Assembly (NCBI GenBank): GCA_964434935.1
Contig: CAYSWS010000005.1
Span: forward strand, 1 to 52,918
Direction: 5' to 3'
DNA length: 52,918 nucleotides
From: an uncultured Candidatus Saccharibacteria bacterium
Lineage (GTDB): Bacteria; Patescibacteriota; WWE3; UBA101185; UBA10185
Under the pieces are notes generated by a model. It had not been told where the DNA came from. It did not search any database and saw only the letters and a list, made by a program, of their open reading frames with translations. This document shows, piece after piece, positions 1 to 52,918 of the stretch. Position numbers and translations under genes: made by a program. Within the stretch, counting starts at the first letter, position 1. Every line of letters begins with the position of its first letter.

Positions 1-55
1 CAGGCTATAATAGAAAACTATCAAATTCCCAAAGAGATCTTTGTGGCCAGTTAAT

Positions 56-1135
56 ATGAAAATGCTAGTTGCCGCCGGAGGTCAGGGTACCAAGATCTGG
101 CCTCTGAGCACCAGAAAAAATCCTAAACAATTTCAAAGGGTCATCGGAGATGAGTCTTTGTTTTCGAAAAATATCAACATGCTGCTGAAAAAGTATGAGC
201 CTGAGGATATTTTCATCTCCACCAAGCAAATGTATAAAAAGCTGGCCAGGGAGCAAGCACCGAGCATTCCTGAGGAAAACTATATTTTAGAGCCTGACGC
301 GCCCCAGGGTCGAGGACCGGCTGAAGGCCTCGCTTTTTTGGTGTTGTCCATGAAGTGCCCGGAAGAGCCCTTTTCCATCATGCAGGCTGATTGTCTTTAT
401 TTACCCCCGGAACAGTATTTGGCCACGCTGGAGGTTATGGAGAGGATCGTGCGCCGGGAGAAAAAGCTGATTTCTGGGGGTTTTGAGCCGGGATTTCCGG
501 TGCTGGGAGTGGATTATCTGCTGCTGGGAGATGAGGTAGCGTCCGATGAGGGTGTAGGTGTTTTTAGGGTAAAAAAGTTTTTAGGTAGGAAAAATGACCT
601 GGCTGAAACATCGGACATGCTCAAAACTGAGAAAGCGGTCATTCACACCAACTTAAATACCTGGTTCCCGGATCTTATGCTGGAGGCTTATAAAAGGTAC
701 AAACCTCAGTGGCACGAAAAACTTATGGAGATCAAAGAAGTGCTGGAAAGCGGAGGAGATTTTGAGACCATAGAGGCCATTTACGGCCTTATGGACAAGG
801 GATCAACGGAAGAGGTTACCCGTCACGTGTTCGAAGAAGGATTTATTGTTACCTATCCTTTCAAATGGGTGGATATAGGCACTTGGGACTCTGTTTATCG
901 CCACCTATCCAGTAAAAATGAGGTTTATGCGGAAGGAAAGGTGGTGGCGCTGGATTCTTCGGGCACATTAGTTAAAAGCTCAAATCCGGAGAAATTGATA
1001 GCCGTTTTGGGTCTAGAGGATATGGTAATTGTGGACACTGATGATATACTTTTCATTGCCCCGCGGGATAAGGTGGGCAATATCAAGGATGTTCACCAGG
1101 CTTTGCTGGATAAAGACCTGGAAAAGTTTTTGTAA
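56..1135 (+). CDS. manC: mannose-1-phosphate guanylyltransferase
   Basis: N-terminal AGGQGTKIWPLS..NPKQF nucleotidyltransferase motif, WVDIGTW and C-terminal VLGLEDMVIVDTDDILFI; ATG at 56 preferred over TTG at 41. Confidence 0.85.
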   Translation: MKMLVAAGGQGTKIWPLSTRKNPKQFQRVIGDESLFSKNINMLLKKYEPEDIFISTKQMYKKLAREQAPSIPEENYILEPDAPQGRGPAEGLAFLVLSMKCPEEPFSIMQADCLYLPPEQYLATLEVMERIVRREKKLISGGFEPGFPVLGVDYLLLGDEVASDEGVGVFRVKKFLGRKNDLAETSDMLKTEKAVIHTNLNTWFPDLMLEAYKRYKPQWHEKLMEIKEVLESGGDFETIEAIYGLMDKGSTEEVTRHVFEEGFIVTYPFKWVDIGTWDSVYRHLSSKNEVYAEGKVVALDSSGTLVKSSNPEKLIAVLGLEDMVIVDTDDILFIAPRDKVGNIKDVHQALLDKDLEKFL

Positions 1136-1158
1136 GAAAAGGAGGTGTTTGGAAAAAA

Positions 1159-1464
1159 ATGAAGGGATTTTTAGAATTTGTCAGAGAACAAGGCGTCGTG
1201 GGTTTGGCCATCGGTTTTATTTTGGGAGGAGCCGTGTCTAAAGTTGTTTCAGCTTTGGTCGAAGATATAATAAACCCCGTACTGGGTATTATTTTGGGAT
1301 CTGTAGGTGGTTTGAATGCCGCTGTGCTTCAGATAGGTCCGGTGGCCATAAAATACGGACATTTTATTGGGGCCTTGATCGATTTTACCGTCATAGCTTT
1401 TGTGGTCTACTACATTTTTAAGGGCTTGGAGGGCAGGATAGATAAAAAGAAACAAGTAAGCTGA
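1159..1464 (+). CDS. mscL: large-conductance mechanosensitive channel
   Basis: MKGFLEFV..VVGLAIGFILGGA..VSALVEDIINP..YGHFIGALIDF; upstream AGGAGGT. Confidence 0.9.
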   Translation: MKGFLEFVREQGVVGLAIGFILGGAVSKVVSALVEDIINPVLGIILGSVGGLNAAVLQIGPVAIKYGHFIGALIDFTVIAFVVYYIFKGLEGRIDKKKQVS

Positions 1465-1479
1465 AAATTTGCTTAGCTT

Positions 1480-1569
1480 GGAGGGATGCAGGAGTGGTTT
1501 AACTGGCTCGCCTGGAAAGCGACGCGCCTAGAAATGGGCACGGGGGTTCGAATCCCCCTCCCTCCGCCA
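1480..1569 (+). tRNA. tRNA-Ser(GGA)
   Basis: GGAGGGA/TCCCTCC acceptor stem, CT-GGA-AA anticodon loop, long variable arm, GGTTCGAATCC, encoded CCA. Confidence 0.95.
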
Positions 1570-1571
1570 CG

Positions 1572-2249
1572 CTATTTTATACTTACGACCAAGAAGTAGA
1601 AGATCAAAAATTGTAAGGGGTAGACAATGTAAAATAAGTACTTAGCTTTGGGCCCGTGTTTCCCATTGTAAGAATTAACGAATATAAGTGACAGAAGAGC
1701 TAGAGGCTGGGTTAGCGAGACCTCATTTATGACCACTTGTCCAAGATCTATCATGAGAAATAAAATTCCCACATAAATAAGAGACTGCCACAGAAACGTT
1801 TTCTTAATATCATCGAAGAATACATAAAACCCCACAATGGACAGCACACCCATTAAGCCGTAATCAGTGTTAAATACCTGAGCGAGTAACGCCAAAAAAG
1901 CTATGAGGGCAGCCGCTAGAGGTTTATTTGAGCTATTTACAAGGATCTTTATGCTTAAAAGCCCCAGGAAGAGCGTAAACAGCACGTTCAGGTGAGTGTA
2001 AGATAAGCCCACGGATTGATAAGCCAGGGAAAACGGGATCTGCGAAATGAAGGCAAAGATCAGTAAACGTGCCAGGTATCTGTCTATATTTCTGGTATGC
2101 CGCGCTCCATTGGCAATGAGCCAGGCAAACAGAGGAAAGGACAGGCGGCCTATGGCTCTAAGGACCGCTGCTTGTGGGAAAAGGAAAAACCCCACGTGGT
2201 CTATGATCATGAATAAAATGGCGATGATCTTGATGGTAAATGAGCTCAT
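1572..2249 (-). CDS. TraX family membrane protein (putative acyltransferase)
   Basis: IKIIAILFMIIDH..IGRLSFPLFAW..T.N..RY..RL..FA.ISQIPF..NVLFTL..DYG..YNG..G...KYLFY..YP pattern. Confidence 0.85.
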   Translation of the reverse strand: MSSFTIKIIAILFMIIDHVGFFLFPQAAVLRAIGRLSFPLFAWLIANGARHTRNIDRYLARLLIFAFISQIPFSLAYQSVGLSYTHLNVLFTLFLGLLSIKILVNSSNKPLAAALIAFLALLAQVFNTDYGLMGVLSIVGFYVFFDDIKKTFLWQSLIYVGILFLMIDLGQVVINEVSLTQPLALLSLIFVNSYNGKHGPKAKYLFYIVYPLQFLIFYFLVVSIK

Positions 2250-2344
2250 ATGCTTCTTGTCTCATTATAATACAATCCGAAAAGACCGTTTTATGCTATA
2301 ATGAGAGCCCAAAATTCACTTTCACCAAAAAGGAGTGGAGAACA

Positions 2345-2554
2345 ATGAGCGCCGTAGAGGAAGTTATGATAGTGCAGTATTGCCAAAAACCCAAACGTTT
2401 TAGGATCGTTGGCTGTATGGGCGGGGTAATCGACCGCAGCGGTATTCTTCAACTGGACAGCATGAATGCTATGGTTTTTGAAGGCGACGATGGCTATGAG
2501 GAAGCCGTGAAGTGTATTGCGAAATCAAGCAACCTCCTCCTGCGAGAAGACTGA
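2345..2554 (+). CDS. hypothetical protein (69 aa ORFan with its own promoter, SD and terminator)
   Basis: TGCTATAAT upstream, AGGAG/GGAG before ATG 2345, hairpin after the stop. Confidence 0.6.
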   Translation: MSAVEEVMIVQYCQKPKRFRIVGCMGGVIDRSGILQLDSMNAMVFEGDDGYEEAVKCIAKSSNLLLRED

Positions 2555-2563
2555 GCCTCATGA

Positions 2564-2603
2564 GGGGCACACCGATAGAAATTATTGGTGTGCTCCACTT
2601 CTC
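2564..2603 (+). terminator. hairpin terminator
   Basis: GGGGCACACC...GGTGTGCTCC stem followed by pyrimidines. Confidence 0.55.
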
Positions 2604-2634
2604 TTAAGAAAGAAAGTATGTTATACAATTGCTA

Positions 2635-4398
2635 ATGGATACTGTTTCCCAAATTAAGCAAAAACTTGATATAGCGGACATTGTGGCAGGTTATCTGTCG
2701 ATAAAGAAGTCCGGCAAGAACTATAAAGCGTTGTGTCCGTTCCACTCGGAAGACACGCCTTCCTTCATGGTTTCCCCTGAACTGCAGATATTCAAATGCT
2801 TTGGCTGTGGTGAGGCCGGGGACATCTTTTCTTTTGTCGAAAAAATGGAGGGTGTTGATTTTACAAGAGCCCTTGAGATCCTGGCTGAAAAAGCCGGTGT
2901 GAAGATAGAGAACCGCGAATACGACCCCAACCAAAAGAAAAAGGTCAAGGTGTTTGCGATCAACGAAGCCACAGCTGACCTTTACCACAACTTATTAACT
3001 AAGCACAAAGCCGGGCAAAAAGCCCTAAATTATCTAAAAAAAGACAGAGGTTTGGACGATAAGACCATCAAAGCCTTTAGATTGGGCTATGCTCCTAACA
3101 ACTGGGACACTCTGCATCAATTACTGCGTAAAAAAGGCTACGCAGATGAAGATCTCCAGCTTTCCGGGGTGGTTATGCCTAAAAGATCGGAAAAAGGCTT
3201 TATTGACAAGTTCAGAGGGCGGGTCATGTTTCCTTTTGTCGATGTTTCGGGCAAGATAGTGGGTTTTTCCGGCCGGGACATTGTGGGCAGGGACCCAAAA
3301 TACTTAAATACTCAAGAAACCATCGTTTTTAACAAAAGTGCCTATCTTTATGGGCTGGAAAAGGCCAAGGTGAGCATAAAAAAGGAAGGGGCTATTTTTG
3401 TGGAGGGACAAATGGATGTGATAAAAGCCTGGCAAAACGATATAACTAACGTAGTGGCTGCTTCGGGCACGTCATTGACCGCGGTGCAGCTGAAAATAAT
3501 CGCTAGGTATACCAAGGAGTTGACCTTTTGCTTTGATTCCGACGAAGCCGGCCTTAACGCCACCACTAGAGCTGTGGGCCTGGCCGAGCCTTTCGATTTT
3601 GATGTCAAGGTGGCTATGATCCCTGAAACGTATTCAGATCTGGACGATTATTTAAAAAAGAGCACAGCGGCGGCTAAAAAGACGCTTAAGAACCCGGTGC
3701 CCATCTACGATTTCTTCTTAGCTGGAGCGTTTAAAAAGTTCAAGAAGGAAACGGCTTACGGCAAAAAAAGAATAGTTGAGTATCTGGCCCCGGTATTTTC
3801 GAAGATAGGCAGCACCGTGGTGCTGGACCATTATGTCAAAGAGCTGGCGGAAGAGACCTCCATCAGCGAAGAAGCTATTAGAGAGTCATTAAAGTCTCCG
3901 GGTAAGTTTGAGGCGAAAAAAAAGGAAGAACCTAAAGAGAACGGTGACATAAAAAGCCGGCTCAAAAAGTCACCGGAAGAGTATCTGCTGGCCCTGCTCT
4001 TCAAAGCCAAGCTTGACACTATGGGACAATTCTTGTATAAACTTGATTCGCAGGATTTTGCCGTAGAGAGAAACAGGGAGCTGTTCGAACATTTTAAAAA
4101 ATATGTTGATAGCAAGCCTGAGGAGTTTGATATAAAATACTTTACAGGCGAGCTTGAACCTAAATTGAAGGAAGCTGCCTTGGAAATGTATCTTTGGGAC
4201 TTGGAGGATCTAGCCTCCGACAGGATATTATTTGTCAGAGAAATAGAGTCAACCCTTTCTCGTATAGAGACAGACTCTGTAAAGAGAAGGTTGAAAACCA
4301 TAAGTGAACAAATAAAGCTGGCGGAACTGGAAAATGATACCAAGAAACTGGAAGAACTTTCTAAGCAGTTTAGTGAGCTATCAAAGAAACTAGTTTAA
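2635..4398 (+). CDS. dnaG: DNA primase
   Basis: CPFH..PSF..FKCFGC zinc finger, [25 protein letters not shown] and FDSDEAG. Confidence 0.97.
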
Positions 4399-4399
4399 T

Positions 4400-5596
4400 A
4401 TGCCAAAAAAAGCCAAAGATTCTAAAAATATAAAAGAAGTATTGGGGAAGAAGGAAAAAAAGACCAAGCCTAAAGCTAAGGCTCCTGCCAAAGCAAAGAA
4501 GGCGGCAAAAAAAGAGGTTAGCAACATTGACCTGCGGGAAAAGAATATCAAAAAACTTATCACTATTGGGAAGAAACAAGGGTATTTGACCCTAAGCCAG
4601 ATCATGGACCTTTTTCCTCATGCTGAGGAAGAGATAGAGATCTTGGATTATCTGTACGAAAGATTAATGGACGCCAAAATAGATGTTTTTGATGTAGAGT
4701 CCGAAAAGGAAGCTGAGAAGTTAGCCGGCATTGAGGATATTGATCTGACCAAGACCAAGCTGGATAAATCTGTTTCTTCCGATCCGGTGCGTATGTATCT
4801 GCGCGAAATTGGTAAAGTGGACCTTCTAAAAGCTGAAGAAGAGGTATCTTTGGCCAAAAGGGCGGAAAAGGGTGACCAGGAAGCAGCCGACATGTTGGCT
4901 AAGGCTAATCTGAGATTGGTAGTATCCATTGCTAAAAAATACATGGGTCGCGGTTTGCATTTTCTGGACCTTATCCAGGAGGGAAATATAGGCTTGATGC
5001 GCGCTGTAGAGAAGTTTGACTGGCGCCGGGGTTTTAAATTCTCAACTTACGCCACCTGGTGGATCAGGCAGGCTATTACCAGGGCTATTGCCGATCAGGC
5101 TAAGGTGATAAGAATTCCCGTGCACATGGTGGAAACCATAAATAAATATAAAAAGATAGAACGCGAGCTGGAACAGAAGCTGCAAAGACCGCCTACCCCC
5201 GAGGAGGTAGCCAAGGTCATGGGCATAGAGCCCATAAAAGCCCACGAAATAGAAAGGATCTCGCAAGACACTACTTCTTTGGAGACTCCGGTGGGTAAGG
5301 AAGAGGACACCCGTTTGAAGGAGTTCATAAAAGATGAAGTGACCGTGTCCCCGTTTGATTCGGCTAGCCAGGAATTATTAAAAGGTCATATTGACGAAGT
5401 GCTGGAAACTTTAAATCCCAGGGAAAGACGCGTTCTGGCTTTAAGGTTTGGTCTTAAAGACGGCAGGACCAGGACATTGGAAGAGGTAGGCCGGGAGTTT
5501 GGGGTTACAAGAGAACGTATCAGACAAATTGAAGCCAAAGCCTTAAGAAAGTTAAGACATCCTTCCAGAAGTAAAAGACTCAGGGATTATTTGTAG
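4400..5596 (+). CDS. rpoD: RNA polymerase primary sigma factor
   Basis: [75 protein letters not shown]; directly after dnaG. Confidence 0.98.
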
Positions 5597-7154
5597 GACC
5601 AATTGGCAGAGGTTTGACCTCGCCCAAATTCTCATAAATAAACACATCAGATAGAGGGATAAGATTGGGTTTAGAAAGCACGAACTCTTTTACCAAACTG
5701 AATTTCTTGGGATCAGCTAACTTATCTTCAAACTCTTGCCAGTTGTCATAATAAAATGGATATTGTTGTCTCACAGCGGGTCTGTTGTGGTTTTCCAAGG
5801 GACGCGAGGAAATGACAACATACTGATAATATTCCGTGAGGTCGGGTGTGAAGAATTGGGCATTTTCACTGGCGTAGACCGGGATCTTGTACACTTTAGC
5901 TTCCGGTAGCTTGTTCATGGGGTCTAAGCCCTCTTCGGTGTACACCAGAACGTGTTTTAGGGGGTCAATGCTGGCTTGCATCCATAGGTAAGCGGCTGCT
6001 TTTGGTGTCCAGCGCTGGAATTGTTCGAGCAAAAGAGCCGGATAATAGGAGTAGGAGAGCAAAACTATGAACAGCACACCAGTCAACATCCATTTAGACT
6101 TAACAACGTCCTTATGAGCATAGATACCGTAGGCGGCATACAGCAAAATTATAGGCAAAACCGGCAGCAACCACCTATCCACGCGCCTGTCCTGTAACGA
6201 GAAAAATACCAGGTAGACAATTACGCTTGAGATAAGAAAAATGTGGAAGTGCATGTTCTCCTTGTTTCGAACAGCTTTGTATTTACCGTAAAGAGAAAAT
6301 AGTAATACAATGGGCGTAGACATGTAAACCAAAGCGCGTACATACTTAAGTGGACTTAGATCCACAGAATCAAAGACCATGCCCGCCTCTTTGGTGAACA
6401 TGGTGAGCACACGGAAAGAAAACCTATCCGAAAGTATGAAGGAAAAGGGATTTGTTACCATGTAAACAGCCAGCGCCGTCAAAGACATGCCGGCCAGGCC
6501 TTTATAGTCTTTTTTCACCCAGAATATATAAAGATATAAGGGAAAAGTGATCAAAGTTGTTATTTTGGTACCTACGGCCAGGCCTAGAAACAACCCCGTA
6601 AGGACCGTGAACAAACTGTCCTCCTCTTTTTTATAGTAAAGGAACAAGGTCAGATAAGAAAACAGCAGTAACGTGGCCTGCATGATGTCGGCGTTAACAT
6701 AGTGAGCATGCACAATAAGCTTCCAATTTAGTGCCGCCAGGACAAGAGTAAGAAGCAGCACCTTTCTTTTGTGAAATAATTTGCAGGCCAAGACACCCAT
6801 GCCCGCTACTAGCATCATAGAAATTAACGCATTAACCACCCGGAAAAAGACGAAAAGATGGAATTTATCAAAGCCAATACTCAGCAAGTTCAAACTTTTA
6901 CTAAAAGCCATGTTAGCCAGCGTATAAAAGTAGACTGGGAAAGTACCATAGACAAAAGAAATGGGAATTAGCTTGTAGTAATCATTATTCTTGATAATAT
7001 TCCTGATCTCGTAGGTGTATTTAATGGCTGGTTCGGTGAATTCAGGTTCGTCAGCGTAAAAACTGTGGGGCAATCCGAACTCAATGTGGTACAACCTCAA
7101 TACCAAGCCGCTAAGCAGGATGAAAATAAGCAAAAAGTAGTGTTTTTTCTTCAT
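5580..7154 (-). CDS. ArnT/PMT-like (GT-C fold) membrane glycosyltransferase
   Basis: LRLY...G.P....DE N-terminal motif, many TM helices, [15 protein letters not shown]. Confidence 0.75.
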
Positions 7155-8428
7155 CGACCTGTAAGAATTTTTCTTGTTTCTTGTTTATAACTCTCCACAC
7201 TGGGCTGGTCAAACGCGTTCACCCCCAAAAGCTTACCCAGCATCATCATTTCCATCATCTTGAACTGCATGTACTGACCTAGAGCGCTGGGGGAGATATC
7301 GTCCAGGATTATCTCCATGAATGGCAAGTCCTTTTTGAGAAAAGCTGCCTTCACGCCGCCCAGTATAGCGTTCATGATCTCGGAGGTGCTTTTTTCTTCG
7401 ACTTCGCTCAGGATCTCTAACAAGGGCTCTTGCGGCACGCTGATGTCTATTTTGGGATTTTTGGTGGAAATAAAAGTAAAGAACTTGTCCTTTATGCCGC
7501 CCAGGTAAAGTTGTCCCATGGAGTGCAGGTCGGTGGAGCCAATAGACACCGTAGGCGTAATACCTTTTCCGTCCTTGCCAATGCTTTCGCCCATGAGCTG
7601 GCGGTACCATTTGCCCAAAGACTCCAATTCCGGATGAAAGAAGAACTGATCGTGAATGAGCTTGCCTTTTATGTAGTTCAAGAAAATGACCGTAGCCGAA
7701 ATAGCCGCCGGATTTTTCAAAGTGTTGCCTATCAGACAACCCTTTCTGGCTTCCATGGCGCCTTTTAACAGCTCAGTCACATCCAGACCCAGGCAGGCCA
7801 AAGGAAACAGACCCACACTGGAAAAAGTCGAGAACCTGCCGCCTACATTTCCCGGAATGGGCAGACAGTCTATGCCCAGATCTCTGGCGGTCTTCCACAG
7901 GTCCGAATTGTAATTGGTGGTGATGACCAGACGTTCCTTGGCAAAGGGTACATTGCTGGCAATGATATCAAGGTTGACAATGGTTTCCGTGGTCTTGCCC
8001 GATTTGCTGACGGCATTGATGATCATTTCTGCCGGATCGTTGATCTTGGTTCGTAAGAATTCGTATAACTTGTAAATAAATACAGGATCATTAGTATCGG
8101 CAAAGATCATTTTGGGGAAGCGGTCTGGTTCGACCATGTCAAAATAGCCGTACATAGCATCGTATATGGCCTTGGTGCCCAGATTGGAGCCACCAATGCC
8201 TATGTCCAGAATGTATTTAAGTTTGGGCGTGGCGTACTTAGCGCGGAGTTTTAGGATCTTTTCCAAAATGTCACCGTCAAAAGGCAGATTGATGGAACTT
8301 TCCTCATACATGTAATTATCCGCCTTTGCTACCTTGTTAAGCCTTTCAATGTAGGGCTCAAGATTTGGAGCCTGGGCAGACAATTCTTCCTTGGTCACAT
8401 GCGCTGTGTCTTCGAACCTAAAGATCAT
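7151..8428 (-). CDS. pgi: glucose-6-phosphate isomerase
   Basis: IGIGGSNLG, SKSGKTTET, VGGRFS, QLMGESIGK, DLHSMGQ, FDQPSVESYK. Confidence 0.95.
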   Translation of the reverse strand: MIFRFEDTAHVTKEELSAQAPNLEPYIERLNKVAKADNYMYEESSINLPFDGDILEKILKLRAKYATPKLKYILDIGIGGSNLGTKAIYDAMYGYFDMVEPDRFPKMIFADTNDPVFIYKLYEFLRTKINDPAEMIINAVSKSGKTTETIVNLDIIASNVPFAKERLVITTNYNSDLWKTARDLGIDCLPIPGNVGGRFSTFSSVGLFPLACLGLDVTELLKGAMEARKGCLIGNTLKNPAAISATVIFLNYIKGKLIHDQFFFHPELESLGKWYRQLMGESIGKDGKGITPTVSIGSTDLHSMGQLYLGGIKDKFFTFISTKNPKIDISVPQEPLLEILSEVEEKSTSEIMNAILGGVKAAFLKKDLPFMEIILDDISPSALGQYMQFKMMEMMMLGKLLGVNAFDQPSVESYKQETRKILTGR

Positions 8429-8480
8429 ATGCGATGAAATAATTCTATCATTTGCGGGGGATTAAATGTTCTAATGTAGA

Positions 8481-9269
8481 TTATTCCACCAAAAAGCCGA
8501 ATTCATTGGGCAGATCTATCTTTTTGGTTATTTGCCAACCGGAATCAGTGATGAACTTGGTTATGATCCTGTTTTCTCTGTTTTGAATGTCCAGTTTTTT
8601 AACCATGGCCTCTTTGCTGCCGGTGATAAGGGCGTGGCGGAAAGGCACTTGGGCTATGTGTCCAAGCTGCTCTCGGTGCTGTCTGTACATAACGGGTACA
8701 AGTTTGAGCATGAAAACCAGATCAAATTCAGTTTTGCCATCCGGCAGATAGTATTCCCAGGGATTTTCATTAAGCGGGTAGTTATATAAAACTACTTTGG
8801 CATAGTTTTCCTGCTCAAGCAGTTCATAAGCTTTTTTATCTTTGTCCACCCAGATGTACGTTCTTAGCTTGGGGTATTTGTCAAAGGGGAACGTAGCCGG
8901 GAACAAGCCTCCCCCCAGGTCCAGCACCACCTCCGCTTCTTTAAGATAGCCGTCTATCTGGGAGAAGAGATCGTCCAGAAAGGGCGCCCGTTCACGGGTG
9001 GAGATGTGGGAGTCGGCCAAGTTATCTGCGTTCTTTTGGTAGGTCCTGAGATCGTAGTAAATATCTTTTTTAGCCTTCTTGATAAAATCCTTGAAATCCC
9101 GCGTGCGGTAAACTTCTTTGGCGCTTTTGGCGTTAGAGATAAGCTCTTGCAGAGGCTTGTTCTCTGCCAGCTTCACCCGCAAGCGCTCCAGCGCCTCTTC
9201 TTTAGCTATCTTGTAGGTTTGGCAGATCTTATTTGCTTGCTCTTTCAGTATTTGTTCTTTTAGATCCAC
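8481..9269 (-). CDS. ArmA/Rmt/FmrO-like 16S rRNA methyltransferase homologue
   Basis: SHISTRER, VLDLGGGLFP (SAM motif I), DLVFMLKLVPV and terminal NEFGFLV match the order of motifs in the m7G1405 family. Confidence 0.65.
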   Translation of the reverse strand: MDLKEQILKEQANKICQTYKIAKEEALERLRVKLAENKPLQELISNAKSAKEVYRTRDFKDFIKKAKKDIYYDLRTYQKNADNLADSHISTRERAPFLDDLFSQIDGYLKEAEVVLDLGGGLFPATFPFDKYPKLRTYIWVDKDKKAYELLEQENYAKVVLYNYPLNENPWEYYLPDGKTEFDLVFMLKLVPVMYRQHREQLGHIAQVPFRHALITGSKEAMVKKLDIQNRENRIITKFITDSGWQITKKIDLPNEFGFLVE

Positions 9270-10580
9270 TTAGTTTTCCTCCGGGTCGATAATTTTCTCG
9301 CACTCTTTCTTTTGCTCTGTATATTTTTCCTGGTGCTCTCCCTCCAGCTTTTCCCAAGATTCAATGCAGTTGTTATAGGCGCTGATGCTGCCCTCAATGT
9401 TGAGTTGGCTGGTCAGCAGAGATATCTCCTTGCTTAAAAAAAGATACTCTTGTTTGAGCTCCAGCACCTGAGCATAGGTCACTTTGGAGTTAGTGTAGCC
9501 GTCCCAAAGTATCTGCGCAATTTCCAGGCTCCTTTCCTGTTTTTCCAGTAGATCATCCAGCTTGTTCTGATCGACGAAATCAGATTTTTTGGCTTTTTTC
9601 CAGCTATTGAGAACAGCCTGATCATAAAGTTTCCTATCTTCCCAGAATAACACTTGGTCATAATTGTAGGCTACAAAAGAACCGGGGTTAAGGTGTTCTT
9701 TTTCAGCTTCCGTTTGGTTTTGATCGCTGGCGCCTTCTACAGCCGGGCTTTCCGGGTTGATCTTTTCCGTGGGGATCTTGGGAGAGCCGTCATCCTCCGC
9801 CATAAGTTCTTCGATGATGCCGCGGGCGTAGTCCGAGGATATGGCATAACCTATGCCTTCGGAGGGAGCGTTCTGGTCTATCCAGGTGACCTTAGAGGTA
9901 TTGATGCCCACCACGCCACACTTGTTTATGAGAGGGCCGCCGGAGTTTCCGGGATTGATGGGGGTATCGGTTTGGATCATGGGCACGCCATCATCTTTGA
10001 GATAAACATAACGGGAAAATATGCCCTTAGTGATGGTCGATTCTCCGTAAGGGCTGCTGGGCCAGCCTATGGCGAAAACATTTTCCGCCAGGTCCAGATC
10101 CCGGCTGTCGGCCCAGCGGCAACCGGGCAGGCGGTCGTTGAGGCGGATGACGGCCAGATCGTTCTCTAAGGACAGTCCGGCAATACGCGAAGAATGGAAG
10201 CGGCCTTCGTAAAAGACGTTGGCGTAGCCGGTCTCGTAGTTGTCTATGACATGGTAGTTGGTGATGAGGTAATTGCCTGATTGGTTGACAAAGCCGGTGC
10301 CGTGTTTCTCCACATCTCCAATAAGTAAAGAACATTCTTTGGCTTGTTTAAGGGCGTCTCTTTCCAGACAGGTGTTTTGAGGTGCATCCTGGACCGGTTG
10401 GTCGGTGGGAGGCACCGGAGAAGTTTTTTTGGTCAACAGGTTTGAGAGCGTGGGCATGAAGGACGGAAGTTTGGTATTTTTCGAAAACAGCAGTAATATA
10501 GTGCCAACCAATATTATAATAACGGCGGATATAAGGAGGGCAGTTGCTAAAGTTTTTAACAACCTGGCTGCGCTTTGCAT
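9270..10580 (-). CDS. membrane-anchored trypsin-like (HtrA/S1C) serine protease without PDZ, with helical C-terminal extension
   Basis: ITNYHV (His), DLAVI (Asp), IQTDTPINPGNSGGPL (Ser); N-terminal TM helix. Confidence 0.85.
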   Translation of the reverse strand: MQSAARLLKTLATALLISAVIIILVGTILLLFSKNTKLPSFMPTLSNLLTKKTSPVPPTDQPVQDAPQNTCLERDALKQAKECSLLIGDVEKHGTGFVNQSGNYLITNYHVIDNYETGYANVFYEGRFHSSRIAGLSLENDLAVIRLNDRLPGCRWADSRDLDLAENVFAIGWPSSPYGESTITKGIFSRYVYLKDDGVPMIQTDTPINPGNSGGPLINKCGVVGINTSKVTWIDQNAPSEGIGYAISSDYARGIIEELMAEDDGSPKIPTEKINPESPAVEGASDQNQTEAEKEHLNPGSFVAYNYDQVLFWEDRKLYDQAVLNSWKKAKKSDFVDQNKLDDLLEKQERSLEIAQILWDGYTNSKVTYAQVLELKQEYLFLSKEISLLTSQLNIEGSISAYNNCIESWEKLEGEHQEKYTEQKKECEKIIDPEEN

Positions 10581-10598
10581 GTGGTGCTATTTTACCAC

Positions 10599-11105
10599 TT
10601 AGGTCAGGTCCAAGATCTCCGATTTTACAAGTTTTTGGTAGTCTGCCACATCAATGGCTATGGATACTCTCTTGTCTCCGGCATTGAAAATTACCTTATT
10701 ATTATCGAAAACTTTTTTGTCCGTATAAACTTTCAAGCCAAACAAATTACCAAAGGGCGGCACCCCACCCACTTTAACGCCCTCAGTTATGTCTGCCACT
10801 TCTTCTTCGGTGGCAAATCTGATATCTTTGGCCTGGAAAAGCTCCTTGGTCTTGGCAAAATCGAATCTTTTATCACCGGGCACAACCAGCATGCAGAAAT
10901 ACTTTTTCCCGCCGTACTGCCTGATGCGGACAATGAGAGCCTTAGCCCCTTGCGAGAGTGTATATTTATCCGGCCTGACCCTGGCCGCTTCCTCGCTGGT
11001 GCGGACGGGTTCGTGCTCTAAGTAGTCGTAGCTCATGCCGTTTTTTTCCAACAAGTTCTTAATCTCGCTCACGCATTTATGGATAGGCGAAGTATCTTTG
11101 GTCAT
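10599..11105 (-). CDS. YbaK/ProXp family aminoacyl-tRNA deacylase
   Basis: HEPVRTSEEAA, GAKAL, GGVPPFG, FNAG motifs. Confidence 0.88.
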   Translation of the reverse strand: MTKDTSPIHKCVSEIKNLLEKNGMSYDYLEHEPVRTSEEAARVRPDKYTLSQGAKALIVRIRQYGGKKYFCMLVVPGDKRFDFAKTKELFQAKDIRFATEEEVADITEGVKVGGVPPFGNLFGLKVYTDKKVFDNNKVIFNAGDKRVSIAIDVADYQKLVKSEILDLT

Positions 11106-11120
11106 AGGTAGATTTTAACA

Positions 11121-12260
11121 TCAAGGTAAAGGAGTCTGGCCGGGGTTTTGCGAGAATAAAGCTTTGGCTGTATCCCAGAAGTAGGGATTATCGTTGACGT
11201 ATTTTTCCCAGTACCACCATTCGGCTCCCCAGAAGTAGTAATCCCTAAAACCGGCTTTTTGGGCATAGCTGATGGTGTCCAGGAACTGGTGTCTGGACAT
11301 GGTCTTGTCCTTTTCTTTTTGCGAAAGTTGACTGTTGAGGGCCGGGCCCCAGGGTTCGGCTTGAAGCTCAGTGACAATGATGTTCTGGTGGGGCACCATA
11401 GTAAGGTCCGCCTTTATCTTATAGGTCCAGTGGGCCAAAGGATATTTAAAGTAAATGAAATTTCCCAAAAAGACGTGCCAGAAATCGTACCAAACCTTTC
11501 TATACATGGAAATGCCTAAATAATCTCCCGCTTGGTAGGCAGGAAACCAGAAGCCTCCCTCACCGCTGTCCTGCACTAAGATCGGTCTTTTGTCCAAGGA
11601 CCTCACGATCTCGATCTCTTTAAGGACAGTGTCTTTTTGCAGGAGAGGATTTTGACATTCACCGAACTTAAAGAAAGGCTCGTTCTCTACCTGCCACATG
11701 ACAATATTGTCGTAGTCTTTGAGCGTTTCCGTAGCGATCTTCACATATTCCAGCAGTTCCACATTCTGTACTTGGGGATTGTCCAGTTTTTCCCACCAGG
11801 CAGGTTGGAAGCATTCTGGGTAGCGGGGAACTTTCCTGCCTATGGTCATGATAACGTTAACATCCCTAAGTTCTGCCTGGTCAAGCTGCCAAATGATGTC
11901 CGAAAAATCATATTGGTCGCGCTCAGCTTCTACATCGTCCCAGTAAGCTACAAGTCTTAAATTCTTCACTTCCAGATCGTCCAGCACGCTCAGATAGACA
12001 GTTTTCCAGTTGAGGTCAAGCTGCTTGGCATACTTTTTGCTGAATGTAATGCCATAATTGACGTTCTCTTGGACCTGAGGTCTGTAAATGAAATATATGA
12101 TCAGGGGGGAAAGTAGTAATAAAAGCAGTAGCACACAAAAGACTTTAATAATGTGCAGGGAGAAAAGTTTACGGAATAATTTCTTAGCTGTTCTTAACTC
12201 TCTGACCTCCTCAGTAGTGCGTTTTCTTCTTAATTTGGTAAGTAATTTGGGCAGCTTCAT
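11121..12260 (-). CDS. membrane-anchored clan GH-A glycoside hydrolase (beta-galactosidase/mannanase-like)
   Basis: YW..VE...YDFS, WQVENEP (acid/base), VTELQAEPW (nucleophile), N-terminal TM helix. Confidence 0.7.
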   Translation of the reverse strand: MKLPKLLTKLRRKRTTEEVRELRTAKKLFRKLFSLHIIKVFCVLLLLLLLSPLIIYFIYRPQVQENVNYGITFSKKYAKQLDLNWKTVYLSVLDDLEVKNLRLVAYWDDVEAERDQYDFSDIIWQLDQAELRDVNVIMTIGRKVPRYPECFQPAWWEKLDNPQVQNVELLEYVKIATETLKDYDNIVMWQVENEPFFKFGECQNPLLQKDTVLKEIEIVRSLDKRPILVQDSGEGGFWFPAYQAGDYLGISMYRKVWYDFWHVFLGNFIYFKYPLAHWTYKIKADLTMVPHQNIIVTELQAEPWGPALNSQLSQKEKDKTMSRHQFLDTISYAQKAGFRDYYFWGAEWWYWEKYVNDNPYFWDTAKALFSQNPGQTPLP

Positions 12261-13484
12261 CTACTTATTTATAGTACCACTTTTGCAGATCTTTGCGTAA
12301 GCGTAGAATGACTGTCTGGGCCTTCTCTGCAGGTTATTCTCACGGTCGATCTCCACCAGCCCGAAGCGCGGCCAGAAGCCTTCGTGCCACTCAAAGTTAT
12401 CCAACAAAGACCAATGAAAGTAACCCCTAAGGGGCACGCCTTCCTCCAGCGCCTCAGCACATTGTCCCAGGATCTCTTCCATGTACTTGGTGCGATACTT
12501 GTCTTGAGCGTCCGCCAAGCCGTTTTCGGTGATGTAGATAGGCAAGTGGTACTTTTTCAAACTAAGAAGTACCTTTTTAAGGCCAGAAGCTTCCAACCAC
12601 CAGCCCATATCAGAAACCCTATCATTGGGATTTGCCCTGGGGCTAAAGTATTTAACGTAGTTGGTGAAGTAGTAGTTCAAGCCGAGAACATCCAAGTTCT
12701 TTCTTATTGGCCTCAAAAAATAATCATTATTTAAATATCTAAGCAGCTTGGAGAAAATAGCATCAAGCGGATTTTTATTGTCAGGAGATCTTTGGTACCA
12801 GGATATGTTTTTTACTATACCTACCTTGTGATCTCCAGCACTTTTGATAGCTTTGTATGCTAGATTGTGCGCTCGTATCATGTTGATCTGCACCACGTTT
12901 ACCTTAAATGGATCTCGGCTTTGAGGCGGCCATTTTCCTAACAGAAAAGACATGACGGAATACACTTGGGGCTCATTAATGGTCAGATATACATCCACCA
13001 AGTCCCCAAACTCTTCAGCGCACTTTTTGGCATAACGGGCAAATAGTTTTGGTGTTCTCATGCTTACCCAGCCGCCGCGGTTATACAGCCACACCGGATT
13101 TGTGAAATGATGCAGGGTGACAAATGTCTTTAAGCCTCTATCTTTGGCTGCCTTGATCATTTTTTTGTAATGGTTCAGCTCCTTTTGATCGAACATGCCG
13201 GGTGCCGGCTCTATCCTAGCCCACTCCACACCAAATCTGATGGCGTTGTTGTTCAGCTGCACGGCCAGATCGAAATCTTCTTCATATCTATGATAAGAAT
13301 CGCAGGCCTCCAGACTGGGTTCAAGTGGCCACTGCGCTTTGCCAAAACTCAGTGCGACTTGCTCTTTCCCGCGGTTGCGGTGCTCCCACAACCACCAGTC
13401 GCTGTTTAGGTTGTTACCTTCTATTTGGTAGGCAGAAGTAGCCGTTCCCCATAAGAAATCTTTGGGAAATGTATAGCTGCTCAT
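12261..13484 (-). CDS. glycoside hydrolase family 1 (beta-glucosidase)
   Basis: FPKDFLWGTATSAYQIEG, TINEP, LGLNYY, YITENG, WSLLDNFEW. Confidence 0.95.
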   Translation of the reverse strand: MSSYTFPKDFLWGTATSAYQIEGNNLNSDWWLWEHRNRGKEQVALSFGKAQWPLEPSLEACDSYHRYEEDFDLAVQLNNNAIRFGVEWARIEPAPGMFDQKELNHYKKMIKAAKDRGLKTFVTLHHFTNPVWLYNRGGWVSMRTPKLFARYAKKCAEEFGDLVDVYLTINEPQVYSVMSFLLGKWPPQSRDPFKVNVVQINMIRAHNLAYKAIKSAGDHKVGIVKNISWYQRSPDNKNPLDAIFSKLLRYLNNDYFLRPIRKNLDVLGLNYYFTNYVKYFSPRANPNDRVSDMGWWLEASGLKKVLLSLKKYHLPIYITENGLADAQDKYRTKYMEEILGQCAEALEEGVPLRGYFHWSLLDNFEWHEGFWPRFGLVEIDRENNLQRRPRQSFYAYAKICKSGTINK

Positions 13485-13525
13485 ATGAATAGTATACAAT
13501 CACGAGGGATATTTTACTTTTAGAT

Positions 13526-14347
13526 CTAGCGCTCTATAATCTGGCCGCTGGGCTCGTCATAACATTGGGGCACCATTTCCACCGGGAAGTCATAGGGCTC
13601 TATATCAGCACAGTAAATAACACCATTCCCGTCGAAGACCAACGCCCACTCGCCGTTCTCATCTTTGGCGGCGAGGAAAGCGCCCACATTTCCGGGTGTG
13701 GGCTGCTCCTCGTCAGGCTCAATGAATTGCACGCTGCCGGAAATATGATTGGGTGTACTCTGAATGATATCCACGTAAACGGTGGAAACGTCTCTTTGAT
13801 ATTTTTCGGAGAAAAGTGTTTTTACGATATTTTCTTGGGCTGTTTTTTGCAGACCTTCCAGATCGAGCAGTCCGCAGTTTATTAGTATTTGAGATGCAGG
13901 AATAGGGATATTTACCAGGCAAGCCACTCCAGTTTTATAAAAACCATATATTTGAGCCTCGTCTCCCAGAGCTAGATTATAGGCGTCTTGCTCAAAGCCA
14001 TTTTGTTCGAATACGGCCAGCACGGCATCCTGTGTGAGGTCGTCTGCTTGTTCAAGGGTCAGGCCTTGGCCCAAGACCTCAATTTTTTCATTTTCCGTGT
14101 TCCATGAAAAATCAGTATTTCCTAGGTCAAGACGGTCCAGATTTAATGCCTGCCCCATGAGCTTGAACCAGTCCTCGACCCGCGTATCCGCCGGCTCTTC
14201 AGGCAAACGGACCGATTGGGTTTCGGGAATAACTTCTTTATCATCACTTTTTAATTTAAAATTTGCTTGGGAAATCATGTAGATGCCACCGGCACCCACA
14301 AAGATAATGAGGAGGGCAGTTATCAAAGCTGCGATTTTAGTTTTCAT
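13526..14347 (-). CDS. exported or membrane-anchored hypothetical protein
   Basis: N-terminal hydrophobic segment, acidic 273-aa ORF with two Cys pairs. Confidence 0.7.
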   Translation of the reverse strand: MKTKIAALITALLIIFVGAGGIYMISQANFKLKSDDKEVIPETQSVRLPEEPADTRVEDWFKLMGQALNLDRLDLGNTDFSWNTENEKIEVLGQGLTLEQADDLTQDAVLAVFEQNGFEQDAYNLALGDEAQIYGFYKTGVACLVNIPIPASQILINCGLLDLEGLQKTAQENIVKTLFSEKYQRDVSTVYVDIIQSTPNHISGSVQFIEPDEEQPTPGNVGAFLAAKDENGEWALVFDGNGVIYCADIEPYDFPVEMVPQCYDEPSGQIIER

Positions 14348-14350
14348 CCG

Positions 14351-14527
14351 TTATTTTTCTTTGGACAGAAACTGCAAAAACATTATGGCGTATACGATCA
14401 CGCTGAAAAAGAGCGCAACCCAGCCATACATGATTAAGCCCTCATTATTGGATCTGATAGCATCCAGGGACATAACGTCCACGGCTATCAGAACTAACAG
14501 TGATACAGGCAGTATTAATTTCTTCAC
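14351..14527 (-). CDS. small two-TM membrane protein
   Basis: GTG start shortly after TATAAT; two hydrophobic helices; abuts the next gene. Confidence 0.5.
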   Translation of the reverse strand: MKKLILPVSLLVLIAVDVMSLDAIRSNNEGLIMYGWVALFFSVIVYAIMFLQFLSKEK

Positions 14528-14552
14528 GGATATATTATATAGATTTTTTAGG

Positions 14553-14621
14553 AGAAAAGTAAACACCCAGCCAAAATTCGTATTGCACAACCTTTGCAGG
14601 TTGACGAATCTGGGCTGGGTG
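14553..14621 (-). terminator. long imperfect hairpin terminator
   Basis: CACCCAGCC...GGCTGGGTG outer stem with ATTCGT/ACGAAT and AACCT/AGGTT inner stems, followed by a T-rich tract on the minus strand. Confidence 0.65.
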
Positions 14622-14631
14622 GTAAAGGGGG

Positions 14632-14961
14632 TTAGGGGTTATGAAGGCGGACTTCGCTTCCATATATATACCCTTTTTTGAACTCACCGTTTTCGCAGGG
14701 GAAGCTGCTTCCCGATAAAGGTTTTACGGTGAGGGTTTGTTCCTGGTGGGTCGATCCTTCTCTGTGTAGCACAGTACCAATAGAGCTCACCACAGCGATT
14801 GTGTCAATAGTGACCTTGCAACTGTCGTAGCTGCCGGGATTGATGACAGAACCTTTTCTGATGAAAACTGTGTCTCCACTTTCGTAACCTAAAAATGGTT
14901 TACCACATGACGACAAGACAATGGTGATCATGGCCAGGAGAACAAAAAGCGCCCTTTTCAT
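14632..14961 (-). CDS. putative lipoprotein (ORFan)
   Basis: MKRALFVLLAMITIVLSSC lipobox; GGAGG SD. Confidence 0.7.
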   Translation of the reverse strand: MKRALFVLLAMITIVLSSCGKPFLGYESGDTVFIRKGSVINPGSYDSCKVTIDTIAVVSSIGTVLHREGSTHQEQTLTVKPLSGSSFPCENGEFKKGYIYGSEVRLHNP

Positions 14962-15015
14962 TTTAGGCCTCCAATTTGAGATAAACGAAGATAGCGCCAA
15001 TTCCGACTAGCAATA

Positions 15016-15044
15016 ATTATACCCTATAGTACTAAAAGGGTCAA
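15016..15044 (-). promoter_or_regulatory. sigma70 promoter
   Basis: TTGACC-17bp-TATAAT on the minus strand. Confidence 0.75.
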
Positions 15045-15051
15045 GATGAAG

Positions 15052-16416
15052 TTAGAGGAAAAAGTAGCCTAAAAAGCTAGCCAGGATAACAAATAATGAG
15101 GCAAATAACAGTTTTATGGAAAACTCTTTTTTAGCTTGCGCGAGCGAGAACACACATTTACTAAGTAGGTTTGTGGCGTTGACAAAAAGCAGAACCAGCA
15201 GCGCCGCCTGAGGAGAAATGACTTTACCGGCCAGCTCAGCTAAGTTGATCACCACCGCGTGTATGCCTGAAAGAGAAGCAATTATAGAAGTAGTCAAAAA
15301 GCCTGATTGTCCCCACAAAATAAGAGCGGATTTAGTGAATATTCTTACCAGAATCAGCAGTATGCCAAAACTAAAGGCGTGCTTGATGGAAAAAACTTCT
15401 TTTTCACCCAGATAGCAGAAACTTCCCTCCTGGCCTTCTGCTATGACCATCATCTTTTTTCTGTCCTTAAGATGGAAAAAAAGAGTGGTGATAATGGTGG
15501 AAATGATTATGACCATGAGCACCGGTGTTATGGAGGCCAGCCAGCGGCTGTTCAGGGGTGCCAGCAGGAAAAATATCTGAAAAAAGCTGGTCAGATTGGC
15601 AATAGTGGCGGCGGTGACAAGTTCGTTGACGTTGGGGTCCGTTTTGCTGCGGTGAGCCAGGGATTGTATGGTCGAAGTAGACGAAACAAATCCCCCTACG
15701 GCACTGGTCATGAGCACGCCTTTGTTCTTGCCCAATATCTTAGCCAGCACGTGCCCAAAAATGTCTATGCCGGTGATCAAGGCCACAATGAACCAAAGCC
15801 TGAAAGGATTTATGATCTCCAGTTGTTCGAAAAAGCCCATATTGGCGTGATAGGCTTCCAGCACTTTGCGTATGGACTGGGAATCGGCCAGATGGTACGA
15901 ATGATTGGGCAAGAAAGGTAGTATGACCAGAGCAATGATGGCAAAGCCTATGAAAGCATTGATTTCCGATCTTTTTACTCCCAGCACAAAGGAATGGCTC
16001 TTCTCTTTCAAGGATAAAATAAGTTCAATAACGATGCTTATGGCAATGACCAGCTGAATGGGCATGATGTTCGAAGTGACAAAGTAGCCGATCAAAAATG
16101 AAAAGACGGCCCCTAGCTCTGTGGTCAGTCCCATGGATTTGATCATCCAGCCCCCCACGCCGTAATAAATAAAAATAAGAACAAAAAAAGAAACGGTGAT
16201 GATGACGGAAAGGCTATTATATCCGAATAAAAATAACAGGCCTGATATAGCTCCCAGCAGCGAAATGAGCGAATACGTCCTAATACCCCAGGTGTCGCCT
16301 CTGGCCATGTATTTTTCTTTCTCCTCTGTACCTGGTGCTGAGCCTCTTTCTAAACCTATCATGCCTCCCAAAACAATAGCCAACAGGAGTTTTAAGGGCA
16401 GGGCAAGGGTTTCCAT
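15052..16416 (-). CDS. MgtC/SapB family membrane protein (DUF4010-type)
   Basis: GGMIGLER..GIRTY, GLTTE, ILPFLPN, GGFVSSTS. Confidence 0.85.
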   Translation of the reverse strand: METLALPLKLLLAIVLGGMIGLERGSAPGTEEKEKYMARGDTWGIRTYSLISLLGAISGLLFLFGYNSLSVIITVSFFVLIFIYYGVGGWMIKSMGLTTELGAVFSFLIGYFVTSNIMPIQLVIAISIVIELILSLKEKSHSFVLGVKRSEINAFIGFAIIALVILPFLPNHSYHLADSQSIRKVLEAYHANMGFFEQLEIINPFRLWFIVALITGIDIFGHVLAKILGKNKGVLMTSAVGGFVSSTSTIQSLAHRSKTDPNVNELVTAATIANLTSFFQIFFLLAPLNSRWLASITPVLMVIIISTIITTLFFHLKDRKKMMVIAEGQEGSFCYLGEKEVFSIKHAFSFGILLILVRIFTKSALILWGQSGFLTTSIIASLSGIHAVVINLAELAGKVISPQAALLVLLFVNATNLLSKCVFSLAQAKKEFSIKLLFASLFVILASFLGYFFL

Positions 16417-16462
16417 GTTTTAACTATAGAAGAGTGGGCGAAGTTTGTCTATCAAGCTTGCG

Positions 16463-17860
16463 CTATCTAACCAGCCCGGCTACAGCGTTAACCAGCTCCT
16501 GGTTGCTGAAGTATTTGAATAATTCCTGCTGCCAGTTGGCGTCGTTTATGTTTACGTTTGGTTCTACACCCCGGCCCTCAATGGGCAGACTGTCATCACG
16601 TAAGGTCAAGCTGTGTACCAGTAAAGCAGAGTAAGTTTCGTTATCCGGGTCTATTTGGTTGTTGATCTTGAAGACAGCTTCAACCGTGCCCCAACCTTTG
16701 GTAGGTACACCTACCAGGGTGCCAACATTGTACTTTTTCAATGTGGCAGCAAAAACCTCTCCGGATGATTGGACCTGATCATCAATGAGTACTACCACTT
16801 TTTTATACCTGACCAAGCTGGGGAGCCAGCCGGTCTTGGTGATGAAGTCTTGCTTTTCTCCGCGCTTGAAGAATTGATAAGCATACTGATTTTGTCCGAT
16901 AAAAGGCCCCAAAAAGTAGGGCAGGCCGTCAATGGCGCCACCAATGTTGCCCCGCAGGTCTATGATCAAGGTATCCAGAACATCTCCCTGATCATACTTT
17001 TCCATCACCCTGTTGAGCTCATCCACGGTGGTGGGTGAGAACTTGGTGATGTGAATGTAGGCTATCCTGGGTGAGATGAGCCGGTTCTCGATGGTGGGAT
17101 TGGCGCCCGATTCATCATAAACTTGTTTGTTCCCCGCATCTCCCAGCACTTCTTTAGCCCTTTCAACTTGAGCTTTTTCCTGCTGTACTTCAGGAGTTTG
17201 CTCTTTCTGGTTCAGTTCAGTGATTTTTTGGGCGTAGGCGTCGGCTACTTGTTCGGGAGTGGCATCTTTGGTCACATCAAGGGCTTTATAATGGTCGGCA
17301 TTGGGATCGATATTCTTGACGGTGTCGGACAGAGCTTGCTGTTTTTGTGATGTGTAAAGGCGGCTGCGGCCAAAAGGCTCCAGATTTGCCAGTACAATGT
17401 CCGCCACTTTGGTGATGAACTCCTTTTTTTCTTCATCTGTCATGTTCTCCATGGTCTTTTGCAGCAACAGCCTGGTATCGTTCTTGGTCAGGGGCTTGGT
17501 TTCCGGTTCTTGTTCCGTAACTTTTTGCACGGCCAGAGTAGTGATGTTGGACAGTTGCTCGTCACTAAGCTTATTCCAGTAGTTGTTCATGATCAGATCG
17601 TATACTTCGAAAAAGAAAGCAGTGTATTTGTCATCGTCACTATTTTGAGCACCTGTTCCGTCAAAAATGTCTTTGGCCGGCAATACACTTTCCCAATTAT
17701 TGCCAAAAGGCGACCTTCTGCCTAACACGGAAACAACACCCACAAGCAAAATGGCTATCAAAGTAACGAGCTGTTTTCTGGGTATATTTACTTTAACTAG
17801 CTTGGGAAGCTTCAATTTGATCGGCGGCAGTTTGATATTAGGTTTCTTTAGCATTTTCAT
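16463..17860 (-). CDS. S41-family (CtpA-like) peptidase homologue with an inserted J-like domain
   Basis: IAYIHITKF, LIIDLRGNIGG, VVVLID...SSGEVFA, IEGRGVEPNV; DHYKALDV...AKEVLGD...YD segment. Confidence 0.8.
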   Translation of the reverse strand: MKMLKKPNIKLPPIKLKLPKLVKVNIPRKQLVTLIAILLVGVVSVLGRRSPFGNNWESVLPAKDIFDGTGAQNSDDDKYTAFFFEVYDLIMNNYWNKLSDEQLSNITTLAVQKVTEQEPETKPLTKNDTRLLLQKTMENMTDEEKKEFITKVADIVLANLEPFGRSRLYTSQKQQALSDTVKNIDPNADHYKALDVTKDATPEQVADAYAQKITELNQKEQTPEVQQEKAQVERAKEVLGDAGNKQVYDESGANPTIENRLISPRIAYIHITKFSPTTVDELNRVMEKYDQGDVLDTLIIDLRGNIGGAIDGLPYFLGPFIGQNQYAYQFFKRGEKQDFITKTGWLPSLVRYKKVVVLIDDQVQSSGEVFAATLKKYNVGTLVGVPTKGWGTVEAVFKINNQIDPDNETYSALLVHSLTLRDDSLPIEGRGVEPNVNINDANWQQELFKYFSNQELVNAVAGLVR

Positions 17861-17937
17861 ACATTAAATACTATAACATACAGTACAAGCATTTAAAGGG
17901 GGTTTAAACACGCGATTCTCGTAGCGGTAAATGCAAT

Positions 17938-18510
17938 TTACCGGCTGTAAAGTCCTACAAGTTCGGAATAACCAAGAATGTGTCCTTCAATATAGTCCAA
18001 CAGCTCTTCTTTGTTGGTACTCTCGGTCAAGCCGATCTTGGTGTCTACAGCGTAAAGTTTGAAAAAATATCTGTGTGTGCCGGAGGGAGGGCACGGGCCG
18101 CCATACGTGGGATCTCCAAAATCAGTCGTGCCCTCTATGGCATCTTGAGGTAAAGAATCTTCATCAACGCCTTTTTCTTGCGGCGATATATTAAACACCA
18201 GCCAATGCACCCAAGTGCCCATGGAGGCATCGGGGTCATCAACGATCAAAGCTAGGCTTTGTGTACCTTCAGGAACGTTCTCAAAAGTTAATGGCGGGTT
18301 TACATCAGCGCCATCACAAGTGTACTTAACAGGAATCGGCTGGTTATTGGAAAATGCAGGACTGGTAATTTTCATTTGACTGCTGTTTACTGAATTATTT
18401 ACTTTTTCCAGAGGGGTTGTGGTCGTAGTGACATTGGCCCCTAAGTAAAAGTATACCACCATTAGTAAAAAGACAACCAGTATTGGAATGGAATAAAGCT
18501 TTTTGGGCAT
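17938..18510 (-). CDS. YbhB/YbcL (PEBP) family protein
   Basis: SLALIVDDPDA..WVHW, YGGPCPPSGTHRYFFKLYA. Confidence 0.93.
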   Translation of the reverse strand: MPKKLYSIPILVVFLLMVVYFYLGANVTTTTTPLEKVNNSVNSSQMKITSPAFSNNQPIPVKYTCDGADVNPPLTFENVPEGTQSLALIVDDPDASMGTWVHWLVFNISPQEKGVDEDSLPQDAIEGTTDFGDPTYGGPCPPSGTHRYFFKLYAVDTKIGLTESTNKEELLDYIEGHILGYSELVGLYSR

Positions 18511-18511
18511 G

Positions 18512-18835
18512 CTACAAGATGGCCAAGGTTATTATCAACAGCCCTACGAAAAAAGCCAGCCAGCCGGCTGTGTAAGTTACCAATTTTATGGCTCCTTTGG
18601 TATCTTTTTTATCCCAGAACAATATTACCGGGTATCCAAAAGCTAGAAGAGCGCAGATAAGTACGGAAGCTACCAGCAATGCTAGTACCAAAAGAGGCCC
18701 GAGAAAACTTTTTACAGGACCAAATACTTCGCTGCCTGTCCACATAAATACTCCCACTAGAGAACAGTAGCAAAAGATAGCTATGGCTTGGAGAAAACCT
18801 ATAAAGGATAAAGAGAACTTTTCCAATGGTTTCAT
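18512..18835 (-). CDS. hypothetical three-TM membrane protein
   Basis: 107-aa hydrophobic ORF tightly packed with its neighbours. Confidence 0.7.
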   Translation of the reverse strand: MKPLEKFSLSFIGFLQAIAIFCYCSLVGVFMWTGSEVFGPVKSFLGPLLVLALLVASVLICALLAFGYPVILFWDKKDTKGAIKLVTYTAGWLAFFVGLLIITLAIL

Positions 18836-18853
18836 AATGGGTAAATTATATCA

Positions 18854-19381
18854 CTAGAGAGAAAAGGATATGCGATCGCCCTGTGCCAGACCATGCTCTA
18901 TGGACCAGCCGCCGTTGAGTTCTAGCACGTACTGGGCCGGATAAGGCGTACCGTAGGTTGGACATGGAGTTTTTTGGCAGGGGGGAGCGCTGTGCTCAAT
19001 GTGCACCACTTCTTTGTTGGCGTTGATCCAGATCATGTCCAAAGGAATTAGAGTATTTTTCATCCAGTAGGTTTGTCTGCTCTCATTGCTGTAAACAAAA
19101 AGCATGCCCTCATTTTCCGGAAGATCTTTTCTATACATTAAGCCCTGGGCTTTTTCCGACATGGAGTCTGCTACCTCAATACGCACCACCACGCCTTTGA
19201 TCTCTATGGCGAGCTTATTGTCCTCTGGGGTTTTTGATCTTGGTGAGTATAGAATTATCGAAAATACCAAAACTATGGCAATTATGATGAACTTATTTTT
19301 CTTAAGAAATTCCAAAGGCTTGTTCTTGGGCTCCGGCAGGCGAAGTACTAGTTTTTTCAGATCGTTCAATAGTTTCATCAA
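18854..19381 (-). CDS. DUF192 family protein
   Basis: EVAD..EKAQGLMYR..GMLF..WMKNTLIPLDMIWI..YVLELNGG. Confidence 0.9.
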   Translation of the reverse strand: MMKLLNDLKKLVLRLPEPKNKPLEFLKKNKFIIIAIVLVFSIILYSPRSKTPEDNKLAIEIKGVVVRIEVADSMSEKAQGLMYRKDLPENEGMLFVYSNESRQTYWMKNTLIPLDMIWINANKEVVHIEHSAPPCQKTPCPTYGTPYPAQYVLELNGGWSIEHGLAQGDRISFSL

Positions 19382-19393
19382 GAGTAAATTGTA

Positions 19394-20062
19394 TCAAACT
19401 TTTTGTATAAGTTCCTTGTCTTGATTTCTGGGGCTGTTCACCCTAGTAGACACGATAAAGGCTTCCATTTTATTTTCCGGGAAAGGCTTTAATAGTTTTA
19501 TTAAGCTCTCTTCCGGAGCTTCCTTCTCCAGCCAAAGTTCTTCCTGCTTTTTTTTAAGAATGACCGGCATTCGGTTATGAATGGGCTGCATAAGTTCATT
19601 AGGCGAGGTTGTTATAATGGAAAAAGTCTTGAATTCTTTACCTTCCACATCTTTCCACACATCAAAAATACCGGCAAAGGAAAATATCTCCCGGCTTTTC
19701 ATCTGTATGAGGTGCGGTACCTTACCCGCCTTGGTTGGCTGCCATTCGTAAAATCCCGTAGCGGGAACTAAGCAGCGTTTGTTCCGAAAAGATGCTCTAA
19801 AACCTGGTTTTTGCGCTACAGTTTCTGCGCGGGCATTAATTAATTTATAACCGATCTTGGGGTCTTTGGCCCAGTGTGGTATCAGCCCCCACTTCATGAT
19901 CTCAATCGCGTTGGGAGAATTTCCGGTGATTACCGGTACAAGAAACCCGGGAGCTATGTTGTACATGGTTTTGATCTCAAGCTGGATCTTCTTGGAGGCC
20001 TCAATGTCATACCTCTTATAAAGTTTTCTTGGTTCTTCGGTAAATATGTATCTTCCGCACAT
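19394..20062 (-). CDS. SOS response-associated peptidase (SRAP/YedK/HMCES; abasic-site protection)
   Basis: MCGRY N-terminus, YNIAP, WGLIP, INARAET, RCLVPATGFYEW, IHNRMPVIL. Confidence 0.95.
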   Translation of the reverse strand: MCGRYIFTEEPRKLYKRYDIEASKKIQLEIKTMYNIAPGFLVPVITGNSPNAIEIMKWGLIPHWAKDPKIGYKLINARAETVAQKPGFRASFRNKRCLVPATGFYEWQPTKAGKVPHLIQMKSREIFSFAGIFDVWKDVEGKEFKTFSIITTSPNELMQPIHNRMPVILKKKQEELWLEKEAPEESLIKLLKPFPENKMEAFIVSTRVNSPRNQDKELIQKV

Positions 20063-20122
20063 GGGCATATTCTACCAAAGAATGTGATTGAATAAATCCC
20101 AAATAAGTGCCATAATCCAGGT

Positions 20123-20815
20123 ATGAAAAAAGCAATACTAATTCCTATTTTGTTAGTTATATTAATTTTGCTATTCCTCTTCTTCTTTTTTGGTAAGTCC
20201 AAGAAATCGGATACGCTCGTAGCGCCAACTGCTGATAGCTCAATGCAAGCAGAGGACAGCGGTCTAAGCAGCTTTACCGGTAATTTGATGGACGTGCTGA
20301 AAATGGGTAAAGCAGTTAAATGTACAGCTAGCTTTTCCGATGAGAATGGCAGTTCAGACATGACACTTTACACAGCCGGGCAAAAGTCTTATTCGGAAAT
20401 GACCACGGACATGGGCGGTGAAGGAAAGATGACCTTCTATTCCATTTACGATGGTGAGTACATGTATACCTGGAACGACGAAGGAGCTGGTACAAAGATG
20501 AAAGTGGCGGATATAGAAGAGCTAGGCAAAGATGTTCCTGCCGCCGAAGGGCAGCCATCAGGGGAAGCCGAGAACAACAAAGCTTTGCAGCAGAACATAG
20601 ATTATAAATGTAGTAATTGGAAAGCTGATAATAGCATGTTCACTCCGCCAAGCGGTGTGGAATTTGTGGATATGGCGCAAACCATGAAAGATCTCAACGA
20701 AGCTATGGATTCAGGCGACATGGAAAACGTCATGGATTCAGGCTGTGCAGCCTGCGATCTTATTCCGGATGCAGCAGGAAAAGCCGAGTGTAAAGCAAAT
20801 CTCAGCTGTGAATAA
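20123..20815 (+). CDS. exported hypothetical protein
   Basis: signal/TM helix, Cys-containing C-terminus (CAAC..C...C). Confidence 0.75.
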   Translation: MKKAILIPILLVILILLFLFFFFGKSKKSDTLVAPTADSSMQAEDSGLSSFTGNLMDVLKMGKAVKCTASFSDENGSSDMTLYTAGQKSYSEMTTDMGGEGKMTFYSIYDGEYMYTWNDEGAGTKMKVADIEELGKDVPAAEGQPSGEAENNKALQQNIDYKCSNWKADNSMFTPPSGVEFVDMAQTMKDLNEAMDSGDMENVMDSGCAACDLIPDAAGKAECKANLSCE

Positions 20816-20834
20816 TTAAAAAACTAAATAAAAG

Positions 20835-21086
20835 TTATTCGACCAAATAAACCTCGTCGCCCTCTCTGACCTTGTCCTTGACCTTTACGCCTACCTCCTG
20901 GCTGGTTTCTGCCGCCTCAATGTTCTCGTGGTTGTTTTGCATCTCCTCAATTTCCTGTTCAAAATCAGTAGTGGAGCCCATGATTCTGACTGTTTGGCCA
21001 ACCCTCAAGGTATCGGAAAGCTTTATTATTCCCACACCAATGTTGCTATAAAAATGTGTAATGACACCGATCTTTGTTTCTGCCAT
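20835..21086 (-). CDS. small beta-barrel protein (translation-factor domain II / peptidase U32 C-terminal-like)
   Basis: IGVITHFYSNIGVGII..G.TTDFEQ..VGVKV...VREGD.VY; AGGAGGT SD. Confidence 0.75.
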   Translation of the reverse strand: MAETKIGVITHFYSNIGVGIIKLSDTLRVGQTVRIMGSTTDFEQEIEEMQNNHENIEAAETSQEVGVKVKDKVREGDEVYLVE

Positions 21087-21129
21087 TTAAATAAACACCT
21101 CCTTTGACGTTATTATATCAATAAATGGG

Positions 21130-21180
21130 AAAAAGGGGCGGGGCGTCCATCCAAAAGAGATGAAGTGGAGGGACGCCCCT
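21130..21180 (-). terminator. hairpin terminator
   Basis: GGGGCGTCC...GGACGCCCC with a T tract on the minus strand. Confidence 0.65.
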
Positions 21181-21214
21181 GGTTATTGGGAGTAAGCCGA
21201 ATGCGAAAGCACGA

Positions 21215-21403
21215 TCAGGGCAAATATTTGTCGCGTTGAGAATCGTGATGTGCCTTAACAGCCTCCTCGATGGTTACTCTTTCTCTGGGAGTAGGGTGCA
21301 TACCTGCTTGCTTGGCTTTTTCGTTGAGATCTGCATCAGCGCCCAGCTCCACATCGGTCTCATCAACAATACGTTTGGGGCGGTTGCCATTGTTTCGTGA
21401 CAT
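21215..21403 (-). CDS. hypothetical protein (62 aa ORFan)
   Basis: TAGACA-17-TAAAAT promoter, GGAGGT SD, downstream terminator. Confidence 0.65.
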   Translation of the reverse strand: MSRNNGNRPKRIVDETDVELGADADLNEKAKQAGMHPTPRERVTIEEAVKAHHDSQRDKYLP

Positions 21404-21465
21404 TTTTTACCTCCGTATATTATAGGTTGCGTAGATTTTAGCTTAATGGTAGGAAATTGTCTAGT

Positions 21466-22146
21466 CTAGGGCTGGTTGTTTTTGACGAAATCTTCTCTGC
21501 CGGAACCCTTTTTATACCTGTTATATCTCTCAGAGCTATGAATGTAGTAATCTTGGTGATAGTCTTCCGCCGGGTAAAATGTTGACATGGGTAATATATC
21601 TGTGACTATTGGTTTTTCGAACCTGCCGGAATCTCCCAGCGCTTGCTTTGAGCTTTCCGCGATCTGTTTTTCCCCATCGTCAGAGTAAAAAATGGCTGTT
21701 TTGTATTGTGAGCCTCTATCTGCGAACTGGCCCCCTGGATCAGTAGGATCTATCTGCGCCCAGAACTTTTCCAGCAGCTGTTCATAGCTAACTAAAGCCG
21801 GATCGTAGTAGATCATGACTCCTTCCCTATGTCCGGTGGCGCCGGTGCTGACCTGTTCGTAGGTGGGATTTTGCAGGTCACCGCCAATGTAGCCGGCCAC
21901 CGCTTCTTCCACGCCATCCATTTGTTCGAAAGGTCCCTCCATGCACCAAAAGCAACCCCCAGCTACCACCGCCGTCTTGAGCTTTTCATTTTGTTTAAGT
22001 TCAGATACGCGCTTGGTGATTTGTTCGAAGCTGTTTTGGGTGGAGGTTTGATCTGCTTTGCTAAAAAACGGCACCTGATTATTATAGAGGAAATAGGCCA
22101 GGCCGGCGACCGCTAGTATTAGTATGAGGAGAAACGGGTTTTTCAT
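21466..22146 (-). CDS. msrA: peptide methionine sulfoxide reductase A with N-terminal anchor
   Basis: AGGCFWCME, GHRE, GQFADRGSQY, FYPAEDYHQDY. Confidence 0.95.
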   Translation of the reverse strand: MKNPFLLILILAVAGLAYFLYNNQVPFFSKADQTSTQNSFEQITKRVSELKQNEKLKTAVVAGGCFWCMEGPFEQMDGVEEAVAGYIGGDLQNPTYEQVSTGATGHREGVMIYYDPALVSYEQLLEKFWAQIDPTDPGGQFADRGSQYKTAIFYSDDGEKQIAESSKQALGDSGRFEKPIVTDILPMSTFYPAEDYHQDYYIHSSERYNRYKKGSGREDFVKNNQP

Positions 22147-22167
22147 CGATAATGAATTTTAACAGAA

Positions 22168-22568
22168 GAAAAAAGAAAGGGCTCACGGTAGGTGTAGATC
22201 TTGCGGTGTTTTGCAAGAAATTCACTTTGTGTGAGCCTTATGATAACAGGCTGTGCTGTCTGCCTGGAATTTTTGAGGGTAGGGTTATTGGTTTGCCTCT
22301 CAGTAGAGAGCTCCCAGATCAAACTTGTCGTTTGAGGTGGTTGTCTTTGAAAATATCTCAAAGAACAATGGCCTAAACCCTTCCAAATTTTGGTACCTCA
22401 TACACATGCTGATTTTCAAACCCAGATTTTTTATGAGGGGTTTATACTAGTCAACAGGTTGAGGACTGCGCACCGCTGTGCGCTCTTCCCTTACGGGGTT
22501 CAGGTTGTCATTCAAATCTGACAAAGGGCAAATGTGTGATATGTCAGTAGAATTCGAACTTGAACATA
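22168..22568 (-). ncRNA. candidate structured non-coding RNA
   Basis: consensus promoter upstream, terminator downstream, many hairpins, no SD-led ORF. Confidence 0.4.
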
Positions 22569-22573
22569 GCGGA

Positions 22574-22602
22574 ATTATACAATAAACATTGCAACGTGTC
22601 AA
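22574..22602 (-). promoter_or_regulatory. consensus sigma70 promoter
   Basis: TTGACA-17bp-TATAAT on the minus strand. Confidence 0.8.
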
Positions 22603-22613
22603 TACTATAGGTC

Positions 22614-22847
22614 CTACTTTCTGTAGAGCTCGAAGCATCCATCCCGCTTCTTATCCATGGTTTGTTCTATGGAGATTATTTTTTCAGGTGTCAGCTCACC
22701 TTTTGTTATTACCTCATCCCGCTCTTTTTCCACATCTCTCAGACATTTTATGAGCTTGAATCTATCGAATCTTAAAAATAAAGATCCCACTAGTAATGCT
22801 AATAAAGTGGAAAAGAATAGTATTTTTCCTGTAAGTTTTGGTTTCAT
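22614..22847 (-). CDS. small membrane-anchored hypothetical protein
   Basis: ATG shortly after TATAAT; one TM helix. Confidence 0.55.
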   Translation of the reverse strand: MKPKLTGKILFFSTLLALLVGSLFLRFDRFKLIKCLRDVEKERDEVITKGELTPEKIISIEQTMDKKRDGCFELYRK

Positions 22848-22867
22848 GGAATGAGCCAATTATACAA

Positions 22868-22916
22868 TAAAGGAAAAGGCGTCCTAAGTTTGCTAATGAG
22901 CAATCAAAAGACGCCT
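22868..22916 (-). terminator. hairpin terminator
   Basis: AGGCGTC...GACGCCT then TTTCCTTT on the minus strand. Confidence 0.6.
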
Positions 22917-22922
22917 GGATTG

Positions 22923-23762
22923 TTACAAGTGGTCGATGGCTTTTTGCAAATGCCGCCGGGCGGAGATCAGCTCATTTTCTGTTAGATCTTCCACCGTCTT
23001 ATTTATGTGGTATCTGGCCCACCTGGCACAGAGAGAGTGTGGCCTGTCTTCGAGCAGATGCTCAAGCGTTTTGTAGTGCAAGTTGAGGGCGTTTACTAAG
23101 GACCTTAGGGTCCCGTTTGTTACAAACTCATCTTCATTGGATGTGATCTCCAACAGCGATTCCAAAGCCCCTTTTACATAATCTTGGATCCGGCTCAACC
23201 TCTCCAATCTGGATTCAACTGCGCTTAGTCTCCCATCAAGGTGCGTGTTGATAATGTCAATCTGCTCTATTCGATCAAGCACCGCTCCTGTTAAAGCTGT
23301 TTGTTCAACTGCCTTAAGCGGTTCTTCGATCCACGCCTTCTCAAGAAGTTTCCAGAGATTATTTGACTCTCTTTCATAACTTGACTTTGTGTGCTCCGAC
23401 AGCTGACGTTGCAGAGAAAGAACACTTTCGAGTTGTTGATAGATCAAAAGCTTGAAGTCGTCTTCGCCCCTTTTTATGATTCCCAAGGCATATAAGGACG
23501 CTTTACGCATCTTTCTTAGTTTGGGAACAGAGACGGGGTAATACTTTGGTAAAGGTATCCACCTTGGATTAAGATAAGTCTTGCTTAATCTGAATCTGGT
23601 GCGCATTACCTTGCCGCGGCTTTTCCAGGTGATGCGGATCCTTCCTTTTATAACAAGAAGCATGCGCGTCCCGGGAATTCTTTTAACTTCTAACGAACCG
23701 TCCTTTATGGCTTTCCAAACTCTTTCCCACGTAAGTGCCGGAGTGTTTTTCTTCCGCGCCAT
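22923..23762 (-). CDS. hypothetical protein (basic N-terminus, helical C-terminus)
   Basis: 279-aa ORF; TTGCAC-17-TATAAT promoter, GGGAG SD, own terminator. Confidence 0.7.
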   Translation of the reverse strand: MARKKNTPALTWERVWKAIKDGSLEVKRIPGTRMLLVIKGRIRITWKSRGKVMRTRFRLSKTYLNPRWIPLPKYYPVSVPKLRKMRKASLYALGIIKRGEDDFKLLIYQQLESVLSLQRQLSEHTKSSYERESNNLWKLLEKAWIEEPLKAVEQTALTGAVLDRIEQIDIINTHLDGRLSAVESRLERLSRIQDYVKGALESLLEITSNEDEFVTNGTLRSLVNALNLHYKTLEHLLEDRPHSLCARWARYHINKTVEDLTENELISARRHLQKAIDHL

Positions 23763-23951
23763 GATGTTCTCTCCCTATTAATATGTGTATGTGAGTTAGT
23801 GTGTATTATAAAGTGTATGAAGACGGAGTGCAAAAAAGATACAGAAAAGCAGCGCTGAAAAAAGAGCAAAAGACCTGTAAGGATGTTCGAATAATTTGCA
23901 AACACTAGTAGGTTTTTGGTTTTTTCATTTTTATGCGCACAACTAGATGTT

Positions 23952-23993
23952 TGAGGAAGGCACCTCTGTATGAACACAGAAGTGCCTTCCTCA
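23952..23993 (-). terminator. hairpin (terminator-like, no U tract)
   Basis: TGAGGAAGGCAC...GTGCCTTCCTCA perfect 12-bp stem. Confidence 0.55.
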
Positions 23994-24012
23994 GGGACTT
24001 CCGTGTTACTGG

Positions 24013-25194
24013 TTAGGGTTTGACGTCAGGGTTCAAGCATGACGGTTCATGGCAGGTGCCGTCAAAGTTGGGCTTGAACCAGTCCGAACTCCACAAGGGA
24101 TCCGGATAGATGATGTTGCCTTGGCAGTCGACCATCACCCACTCATCGTAGAGGACTTTATCGGCCTCATAGACGAAGTCAGGATGTGCACAGACAGAGC
24201 AGATCTCCGCCTGTCGCTCTACGCTTGGCATGGCCGCATCTTCGGCGTCACCATACATGATGACCCAGCAGGTGCCGTTGCGGCTGCCTTGGCCCCAGTA
24301 CCAATCAGGGGCGTCGTAGTCGATCAATGTCAGCATGCGGTATTTTTCGGTCACCTTGCAGACGAAACAATCAGCCGGTTCGCTGATCACCCCACCTTCC
24401 ATGAGGTTGAGAGGATCGGATATGATAATATCCTCGCCTTCCTCGATGGGGATGCCAAAAGGTCCGAACTCCGCCGGTTCCAGTGTGTAAGGATCTGTCC
24501 AAACACCGCTGGCGACGACCACCTTGTTCCCACCCTTGATGTAGAAGACTTCCCAGCCTTTGGGAGCGCAGTCGTTGTCGTATCCAACGACGACATTCCA
24601 ACGGGATTGCATCTGTTCTTCTTCCACCTCCCGGGTGCCGCATACAGTCTTGCCGTCACGGGCATCCACAAAGGTGTAGGTGTGAACCACGGTGCGGAAG
24701 CGCTCTTCCATACCGGTGGAGGGATTGTAGGTCCAAGGACCCCAATCAGGATCGGTGCTGACAGGGCCCACCTCAGTGGTTTCGCTGCAGACCTGATAGC
24801 AGTCATCGGGCTTTTCCACTCGATGATGTACAGGGCCTTCGGTATGGATGTTGGATTGCAGGACCCAGTGGTAGATGACCCACTTGTAAACGTGGTAGCG
24901 GATCTTGACTTCGTAGTTGTGCTGTCCGCTGGGATTCCAGGGATTCAGCCCGCCACTGTGATCCGAATAGGGTACGGGATTCCAACCACCTCCATTGTTG
25001 ACCTGGGTCTCGTAGGGGACGTACTTGTAGTTGCCGGACTGATAGGTGCCGGGATTGACATCGATGCCATAGCCTTCGCAGGGCTCATGGTAGGTGATAC
25101 CAAGATCCCAAGCGTCGGCTGTTCCCACGGCCAGGCTGGCAATAAACATGGTGACAAGCAGTGCTGCAACAAACAGAATTCCAAATCTACGCAT
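24013..25194 (-). CDS. secreted Cys/Trp-rich hypothetical protein
   Basis: signal peptide MRRFGILFVAALL..ADA-W; AGGAG SD; C-ending codon bias. Confidence 0.75.
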   Translation of the reverse strand: MRRFGILFVAALLVTMFIASLAVGTADAWDLGITYHEPCEGYGIDVNPGTYQSGNYKYVPYETQVNNGGGWNPVPYSDHSGGLNPWNPSGQHNYEVKIRYHVYKWVIYHWVLQSNIHTEGPVHHRVEKPDDCYQVCSETTEVGPVSTDPDWGPWTYNPSTGMEERFRTVVHTYTFVDARDGKTVCGTREVEEEQMQSRWNVVVGYDNDCAPKGWEVFYIKGGNKVVVASGVWTDPYTLEPAEFGPFGIPIEEGEDIIISDPLNLMEGGVISEPADCFVCKVTEKYRMLTLIDYDAPDWYWGQGSRNGTCWVIMYGDAEDAAMPSVERQAEICSVCAHPDFVYEADKVLYDEWVMVDCQGNIIYPDPLWSSDWFKPNFDGTCHEPSCLNPDVKP

Positions 25195-25403
25195 TACAAT
25201 TACTCCTTTTTGGTTAGGTTCCGGATCCGTCGAGTACAAAGTAAAGTGCGTCGTCTTCTTACAAAACGATCATATCTTCTCCTTTTCTAGTTGCACCTTC
25301 TATATTAAAAAATAGAAAGGCTGCTTTTCTGTTTTCAACGTTCTAACACGATGCGTTAGTTGTATTGGCAGGCAAAACGCCCGCCTCTAACTTGTCATCG
25401 TGT

Positions 25404-25432
25404 ATTGTACTTATGTTATAGGGTATTGTCAA
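25404..25432 (-). promoter_or_regulatory. sigma70 promoter
   Basis: TTGACA-17bp-TACAAT on the minus strand. Confidence 0.75.
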
Positions 25433-25446
25433 CCTTAGGGAAAGGC

Positions 25447-26436
25447 TTATGATTTGAACTTAAAAACCTTATCCGAATGCCTGGCGGCCATAATAAGCTC
25501 ATCACCGGGGAAACAAATGGATTGGTCGGCATAGGAGATGATGACAGAGTCCTCCTTGGCCTTAATAAGCTGAATAGTGTTATCAAAAAGATTCTTAATC
25601 CTGGCCAGAACATCGCCCCTTTTTACCATATCCCCGGCCCTGACCTTGTACTCGACAATGCCGGCATAATCAGGCGAATATCGTTTCCAGACAGTTTCGT
25701 AGACCGGTTCCAGGTTGAGCTTGTTTTGATATTGCCACAGCGGTTCTATGGGATTGATCATGCCCAGGTAGGATAAGACGTTTTTTACCGAATTTAGCCC
25801 TATTTCTACGAACTTATTGCTCACCACCAGCGGTCCGCCCAGCTCTAAGGTATAAGACGGTATCTTGGCTGTGTTCACTAAAGCACCGGTGATGGCGTTC
25901 TTAAGCTCCTCCATGTAGCTTTCGTGGTTTTCCACAAAATAGTTAAGGCCCGAGATCTCGGAGTATTTTAATAATGTTTCGATCATGGGAGCGTCTTTTT
26001 CGTCCAAGACCTGGTCCAGATAAACATAAGGTATTGATTCCATGGTGTCAGTGTGCAGGTCTATGACAAAGGCAGGGTTCGTTTTTACTATTTTCGAATA
26101 AATTTTATGAGCTATTCTCTCACCAGCATTGCCTTTGGGGTTTCCGGGGAAGCATCTGTTCAGATCAAAAGCATTCGTAGATTCGTACCTATTGATCATT
26201 TCATAACCGGTAGGATTCATGATGGGTAGACTGTAAACCTTACCTTTGAGAAGAGGGAATCTGTTGAGGAACCTATTCAGTCTGAGAACTATTTCCGTGC
26301 CGGTGACCTCATCGCCGTGTATGGCAGCGATAACCCAGACAACCGGGCCCGGTGTTTCGACTTCCTGTGTGATCATAGGTATCTTTCTTTGTGCTAGATC
26401 AACGCTTTTAAAGATGGATATGTACTCTTTCTTCAT
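25447..26436 (-). CDS. succinylglutamate desuccinylase/aspartoacylase (M14-like) family protein
   Basis: AAIHGDE, DLNRCFPG, VIDLHT, TLELGG, C-terminal biotinyl-like hairpin. Confidence 0.9.
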   Translation of the reverse strand: MKKEYISIFKSVDLAQRKIPMITQEVETPGPVVWVIAAIHGDEVTGTEIVLRLNRFLNRFPLLKGKVYSLPIMNPTGYEMINRYESTNAFDLNRCFPGNPKGNAGERIAHKIYSKIVKTNPAFVIDLHTDTMESIPYVYLDQVLDEKDAPMIETLLKYSEISGLNYFVENHESYMEELKNAITGALVNTAKIPSYTLELGGPLVVSNKFVEIGLNSVKNVLSYLGMINPIEPLWQYQNKLNLEPVYETVWKRYSPDYAGIVEYKVRAGDMVKRGDVLARIKNLFDNTIQLIKAKEDSVIISYADQSICFPGDELIMAARHSDKVFKFKS

Positions 26437-26491
26437 AGAGATGTGATTATACGCCTAATTTGGACTATTTGCTTTTGTGAAAGGGTTTAGG

Positions 26492-26534
26492 GGCGCCTGC
26501 CTGATTTTGTGTTACTTTTGGTCAGGCAGGCGCC
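26492..26534 (-). terminator. hairpin (terminator-like)
   Basis: GGCGCCTGCCTGA...TCAGGCAGGCGCC perfect 13-bp stem. Confidence 0.6.
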
Positions 26535-26542
26535 AGGAGGGT

Positions 26543-26815
26543 TCATGTTTCCCAGGAAACTGAAAGTGCAGGAAAGGATTTTTCAAGGCTAAAAACAGCG
26601 GCATTGAGTTTTTCGAACCATTTTTTTCTCAAAACTTTGATGATCAGACGGTTGTTGACCAATTTAAGGTTTGCTACCGACGGATCGACGCAGGGAACAC
26701 GCTTTTCCTTGATCTGAGCGCTGGCGTACATATCGATCACATCTATGTACTCAGAGTAAAGCGGCGGTTGTAGGATCTTGTTGAACTCTTGCACGACTCC
26801 TTCTAAAGTTATCAT
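26543..26815 (-). CDS. hypothetical protein (90 aa ORFan)
   Basis: TGTTATAAT extended -10, AAGGAGG SD, downstream hairpin. Confidence 0.65.
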   Translation of the reverse strand: MITLEGVVQEFNKILQPPLYSEYIDVIDMYASAQIKEKRVPCVDPSVANLKLVNNRLIIKVLRKKWFEKLNAAVFSLEKSFPALSVSWET

Positions 26816-26932
26816 GTCTGCCTCCTTGGCATCTTATTTGTAGAGTATTTGCTAATGAGCATTATAACAAATTCTGCAATTTTCTTAATTAAAACTCGTT
26901 ATTATCCCCGCTTTGTGTTAGGATTTGCCCAT

Positions 26933-27382
26933 ATGGGAAATTACAATAGAGATGACAGGTCAGGTTCAAGAAGAGATTCCGGTCGAAGAGATCCGGGAAG
27001 GAGAGGTTCCGGCAGGAGAGATTTTGGTGGACGTGGCAGGGACAGAGTGATGCACAAAGCCATTTGTGCCAGTTGCGGCCGAGAGTGTGAAGTTCCCTTT
27101 GAGCCCAGAGATGGCAGGCCGGTGTTTTGCAGTGACTGCTTCGAAAATAAGAATTTTGAAAATAAGAATGAAGGATCACCGGCTCCAAGAAGAGGCGATT
27201 TTGAAAGAAAACATGAGCAAAGACCTCTAAATAATGAGCAGCTGGAAACGATCATTCTTAAACTGGATAAGATCTTAGATGTGCTTACCGCCGCTAGTGT
27301 AGTGGAAGAGAAGGAAGAACAAACCAAACCGAAAAAAGCCAAAACTGTTGATAAAAAGAAGAAGGCAAAGAAAAAAGCTTAA
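26933..27382 (+). CDS. CxxC-x17-CxxC zinc-ribbon protein
   Basis: MHKAICASCGRECEVPFEPRDGRPVFCSDC with RG-rich N-terminus and Lys-rich tail. Confidence 0.85.
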   Translation: MGNYNRDDRSGSRRDSGRRDPGRRGSGRRDFGGRGRDRVMHKAICASCGRECEVPFEPRDGRPVFCSDCFENKNFENKNEGSPAPRRGDFERKHEQRPLNNEQLETIILKLDKILDVLTAASVVEEKEEQTKPKKAKTVDKKKKAKKKA

Positions 27383-29583
27383 GCCCGTTTTTTCCCGTAA
27401 TAAAAAAGCATCCAAGTCAAGCCAGCAAATATCATGAGCACCAAACCGTATTTAACCGTGGGAGCAATATAAGCCACCAAAATAGGAGCGATGATGACCG
27501 AAACCAGGTTGATGACCTTGAGCAAAGGATTTAAAGCCGGCCCGGCCGTGTCTTTGAGGGGATCGCCTACGGTGTCGCCTATTACGCTGGCTTTGTGAGG
27601 ATCTGATCCTTTACCGCCATAATTTCCTTCTTCGATGTATTTTTTGGCATTGTCCCAGGCACCGCCGGCATTAGACATGAAGACGGCAAATAGTTGTCCG
27701 GACAAGATCAAGCCCACTAAAAAGCCGCCCAAAGGCTCTACGCCTAGCAAAAGCCCCACCAGCACCGGCGTGGATACAGCTAGGAAAGCAATGGGTAAAA
27801 GCTCTTTTTGCGCCGATTTGGTACAAATAGCCACCGCGTTGGCATAATCAGGTTTTTTGGTGCCGCTCATAATGCCGGGGATCTTGAACTGCCTTCTTAC
27901 TTCTTCGATGATGGTTGAAGCGGCCCTGGAGACGGCCTCTATCAAGCGCGCACTGAAAAGCAGCGGCAAAGCCCCACCAATTAACAGCCCCACAAACACC
28001 AAAGGTTCTGAGGCTCTGATGCCTCCGGCCAAAGTTCCTACGCTCACCTTTTCCACATCTGTTATGAACGAACCAAACAACGACACGGCGGCAATGACGG
28101 CGCTGCCAATAGCTACGCCTTTGGTAATAGCTTTGGTTGTGTTGCCGGCCGAATCCAGTCGCGCTAGTATGACCTGACCTTTAGTATTTATTTTGGCCAT
28201 TTCACCAATACCACCGGCGTTGTCAGAAATTGGCCCAAAAGAATCCATGGCTACATTGTTTCCCGTTAAGGTAAGCATGCCTATACCCGTCAATGAAACG
28301 CCGTAAAGAACGTAAACGGCGGGGAATCCTGAGTAAATGACAATAGCGCCTATGATGGTGATGGCGATCACAAGGATGGACCACACACTCGATTCCAGAC
28401 CTACAGACAATCCGGAAAGGATGGTAGTGGCAGGCCCACTTTTGGTTTGTTCGGCGATCTTTTGCACGGGCGCATGGGCGGAGTCAGTAAAATAAGTGGT
28501 GAGATGATCGATGACAATAGCCAAGATGACACCAATGACCACAGAGAAGAAGGCGCGCCATTCGTTCATGTAAAAGTGTGCCAGTACCGCGAATAGCACA
28601 GCTGATATAACAGCTGAAGTATAAAATCCGCGGTTGATGGCCTTGAGAGGATTTTCGCCTTTTTTGCCTTTGACAAAAGATGTACCTATGACTGAGCTTA
28701 AGACGCCAATTCCCCTAACGATAAGCGGGAAAACTATCCATTTCACGGAACCGGTAAGTGCAGATAAAGCCAGCCCCAAGATCAATGAAGACACAATGGT
28801 CACTTCATAGCTTTCAAAAATATCAGCTGCCATCCCGGCGCAGTCGCCAACGTTGTCTCCTACCAGATCAGCCACCACAGCAGGATTACGGGGATCGTCT
28901 TCGGGAATACCGGCCTCCACCTTGCCCACTAGGTCAGCTCCCACATCAGCGGCTTTGGTGTAGATACCACCGCCTACCCTCATCAACAATGCCAGAAGTG
29001 TGCCACCAAAACCAAACCCCAACAATGCGTCCGGCGCAGCTTTGCCAAAAAGTATAAATATGAGAGTACCGCCCATAAGTCCCAACCCATCAGTCAACAT
29101 TCCCGTCACGGTACCGGCTCTGTAAGCCACCTTCAAAGCCTCGTTAGCTTTTTCCTGAGAGGCAAGTGAGGCCACGCGCACGGAAGCAGCAATGGCCATT
29201 CTCATCCCTAGGCGTCCTACCATGGCGGAAAATATAGCTCCGGCAAGAAAAGCCAGAGCTCTACCGATGGCAATTATATTTCTGGCATTATTTCCAAAAA
29301 CCTCATGAGCTTCAGTTGAGGGCTGAACAACCCAGACACTTAAGAAAAGCACGGCCACAAGTACGCTTATCATTAATCGAATAATTTTCCATTGAGAAGC
29401 CAGATAAGCCTCAGCACCTTCCTTGATAGCATTCCAAACATCCTCCATTTTTCCTCCGGGAAGCTCAGTAGCTAGGATCTGACGTCTTAGATTAAAGGCA
29501 TAAAAAAGTCCCAGGAAAGAAATTCCCAGAACTCCCACCAAACTTGCCACTTCGAAGGATGAAAATCCATGTAAACCTAGCAT
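27379..29583 (-). CDS. hppA: membrane-bound H+-translocating pyrophosphatase (K+-independent type)
   Basis: [49 protein letters not shown]. Confidence 0.95.
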
Positions 29584-29673
29584 GTGGGGATTTTATCCAA
29601 TGGGTATTAGCGTTGTCAACAGCAAGTTGATTTTTATATATCCCTTTCGAGGTAGTAAAATTATAAATAAGAG

Positions 29674-30675
29674 ATGAAAAAAACCATTTATTTATTTTAC
29701 GCACTGATATTAAACTTCTTTCTTATCTTATCGAGCATGTTCCTACCTTTTGTCAGAGACTTATTTTCCGGGAGCATGCTCTTGTTGCTTCCTTTTGTTA
29801 CTTTCAGCGCCTTAGGTTTCCTCCTGGTTTTTATGGTTCGAAAACACAATGTGGAGGGAAAATTAAAAAAGAGCCTCGATCTAGCCGGGTACTCTGCCGG
29901 ATTCATCTTGGTGGGTGTGGTTCTTCATAACCTTGCTTCCGCTCTGGGAATACTCTTGTTAAAAAAAGAAATTGAAGAGCCTGTGTTTTTCATCTTAGCC
30001 ACCGTTATTCTCCCACTGCTATTTATTGTAGGATCTACAAAGACAGTGCTTACTACCAAAAAAGTATTCCCGGTTGCCGCCGCTTTATTGTTCGTAGTGC
30101 TTTTCTTATCGTATGGTATTGGCGAAAAGAGTGACAACCCTAAATTGGAAAACACAATTGCGGAAAGTAATGACGGATTTTATGAAGATTGGAACACTTA
30201 CAAAAGTGACGATCTTGGCATTGAGTTAAAATATCCAAATAAGTACTTTGTCGAAGAGGATGACAATACAATTGGTGTGTTTTCTCCTAGATATTTATGC
30301 AGAGCAGCTGGAAGTGAGGATGCTTATCAAGAAATGAGTGAAGTTTCAATTCAGATGATCATCCACCGTGGTAAAAGTTTTGAAAGAACATGGCAAGACA
30401 TATTTGACTTCAAGTTTACCGGGAAAGAAGATTCTATCGATGGAATTAAGATAATTGACGGCAGAAAAGCCTACTATTTTTATCAGGGAGCGGAGTTGTC
30501 TTTTGGTAGGCAGGCTTTTTTAATTGATCTGGGCGAAGGTAAACTTTTGGAAATAAATGTGTATGAGCCTAGTTACACTTTTGAGTGCGAAGGCTGGGAT
30601 GGGGCTTTTACAAATGATGGGGATTATGTTTTGGCTGCAGATCAGATTATTTCTTCCATAATCTTTTTAGATTAG
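29674..30675 (+). CDS. hypothetical membrane protein with extracellular C-terminal domain
   Basis: about five TM helices, then a WNTYKS..LGIELKYP motif of exported PsbP-like domains. Confidence 0.7.
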   Translation: MKKTIYLFYALILNFFLILSSMFLPFVRDLFSGSMLLLLPFVTFSALGFLLVFMVRKHNVEGKLKKSLDLAGYSAGFILVGVVLHNLASALGILLLKKEIEEPVFFILATVILPLLFIVGSTKTVLTTKKVFPVAAALLFVVLFLSYGIGEKSDNPKLENTIAESNDGFYEDWNTYKSDDLGIELKYPNKYFVEEDDNTIGVFSPRYLCRAAGSEDAYQEMSEVSIQMIIHRGKSFERTWQDIFDFKFTGKEDSIDGIKIIDGRKAYYFYQGAELSFGRQAFLIDLGEGKLLEINVYEPSYTFECEGWDGAFTNDGDYVLAADQIISSIIFLD

Positions 30676-30726
30676 CTGTTGCTGGTTCCCCTCAGCATTG
30701 CGTACGTGCTGATATAATCAAAGAGC

Positions 30727-31365
30727 ATGAAAAAAGGTTTTGCACATGTTTTTATTTTGCTACTTTTAGTAATTGTCGGTATCGCTGTATATTTTCTAAT
30801 TTTCTACAAATCTACCTCAGCCCCAGTTGAAGAAAATATATCCCCATTTTCTGGAAATAATGCTGTTAACGAATTATTAAAGTCACAACCTGAAGAACCA
30901 AGTGAGATGTCGGGTTCAAGGCAAGAAGTAATACTTAGAGACGTTTTCAGTTTGACTTATCCTGATGATGTAGATGTTAGGGATGAGGGAGATATTATTT
31001 ATGTATCAAAATGGGGACCAACACAAAAAGTGCCCGCAGGCGTATCTGACGGGATATACTTAATTTTTAAGAAAGTATCATTAGGTGAAGTAAGTTTAGA
31101 AGATTATGTAATAAATGAGATCAACAAAACCAAGGAATTGGATACCGCAACTGCCGAAGTATTATTAGACATATCCCCAACGTCAATCAAAGATTACGAA
31201 GGATTTACATACACTGGTCGTGGTATGGGCGTGAGCAGATATATTTATATACAATCTTTGGACAAAACTACAACAATAGAGATAATCGATGCTACAGAAG
31301 ACCCGACAAATCAGGGATTTCATCAGATTGTTGAAGAAATGCTATCAACCTTTACATTCAAGTAA
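30727..31365 (+). CDS. exported hypothetical protein with pilin-like leader
   Basis: MKKGFAH plus hydrophobic helix; FSLTYP; ends MLSTFTF. Confidence 0.75.
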   Translation: MKKGFAHVFILLLLVIVGIAVYFLIFYKSTSAPVEENISPFSGNNAVNELLKSQPEEPSEMSGSRQEVILRDVFSLTYPDDVDVRDEGDIIYVSKWGPTQKVPAGVSDGIYLIFKKVSLGEVSLEDYVINEINKTKELDTATAEVLLDISPTSIKDYEGFTYTGRGMGVSRYIYIQSLDKTTTIEIIDATEDPTNQGFHQIVEEMLSTFTFK

Positions 31366-31411
31366 CTAAACCCGTTATATTAAAAACCCTCATTATAAAT
31401 ACGATGCTATA

Positions 31412-32266
31412 ATGTCCCTGATGTTGTTTAAGCAGATACAAGCCATACTGTTAGAAAAAGCCAACCATTTGAACGGCCAGTTTTTGAACTTCCTACCCAA
31501 CCTGCTAGCGGCCATCTTAGTATTGCTCTTATTTTTATTGATATCAAAGATTCTGAACAACTATTTCTACAAACTTGCAGGTAATCTAGTTAGGAAAAAA
31601 GATATAAGGAAATTTATGTCCGCTCTTTTAAAGGTATTGTTTATTTCTTTAGGAATATTGATAGCTTTAAATATATTAAACTTAAGCACGGCGGTAACAT
31701 CTATTCTAGCAGGGGCAGGAGTTGCCGGCTTAATAATCGGCTTTGCTTTGCAAGATATTATAGCCAACTACTTTTCAGGAGTAACAATATCAATTACCAA
31801 TCCGTTCAAGCCTGGTGATCTGGTGGAAATTGACGGCGAAGTTGGGGTTGTTGAAAAGATTGAATTCAGATCTACTCGGATCGTTGCCCCTGAAGGACAA
31901 GTTGTAGAAATTCCAAATAAAAATATCGTTAACCATAAGATCATCAACTATTCCCAGACAGGAGAGAGAAGAGTAGATATAAGTTCAGGCGTTTCTTATG
32001 ATAAAGACCCCGCGTTGGTTAAAAAAGTCGCATTGGAGGCTATCAAAAATGTTGACGGAATAGTAAAAGAGAGACCAATAGAGTTCTTTTTCGAAGATTA
32101 TGGAGATAGTTTTTTTAAATTTAAACTGAGAGTTTGGATGAATTTTGAAAACTCCCAAAAAGATTTTTTCTTTTTTAGATCAGAGATCTTAACAAGTCTG
32201 CTTGAGGCTTTTAATAAAAATGGGATCGAAATGCCTATCCCGGCCTCCATTGTTATCAATAAATAA
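31412..32266 (+). CDS. mscS: small-conductance mechanosensitive channel
   Basis: GFALQDIIANYFSG..PFKPGD.VEI..G.V..I..RST..IPN..I.N.S..RR. Confidence 0.92.
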   Translation: MSLMLFKQIQAILLEKANHLNGQFLNFLPNLLAAILVLLLFLLISKILNNYFYKLAGNLVRKKDIRKFMSALLKVLFISLGILIALNILNLSTAVTSILAGAGVAGLIIGFALQDIIANYFSGVTISITNPFKPGDLVEIDGEVGVVEKIEFRSTRIVAPEGQVVEIPNKNIVNHKIINYSQTGERRVDISSGVSYDKDPALVKKVALEAIKNVDGIVKERPIEFFFEDYGDSFFKFKLRVWMNFENSQKDFFFFRSEILTSLLEAFNKNGIEMPIPASIVINK

Positions 32267-32310
32267 GGTAAAAGATAGACCTGAGACAGCCAACGCTGCA
32301 AGGTTGCTTG

Positions 32311-32338
32311 GCTCCCCATACAGAACTTTATCCGAACA
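32311..32338. repeat. dif/Xer-like site copy 1
   Basis: GCTCCCCATAC AGAACT TTATCCGAACA. Confidence 0.8.
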
Positions 32339-32371
32339 ATGTTTTTGAAGGTTTTGGTATAGAAAAAGTGA

Positions 32372-32423
32372 AGGGCACCTTTAACTCGTTGAGAATGGAT
32401 CTCATTGAGAAGTAAGGTGCCCT
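32372..32423 (-). terminator. cassette 1 terminator
   Basis: AGGGCACCTT...AAGGTGCCCT then TCACTTTTTC on the minus strand. Confidence 0.7.
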
Positions 32424-32473
32424 GGGGGTTAAATAAACAACTGCAAATCTTACGAAGTCTATTTCATTACCTC

Positions 32474-32755
32474 CTAGATATTGGCCTCGCCCATATAAAA
32501 ATAATGTAAAACAAGGCCCACTGGTATTTGAACGGTTCCGATATAGTCAAAGACGTTAGTGACTTCCTCGGAAATTGGATTTCCAGTTCCTGCGCAACAA
32601 AAGTTGTGATAAACTTCGGGATTTTCTGGATTCACCAGCGCCCAAATAAAGACTTCATCACGCTGTACCTGTACTGTTAGTGGTATGCTCCCTATTGGCA
32701 TCATAACATCGAACGTATCAACTAAGGGTGCGAGATATTTCCAAATCTTTCTCAT
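32474..32755 (-). CDS. cassette 1 cargo: phage-type small hypothetical protein
   Basis: M..IWKY..MP.G...L.VQ.Q....IWALV.P....F...GTG.P....YIGTVQ..GLV.H.F pattern recalled from a widespread phage hypothetical family; TTGACT-17-TACAAT promoter, AGGAG SD. Confidence 0.75.
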   Translation of the reverse strand: MRKIWKYLAPLVDTFDVMMPIGSIPLTVQVQRDEVFIWALVNPENPEVYHNFCCAGTGNPISEEVTNVFDYIGTVQIPVGLVLHYFYMGEANI

Positions 32756-32832
32756 TGTTTCTCCTTTTTGTTGAGTTTGTTGGTGGTAATTGTACTATCC
32801 CCAGACCAACAAGTCAACACTATAGGGTGTTG

Positions 32833-32860
32833 GCTCCCCATACAGAACTTTATCCGTAGT
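32833..32860. repeat. dif/Xer-like site copy 2
   Basis: GCTCCCCATAC AGAACT TTATCCGTAGT. Confidence 0.8.
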
Positions 32861-32892
32861 GTTTTGGTGAATGTTTTTGTGTAGAAGAAAGA

Positions 32893-32942
32893 AAAAACCG
32901 CCTTGGGGTTGTGAAATTGATCACTACCTTACGGCGGTTTTT
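32893..32942 (-). terminator. cassette 2 terminator
   Basis: AAAAACCGCC...GGCGGTTTTT. Confidence 0.7.
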
Positions 32943-32964
32943 AAAGCAGATTATCTTCTCGTTT

Positions 32965-33255
32965 TTACCCACGAAGAGTTCTCAACAACTCTTTGTCTTC
33001 ATAAAGACGGACGATGAATCTCCTCAAAGGTTCATAGGAAAGAACATACTCCCAATTCTTGTCGACTGCTAAATCCTTGGAAATTACCATGAAGATTTTG
33101 ATGATGGTGTCTCCACTTGTAGGCTTGTTGCCAGAAAGGAATCGGCCTATGGTTTTTGGGTTTAAACCGCTAATTCTAGCCAGCTCTTTCTGTGTTATTC
33201 CTTTTTCTTTTAGGTATTCACTAACGATTCTTCGTCTTACACTCTCGTCGTTCAC
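32965..33255 (-). CDS. cassette 2 cargo: XRE/Cro-type HTH transcriptional regulator
   Basis: LKEKGITQKELARISGLNPKTIGRFLSG; TTGACT-17-TATAAT promoter, AGGAGG SD, GTG start. Confidence 0.85.
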   Translation of the reverse strand: MNDESVRRRIVSEYLKEKGITQKELARISGLNPKTIGRFLSGNKPTSGDTIIKIFMVISKDLAVDKNWEYVLSYEPLRRFIVRLYEDKELLRTLRG

Positions 33256-33336
33256 AGCCTAATTCCTCCTTACTGTTTTATTTGTGCGATTATAGGACAA
33301 AGTTATTAACAAGTCAACACTATAGGATAGTGGGCC

Positions 33337-33364
33337 CCCCCCCATACAGAACTTTATCCGAACA
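33337..33364. repeat. dif/Xer-like site copy 3 (left arm in a C9 run)
   Basis: CCCCCCCATAC AGAACT TTATCCGAACA. Confidence 0.8.
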
Positions 33365-33398
33365 AAGTTATTGAATATTTTGGTATAGAAAAAGTACA

Positions 33399-33434
33399 GG
33401 GCACCTAAAACTTTTGAAAAAGAAATAGGTGCCC
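33399..33434 (-). terminator. cassette 3 terminator
   Basis: GGGCACCTA...TAGGTGCCC then TGTACTTTTTC on the minus strand. Confidence 0.7.
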
Positions 33435-33454
33435 CAAGGGCGATCTTGTAAACA

Positions 33455-33973
33455 TCATGGCGGACAAACCGCTTCAATCTCCAAGACTCGCCAAACAGGA
33501 ACAGAAGTTAGTTCTCCCTCGTCAAGTACAAATGCCCAACCCAGTTCCCGATATTTCTGGTATTCCCCAAGATTTAGCAGATAGATTTTTGCTCTATCGA
33601 GGTTTGTTGGGACGGCTTGGGTGCTGATTGACCAGCCCCCGATAGGAACACAATCTTGGCCAGGCGCGGGTCTGTAGTGTTGGGAATCAAGCTCTGCTTG
33701 TGTTGCTCCTATGCTATAAAGGTATCGTGCCTCGTCTATAGCGTAGTAAGCTTTCTCAGCTTGAGGTGGAAGAAATAGTGCAATGAGCAGCCCCGACACC
33801 GCAATAAATGCATAGATCACGAGAACTCCGCGGTTTCCTCTGTCGTTTTCTTCCTTTCCTTTTCGAATATCAATTACCAAGGCCGCAGAGAGAACGAAGG
33901 CAAACCATATAAGCATAAACCCTGTATACCTAGCGATCGAGGACCAAAAAGCAGCCCAGTCAGTGTAGTACAT
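33455..33973 (-). CDS. cassette 3 cargo: two-TM membrane protein
   Basis: two N-terminal TM helices; TTGGCA-17-GATAAT promoter, AGGAG SD. Confidence 0.75.
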   Translation of the reverse strand: MYYTDWAAFWSSIARYTGFMLIWFAFVLSAALVIDIRKGKEENDRGNRGVLVIYAFIAVSGLLIALFLPPQAEKAYYAIDEARYLYSIGATQAELDSQHYRPAPGQDCVPIGGWSISTQAVPTNLDRAKIYLLNLGEYQKYRELGWAFVLDEGELTSVPVWRVLEIEAVCPP

Positions 33974-34074
33974 TTTTCTTCTCCTTATTTGGGATTAGAT
34001 ATGGGAATAACGTGATTATTTCTAAGTGTTATTATCGCAAGTAACAAGGAAACTGCCAACACTATAGGATAGTA

Positions 34075-34102
34075 GCTCCCCATACGGAACTTTATCCGAA
34101 GT
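34075..34102. repeat. dif/Xer-like site copy 4
   Basis: GCTCCCCATAC GGAACT TTATCCGAAGT (reverse complement ACTTCGGATAA AGTTCC GTATGGGGAGC). Confidence 0.8.
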
Positions 34103-34145
34103 TTAATCCTGTTCGAAATAGATTAATGCATATTATACTTAGGCT

Positions 34146-34898
34146 ATGAAAGTTAAATATATAAAAGACATAGATTATGATTCTGAGATATTGTGGATTA
34201 TGTTGTCCAGTCCTGATCCGGCAGGTAATAAAAACAGAGCAACAAGTATGGGACTGGAAATGAATACCTACGAAAAGATAGCTAAGGCAGAAGATTACAA
34301 GGATATAAAAGATTTCATTCTGAAACTAGTAGAAGAAAAATATAAAGAAAATAGCATTACAATTAGCAAAGCTCCAGCTTTATATCAGAAGGCTTGGAAT
34401 AAAATAAACGATAAATTTTCAGATAATATTGAGAAGATAACAAACACCAAATGGCACCACGACACGTTTTTTGTGGTCTTAAGTCCATTCCACATTGGGG
34501 TCAGCAATACTGGAGGTGATAAAGTCATCAGATCAATTTTTGAAGATCCTGAGGATCAAAAAAGGATCACAGCACATGAGATTTTAATGTCACATATCTG
34601 GAATATCATGTTTGATAGTTTTGGGGATAAAGCAAAGCAGGACTCGTATATGCATTATTGGGGTTTGAATGAAATAGCTACCACTGCTGTTCTTGGGCTC
34701 GAATCGGAGATGAATGATTTATGGACGCAAAATTATAAAGGTTATGATAACTACCTAGGAAACTATCCCCAACTGAAAAAGCTTCAAAATAAAATGAAGG
34801 ATGTATATTTAGCGAAAAATAGCTTTACTGATTTTTTAAATGAGGGAATCTCAATAATCGAGTCAGAATATAAAGAAATCCCGCTGTATTTGATTTAA
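34146..34898 (+). CDS. AT-rich hypothetical protein, possible zincin-like
   Basis: 250-aa ORF with ITAHEILMSH and downstream LNE. Confidence 0.7.
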   Translation: MKVKYIKDIDYDSEILWIMLSSPDPAGNKNRATSMGLEMNTYEKIAKAEDYKDIKDFILKLVEEKYKENSITISKAPALYQKAWNKINDKFSDNIEKITNTKWHHDTFFVVLSPFHIGVSNTGGDKVIRSIFEDPEDQKRITAHEILMSHIWNIMFDSFGDKAKQDSYMHYWGLNEIATTAVLGLESEMNDLWTQNYKGYDNYLGNYPQLKKLQNKMKDVYLAKNSFTDFLNEGISIIESEYKEIPLYLI

Positions 34899-35020
34899 AA
34901 AGCCAGTTTTAATTTCAAAAAAACCGCTACACGTGAGAAATACTAAGACGACCGCTAGGACTAGTTGAAAATACCGGTATATTAGTGAAATTGGGGATTT
35001 CAGAACCTCAGAGCATGCTG

Positions 35021-35095
35021 TGGCTCCCTCGGGTGGACTCGAACCACCAACCTACCGGTTAACAGCCGGGCGCTCTGCCATTGAGCTACGAGGGA
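35021..35095 (-). tRNA. tRNA-Asn(GTT)
   Basis: TCCCTCG/CGAGGGA acceptor stem, CT-GTT-AA loop, GGTTCGAGTCC, GCCA end. Confidence 0.96.
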
Positions 35096-35187
35096 TCATG
35101 TTCGTGCAGCATAAAACCTTAGAGAAAACTCCCGCGCTACACGCGTAGAACAAAAAGATGTTATCACAATGATATAGGAAAGTGAAA

Positions 35188-36036
35188 TTACTTGGAAGCC
35201 GCGCCGCTCTTGGCTAGATGATAGATGACAACAATGCCGTAGAAGGCATTAAAACCCAAGAACCAATAGGGAAAGGCCGGTTCCGATCCCACCAGTATAA
35301 AGGCCACTTCCATGCTCAAGGGCAAAGTAATAGTGTGTAGGGCTATCTTGTAATAAGTCCTGAAATTCTTCTTCATTTTCAAAACATTTCCCATAGCCAT
35401 AAGTATCAAGGCCACTAAAAAGAGATAGGCTAATCTAAAAGCCATAAAGTAAAAAAGCGTTCCCACTAGGACAAAAGAAATAATGAGCAGCGGAATATAT
35501 TTTGAAAAAGACCTTACATTTTCGACCAAAGCCGTCACATCATCCTTGGTCACCTTACCATCAGGCATGGTTTCCAGCGGATAGACCTCAATTCGGTTCT
35601 GATTGCCCAGCACTATCAAATTCACATCATTTACGATCATGAAAGTATCCATCTCTTCCAGATCGTTGATGGTGCCTTGGTGGTCCAGGACAACCAAATT
35701 CTCGGGGAAATCAACTTCTTCGGCGGTGAAGAATTCCGGAGCTTTTATGGCAAAGGGCTCGGGCTGGTTAATTTGCCACATGCCGTCTTGTACGGTTATT
35801 TCCAGGCGGCTAGGGTAAGTAGCCAAGAATTCGTCCAGCAAATTGTTGAGGATGTTTCGAACCCTGGGTATGGCCGGAACGGCAAACCTGACCGTGGTAA
35901 GCAGTGTGGCCACCAGCGCCAAACTAATAAAATACTTAAAAGAAAAATCAGCCTTAACTTTGAGCAGGTCTTTGTAGTAGTCCACATCGATCAAACTTCT
36001 TCTGTAGACATACCAGAAAGCTTTCAGTCGTTTCAT
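35188..36036 (-). CDS. DUF1189-like membrane protein
   Basis: N-terminal TM helix, extracellular domain, C-terminal TM helices with YKIALHTITLP. Confidence 0.65.
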   Translation of the reverse strand: MKRLKAFWYVYRRSLIDVDYYKDLLKVKADFSFKYFISLALVATLLTTVRFAVPAIPRVRNILNNLLDEFLATYPSRLEITVQDGMWQINQPEPFAIKAPEFFTAEEVDFPENLVVLDHQGTINDLEEMDTFMIVNDVNLIVLGNQNRIEVYPLETMPDGKVTKDDVTALVENVRSFSKYIPLLIISFVLVGTLFYFMAFRLAYLFLVALILMAMGNVLKMKKNFRTYYKIALHTITLPLSMEVAFILVGSEPAFPYWFLGFNAFYGIVVIYHLAKSGAASK

Positions 36037-36066
36037 GAAATAAGTTTAGCATATTAATAGTGCGGG

Positions 36067-36102
36067 TTGACAAGCAGGTATTATATCGATTAGTATCAAT
36101 AT
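36067..36102 (+). promoter_or_regulatory. suf operon promoter with ArsR-type inverted repeat
   Basis: TTGACA at 36067, TAGTAT at 36091; ATATCGAT-TAGT-ATCAATAT near-palindrome over -10 and start. Confidence 0.6.
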
Positions 36103-36400
36103 GATGAGCGGAAAAACTTATTGTACACACTGTTTCAAGACCTTGGGAGTCCCATCCAGGATGGGGATATATAAGTATTTGCGCGATAAAGGAACGTGCT
36201 CGGTGGGGGAGGTAGTGGAAAACACTGATCTTACGCAGCCTACCGTTTCATACCATTTGAGCGAAATGAAAAAAAGCGGTTTGTTGAAAAGCGAGAAAAG
36301 GGGCAAAGAGGTTTTTTATACCATCAGCGCAAAGTGTCCGCATATGAACGTGGAGTGTGTCATGGAAAACGTTAATTTTAGGCAGGTATTTCATGTCTGA
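36101..36400 (+). CDS. ArsR/SmtB family transcriptional regulator (Cys-rich)
   Basis: FKTLG.PSR..I...L....SVGEV....LTQPTVSYHL..M...GLL....GKEVFY. Confidence 0.9.
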   Translation: MMSGKTYCTHCFKTLGVPSRMGIYKYLRDKGTCSVGEVVENTDLTQPTVSYHLSEMKKSGLLKSEKRGKEVFYTISAKCPHMNVECVMENVNFRQVFHV

Positions 36401-37133
36401 CATTTTGGATATCAAAGGTCTGGAGGTTTCGGCCGAAGGTAAAAAGATCATCAAGGGTGTGAGCTTGGCTTTGGAGGAGGGCAAGATCAATGTTCTCATG
36501 GGCCCCAACGGCTCCGGCAAAAGCACTTTAGCTCAGGTTCTCATGGGCCACCCGGGATTTACTGTAGATAAAGGCACCGTTAATTTTGACGGTAAGAGTA
36601 TTTTAGAGTTGGCGCCGGACGAAAGATCGGCTCAAGGTATTTTCTTATCCTTCCAGTACCCCAGCGAAGTCCCCGGTGTGACCATTTCCAGTTATTTGCG
36701 CCTGGTCTATAACAAGAAATTTGAGCAGAACCTGACGCCGGTGAAATTCAGAGCTTTTATAAAGGAAAAAATGGAGTTGCTAGGCATTGATGAGAGTTTT
36801 TTAAGCAGATATCTTAACGAAGGCTTTTCCGGCGGTGAAAAAAAGAGGATGGAGATCCTGCAGATGCTGGTACTGGAGCCAAAATTGGCTATTTTGGACG
36901 AGACCGACAGCGGTTTGGACATAGACGCCATCAAGGTGGTAGCTGAAGCGGTTGGTGCCCTGCATAAAAAGACCCAGATGACGGTGCTACTCATTACCCA
37001 CTACAGCCGAATTTTGCAATATATTGAACCGGATAAGGTTTTTGTCATGCAGGACGGCAGTATTACCAGGTTCGGCGGCAGAGAGCTGGCACAAGAGTTG
37101 GAGGAAAAGGGCTACGCTCCTTTTGGCGAATAA
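36393..37133 (+). CDS. sufC: Fe-S cluster assembly ATPase
   Basis: [50 protein letters not shown]. Confidence 0.96.
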
Positions 37134-38569
37134 TGGGTAAAAAGCAGCTGGAGGCAAAAGCAAAGAAAAAGACCGTCGATCCCATTTCTTCTGATTACAA
37201 GAGCAAATACGGTTTTAGCAAGCCTGAGAACTATGTCTTCAAAAGCAAAAGAGGCCTGAGTGAGGAGGTTGTCAGAGAGATCTCGCATATGAAGGATGAG
37301 CCGGAATGGATGCTTGATCTTAGGTTGAAAGCGCTGGAAGTGTTCTTTCGAAAACCCACCCCGACCTGGGGCGGTGACCTCTCCCACATCAACTACGACG
37401 AAATTTATTATTATCTCAAACCCACCGCCAAAGCCGAAAGAAGCTGGGATGATGTTCCTCAGGAGATGAAGAACACCTTTGATAGGTTGGGCGTGCCGGA
37501 AGCGGAAAAGAAATTCTTATCCGGCGTGAAAGCCCAGTATGACAGCGAGGTTATCTATGATTCCCTGAGAGAAGAGCTGGCCGAAGAAGGCATCATCTTT
37601 TTAAGCACCGATGACGCTCTCAAAAAATATCCTGAATTTTTCAGGGAATACTTTGGCAAGATCATTCCCCCCAACGACAACAAATTCGCGGCTCTAAACA
37701 GCGCCGTGTGGAGTGGGGGCTCATTTGTCTACATTCCTAAAGGTGTGAAAGTGAAGCGGCCTCTGCAGGCATATTTCAGGATAAACGCGCAGAACATGGG
37801 GCAGTTTGAGCGTACTCTCATCATTGCCGATGAAGGCAGCTACGCCCACTACGTGGAGGGCTGCACGGCGCCTGTGTATTCCACGGACTCTTTGCATGCC
37901 GCCGTGGTTGAGGTCATTGTCAAACCCGGAGCCAGATTTAGGTACACTACCATCCAGAATTGGTCCGGAGATGTTTATAATCTGGTCACCAAGCGCGCTC
38001 GGGTGGAAAAGGACGCCATCATGGAGTGGGTGGACGGAAATCTGGGTTCCAAGCTGACCATGAAGTACCCCTCCTGCTTTTTGGTAGGCGAAAGAGCGCA
38101 CGGTGAGGTTTTATCCATTGCTTATGCCAATAAAAATCAACACCAGGATGCCGGGGCCAAGATGATACATACAGCTTCCAATACCAGTTCGAGCATTATT
38201 TCCAAATCAGTCAGTCTGCACGGCGGACGAACCAGCTACAGAGGCATGGTAACGGTCTCTCCGCAGGCTAAGCACGTGAAAAGCCGGGTTGAGTGTGATG
38301 CTCTTATTCTGGACAGCCAGTCTGCCTCTGATACGTTCCCACGTATGCAGATCGATGAGAGTTCAGCCAATGTAGAGCATGAAGCCACCGTAAGCAAAAT
38401 AGGTGAAGAAAAGCTGTTTTACTTGATGAGCCGGGGTTTAACGGAGACGGAGGCCATGAGTTTGATGGTGTCCGGCTTCATCGAACCTATTGTCAAGGAA
38501 TTACCGTTGGAATATGCTGTGGAGCTCAACCGCTTGATCGAAATGGAGATGGAAGGGAGTGTAGGTTAA
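37133..38569 (+). CDS. sufB: Fe-S cluster assembly scaffold
   Basis: [55 protein letters not shown]. Confidence 0.97.
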
Positions 38570-39159
38570 TGAAGACGCAGCTGGTGTCCGTGCAAGAAAA
38601 TACCGTGCTCAAAGTTGTGGAAGATACGCAGTTTGTGCTTGGTGTGGCGGAGTTTAGTCCGGAGAAGAACTATGCATTGTCGTTGATGTTCGAAAAACCC
38701 GGAGTAGAGGCGGAAATTGTGGGCATTTTTAGACTTTCTCAAGGTCAAGCTCTCAATTTGGCTACTTCCGCCGTGCACAAGGCACCTCAAACCAAATGTT
38801 TTACCTATGTTAAAGGGGTTTTGCTGGACAATGCCCGCTCTGATTATGTGGGCAAGATCATTATTGAAAAAAAAGCCCAGCAGACCAGTTCTTATCTGGA
38901 AGAAAATGTTATTGTGGTGGGAGAAAACACGCATAACAATTCACAGCCCATTTTGGAGATCGAGGCCGATGACGTGAAAGCCTCCCATGGAGCCACTACG
39001 GGCAGAATTGATGATGAGCAAATTTATTACCTGCGCACCAGGGGACTTTCCAACCAAGAAGCGGAAAACGTTATCATAGAGGGATTTTTCAATAGCTTAC
39101 TAAACAGGATAAAAGATGAGAAAATAAGGCATAAAGTTGCTGAAAAACTATATGCTTGA
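38569..39159 (+). CDS. sufD: short SufD-family protein
   Basis: PILEIEADDVKASHGATTGRIDDEQIYYLRTRG; operon position; only 196 aa. Confidence 0.88.
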   Translation: MKTQLVSVQENTVLKVVEDTQFVLGVAEFSPEKNYALSLMFEKPGVEAEIVGIFRLSQGQALNLATSAVHKAPQTKCFTYVKGVLLDNARSDYVGKIIIEKKAQQTSSYLEENVIVVGENTHNNSQPILEIEADDVKASHGATTGRIDDEQIYYLRTRGLSNQEAENVIIEGFFNSLLNRIKDEKIRHKVAEKLYA

Positions 39160-40375
39160 TACAGCTAAGATCAGACAGGATTTCCCTATTTTAGAGAGAA
39201 AAGTGAATGGCCATAAGCTGGTTTATCTTGATAATGCCGCCACTTCACAAAAACCCGTACAGGTCATTGAGGCTGTGGCCGAATATTATAAAAAGCATAA
39301 CGCTAACGTGCACCGCGGCATCCACGCCCTGAGCGAAGAGGCTTCAGGTCTTTATGAAAAGGCCAGAAAGAATGTGTCAGCCATTTTGGGAGCCGACCGT
39401 CCAAAAGAGGTGATTTTTACTTCAGGATCAACAGAATCCTTGAATTTGGTGGCTTTTGGTTGGGGGTTGAAAAATCTGCAAGAAAATGACGTGATCCTAG
39501 TCAGTGACGCAGAACATCACAGCAATTTGGTGTCTTGGCAAGTTGCAGCCGCCAAAACGGGGGCAAAGTTGGCACTTTTACCCGCCAGCCAAGCAGTTGA
39601 GGGTGATATTTTGCCGATGTTAAAGGAAATGCTCAATGAGAGAGTAAAGATAGTATCCTTATCACACGCCGGAAACGTTACCGGGGCCATATTTCCCATC
39701 AAAGAGGTAGTTAAAGAAGCCAAGAAAGTTGGTGCTTTGGTATGTGTGGACGGCGCTCAAGCCGCACCCCATTTGGCTGTAGATGTGAAAAGCTTAGGTT
39801 GTGATTTTTATGCGCTATCGGCGCACAAGATGCTGGGACCCACCGGGGTGGGGGTGCTGTGGGCCAAAGGGGAAATACTGGAGGACATGGATCCTTTGAT
39901 GTATGGCGGGGGCATGATCCGCGAAGTGCAGGAGCAGACGGCAACTTGGGCGGACGCGCCGGAGAAGTTCGAAGCCGGAACCCCGAATGTGGCCGGAGTG
40001 ATAGGGTTTTCAGCCGCAATAGATTATTTGCAGAAGGTAGGCATGACCAATGTCAGACAACACGAGTTGGAGTTAAATAAATATGCTTTGGAAGAACTGC
40101 AAAAGATCGACGGTTTAAACATTATCGGGCCAAAAGATCCTGAACATAGGACCGGCCTAGTGTCTTTTGTGCTGGAAAACCTGCATCCTCATGATGTGGC
40201 GGCTGTTTTGGACAGTCGAGGAGTGGCGGTAAGGTCAGGTCATCACTGTGCCATGCCTCTGCATAAAAAACTGAGCGTCAACGCTTCCACCAGAGCCAGT
40301 TATTATCTCTACAATACCAAGGAAGAAATCGATGCCTTAGTCGAAGGTTTAAAGGAAGCTAAAAAGATCTTATGA
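39152..40375 (+). CDS. sufS: cysteine desulfurase
   Basis: YLDNAATSQKP, ANVHRG, EHHSN, SAHKMLGPTG, RSGHHCA. Confidence 0.96.
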   Translation: MLDTAKIRQDFPILERKVNGHKLVYLDNAATSQKPVQVIEAVAEYYKKHNANVHRGIHALSEEASGLYEKARKNVSAILGADRPKEVIFTSGSTESLNLVAFGWGLKNLQENDVILVSDAEHHSNLVSWQVAAAKTGAKLALLPASQAVEGDILPMLKEMLNERVKIVSLSHAGNVTGAIFPIKEVVKEAKKVGALVCVDGAQAAPHLAVDVKSLGCDFYALSAHKMLGPTGVGVLWAKGEILEDMDPLMYGGGMIREVQEQTATWADAPEKFEAGTPNVAGVIGFSAAIDYLQKVGMTNVRQHELELNKYALEELQKIDGLNIIGPKDPEHRTGLVSFVLENLHPHDVAAVLDSRGVAVRSGHHCAMPLHKKLSVNASTRASYYLYNTKEEIDALVEGLKEAKKIL

Positions 40376-40746
40376 ACAATATTTACCGAGAACAACTCAT
40401 GGAGCACTACAAGCACCCTCAAAATAGGGGAAAAATGAATGACGCCACCGTAGAGGTGACCGAAAACAATCCTTTGTGCGGAGATGTAATAGACATGCAG
40501 TTGAAAGTGGACGGAGACATAATACAAGACGTCATGTTCGATGGCAGTGCCTGCGCCGTGACCGTGGCGGCATCTTCAGTGCTAACAGAGGCGGTAAAAG
40601 GCCTATCACTGAGACAAGCCAAAAAAATGACCAAAGAAGAACTAATTAAGCTTTTGGGTGTAGAATTGACCACCAGCCGGGTAAAGTGTGCTTCATTACC
40701 CTTGGAGGCGTTACATAATTTGATACAAAAATATGAGTCAGCCTAA
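40372..40746 (+). CDS. sufU: SufU/NifU N-terminal family protein
   Basis: HYKHPQNRG, NPLCGD, ACA...ASS, RVKCA. Confidence 0.9.
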   Translation: MNNIYREQLMEHYKHPQNRGKMNDATVEVTENNPLCGDVIDMQLKVDGDIIQDVMFDGSACAVTVAASSVLTEAVKGLSLRQAKKMTKEELIKLLGVELTTSRVKCASLPLEALHNLIQKYESA

Positions 40747-40975
40747 AAAAAAAGGAACAGAGATCAGGATCAGCAAAGACATGAACTTGGCGGATGTCAT
40801 TTTTAAATGGCCAGAGACGGCCGAGGTGTTCATGGATTATGGACTACATTGTGTAGGGTGTATTGCCGCCGGATTTGATACCATAGAGATGGGAGCTAAA
40901 GCGCATGCTCTGCCTGATGAAGAGATAGACGAAATGGTCGCTCGTGCCAATGAAGTTGCCTTGTATTCTGAATAA
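40733..40975 (+). CDS. DUF1858 family protein
   Basis: ISKDM.LADV..KWPE..EVF..YGLHCVGC.AA..DTI..GA..H. Confidence 0.85.
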   Translation: MSQPKKKGTEIRISKDMNLADVIFKWPETAEVFMDYGLHCVGCIAAGFDTIEMGAKAHALPDEEIDEMVARANEVALYSE

Positions 40976-41008
40976 GTCGGACAGTATTAACTTAAAGAAA
41001 GATATTTA

Positions 41009-41383
41009 ATGCAGTATCAAATCACTTCCGATAACATAGAAATTTCTCCCAGTATGAAAACTTTGGCTAAGGAGAAATTCAGCAAGATAGAAAAAAGATT
41101 GACGGAAAAAGAATTGGAAGAAGCCATGGTTCGAATAGTGCTAAACAAGAGCGGAGCCGAGGACGAATTTAGAGTGAAAATAGAGCTATCTTATGGCGGG
41201 AAAAAATACTTTGCCTCCGAGAGGGATTATCTGTTAGAATCTGCATTAATAAAAACGGTAGAAGAGGTGGAAAAAATGCGTCGACGTGACGACATTTCTT
41301 ACATTGAGGATTGGAAGGAACAAAGGGAAGTGAAAAGGGCTGCCATAGATGAGGAGCTGCTCAAAGAAGAGGTTGACGAGTAG
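41009..41383 (+). CDS. hpf: ribosome hibernation factor (HPF/RaiA family)
   Basis: MQYQIT..NIEISPSM...AKEKFSKIEK N-terminus typical of S30AE. Confidence 0.7.
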   Translation: MQYQITSDNIEISPSMKTLAKEKFSKIEKRLTEKELEEAMVRIVLNKSGAEDEFRVKIELSYGGKKYFASERDYLLESALIKTVEEVEKMRRRDDISYIEDWKEQREVKRAAIDEELLKEEVDE

Positions 41384-41397
41384 TTTGGTAGAATGAA

Positions 41398-41452
41398 AAA
41401 GGCAAGAAGTTCATCATGGGTGATTAGCTCAGTTGGTAGAGCAGTCGTCTTA
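41398..41452 (+). pseudogene. duplicated leader plus 5' half of tRNA-Ile
   Basis: near-identical to 41473-41527 (75-bp offset), truncated in the anticodon loop. Confidence 0.8.
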
Positions 41453-41492
41453 CGTTTGTGAGCGTAGCGAACAAAGGCAAGACGTTAAACAT

Positions 41493-41568
41493 GGGTGATT
41501 AGCTCAGTTGGTAGAGCAGTCGTCTTATACACGACCGGTCCCTGGTTCGAGCCCAGGATCACCCACCA
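41493..41568 (+). tRNA. tRNA-Ile(TAT)
   Basis: GGGTGAT/ATCACCC acceptor stem, GTCGT-CTTATAC-ACGAC anticodon arm, GGTTCGAGCCC, ACCA. Confidence 0.9.
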
Positions 41569-41590
41569 AGATAAAATAATCGAGATAACT

Positions 41591-42049
41591 ATGTCGAAGT
41601 CACAACATATGTATGGATCAGAAAACGGTGAGTTTTACAGCGCAGAGCAAGCGAGTTCAAGAATGATCGAGATCGTGTCTTCGGTGGACACGCCCGATGG
41701 CCAACATTATCAAGACACTGATCATTTGAATTTAGCCCATGTGCGGGATTTTTTTGATGCTAAAGCTTCCATGTACGACTTTTTATCAAAAGACACACCG
41801 TTGGAAAGTCAGAAAAGTGTATTTAGGAACGAGGTTAGAAAAAACAAAGAATTGGCGGATGCTGCGGAGATTTTAGGTGCTGGAGACCCAACTGAAACAG
41901 CATTATATTGGGAGCGTGTCTATTCCGCTGTTCAACGTGACATAATACCCCTACTGAAAAACGAGCAAGCTATAGCTAGGACAAGGAGAGAATGGAAGGT
42001 AAGTAAAGAAAATAAACCGACAGGATGGAAATTCATAGATCAATCATAA
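41591..42049 (+). CDS. hypothetical protein
   Basis: 152-aa ORF from ATG 41591; the longer track ORF overlaps the tRNA. Confidence 0.6.
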   Translation: MSKSQHMYGSENGEFYSAEQASSRMIEIVSSVDTPDGQHYQDTDHLNLAHVRDFFDAKASMYDFLSKDTPLESQKSVFRNEVRKNKELADAAEILGAGDPTETALYWERVYSAVQRDIIPLLKNEQAIARTRREWKVSKENKPTGWKFIDQS

Positions 42050-42100
42050 TTCTATGGTATTTTCGTAGCTTGTTAGTTCGTTTCCAACCTCGCCCTGAAA

Positions 42101-42976
42101 TTACAAAACCCCAAGTTCGGTCTTTTCTTCTTCAGTTTCTCTTTCGATGAATTCCAAATATCTTTCCGTAGTGGAAACTCTTATATGCCCCGCAATTTTT
42201 GATACGTGCAGTAAGTTAGTGCCATTGGCCAAATGATGAGCCACAAAAGTGTGTCTGAGATCATTTACTTTGGCATTTTCCACGCCGGCAATATCATAAT
42301 ATCTCTGAATAGTAGACCTGATGTTCCTGATAAGCATGGCATTACCTGTTTTAGTTATGAACACATGATCGGCCCCATCCAGTTTAGGCCTGTCACCTTC
42401 TATGTAGGCTTTTAAGGCGTCAATGGCGGCCTTGTTCAAAGGAATATTCCTGGAAGGTCTGCTATTTTTAGCGGGTACAAAAAGATTTCCCGGACTGGCA
42501 TCCAGTTTAAGATGCTCCAGCTTCATGCCGGCTAATTCGGAGATAGTGATGCCTGTCTGCAGCAATGTTTCGATCATGGCGTAAGTTCTAGCGTCATCTC
42601 TGGCCGCGTCTCTTAAGGCCCTATATTCCAGCTTAGATAGTATCCTTGGAGGCTTCACATCAACTTTAGGGTGTTTCAACATGTCGGCTGCATTGGTAAC
42701 TACCAAGGACTCATCGACCAAGTATCTGAAAAATGTTTTAGTGGAGTTGGTCTTTCTGGAAATAGACTTAGGAGTATAGTCTTCTTTAGCCAGTTTTTTC
42801 ATATAACTTTCCAGATGGGTAAGTTCAATCTCATCGACCTTTCCCAAGCCTTGTTTTTCTAAATATTCGATCAATTGTTCAATATCTTTACCATAAGCGA
42901 CCAAAGTAGATTCAGATCTGCCCAAGCCTCCCAGGTAATCGATAAAGTTTTTGTGAGCTTCTTTTAAAGCAATCAT
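42101..42976 (-). CDS. XerC/XerD-family tyrosine recombinase with atypical active site
   Basis: N-terminal core-binding domain (S..TL.AY.KD..Q..SISRK..S.K.FF.YL), DLRHTF, GH..VSTT.RY. Confidence 0.85.
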   Translation of the reverse strand: MIALKEAHKNFIDYLGGLGRSESTLVAYGKDIEQLIEYLEKQGLGKVDEIELTHLESYMKKLAKEDYTPKSISRKTNSTKTFFRYLVDESLVVTNAADMLKHPKVDVKPPRILSKLEYRALRDAARDDARTYAMIETLLQTGITISELAGMKLEHLKLDASPGNLFVPAKNSRPSRNIPLNKAAIDALKAYIEGDRPKLDGADHVFITKTGNAMLIRNIRSTIQRYYDIAGVENAKVNDLRHTFVAHHLANGTNLLHVSKIAGHIRVSTTERYLEFIERETEEEKTELGVL

Positions 42977-43089
42977 ATAAGTTTTTTTGTGGGCAATGAG
43001 GACAGCAAATTTACAACTAAGTACTAATCCTATAGGTTAGGATAACACTAAGGTTGAACAATGTCAACATTTGCACTAGAATTTTATAT

Positions 43090-43482
43090 ATGGCCATGCC
43101 TGCCCAAACTAAATACGTTGTACTTTCAATACTGTTCATTTTAGCATCGATCAACTTTACAAGAACAGCCCTGGAAATACTCGAGAATAGTAAGAGATTG
43201 GACAGTTTAAGTCAAGAGGTAGGGGATATGGAGGAAGAAAAAAAGGAGTATACAAACAGCGTGGCCTACAAGAAAACTGATGAATATGTAGAAGAAAAAG
43301 CCCGTGACGACCTAAGCATGATTAGACCTGGAGAAAAAGTATATGTTATACCACAGGAGTTCAAAGTGCTTGACCTGGAATCTAAGGTTTTAGGTCAAAA
43401 GAGTGTTTCTCAGAAGTTGATATTGGGGAAGTTTGGCGAAGACAGCAACGTGGCCAAGTGGCTAAGATTGTTCATAAAATAG
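43090..43482 (+). CDS. septum formation initiator (FtsB/DivIC-like)
   Basis: TM helix, coiled coil, EYVEEKARDDLSMIRPGEKVYV. Confidence 0.8.
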   Translation: MAMPAQTKYVVLSILFILASINFTRTALEILENSKRLDSLSQEVGDMEEEKKEYTNSVAYKKTDEYVEEKARDDLSMIRPGEKVYVIPQEFKVLDLESKVLGQKSVSQKLILGKFGEDSNVAKWLRLFIK

Positions 43483-43573
43483 GCGTTGGAGCGTTTAACT
43501 TTGACATATCAAGGTTTGTCTGATAAATTACACAATTGATGAGATGCACATGGGCGCATTTCATCAACTTTGG

Positions 43574-43647
43574 CGCGGGGTGGAGGAATAGTACCTCGTC
43601 AGGCTCATAATCTGAAGATCCTGGTGCAAATCCAGGCCCCGCAACCA
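43574..43647 (+). tRNA. initiator tRNA-fMet(CAT)
   Basis: CGCGGGG...CCCCGCA-ACCA with C1:A72 mismatch, CT-CAT-AA loop; TTGACA promoter at 43501, hairpin plus T tract downstream. Confidence 0.9.
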
Positions 43648-43746
43648 AATATATTTATCCCCGGGTTGGGGTTTTTTATTTCCAAAAGTACCGTTTTTAA
43701 CATACAATTAGGTTGTAATTGTTGGTATAATGCCTCTTGAGCCGTG

Positions 43747-43868
43747 GCCGATGTTTCGCGCCGATGTTGCGTCTCACTGCGTTCGACGAGCATCGGCACT
43801 CACGTTGTTCGCGCCGATGTTGCGTCTCACGGTGTTCGACGCGCATCAGCTTGTCACTGACGTTCCAA
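43747..43868 (+). repeat. tandem 53-bp hairpin repeats built on the tRNA-Met acceptor stem
   Basis: TTCGCGCCGATGTTGCGTCTCAC at 43755 and 43808; GCCGATG/CATCGGC stems. Confidence 0.8.
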
Positions 43869-43945
43869 GCCGATGTAGCTCAGGCGGTTAGAGCGGACGT
43901 TTCATAAGCGTCAGGTCGTCGGTTCGAGTCCGACCATCGGCACCA
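43869..43945 (+). tRNA. tRNA-Met(CAT), probably elongator
   Basis: GCCGATG/CATCGGC acceptor stem, TT-CAT-AA loop, GGTTCGAGTCC, ACCA. Confidence 0.9.
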
Positions 43946-43952
43946 GAAATAT

Positions 43953-44951
43953 ATGAACAAAAAAAGAATACTAACAGGAGACAACCCTACCGGCGAGCTC
44001 CACGTGGGTCACTACGTAGGATCGTTGCAAAATAGAGCCAAACTTCAAGATGAATACGAAACATTCATTGTTATTGCAGATATGCACGCGCTAGCCTACC
44101 CCAAATACGTGGACAAGCCAAAAACCGTCAGTGAGAATGTGCGCAAAGTTCTACTGGGCAATCTGGCGGCTGGACTTGATCCTGATAAAGTCACCTTCTT
44201 CATGGAATCGGGTATACCTGAGCTGTATGAGCTGGCCACCCTTTTTAGCATGTACGTCAGCCATAACCGCGCGCTGAGAAATCCTACTCTCAAGGAAGAA
44301 ATTCGAGAAAAAGATCTGGGCGACGCGTTTTCTCTTGGTTTTGTGAATTTTCCCATTTTGCAGGTAGCGGATATTTTATGTGTGAAAGCTCATCTGGTTC
44401 CCGTGGGAGAAGATCAGCTGCCGCACATTGAGCTGGCCAGAGAAGTGGCCCGAAAATTTAATTCCACTTATGGTGAGATCTTCCCGGAACCGGAAGGCAT
44501 GGTTGGAGAGATCAAACGTTTGGTAGGACTTGATGGAAATACCAAAATGACCAAATCTTTGGACAACACCATAAACCTCAATGAGCCGGAAGAAGAATTG
44601 AAAAGAAAGATCATGGGCATGTACACAGATCCTAAAAGAATTCACGCCACAGATCCGGGTACCGTAAAGGGAAATCCTGTTTTTATTTACCACGACGCCT
44701 TTAACGAAAACAAAGAAGAAGTTAAAGATCTCAAGCAGAGGTACGAAAAAGGTCAAGTAGGAGATATAGAAGTTAAAGAAAAATTGTATGAAGCCATGAG
44801 CCGATTCCTAAAACCTATTATAACTCGCTACCAAATGTTCGAAAATGACATACCTAAAGTTGAAGAAATATTGGAGTCAGGCACACAGAAAACCAGAGCC
44901 ATTGTGCAGGAAACTTTGCAGGAAACCAAGGAAAAAATGAATTTTTTGTAA
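43953..44951 (+). CDS. trpS: tryptophan--tRNA ligase
   Basis: LTGDNPTGELHVGHY, VPVGEDQLPHIE, KMTKS. Confidence 0.97.
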   Translation: MNKKRILTGDNPTGELHVGHYVGSLQNRAKLQDEYETFIVIADMHALAYPKYVDKPKTVSENVRKVLLGNLAAGLDPDKVTFFMESGIPELYELATLFSMYVSHNRALRNPTLKEEIREKDLGDAFSLGFVNFPILQVADILCVKAHLVPVGEDQLPHIELAREVARKFNSTYGEIFPEPEGMVGEIKRLVGLDGNTKMTKSLDNTINLNEPEEELKRKIMGMYTDPKRIHATDPGTVKGNPVFIYHDAFNENKEEVKDLKQRYEKGQVGDIEVKEKLYEAMSRFLKPIITRYQMFENDIPKVEEILESGTQKTRAIVQETLQETKEKMNFL

Positions 44952-44981
44952 TGGGCAAACTGATGTATAATGCCATAGCCT

Positions 44982-46844
44982 ATGAACAATCCACCCAATA
45001 AGGAAAGCCAGAAAAAGAAAATACCACTAAACAAGAAACCACCCATGCCTCCTAAAAGCATTTTTAATAACGTATTCTTTTATGTTTTTTTGCTGCTGGG
45101 TATGATGATACTTTTTTCCACATTTTCTGATCTTGGCGGCGGGCTGGATGAAAAACCTATTAGCGAAGCTCTAGCTTTGATAAAAGAAGGCAAAGTGCAG
45201 GATATAGAGATCTCGGGCAATAATATTGATGTTCTCCTGCAGGACGGGTCCAAATTCAAAACTTCCAAAGAGGACGGCATCAGCTTTGATGAGATCTTAG
45301 CTAACAGTGGGCTGGATAGTTCTTTGGTGGCGGGAGAGATCAAAGTTGTGCACAGAACGGCTTTAGTTGACATCATCGGGCCCATACTTTCTTTTGGCAT
45401 ACCCATATTTATCTTGCTTTTCATTTTTAGACAGATGCGCGGCGCCAGTGGGGATATTTTGTCTTTTGGTAAATCCAAGGCCCGACTTTTTAATAAAAAA
45501 GATGCTCAGAACATAACTTTCGCCGATGTGGCCGGGGTGGAAGAGGCCAAGAAAGAGATGATGGAAATTGTGGACTTTTTGAAGTATCCGCAAAAATACA
45601 GGAAACTGGGGGCTAGGATACCTAAAGGAGTTTTGCTAATAGGACCTTCCGGTGTAGGTAAGACATTGTTGGCTAAAGCCATTGCCGGCGAGGCCAACGT
45701 GCCTTTCTTCAGCGTGGCCGGCAGTGAATTTATGGAGATGTTAGTGGGTGTGGGTTCGGCCAGGGCTAGGGATCTGTTTGCCATGGCCAAAGCCAATCAA
45801 CCCAGCCTTATTTTTATTGACGAAGTTGACGCTATCGGGCGCCAAAGGGGCATGGGTATAGGTGGCGGGCATGATGAGAGAGAGCAGACTCTTAACCAAA
45901 TACTGATAGAGATGGATGGTTTTGATCCCAGGACCAGTGTCATTGTGCTGGCGGCCACTAACAGACCGGACATGCTGGACCCCGCGCTGATCAGAGCCGG
46001 CAGGTTCGATAGAAGGATACACATTCCTCTACCTGATCTTAAGGAAAGGGAGGCCATCATGAAGATACACATGAGAGGCAAGCCTTTTGAAGATGATGTT
46101 ACCGTAGAGAGAATTGCTAAAAAGACGGTAGGTTTCAGCGGAGCAGATATCGAAAATATGCTCAACGAATCTGCCATCTTGGCTGCCAGAGATAATAGAG
46201 CCAAGATCTCCAGAAAAGATATGGAAGAAGCGGCTTTGAAGGTTACTATGGGCAGCGAAAGAAAAACTCTACAATCAGAACACGAAAGGAAAATGACCGC
46301 TTATCATGAGATCGGGCATGCTTTGGTAGCCTCACGTATGCCGGAAATGGATCCGGTGAGCCGTGTTTCCATTGTAGCTAGAGGAGCTTCGCTGGGGCAC
46401 ACTAGCATTGAGCCTCTCAGAGATAGGTATAACGAGACCAGGACCAGGTTGCTATCCATGATATCTACCATGCTGGGAGGGCGGGCGGCTGAGGAGTTGG
46501 TTTTTGATGAGCTTACCATTGGCGCCTCTGATGACATAGAGAAAGCCACCCAGTTGGCCAGAAGAATGGTCATGCAGTACGGCATGAGCGATCTGGGGCC
46601 AATTTCCTATAACGGTAAAAGTGACGAATTCATGTTGGCTAGGGAGCTTGGCTATCACGCACCCACCTACAGCGACGAGATGGCGGCCAAGATAGACAAG
46701 GAAGTGGAGAAGATCGTGGCCTCTTGTTTTTCCGGCGCTAAGGATATTATCACTAAAAACAGGGAAGCTATGGATAAGGTGGCGTCTGTGCTACTGGAAA
46801 AAGAGACCATCTACGAAGACGAATTCAAAGAACTAATTTCCTAG
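44982..46844 (+). CDS. ftsH: ATP-dependent zinc metalloprotease FtsH
   Basis: two TM helices, GPSGVGKT, FIDEVD, ATNRPD.LD.AL.R.GRFDR, HEIGH. Confidence 0.98.
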   Translation: MNNPPNKESQKKKIPLNKKPPMPPKSIFNNVFFYVFLLLGMMILFSTFSDLGGGLDEKPISEALALIKEGKVQDIEISGNNIDVLLQDGSKFKTSKEDGISFDEILANSGLDSSLVAGEIKVVHRTALVDIIGPILSFGIPIFILLFIFRQMRGASGDILSFGKSKARLFNKKDAQNITFADVAGVEEAKKEMMEIVDFLKYPQKYRKLGARIPKGVLLIGPSGVGKTLLAKAIAGEANVPFFSVAGSEFMEMLVGVGSARARDLFAMAKANQPSLIFIDEVDAIGRQRGMGIGGGHDEREQTLNQILIEMDGFDPRTSVIVLAATNRPDMLDPALIRAGRFDRRIHIPLPDLKEREAIMKIHMRGKPFEDDVTVERIAKKTVGFSGADIENMLNESAILAARDNRAKISRKDMEEAALKVTMGSERKTLQSEHERKMTAYHEIGHALVASRMPEMDPVSRVSIVARGASLGHTSIEPLRDRYNETRTRLLSMISTMLGGRAAEELVFDELTIGASDDIEKATQLARRMVMQYGMSDLGPISYNGKSDEFMLARELGYHAPTYSDEMAAKIDKEVEKIVASCFSGAKDIITKNREAMDKVASVLLEKETIYEDEFKELIS

Positions 46845-46847
46845 TTT

Positions 46848-47765
46848 ATGAAGAAACTACTTTTAATTGATACTTTTAATTTTTTGCATCGTGCATACCA
46901 CGCTTTACCACCTACGCTAACCGACAAAAATGGTGAGCCTACCAACGCGGTTTACGGTGTCACCAGCATGCTAATCAGCGTGTTCGATCAAATAAAGCCC
47001 GACTATGTGGTGGCTGCCATGGATGACATCGAGCCCACCTTTAGAGTAGAGGATTTTACCGGCTACAAGGCGCACCGAAAACCTATGGAAGACGCACTTT
47101 CTTCGCAAATTCCCAAGGTTTTTGAGGTCATCGACGCTTTTGGTGTGAACAGGATCAGCTTACCCGGCTACGAAGCCGATGATGTTATCGGTACTATGGT
47201 GGAGAAGTACGCGGATAAGAACACTGAAGTAATAGTGGTTTCCAATGATAGGGACCTTTGGCAATTAGTGAAAGATAACGTTTTGGTCATGAATCCGGGC
47301 TCAAGAGGCATGGTGGAATGGATCGGTGAGAAAGAAGTGCAGGCCAGATTTGGCTTTGGTCCGGAGCAAATTCCGGATTACAAGGGTTTGCGTGGGGACC
47401 CCAGCGACAACATTCCTGGTGTTTATGGTATTGGTGAAAAAACCGCCACAAAACTTATTACTGAGTACAAAAATATTGAGGGTGTTTATAATAATATTGA
47501 TAAGGTAGAGCCCAAATCGGTGCGGGATAAGCTTTTGCAGGGTTACGAACAAGCCATGATGAGCAAAAATCTGGCCACCATCATCCGAGATGCGCCTGTG
47601 GATGTGGAGCTGGGGGATTGCAGTTATCACGAAACTGACACGGAGAATCTGAAAGAAGTACTGGAGAAGTATAATTTTAGATCCTTATTAAGAAGAATAG
47701 GTCTAGAAGAGGAAAAAAAGTCCAAAATTGATAAGGTTCCAGAGAATCAGATGAAGTTGTTGTAA
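46848..47765 (+). CDS. stand-alone 5'-3' exonuclease (PolA N-terminal/flap endonuclease)
   Basis: LLLID..RAYHALP..G.PTNAVYG, YKAHR, YEADD, GDPSDNIPGV.GIGEKTA; ends without a polymerase domain. Confidence 0.92.
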   Translation: MKKLLLIDTFNFLHRAYHALPPTLTDKNGEPTNAVYGVTSMLISVFDQIKPDYVVAAMDDIEPTFRVEDFTGYKAHRKPMEDALSSQIPKVFEVIDAFGVNRISLPGYEADDVIGTMVEKYADKNTEVIVVSNDRDLWQLVKDNVLVMNPGSRGMVEWIGEKEVQARFGFGPEQIPDYKGLRGDPSDNIPGVYGIGEKTATKLITEYKNIEGVYNNIDKVEPKSVRDKLLQGYEQAMMSKNLATIIRDAPVDVELGDCSYHETDTENLKEVLEKYNFRSLLRRIGLEEEKKSKIDKVPENQMKLL

Positions 47766-47837
47766 AAACTCCGTTGTTGTATACTTGCCGAAATTAGCCA
47801 AAATAGCTCATTATCATAGAAAAGGAGAGATGAGGGC

Positions 47838-48251
47838 ATGAAGGACATTGTGGTTGTTGTGGGCGAGGACCCAACCTTTTTAATGAATGTAAATGACTCC
47901 ATTATGCAGTCTGTTGAGAACGTTACTGTTACCTGTCACGTACCGGATAAATCTCACAAAATTCCCACAGACGCCAGCGTGTTCGTGGTGGATTTTAATA
48001 TGGGAGATATCTCTGGAGTGGATGTTGTCCACAAGATCAGAGAAGAAAACAAAGAAGCGCACATCATAATGTGGGGACTTTCACTGGATCATGACGGCAG
48101 CGAAATGATTTCCTGCTTTGGTCCTAAGGGCAATAGCCTAGCTAATGAGATCATCGATAAATATGTTGAGAACATTGGCGTGGTTGTAAGATCCGCCCTA
48201 AGGTCTATGTCGAAGAGATCACCAAAATTGTTTTCAACTGTTCCGTCGTAG
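47838..48251 (+). CDS. degenerate receiver (REC) domain protein
   Basis: IVVVVGED..VFVVDFNMGDISGVDVV.KIRE..IIM; AGGAG upstream, hairpin downstream. Confidence 0.6.
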   Translation: MKDIVVVVGEDPTFLMNVNDSIMQSVENVTVTCHVPDKSHKIPTDASVFVVDFNMGDISGVDVVHKIREENKEAHIIMWGLSLDHDGSEMISCFGPKGNSLANEIIDKYVENIGVVVRSALRSMSKRSPKLFSTVPS

Positions 48252-48266
48252 CTTTTTCTGTCTCAC

Positions 48267-48313
48267 ATACCCTCCGGGAATTAAGCAATAATCATTCCGG
48301 AGGGTATAATTTT
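48267..48313 (+). terminator. hairpin terminator overlapping the nth -10 box
   Basis: ATACCCTCCGG...CCGGAGGGTAT then AATTTTT. Confidence 0.6.
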
Positions 48314-48316
48314 TAT

Positions 48317-48952
48317 ATGAACAAAAAACAAAGAGCAGAAGAAGTAGCTAAATTACTAAAAAAAGAACACCCCCAACCCAAAACAGAACTCATCCATAAC
48401 AGCGAAACAGAGCTGGTAGTGGCGGTAATGCTGTCGGCACAAACCACGGATATCAAAGTAAATGAGGTCACCAAAGAACTGTTTAAAAAATATAAAACTT
48501 GGGAAGATTATGCGGCGGCGGACCCGCAGGAGCTTCGAACAATTATCAAGCAAGTCAATTTTTATATAGGCAAGGCGGACAGGATCGTCAAAGCAGCCAA
48601 AACCATCTTGGCGGATTTTCACGGCCAATTGCCCAGGGATATAAAAAACCTGGTGAAAATACCCGGTATAGCCAGAAAAAGCGCCAACGTGATTCAGCAG
48701 GAGCTCTGGGGCCTATCCGAAGGCATAGTGGTGGACACGCACGTTACCCGGGTAAGCAACCGCTTAGGATTAACCCAGCAAAAGGACGCTGTGAAGATAG
48801 AAAAAGAGCTCATGGAGGTGTTTCCTAAAGATAGCTGGAGAAACGTCTCCGGAGCACTGGTCATGCATGGCCGGTATGTTTGTAAGGCCAGAAAGCCTGA
48901 TTGTGAGAATTGTATCTTGAATAAGGTTTGCCCTTCGGCCTTTGAGGTCTAG
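48317..48952 (+). CDS. nth: endonuclease III
   Basis: LVVAVMLSAQTTD..VN, HhH IPGIARKSAN, VDTHV.RV..RLG, C-x6-C-x2-C-x5-C [4Fe-4S] motif. Confidence 0.95.
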   Translation: MNKKQRAEEVAKLLKKEHPQPKTELIHNSETELVVAVMLSAQTTDIKVNEVTKELFKKYKTWEDYAAADPQELRTIIKQVNFYIGKADRIVKAAKTILADFHGQLPRDIKNLVKIPGIARKSANVIQQELWGLSEGIVVDTHVTRVSNRLGLTQQKDAVKIEKELMEVFPKDSWRNVSGALVMHGRYVCKARKPDCENCILNKVCPSAFEV

Positions 48953-48965
48953 CATCATCCCGTGG

Positions 48966-50009
48966 TTATTCCGGAATTAGTTTGGACATTTCGTCAGAGA
49001 GTTTGTTGATCATGATGCTGGCCCTAGATGGGGCGCCCTCGCTTGTGTATGTCCACAAACCCACATCCCTCAATCTCAGCCTGAACTCAAAAGATTCTCC
49101 GGCCTTTATGATAAATGGCTCTGCCAATTCGGGGTAGTCCTGCTTTAATTGAACAAAAGTAATATCCTCGTTGGAGTTGTTGGTCCATCTAATGACCTGA
49201 CCAGCATAAGCCTGGGCATTTCTGGGTTTGAAGTTTCCGTCCACGAATTCAATTTCCTTGGTGCCAAACCTATCATCGACTGCATTGTAAACCTCGGTAT
49301 ATTGCTGTTGCAGAGCTGTGTCTTCCTCAACTTGTTTCTGCTCCTTAAGTTCGACCACATCTATCTTTTTACTGGCTAGCTCTTGTTCGACCTGATATCT
49401 AAGATCTTCAGGACCCGTAACCTCAAGCTGCCTACCGTTCAAAAAGAAGGTAGGTGTAGCATTTATACCGATCCTGTTACCATAGCTGACGTCTTCCTGC
49501 ACCTGATTCTTTACACCCTGGTCATTGTAGTCCTGTCTGAACTTTTCCAAGTCCATGCCTAAAAGATCCGCATATCTGACAAAATCTCCTTCCTCAAAAT
49601 TTTCTGGATTTTCATATAAAATATCAATGAATTCCCAAAACTTTCCCTGGTTGCCGGCGGCTTGGGCGGCTTGGGCGGCTTGGTCGGAGTTCTTGTGTTG
49701 AGGCAGAGGGAAATTTCTGATAGCCCACCTGAGTTGTTCAGGGTAGGTATTGGAGAGCTCTTTGACGGTGGGATGATAAGCTCGACAGGCCGGACAGCCA
49801 AAATCGGTGAATTCGACCAGAGTAACCTTAGCACCGAAAGGCCCCTTGATATTGGTGTGATCGGAAATTAGTTCCTGCTGATCGGTTTCTATGAGTTCTG
49901 GAGTGGTGGGAGGTTTTAGCTGGGCGGTCAAAATGATGAATAAGAAAACGCCCAGAGTGAGCATGCCAATAAAAAGAACAGGCTTATTTCTTTGGAATAA
50001 ATCTTTCAT
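48966..50009 (-). CDS. DsbA-family oxidoreductase with C-terminal cupredoxin-like domain
   Basis: VTLVEFTDFGCPAC, FPL, GINATPTFFLNG; C-terminal F.P......GQVIRWTN..AGESFEF...G.WTY. Confidence 0.8.
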   Translation of the reverse strand: MKDLFQRNKPVLFIGMLTLGVFLFIILTAQLKPPTTPELIETDQQELISDHTNIKGPFGAKVTLVEFTDFGCPACRAYHPTVKELSNTYPEQLRWAIRNFPLPQHKNSDQAAQAAQAAGNQGKFWEFIDILYENPENFEEGDFVRYADLLGMDLEKFRQDYNDQGVKNQVQEDVSYGNRIGINATPTFFLNGRQLEVTGPEDLRYQVEQELASKKIDVVELKEQKQVEEDTALQQQYTEVYNAVDDRFGTKEIEFVDGNFKPRNAQAYAGQVIRWTNNSNEDITFVQLKQDYPELAEPFIIKAGESFEFRLRLRDVGLWTYTSEGAPSRASIMINKLSDEMSKLIPE

Positions 50010-50022
50010 ACTCCTTAAGGTT

Positions 50023-50985
50023 TTACATTACTTTGGTCAGTTTTTCAAGTTGGTCCTTAGTTTTAAGGCCGTGCACAGCTCCAATCTCCCTGATAACAAA
50101 AGAAGAATTGACCAAACCCCAATATAAAGCTTCCTTGAGGTCCTTGCCGTAAAAAAGCGCCGAAACAAAACTGGCGGCAAATGAATCTCCGGCGCCTGTT
50201 TTGTCCGTTACCGGTTTGTCTATTTTGTAGGCTGGAGCTTGTATAAGTTCCCGTCCATCATGAGCTGAGGCTCCGGCATTACCTTCCGTGATGACGGTTA
50301 GTTTTGGTCCCAAGGCTTGCAGTTTTTTATGAAGTTCCTCCAGCTCACCCTCACCCACGAATGTTATAGCCTCATCTTTGTTCACGAAGAGCACATGGGA
50401 CACACCCAGCATATTCTTTATAGATGGCAAACCTGCCCTGACATGATAGGTACCGGGATTAAAGGCCACTCCTATATCGGGATTGGCTTTAAGATAGACC
50501 ACCAACTCTTCCTGAAAGTGTTCGAACCCGGGGCCGACCGAAGTGTAGTAAAGCCATCTGGGCTTAGGCCAGCTCTGCACTTGATAGGGACGCTTTTCGT
50601 GGTGGGAGAAGATGGTCCTTTCCCCGTTGTACACGATCACGGGATGGATGCCGGTGAGAGAATCTTTATCCTTGCGCATAAAAGATGTGTCGATGCCGTT
50701 TTCGGTCAGTTCGCTCATGATGCGGTCAGCTTCCTCATCGTCTCCCGTTTCCGCATAGACCGCCGCCTGCAAGCCCAGCTTGGTAGCTGCCATAGAGACG
50801 TTGACGGCATTGCCGGCAATATTACTTCTTACACTTTTTACCGGGATCTTGCTGCCGTGATAAAAGCAGATCCGGGGATGTTCCGGATTTTTGTCATCGG
50901 AAAGTTCACTGCCCTCAACCTTCATGTAAAGGTCAATGCAGACGTCCCCTATGGTGAGTATATCTATGGAATTACTTTTTACCAC
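50023..50985 (-). CDS. PfkB family carbohydrate kinase
   Basis: AGNAVN.S....KLG, NGERTI, FVNKDEA, DKTGAGDSFA. Confidence 0.92.
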   Translation of the reverse strand: MVKSNSIDILTIGDVCIDLYMKVEGSELSDDKNPEHPRICFYHGSKIPVKSVRSNIAGNAVNVSMAATKLGLQAAVYAETGDDEEADRIMSELTENGIDTSFMRKDKDSLTGIHPVIVYNGERTIFSHHEKRPYQVQSWPKPRWLYYTSVGPGFEHFQEELVVYLKANPDIGVAFNPGTYHVRAGLPSIKNMLGVSHVLFVNKDEAITFVGEGELEELHKKLQALGPKLTVITEGNAGASAHDGRELIQAPAYKIDKPVTDKTGAGDSFAASFVSALFYGKDLKEALYWGLVNSSFVIREIGAVHGLKTKDQLEKLTKVM

Positions 50986-51970
50986 GGGCGGAAAGGGTCA
51001 AACTTTTTACTTGTTCGACAATATCTTTTTGCGATAACCCATGCTTTTTCAGTAGTTCCTCATAACTTCCTGATTCACCGAAAACGTCTTTCACACCCAT
51101 TTTGTGGATAAGTACTGGTGCTTTTTCCGAGAGCATTTCGGACACGGCTCCTCCCAAACCCGCCATCACTTGATGTTCTTCGACTGTGAGTACTTTTTTG
51201 GTTTTTAGGGTTGATCTCACAAGCGTGTCTTCGTCCAAGGGTTTTATGGTGTGTACATTGATGACCTCAACTCCTATTTTGTGCTTTAATTCAAGCTCCC
51301 TGGCCGCTTTTAAGGCTTCGTAGATAATGGGGCCGCTGGAAATTAGCGTTACATCCTCGCCTTTTTTAAGAACTTGTGCTTTGCCAACCTCAAAAGGCGT
51401 GTTTTTTGTGGTAAAGATAGGGGATTCTTGTCGAAAAAACCTTAGATAAACAGGTCCTTTGATCTCAGCTGCGGCAAACACAGCTTTTTGGGCCTGATGG
51501 TAGTCAGCTGGACAAATGACCGTCATATTGGGCAGCACGCGGGTGAGGGCAATGTCTTCCAAAGCTTGATGGGTGGCGCCATCTTGGCTGGCGGACAATC
51601 CGGCATGCGTACTGGCAATTTTGACATTAGCCTCGGTGTAGCATATGGAAACCCTGATCTGTTCCCAATTCCTGCCGGGGCTAAAAACGGCAAAGGAAGT
51701 CATGAAAGGGATCTTACCGCTCAAGGCCAACCCGGCGCTTATGCCGGCCATGTTTTGTTCGGCTACGCCAACCTGCACAAATCTCCCCGTGTATTTAGCC
51801 GCAAACTTTTGTGCACGCGTGGATTCCATGAGGTCTGCTGTCAGTACTACTACGTCTTTATTTTCGGCCCCCAAGACCAGCAAACCATCTCCCAAACCGT
51901 TCCTGGTAGAGTCGGCCTTTATGTTGGCGTTAAAAATATCTGGGTTTAGTTTGAGGCTTTCGTTGAGCAT
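50972..51970 (-). CDS. transketolase, C-terminal subunit
   Basis: GVAEQNM.G.SAGLA, DGATHQALED, GPVYLR, TIKPLD, TVEEH...GLG. Confidence 0.93.
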   Translation of the reverse strand: MLNESLKLNPDIFNANIKADSTRNGLGDGLLVLGAENKDVVVLTADLMESTRAQKFAAKYTGRFVQVGVAEQNMAGISAGLALSGKIPFMTSFAVFSPGRNWEQIRVSICYTEANVKIASTHAGLSASQDGATHQALEDIALTRVLPNMTVICPADYHQAQKAVFAAAEIKGPVYLRFFRQESPIFTTKNTPFEVGKAQVLKKGEDVTLISSGPIIYEALKAARELELKHKIGVEVINVHTIKPLDEDTLVRSTLKTKKVLTVEEHQVMAGLGGAVSEMLSEKAPVLIHKMGVKDVFGESGSYEELLKKHGLSQKDIVEQVKSLTLSARGKK

Positions 51971-52500
51971 TAATTACATTCCTTAACTTGTTTGACCCTT
52001 TCGAACTCAACCTTCATGCCGGTAATATCAACAGCTACCAGATCCACAGCCACATTCTTGTTTTCCACTATTTCACAAGTACTACCCGGCTCTGTTTCTT
52101 GGATGGAAACCAGCAGCGTGTTCTTATCCTTATCCTCGTAAAGTTTTCTTATCTTTATACCTACGCCTTCTGCGTCATTGGTGTCGGTAGAAACCCCCAG
52201 CAGCATTTCCCGGTTGAAATCAATGTCTTCCCGCACTGTGAGATAGCCTGATTCGTCCACATAATTTAAGAATTGGATCAACTCTTCTTCGCTGGTGATG
52301 ACCGCACGCTGCTTTTCCAGATACTTATCCGTGTAAGCCACAGTGGGAAAGCCGTTTATGCGCCTGACCTCAAGCTTTTTATTCAATTTAAAAAGCTCAT
52401 TATCACTTAAAAAGACAAAATAGATGAGGATCAAAAGTCCCATGAGAATGAAAAGCGGAATGAGATTTATTTTTTTGCCGTTTGGTTTATTCGTAGACAT
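51970..52500 (-). CDS. membrane-anchored hypothetical protein
   Basis: N-terminal TM helix; IDF..E.LL.V...G.KI..L......L.V....PG..C resembles PrcB C-terminal-like domains. Confidence 0.65.
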   Translation of the reverse strand: MSTNKPNGKKINLIPLFILMGLLILIYFVFLSDNELFKLNKKLEVRRINGFPTVAYTDKYLEKQRAVITSEEELIQFLNYVDESGYLTVREDIDFNREMLLGVSTDTNDAEGVGIKIRKLYEDKDKNTLLVSIQETEPGSTCEIVENKNVAVDLVAVDITGMKVEFERVKQVKECN

Positions 52501-52918
52501 CGGATATTTTTCCTTTCAGAGTTCTAAGTTGTTTTAAGGCTTGGGCGGCCTCTTTTTTGCTTGGAGGTTTGCCGTGCCACTCAAATTTATTCTCCATGAA
52601 TTCTACGCCTTTTCCCGGTATGGTGTGGGCGATAATAGCGGTTGGTCTTTGGCTGACTGATTTAGCCATTTGGCAGGCGTTTATTATTTCTTCTATGTTG
52701 TGCCCGTCGATCTCCAGCACGAACCAGTTGAAGGCTTCCAGTTTATCCCGCAGGTTTTCCAGGGGCATGATGTCTTCGGTGTAACCGTCAATTTGTATGT
52801 TATTTCTGTCGATGATCCAGGTGAGCTTATTTAATTTATTATTGGGCGCGAACATGGCTGCTTCCCAGATCTGACCTTCGTTGAGCTCGCCGTCACTGGT
52901 GAGGCAATAGGTTCGGTA
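52487..52918 (-). CDS. transketolase, N-terminal subunit (5' end outside the window)
   Basis: SDGELNEGQIWEA, IIDRN.IQIDG, IDGHN, HTIPGKGV.FME...WHG. Confidence 0.93.
   Translation of the reverse strand, partial: YRTYCLTSDGELNEGQIWEAAMFAPNNKLNKLTWIIDRNNIQIDGYTEDIMPLENLRDKLEAFNWFVLEIDGHNIEEIINACQMAKSVSQRPTAIIAHTIPGKGVEFMENKFEWHGKPPSKKEAAQALKQLRTLKGKISDVYE

What the first reader, a model, noticed from the sequence alone, without database searches (positions are those of the whole stretch)
32311..34102. Integron-like array of self-expressing single-gene cassettes stacked between directly repeated dif/Xer-like sites
Seen: four direct copies of a 28-bp site at 32311, 32833, 33337 and 34075 (consensus GCTCCCCATAC-AGAACT-TTATCCGAA.., reverse complement ..TTCGGATAA-AGTTCT-GTATGGGGAGC), spaced 522, 504 and 738 bp. 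Each interval holds exactly one minus-strand gene, and the three genes are unrelated (phage-type small protein, XRE regulator, two-TM protein). Homology extends beyond the core on the cassette sides: a promoter arm (CAACACTATAGG) left of sites 2-4 and a tail (TGAA..TTTT.GT.TAGAA.AA) right of sites 1-3. The right flank of site 4 is unrelated. Established: 11-6-11 geometry with inner ATAA/TTAT-type bases is the Xer/dif architecture (E. coli dif GGTGCGCATAA-TGTATA-TTATGTTAAAT), and ACTTCGGATAA resembles XerC arms. Inference: this is the pattern expected if small gene circles sharing an attP-like site integrated one after another at one chromosomal site. It differs from integrons (no attC or intI here, cassettes carry their own promoters), from Acinetobacter pdif modules (inverted sites) and from IMEX phages (kb-scale replicons). 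A serine-recombinase att site cannot be excluded.
Basis: partly seen in the sequence, partly recalled or inferred. Interest (0 to 1): 0.92.

Follow-up and report, generated by a model that had tools for sequence, protein, structure and literature searches.

The report
Serine-recombinase gene stack behind tRNA-Asn
In an ultra-small bacterium, four small unrelated genes are stacked behind the asparagine tRNA gene; the repeats between them are docking scars of a serine-type DNA recombinase, not the dif/Xer sites first proposed, and strains of the species differ in how many genes the stack holds.

Summary
The four repeats are real, but they are not dif/Xer sites. Each begins with the reverse complement of the 3' end of tRNA-Asn (35021-35095), which is a fifth junction, so the array has four units (522, 504, 738, 948 bp). 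The repeat and its tail read WLPIQNFIR plus about 8 residues and a stop. In related loci this peptide ends intact large serine recombinase (LSR) genes, and closely related LSR 3' ends are joined either to tRNA-Asn or to this repeat. It is therefore best read as the attP half-site of tRNA-Asn-targeting LSR elements. A contig from another sample of this species joins cassette 1 directly to the tRNA, skipping 2,190 bp at the shared 8 bp. GC skew gives no terminus at the site. A second array lies behind tRNA-His in this genome. No cognate LSR was found in this assembly, and no circle was seen. The mechanism class is published (Dehalococcoides ssrA islands with DsiB). This scan already noted such arrays in other CPR genomes; I found no paper on them.

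The parts
31412..32266 (+). mscS, left neighbour of the array (outside it)
   Evidence: Pfam MS_channel domains. No homolog was found by tblastn in the fetched loci of relatives, so this left flank is not conserved.
32309..32362 (+). Junction 1 (outermost; no arm on its left): 8-bp core shared with the tRNA-Asn 3' end, attP-type right half, and a 17-codon tail ending in TAG (WLPIQNFIRTMFLKVLV)
32309..32830 (.). Cassette 1 (522 bp)
   Evidence: In run X4 one contig covers 32308-32838 at depth 9.8, and another joins 32830 to the tRNA at 35021 at depth 8.19.
32474..32755 (-). Cassette 1 gene, DUF7352 / phrog_3848, 93 aa, function unknown
32789..32826 (-). Cassette 1 head: sigma70-like promoter (-35 at 32817, -10 ending 32789) overlapping the GTCAA.ACTATAGG arm (32813-32826), which ends 4 bp left of the next junction
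32831..32884 (+). Junction 2 with 17-codon tail (WLPIQNFIRSVLVNVFV); replaced by the tRNA 3' end in the X4 variant
32965..33255 (-). Cassette 2 gene (unit 32831-33334, 504 bp), XRE/HTH_3 protein, 96 aa
   Evidence: only generic HTH hits in PHROGs and PADLOC
33289..33326 (-). Cassette 2 head: promoter (11 of 12 consensus) plus arm (33313-33326)
33331..33388 (+). Junction 3; core carries a C-run expansion (+4 bp), probably damaged; tail still open (PIQNFIRTKLLNILV)
33455..33973 (-). Cassette 3 gene (unit 33335-34072, 738 bp), 172 aa, hydrophobic N-terminus, no family
34031..34068 (-). Cassette 3 head: promoter plus arm (34055-34068)
34073..34126 (+). Junction 4; a different tail type (LPIRNFIRSLILFEID), first codon mutated to TAG
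34146..34898 (+). Cassette 4 gene (unit 34073-35020, 948 bp, 34.5% GC), 250 aa, no family; a 42% identical homolog sits directly behind the same repeat in genome G107
35021..35095 (-). tRNA-Asn(GTT); its 3' end is the target half-site and the fifth junction, where the array is inferred to grow
35188..36036 (-). DUF1189 gene, conserved right neighbour of tRNA-Asn across the family

Best explanation
The repeats are attachment-site junctions of large serine recombinase (LSR) elements that insert at the 3' end of tRNA-Asn. In these elements attP lies inside the 3' end of the LSR gene. The right half (P') encodes the last ~17 residues (WLPIQNFIR...), and the tRNA 3' end supplies the other right half. 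Insertion restores the tRNA, leaves the LSR fused to a tRNA-derived tail (WLPRVDSN...), and moves P' to the far end of the element. Each new arrival enters next to the tRNA and pushes older units outward, so every internal joint is the head of the older unit joined to P' of the newer one. The four units here have no recombinase. Each consists of P', one gene and a head (in three of four, with a promoter), and would need an LSR supplied in trans or by a neighbouring element. Shown: the junction position, the tRNA anchor, P' as the end of intact LSR genes, tail swaps at TGG, and strain variation. Inferred: crossover at TC or CC (junction positions 5-7), the order of arrival, a circular intermediate, and the helper enzyme.
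For: (1) Run X4 has a contig at depth 8.19 that joins 32830 to 35021, with 8 letters fitting both sides. Its 22+8 bases equal the last 30 bases of the contig ending at 32838, as expected at an assembly-graph branch. Cassette 1 has depth 9.8-11, like the left flank (10); the bins over cassettes 2-4 have 0-4. (2) L152 encodes an intact 544-aa LSR (Resolvase + Recombinase + Zn ribbon) that ends WLPIQNFIRSLVPMFAEAN across the repeat. A second LSR ends WLPIVVFIRSLIPVLV (L240). A 93% identical relative of the L152 protein ends WLRGQDSDL instead, a tRNA-type tail judged from the peptide alone. (3) In 8 of 28 distinct tRNA-Asn loci an ORF of 479-557 codons runs in frame into the tRNA 3' end, and 13 of 28 have the repeat on the same side. 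(4) The same left flank is joined to tRNA in one locus and to the repeat in another: L221/L126 (88%, LSR 3' end, same genus as this genome for L221), L239/L240 (85%), L130/L159 (98%, only 7 bp shared on the right). The same unit occurs behind unrelated neighbours, with identity starting at TGG: L030/L140, L033/L144, L126/L128/L129/L146. (5) Of 99 distinct sites, 89 have an open frame of 14 or more codons; codon 8 varies almost only at its third base (entropy 0.14/0.29/1.81). (6) The distal motif lies 5 bp further out in the repeat than in the tRNA. This is clear in the tRNA-His array (mean 6.6 of 9 at shift 5, at most 3.9 at other shifts) and is the attP/attB difference reported in PMC3783163 (passages). 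(7) The same layout is published for Dehalococcoides dsiB (PMC3146451 passages).
Against: No tRNA-Asn-type LSR was found in this assembly (94.6% complete). Its one LSR (C1:82857-84473) ends at the ychF start without the WLP tail. No circle joint was listed in the 4 runs laid, of 9 listed; these are contigs, which drop rare forms. None of 35 metagenome loci had a terminal repeat. For the Asn sites the 5-bp shift test is ambiguous (5.39 of 9 at shift 5 versus 4.79 at shift 0). The GTCAA arm does not mirror the distal motif, by eye. Only 10 of 33 site-bearing stretches held tRNA-Asn within the stretch; several lie near other tRNAs (Glu, His, Arg, Lys), near rRNA genes, or on short contigs. The 8-of-28 count is biased, because 7 of the 20 regions were chosen for a nearby LSR hit. 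The X4 joint rests on one contig in one sample.
Confidence: 0.85

Rival explanations
1. Same enzyme, no independent mobility. The units are shrunken remains of larger LSR islands (cis-mobilisable-element type) that lost their recombinase in place. They change only by deletion between junctions or by travelling with a neighbour. This rival accepts the serine-recombinase origin and disputes only how the small units arise and move.
For: P' tails look like LSR coding sequence even in units too small for an LSR: 37 of 39 open for 14 or more codons. Truncated LSR ends exist (L038, 101 open codons before the tRNA). Damaged junctions are common (site 3 here; G001 L023:7818). The X4 form could be a deletion as well as an ancestor. 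PMC3146451 offers this reading for 15 module-less islands. No circle was seen.
Against: Units share a non-coding head at a fixed 4 bp from the junction in both the Asn and His arrays of this genome and in G001. In G098 a like head abuts tRNA-Asn itself. A 453-bp one-gene unit occurs behind two unrelated neighbours (L030/L140), although identity runs on for 1,988 bp, so it may have moved as a larger block. 29 of 42 inter-site intervals are 1,500 bp or shorter.
Confidence: 0.35
2. One reading: dif-like 11-6-11 sites recombined by the host's two Xer-type tyrosine recombinases.
For: One arm resembles recalled XerC arms, and the middle 6 bp varies among relatives. All 86 family genomes have a tyrosine recombinase, most have two. 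One of the two lies 7 kb from tRNA-Asn here and 5-25 kb from the site in several relatives.
Against: Exchange maps to the first 7-8 bp, not to the 6-bp spacer. There is no GC-skew switch at the site in G000 C5 or in G018 C7, where skew is negative on both sides of 360 kb and turns positive between 470 and 510 kb. The site was found in 25 of 86 genomes, against 86 of 86 for the enzymes. The variation is codon-patterned and the sequence ends LSR genes.
Confidence: 0.03
3. The array varies mainly by homologous recombination or transformation of the whole locus between conserved flanks, or by slippage between repeats, the repeats being inert scars.
For: No cognate LSR was found in this assembly, and two array forms coexist in one sample.
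Against: The X4 joint uses only 8 bp of identity at the exact tRNA end, and swaps in other loci start exactly at TGG. The left flank (mscS) is not conserved among relatives.
Confidence: 0.1

Closest known systems
Dehalococcoides ssrA genomic islands with the serine integrase DsiB (McMurdie et al. 2011, PMC3146451; passages read)
   Same: Tandem islands behind a tRNA-like 3' end; an LSR whose 3' end always overlaps the junction; recombinase-less islands among them (15 reported); the authors suggest that dsiB is complete only on the circle or behind a neighbouring island.
   Different: The target is tRNA-Asn (and tRNA-His), not ssrA. Units are 0.4-1.5 kb with one or a few genes and their own promoter. 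The repeat keeps only 7-8 bp of the tRNA end, against a 20-bp direct repeat there. No DsiA/ParB/Mom module was looked for here. The host is a CPR bacterium.
Serine integrase attP/attB systems (Listeria LI/A118 type; Rutherford et al. 2013, PMC3783163; passages read)
   Same: Enzyme architecture (catalytic, recombinase and zinc-ribbon domains); a distal 9-bp motif 5 bp nearer the centre in the attB-type half (tRNA) than in the attP-type half (repeat).
   Different: attP lies inside the recombinase gene and the enzyme's tail changes on insertion. Repeated insertion at an already used site departs from the strict attP x attB rule (recalled), and I cannot say how it is allowed.
Staphylococcal SCC composite islands with ccr-less pseudo-SCC units (search listing only; details recalled)
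   Same: LSR-built tandem stacks at one gene end, with direct-repeat joints and recombinase-less members.
   Different: SCC units are many kb, target rlmH/orfX and use Ccr enzymes. As recalled, the att site is not inside the ccr gene.
Integrons (recalled)
   Same: A one-directional stack of small gene cassettes growing from one end.
   Different: No intI or attC; a serine rather than tyrosine enzyme; cassettes bring their own promoters; the anchor is a tRNA gene.
Xer/dif-exploiting elements (IMEX, pdif modules; recalled)
   Same: Short direct repeats between accessory units; one arm looks like a XerC arm.
   Different: Junction position, location away from the terminus and coding nature all differ.

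Membership tests
Chromosomal dif / Xer-exploiting elements | Strand exchange within the central 6 bp of an 11-6-11 site | tested here: not met
   Joints and swaps map to the first 7-8 bp.
Chromosomal dif / Xer-exploiting elements | Site at the replication terminus (GC-skew switch) | tested here: not met
   No switch at the site in G000 C5 or in G018 C7, 20 samples of 10 kb plus L034; two genomes only.
Chromosomal dif / Xer-exploiting elements | XerC/XerD pair present | tested here: inconclusive
   Two tyrosine recombinases are present; the 291-aa one has Thr at the first catalytic Arg position and Asp at the His of HxxR. Their site is unknown.
Chromosomal dif / Xer-exploiting elements | Binding and cleavage by Xer proteins | not testable with these tools
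   Needs a bench assay.
LSR integrative elements with attP in the recombinase 3' end (DsiB-like) | LSR gene whose 3' end runs through the junction | tested here: met
   In relatives: L152, L240, L221, L222-L226, L208. Not found in this assembly.
LSR integrative elements with attP in the recombinase 3' end (DsiB-like) | Tandem units bounded by the target gene end or its repeat, target restored | tested here: met
LSR integrative elements with attP in the recombinase 3' end (DsiB-like) | Distal motif shifted by 5 bp between attP-type and attB-type halves | tested here: inconclusive
   Clear for the 7 tRNA-His junctions, ambiguous for the 100 Asn-type sites.
LSR integrative elements with attP in the recombinase 3' end (DsiB-like) | Circular intermediate; enzyme activity on the site | tested here: inconclusive
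   No circle joint in 4 contig-level runs, which cannot show absence; activity is not testable here.
Dehalococcoides ssrA-GI proper | Integration at ssrA with a 20-bp repeat | tested here: not met
   The target is tRNA-Asn with 7-8 shared bp.
Dehalococcoides ssrA-GI proper | Six-gene integration module (dsiB, dsiA, recF-like, parB, mom and one more) | not tested
   Genes of the LSR-bearing elements were listed but only the LSRs were scanned against Pfam.
Integrons | IntI tyrosine recombinase beside attI | tested here: not met
   Only two tyrosine recombinases in the assembly, neither adjacent to the array; they were not scanned with an IntI-specific model.
Integrons | attC sites (folded bottom strand, GTTRRRY core) | not tested
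   No attC model was run; by eye the repeats lack long inverted arms.

The most novel reading that the evidence does not exclude
The units are a dedicated class of independently mobile one-gene circles, a serine-recombinase counterpart of integron cassettes. Each carries, under selection, the last 12-17 codons of the recombinase. Landing behind a tRNA-fused LSR gene swaps its tRNA-derived tail for a proper one, so a cassette switches on or re-tunes the helper enzyme that then moves it. In units too small to hold an LSR, 125 of 156 tail positions (codons 11, 12, 14, 15) are hydrophobic, against a mean of 74 and a maximum of 92 in 2,000 shuffles, and 37 of 39 frames are open. Recent descent from LSR elements explains this equally well, and the units are not independent samples.
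Probability: 0.25. Interest if true: 0.82.

Novelty: new variant of a known kind. Interest (0 to 1): 0.6.

Why it matters
It offers a concrete route by which ultra-small CPR genomes gain and drop single genes: an ordered, tRNA-anchored stack built by serine recombinases, with candidate enzyme, attB and attP halves all identified, so the system can be rebuilt in a laboratory strain. It also makes testable the open suggestion from Dehalococcoides that a recombinase is complete only when the right neighbour supplies its tail. It warns that these att halves can pass for dif sites. Compact tRNA-targeting serine integrases with natural minimal cargo units may be useful as genome-insertion tools.

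Tried and rejected
Terminus test: negative in two genomes; a search for the DnaA family in long contigs returned no answer, so the origin was not placed. Viral contigs: 0 matches to the 23-mer, and no confirmed relative of the L152 LSR (3 candidates). The 14-mer pattern search over 86 genomes was uninformative, because control matches were nearly as frequent. No RNA holder was listed, so expression is untested. Parts without cover in X2, X4 and X5 are not read as absence, except where a contig joins across. The promoter scan found 5 sites against a shuffle mean of 7.6; the three best sit at cassette heads. It did not call the cassette terminators, which I saw only by eye as hairpins at about 32374-32424, 32892-32943 and 33399-33433. 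Cassette proteins gave no specific defence family; the Atlas gave unnamed clusters for the 250-aa protein and nothing usable for the 172-aa one. My first coding test used a profile that included tail positions; I repeated it with positions 2-30 only, with nearly the same result. A tRNA-primer or retroelement reading of the tRNA-complementary 8 bp was considered and dropped once LSR genes were found ending at the site. Paper searches: Patescibacteria + dif site, 0; candidate phyla radiation + serine recombinase + tRNA + cassettes, 0; LSR + tRNA + attP + tandem + non-autonomous, 1 unrelated review; serine integrase + tRNA gene + C-terminus + attP site + within the integrase, 0; regulated gene integrity + serine integrase + tRNA, 5 listings not read; Patescibacteria + genomic island + tRNA-Asn + integrase (3 of 4 terms), 50 papers, 15 listed, none on this. 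The library lacks most subscription papers. Supplements of PMC3146451 and PMC3783163 (att alignments) were not opened and may bear on the site geometry.
Full report
Observation. The four repeats, their spacings, the three minus-strand genes, the left arms and the tails are as described. They are far beyond chance (4 matches, none in 100 shuffles) and are the only copies in the 847-kb assembly. The contig of run X1, which may be the source of this assembly, spans 29500-35205 in one piece, and pieces from three other samples match at 99% or better, so the array is not an assembly artefact.

Distribution. A 21-mer with up to 3 mismatches was found in 25 of 86 genomes of the family, this one included, with 2 control matches. 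An exact gapped pattern hit 13 stretches among the species genomes, all titled as Patescibacteria (3 WWE3, 2 Patescibacteria group, 8 Saccharibacteria as labelled by depositors), 37 metagenome stretches, and no viral contig (a different 23-mer). I read the host as WWE3-type CPR from those titles and two earlier notes on this genome; one note calls it a Woesebacterium. Relatives hold 1-5 direct copies per stretch with unrelated small genes between them. 29 of 42 intervals are 1,500 bp or shorter, and the main gene is on the minus strand in 30 of 40 short units.

Not dif. GC skew does not switch at the array here. In a 715-kb contig of G018 skew is negative on both sides of the site at 360 kb and turns positive between 470 and 510 kb. 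Tyrosine recombinases are in 86 of 86 genomes but the site was found in 25. One of the two enzymes lies 5-25 kb from the site in several genomes, which I read as ordinary synteny; it lacks two catalytic residues.

The anchor is tRNA-Asn. The repeat really starts at TGGCTCCC, the reverse complement of the 3' end of tRNA-Asn at 35021-35095. Ten of 33 site-bearing stretches contain tRNA-Asn in this orientation; in G002, G107 and G011 it lies further off; others are short contigs or lie near other tRNAs or rRNA genes. In run X4 a contig at depth 8.19 joins 32830 to 35021 with those 8 letters fitting either side. Its 22+8 bases equal the last 30 bases of the contig that ends at 32838, as an assembly-graph branch predicts. 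Cassette 1 has the depth of the left flank (about 10), and cassettes 2-4 have 0-4. One form of the locus therefore has cassette 1 directly at the tRNA; this rests on one contig in one of four samples, and it could be the ancestor or a deletion. The 948-bp stretch 34073-35020 is a fourth unit, and a homolog of its gene follows the same repeat in G107.

The repeat is the end of a recombinase gene. From TGG all four sites read (W)LPI(Q/R)NFIR plus 8 residues and a stop, and the tRNA end reads WLPRVDSN. Intact LSR genes end in exactly these peptides: L152 (544 aa, three LSR domains) ends WLPIQNFIRSLVPMFAEAN, one LSR in L240 ends WLPIVVFIRSLIPVLV, and in 8 of 28 tRNA-Asn loci a 479-557-codon ORF runs into the tRNA end (the last count is biased by how I chose regions). 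G002, of the same genus, mixes two 7-kb LSR elements with small units at tRNA-Asn. Natural pairs show the swap: the same LSR 3' end or unit head is joined to tRNA in one locus and to the repeat in another (L221/L126, L239/L240, L130/L159), and the same unit follows unrelated neighbours with identity starting at TGG (L030/L140, L033/L144, L126/L128/L129/L146). L130/L159 share only 7 bp on the right, which bounds the crossover. Across 99 sites the variation is codon-patterned.

Geometry. In serine integrases the distal 9-bp motif sits 5 bp nearer the centre in attB than in attP (PMC3783163, passages). The distal motif here is 5 bp further out in the repeat than in the tRNA. The test is clear for a second array in this genome, seven junctions behind tRNA-His on contig C8 (6.6 of 9 at shift 5), and ambiguous for the Asn sites (5.39 at shift 5, 4.79 at shift 0). 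By eye, three LSR genes (L222, L223, L240) carry an inverted copy of the motif left of the junction, which puts the centre at positions 5-7; that is inference. The cassette arm sits 4 bp left of TGG in both arrays and holds the -35 box of the cassette promoter, but it does not mirror the distal motif and its role is unexplained.

Mechanism. An LSR element carries attP inside its own gene end. Insertion at tRNA-Asn restores the tRNA, gives the LSR a tRNA-derived tail and leaves P' at the far end. Later arrivals enter beside the tRNA, so site 1 lacks an arm, sites 2-4 pair the older unit's head with the newer unit's P', and unit 4 is the newest. The recombinase-less units need a helper. None was found in this assembly, whose only LSR lies in another element ending at ychF, and no circle was seen. 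I put the serine-recombinase origin at 0.85. Whether the small units travel alone or are shrunken islands is open, about 0.55 to 0.35. Tails stay open and hydrophobic in units too small for an LSR (37 of 39 open; 125 of 156 hydrophobic against a shuffle maximum of 92), which fits either selection for tail donation or recent descent.

Comparison and novelty. The closest published system is the Dehalococcoides ssrA island set: tandem islands, dsiB always overlapping the junction, 15 islands without a recombinase, and the suggestion that dsiB is complete only on the circle or behind a neighbour (PMC3146451, passages). SCC composite islands (listing only), integrons and Xer elements are compared from recall. 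This locus works like the ssrA islands but is not one of them, and it is neither an integron nor a Xer element. My searches found no paper on CPR arrays of this kind. I reached this reading before opening earlier notes (notes). The scan had already reported the same pattern in other CPR genomes (67 notes hold the search words, 8 shown), and one note led me to the Dehalococcoides paper. New here: a WWE3-type host, a strain-level joint at the tRNA, paired tail swaps and a controlled coding test. Verdict: a new variant of a known kind, interest 0.6.

Noticed in passing
G000 C8:38994-44491: Second array, behind tRNA-His(GTG): seven junction repeats (38994, 40512, 41276, 41773, 42579, 43113, 43605) reading WLI(D/E)xNLN; two carry the same GTCAA arm as the Asn cassettes.
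   Followed up: partly
window 42101-42976 (-): A 291-aa tyrosine recombinase with Thr, Met or Ser in place of the first catalytic Arg in most family members read, and KVNDLRH instead of HxLRH; found in 80 of 86 family genomes, near tRNA-Asn. It may be a catalytically impaired Xer partner; its site is unknown.
   Followed up: partly
window 22598-22611; G000 C3:39790, C8:30539, C13:387: Lone GTCAA.ACTATAGG arms over minus-strand promoters with no repeat beside them (10 genome-wide against 1 in the reversed control); possibly decayed cassette heads or an operator.
   Followed up: partly
window 22923-23762 (-): A 279-aa gene of no family whose N-terminus resembles, by eye, genes in or beside the tRNA-Asn arrays of G031 and G002; the stretch at 19-24 kb may be an older, eroded part of the array.
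   Followed up: no
window 41398-41452 and 41473-41527: A 55-bp direct repeat that duplicates the 5' part of the tRNA called Ile(TAT) at 41493-41568.
   Followed up: no
window 43755-43850: Two 43-bp direct copies, 53 bp apart, just before tRNA-Met at 43869.
   Followed up: no
G000 C1:74961-84473: A roughly 9.5-kb low-annotation element with a primase-like gene, a small excisionase-like HTH gene and a 538-aa LSR whose end overlaps the start of ychF (names by eye).
   Followed up: partly
L024 (G001 C17), L027 (G002 C5), L043 (G075 C6), L051 (G024 C7), L041 (G031 C1): Asn-type repeats at second loci near tRNA-Glu, -His, -Arg, -Lys or rRNA genes rather than tRNA-Asn; secondary targets or moved array pieces.
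   Followed up: no
L036 (G066) and L054 (G105): Two genera share the same two consecutive units with the same degenerate junctions, which suggests transfer of a block.
   Followed up: no
L221:12927-15497: SufB of G002 is 856 aa against 478 aa here, with an insertion that looks like an intein (by eye).
   Followed up: no
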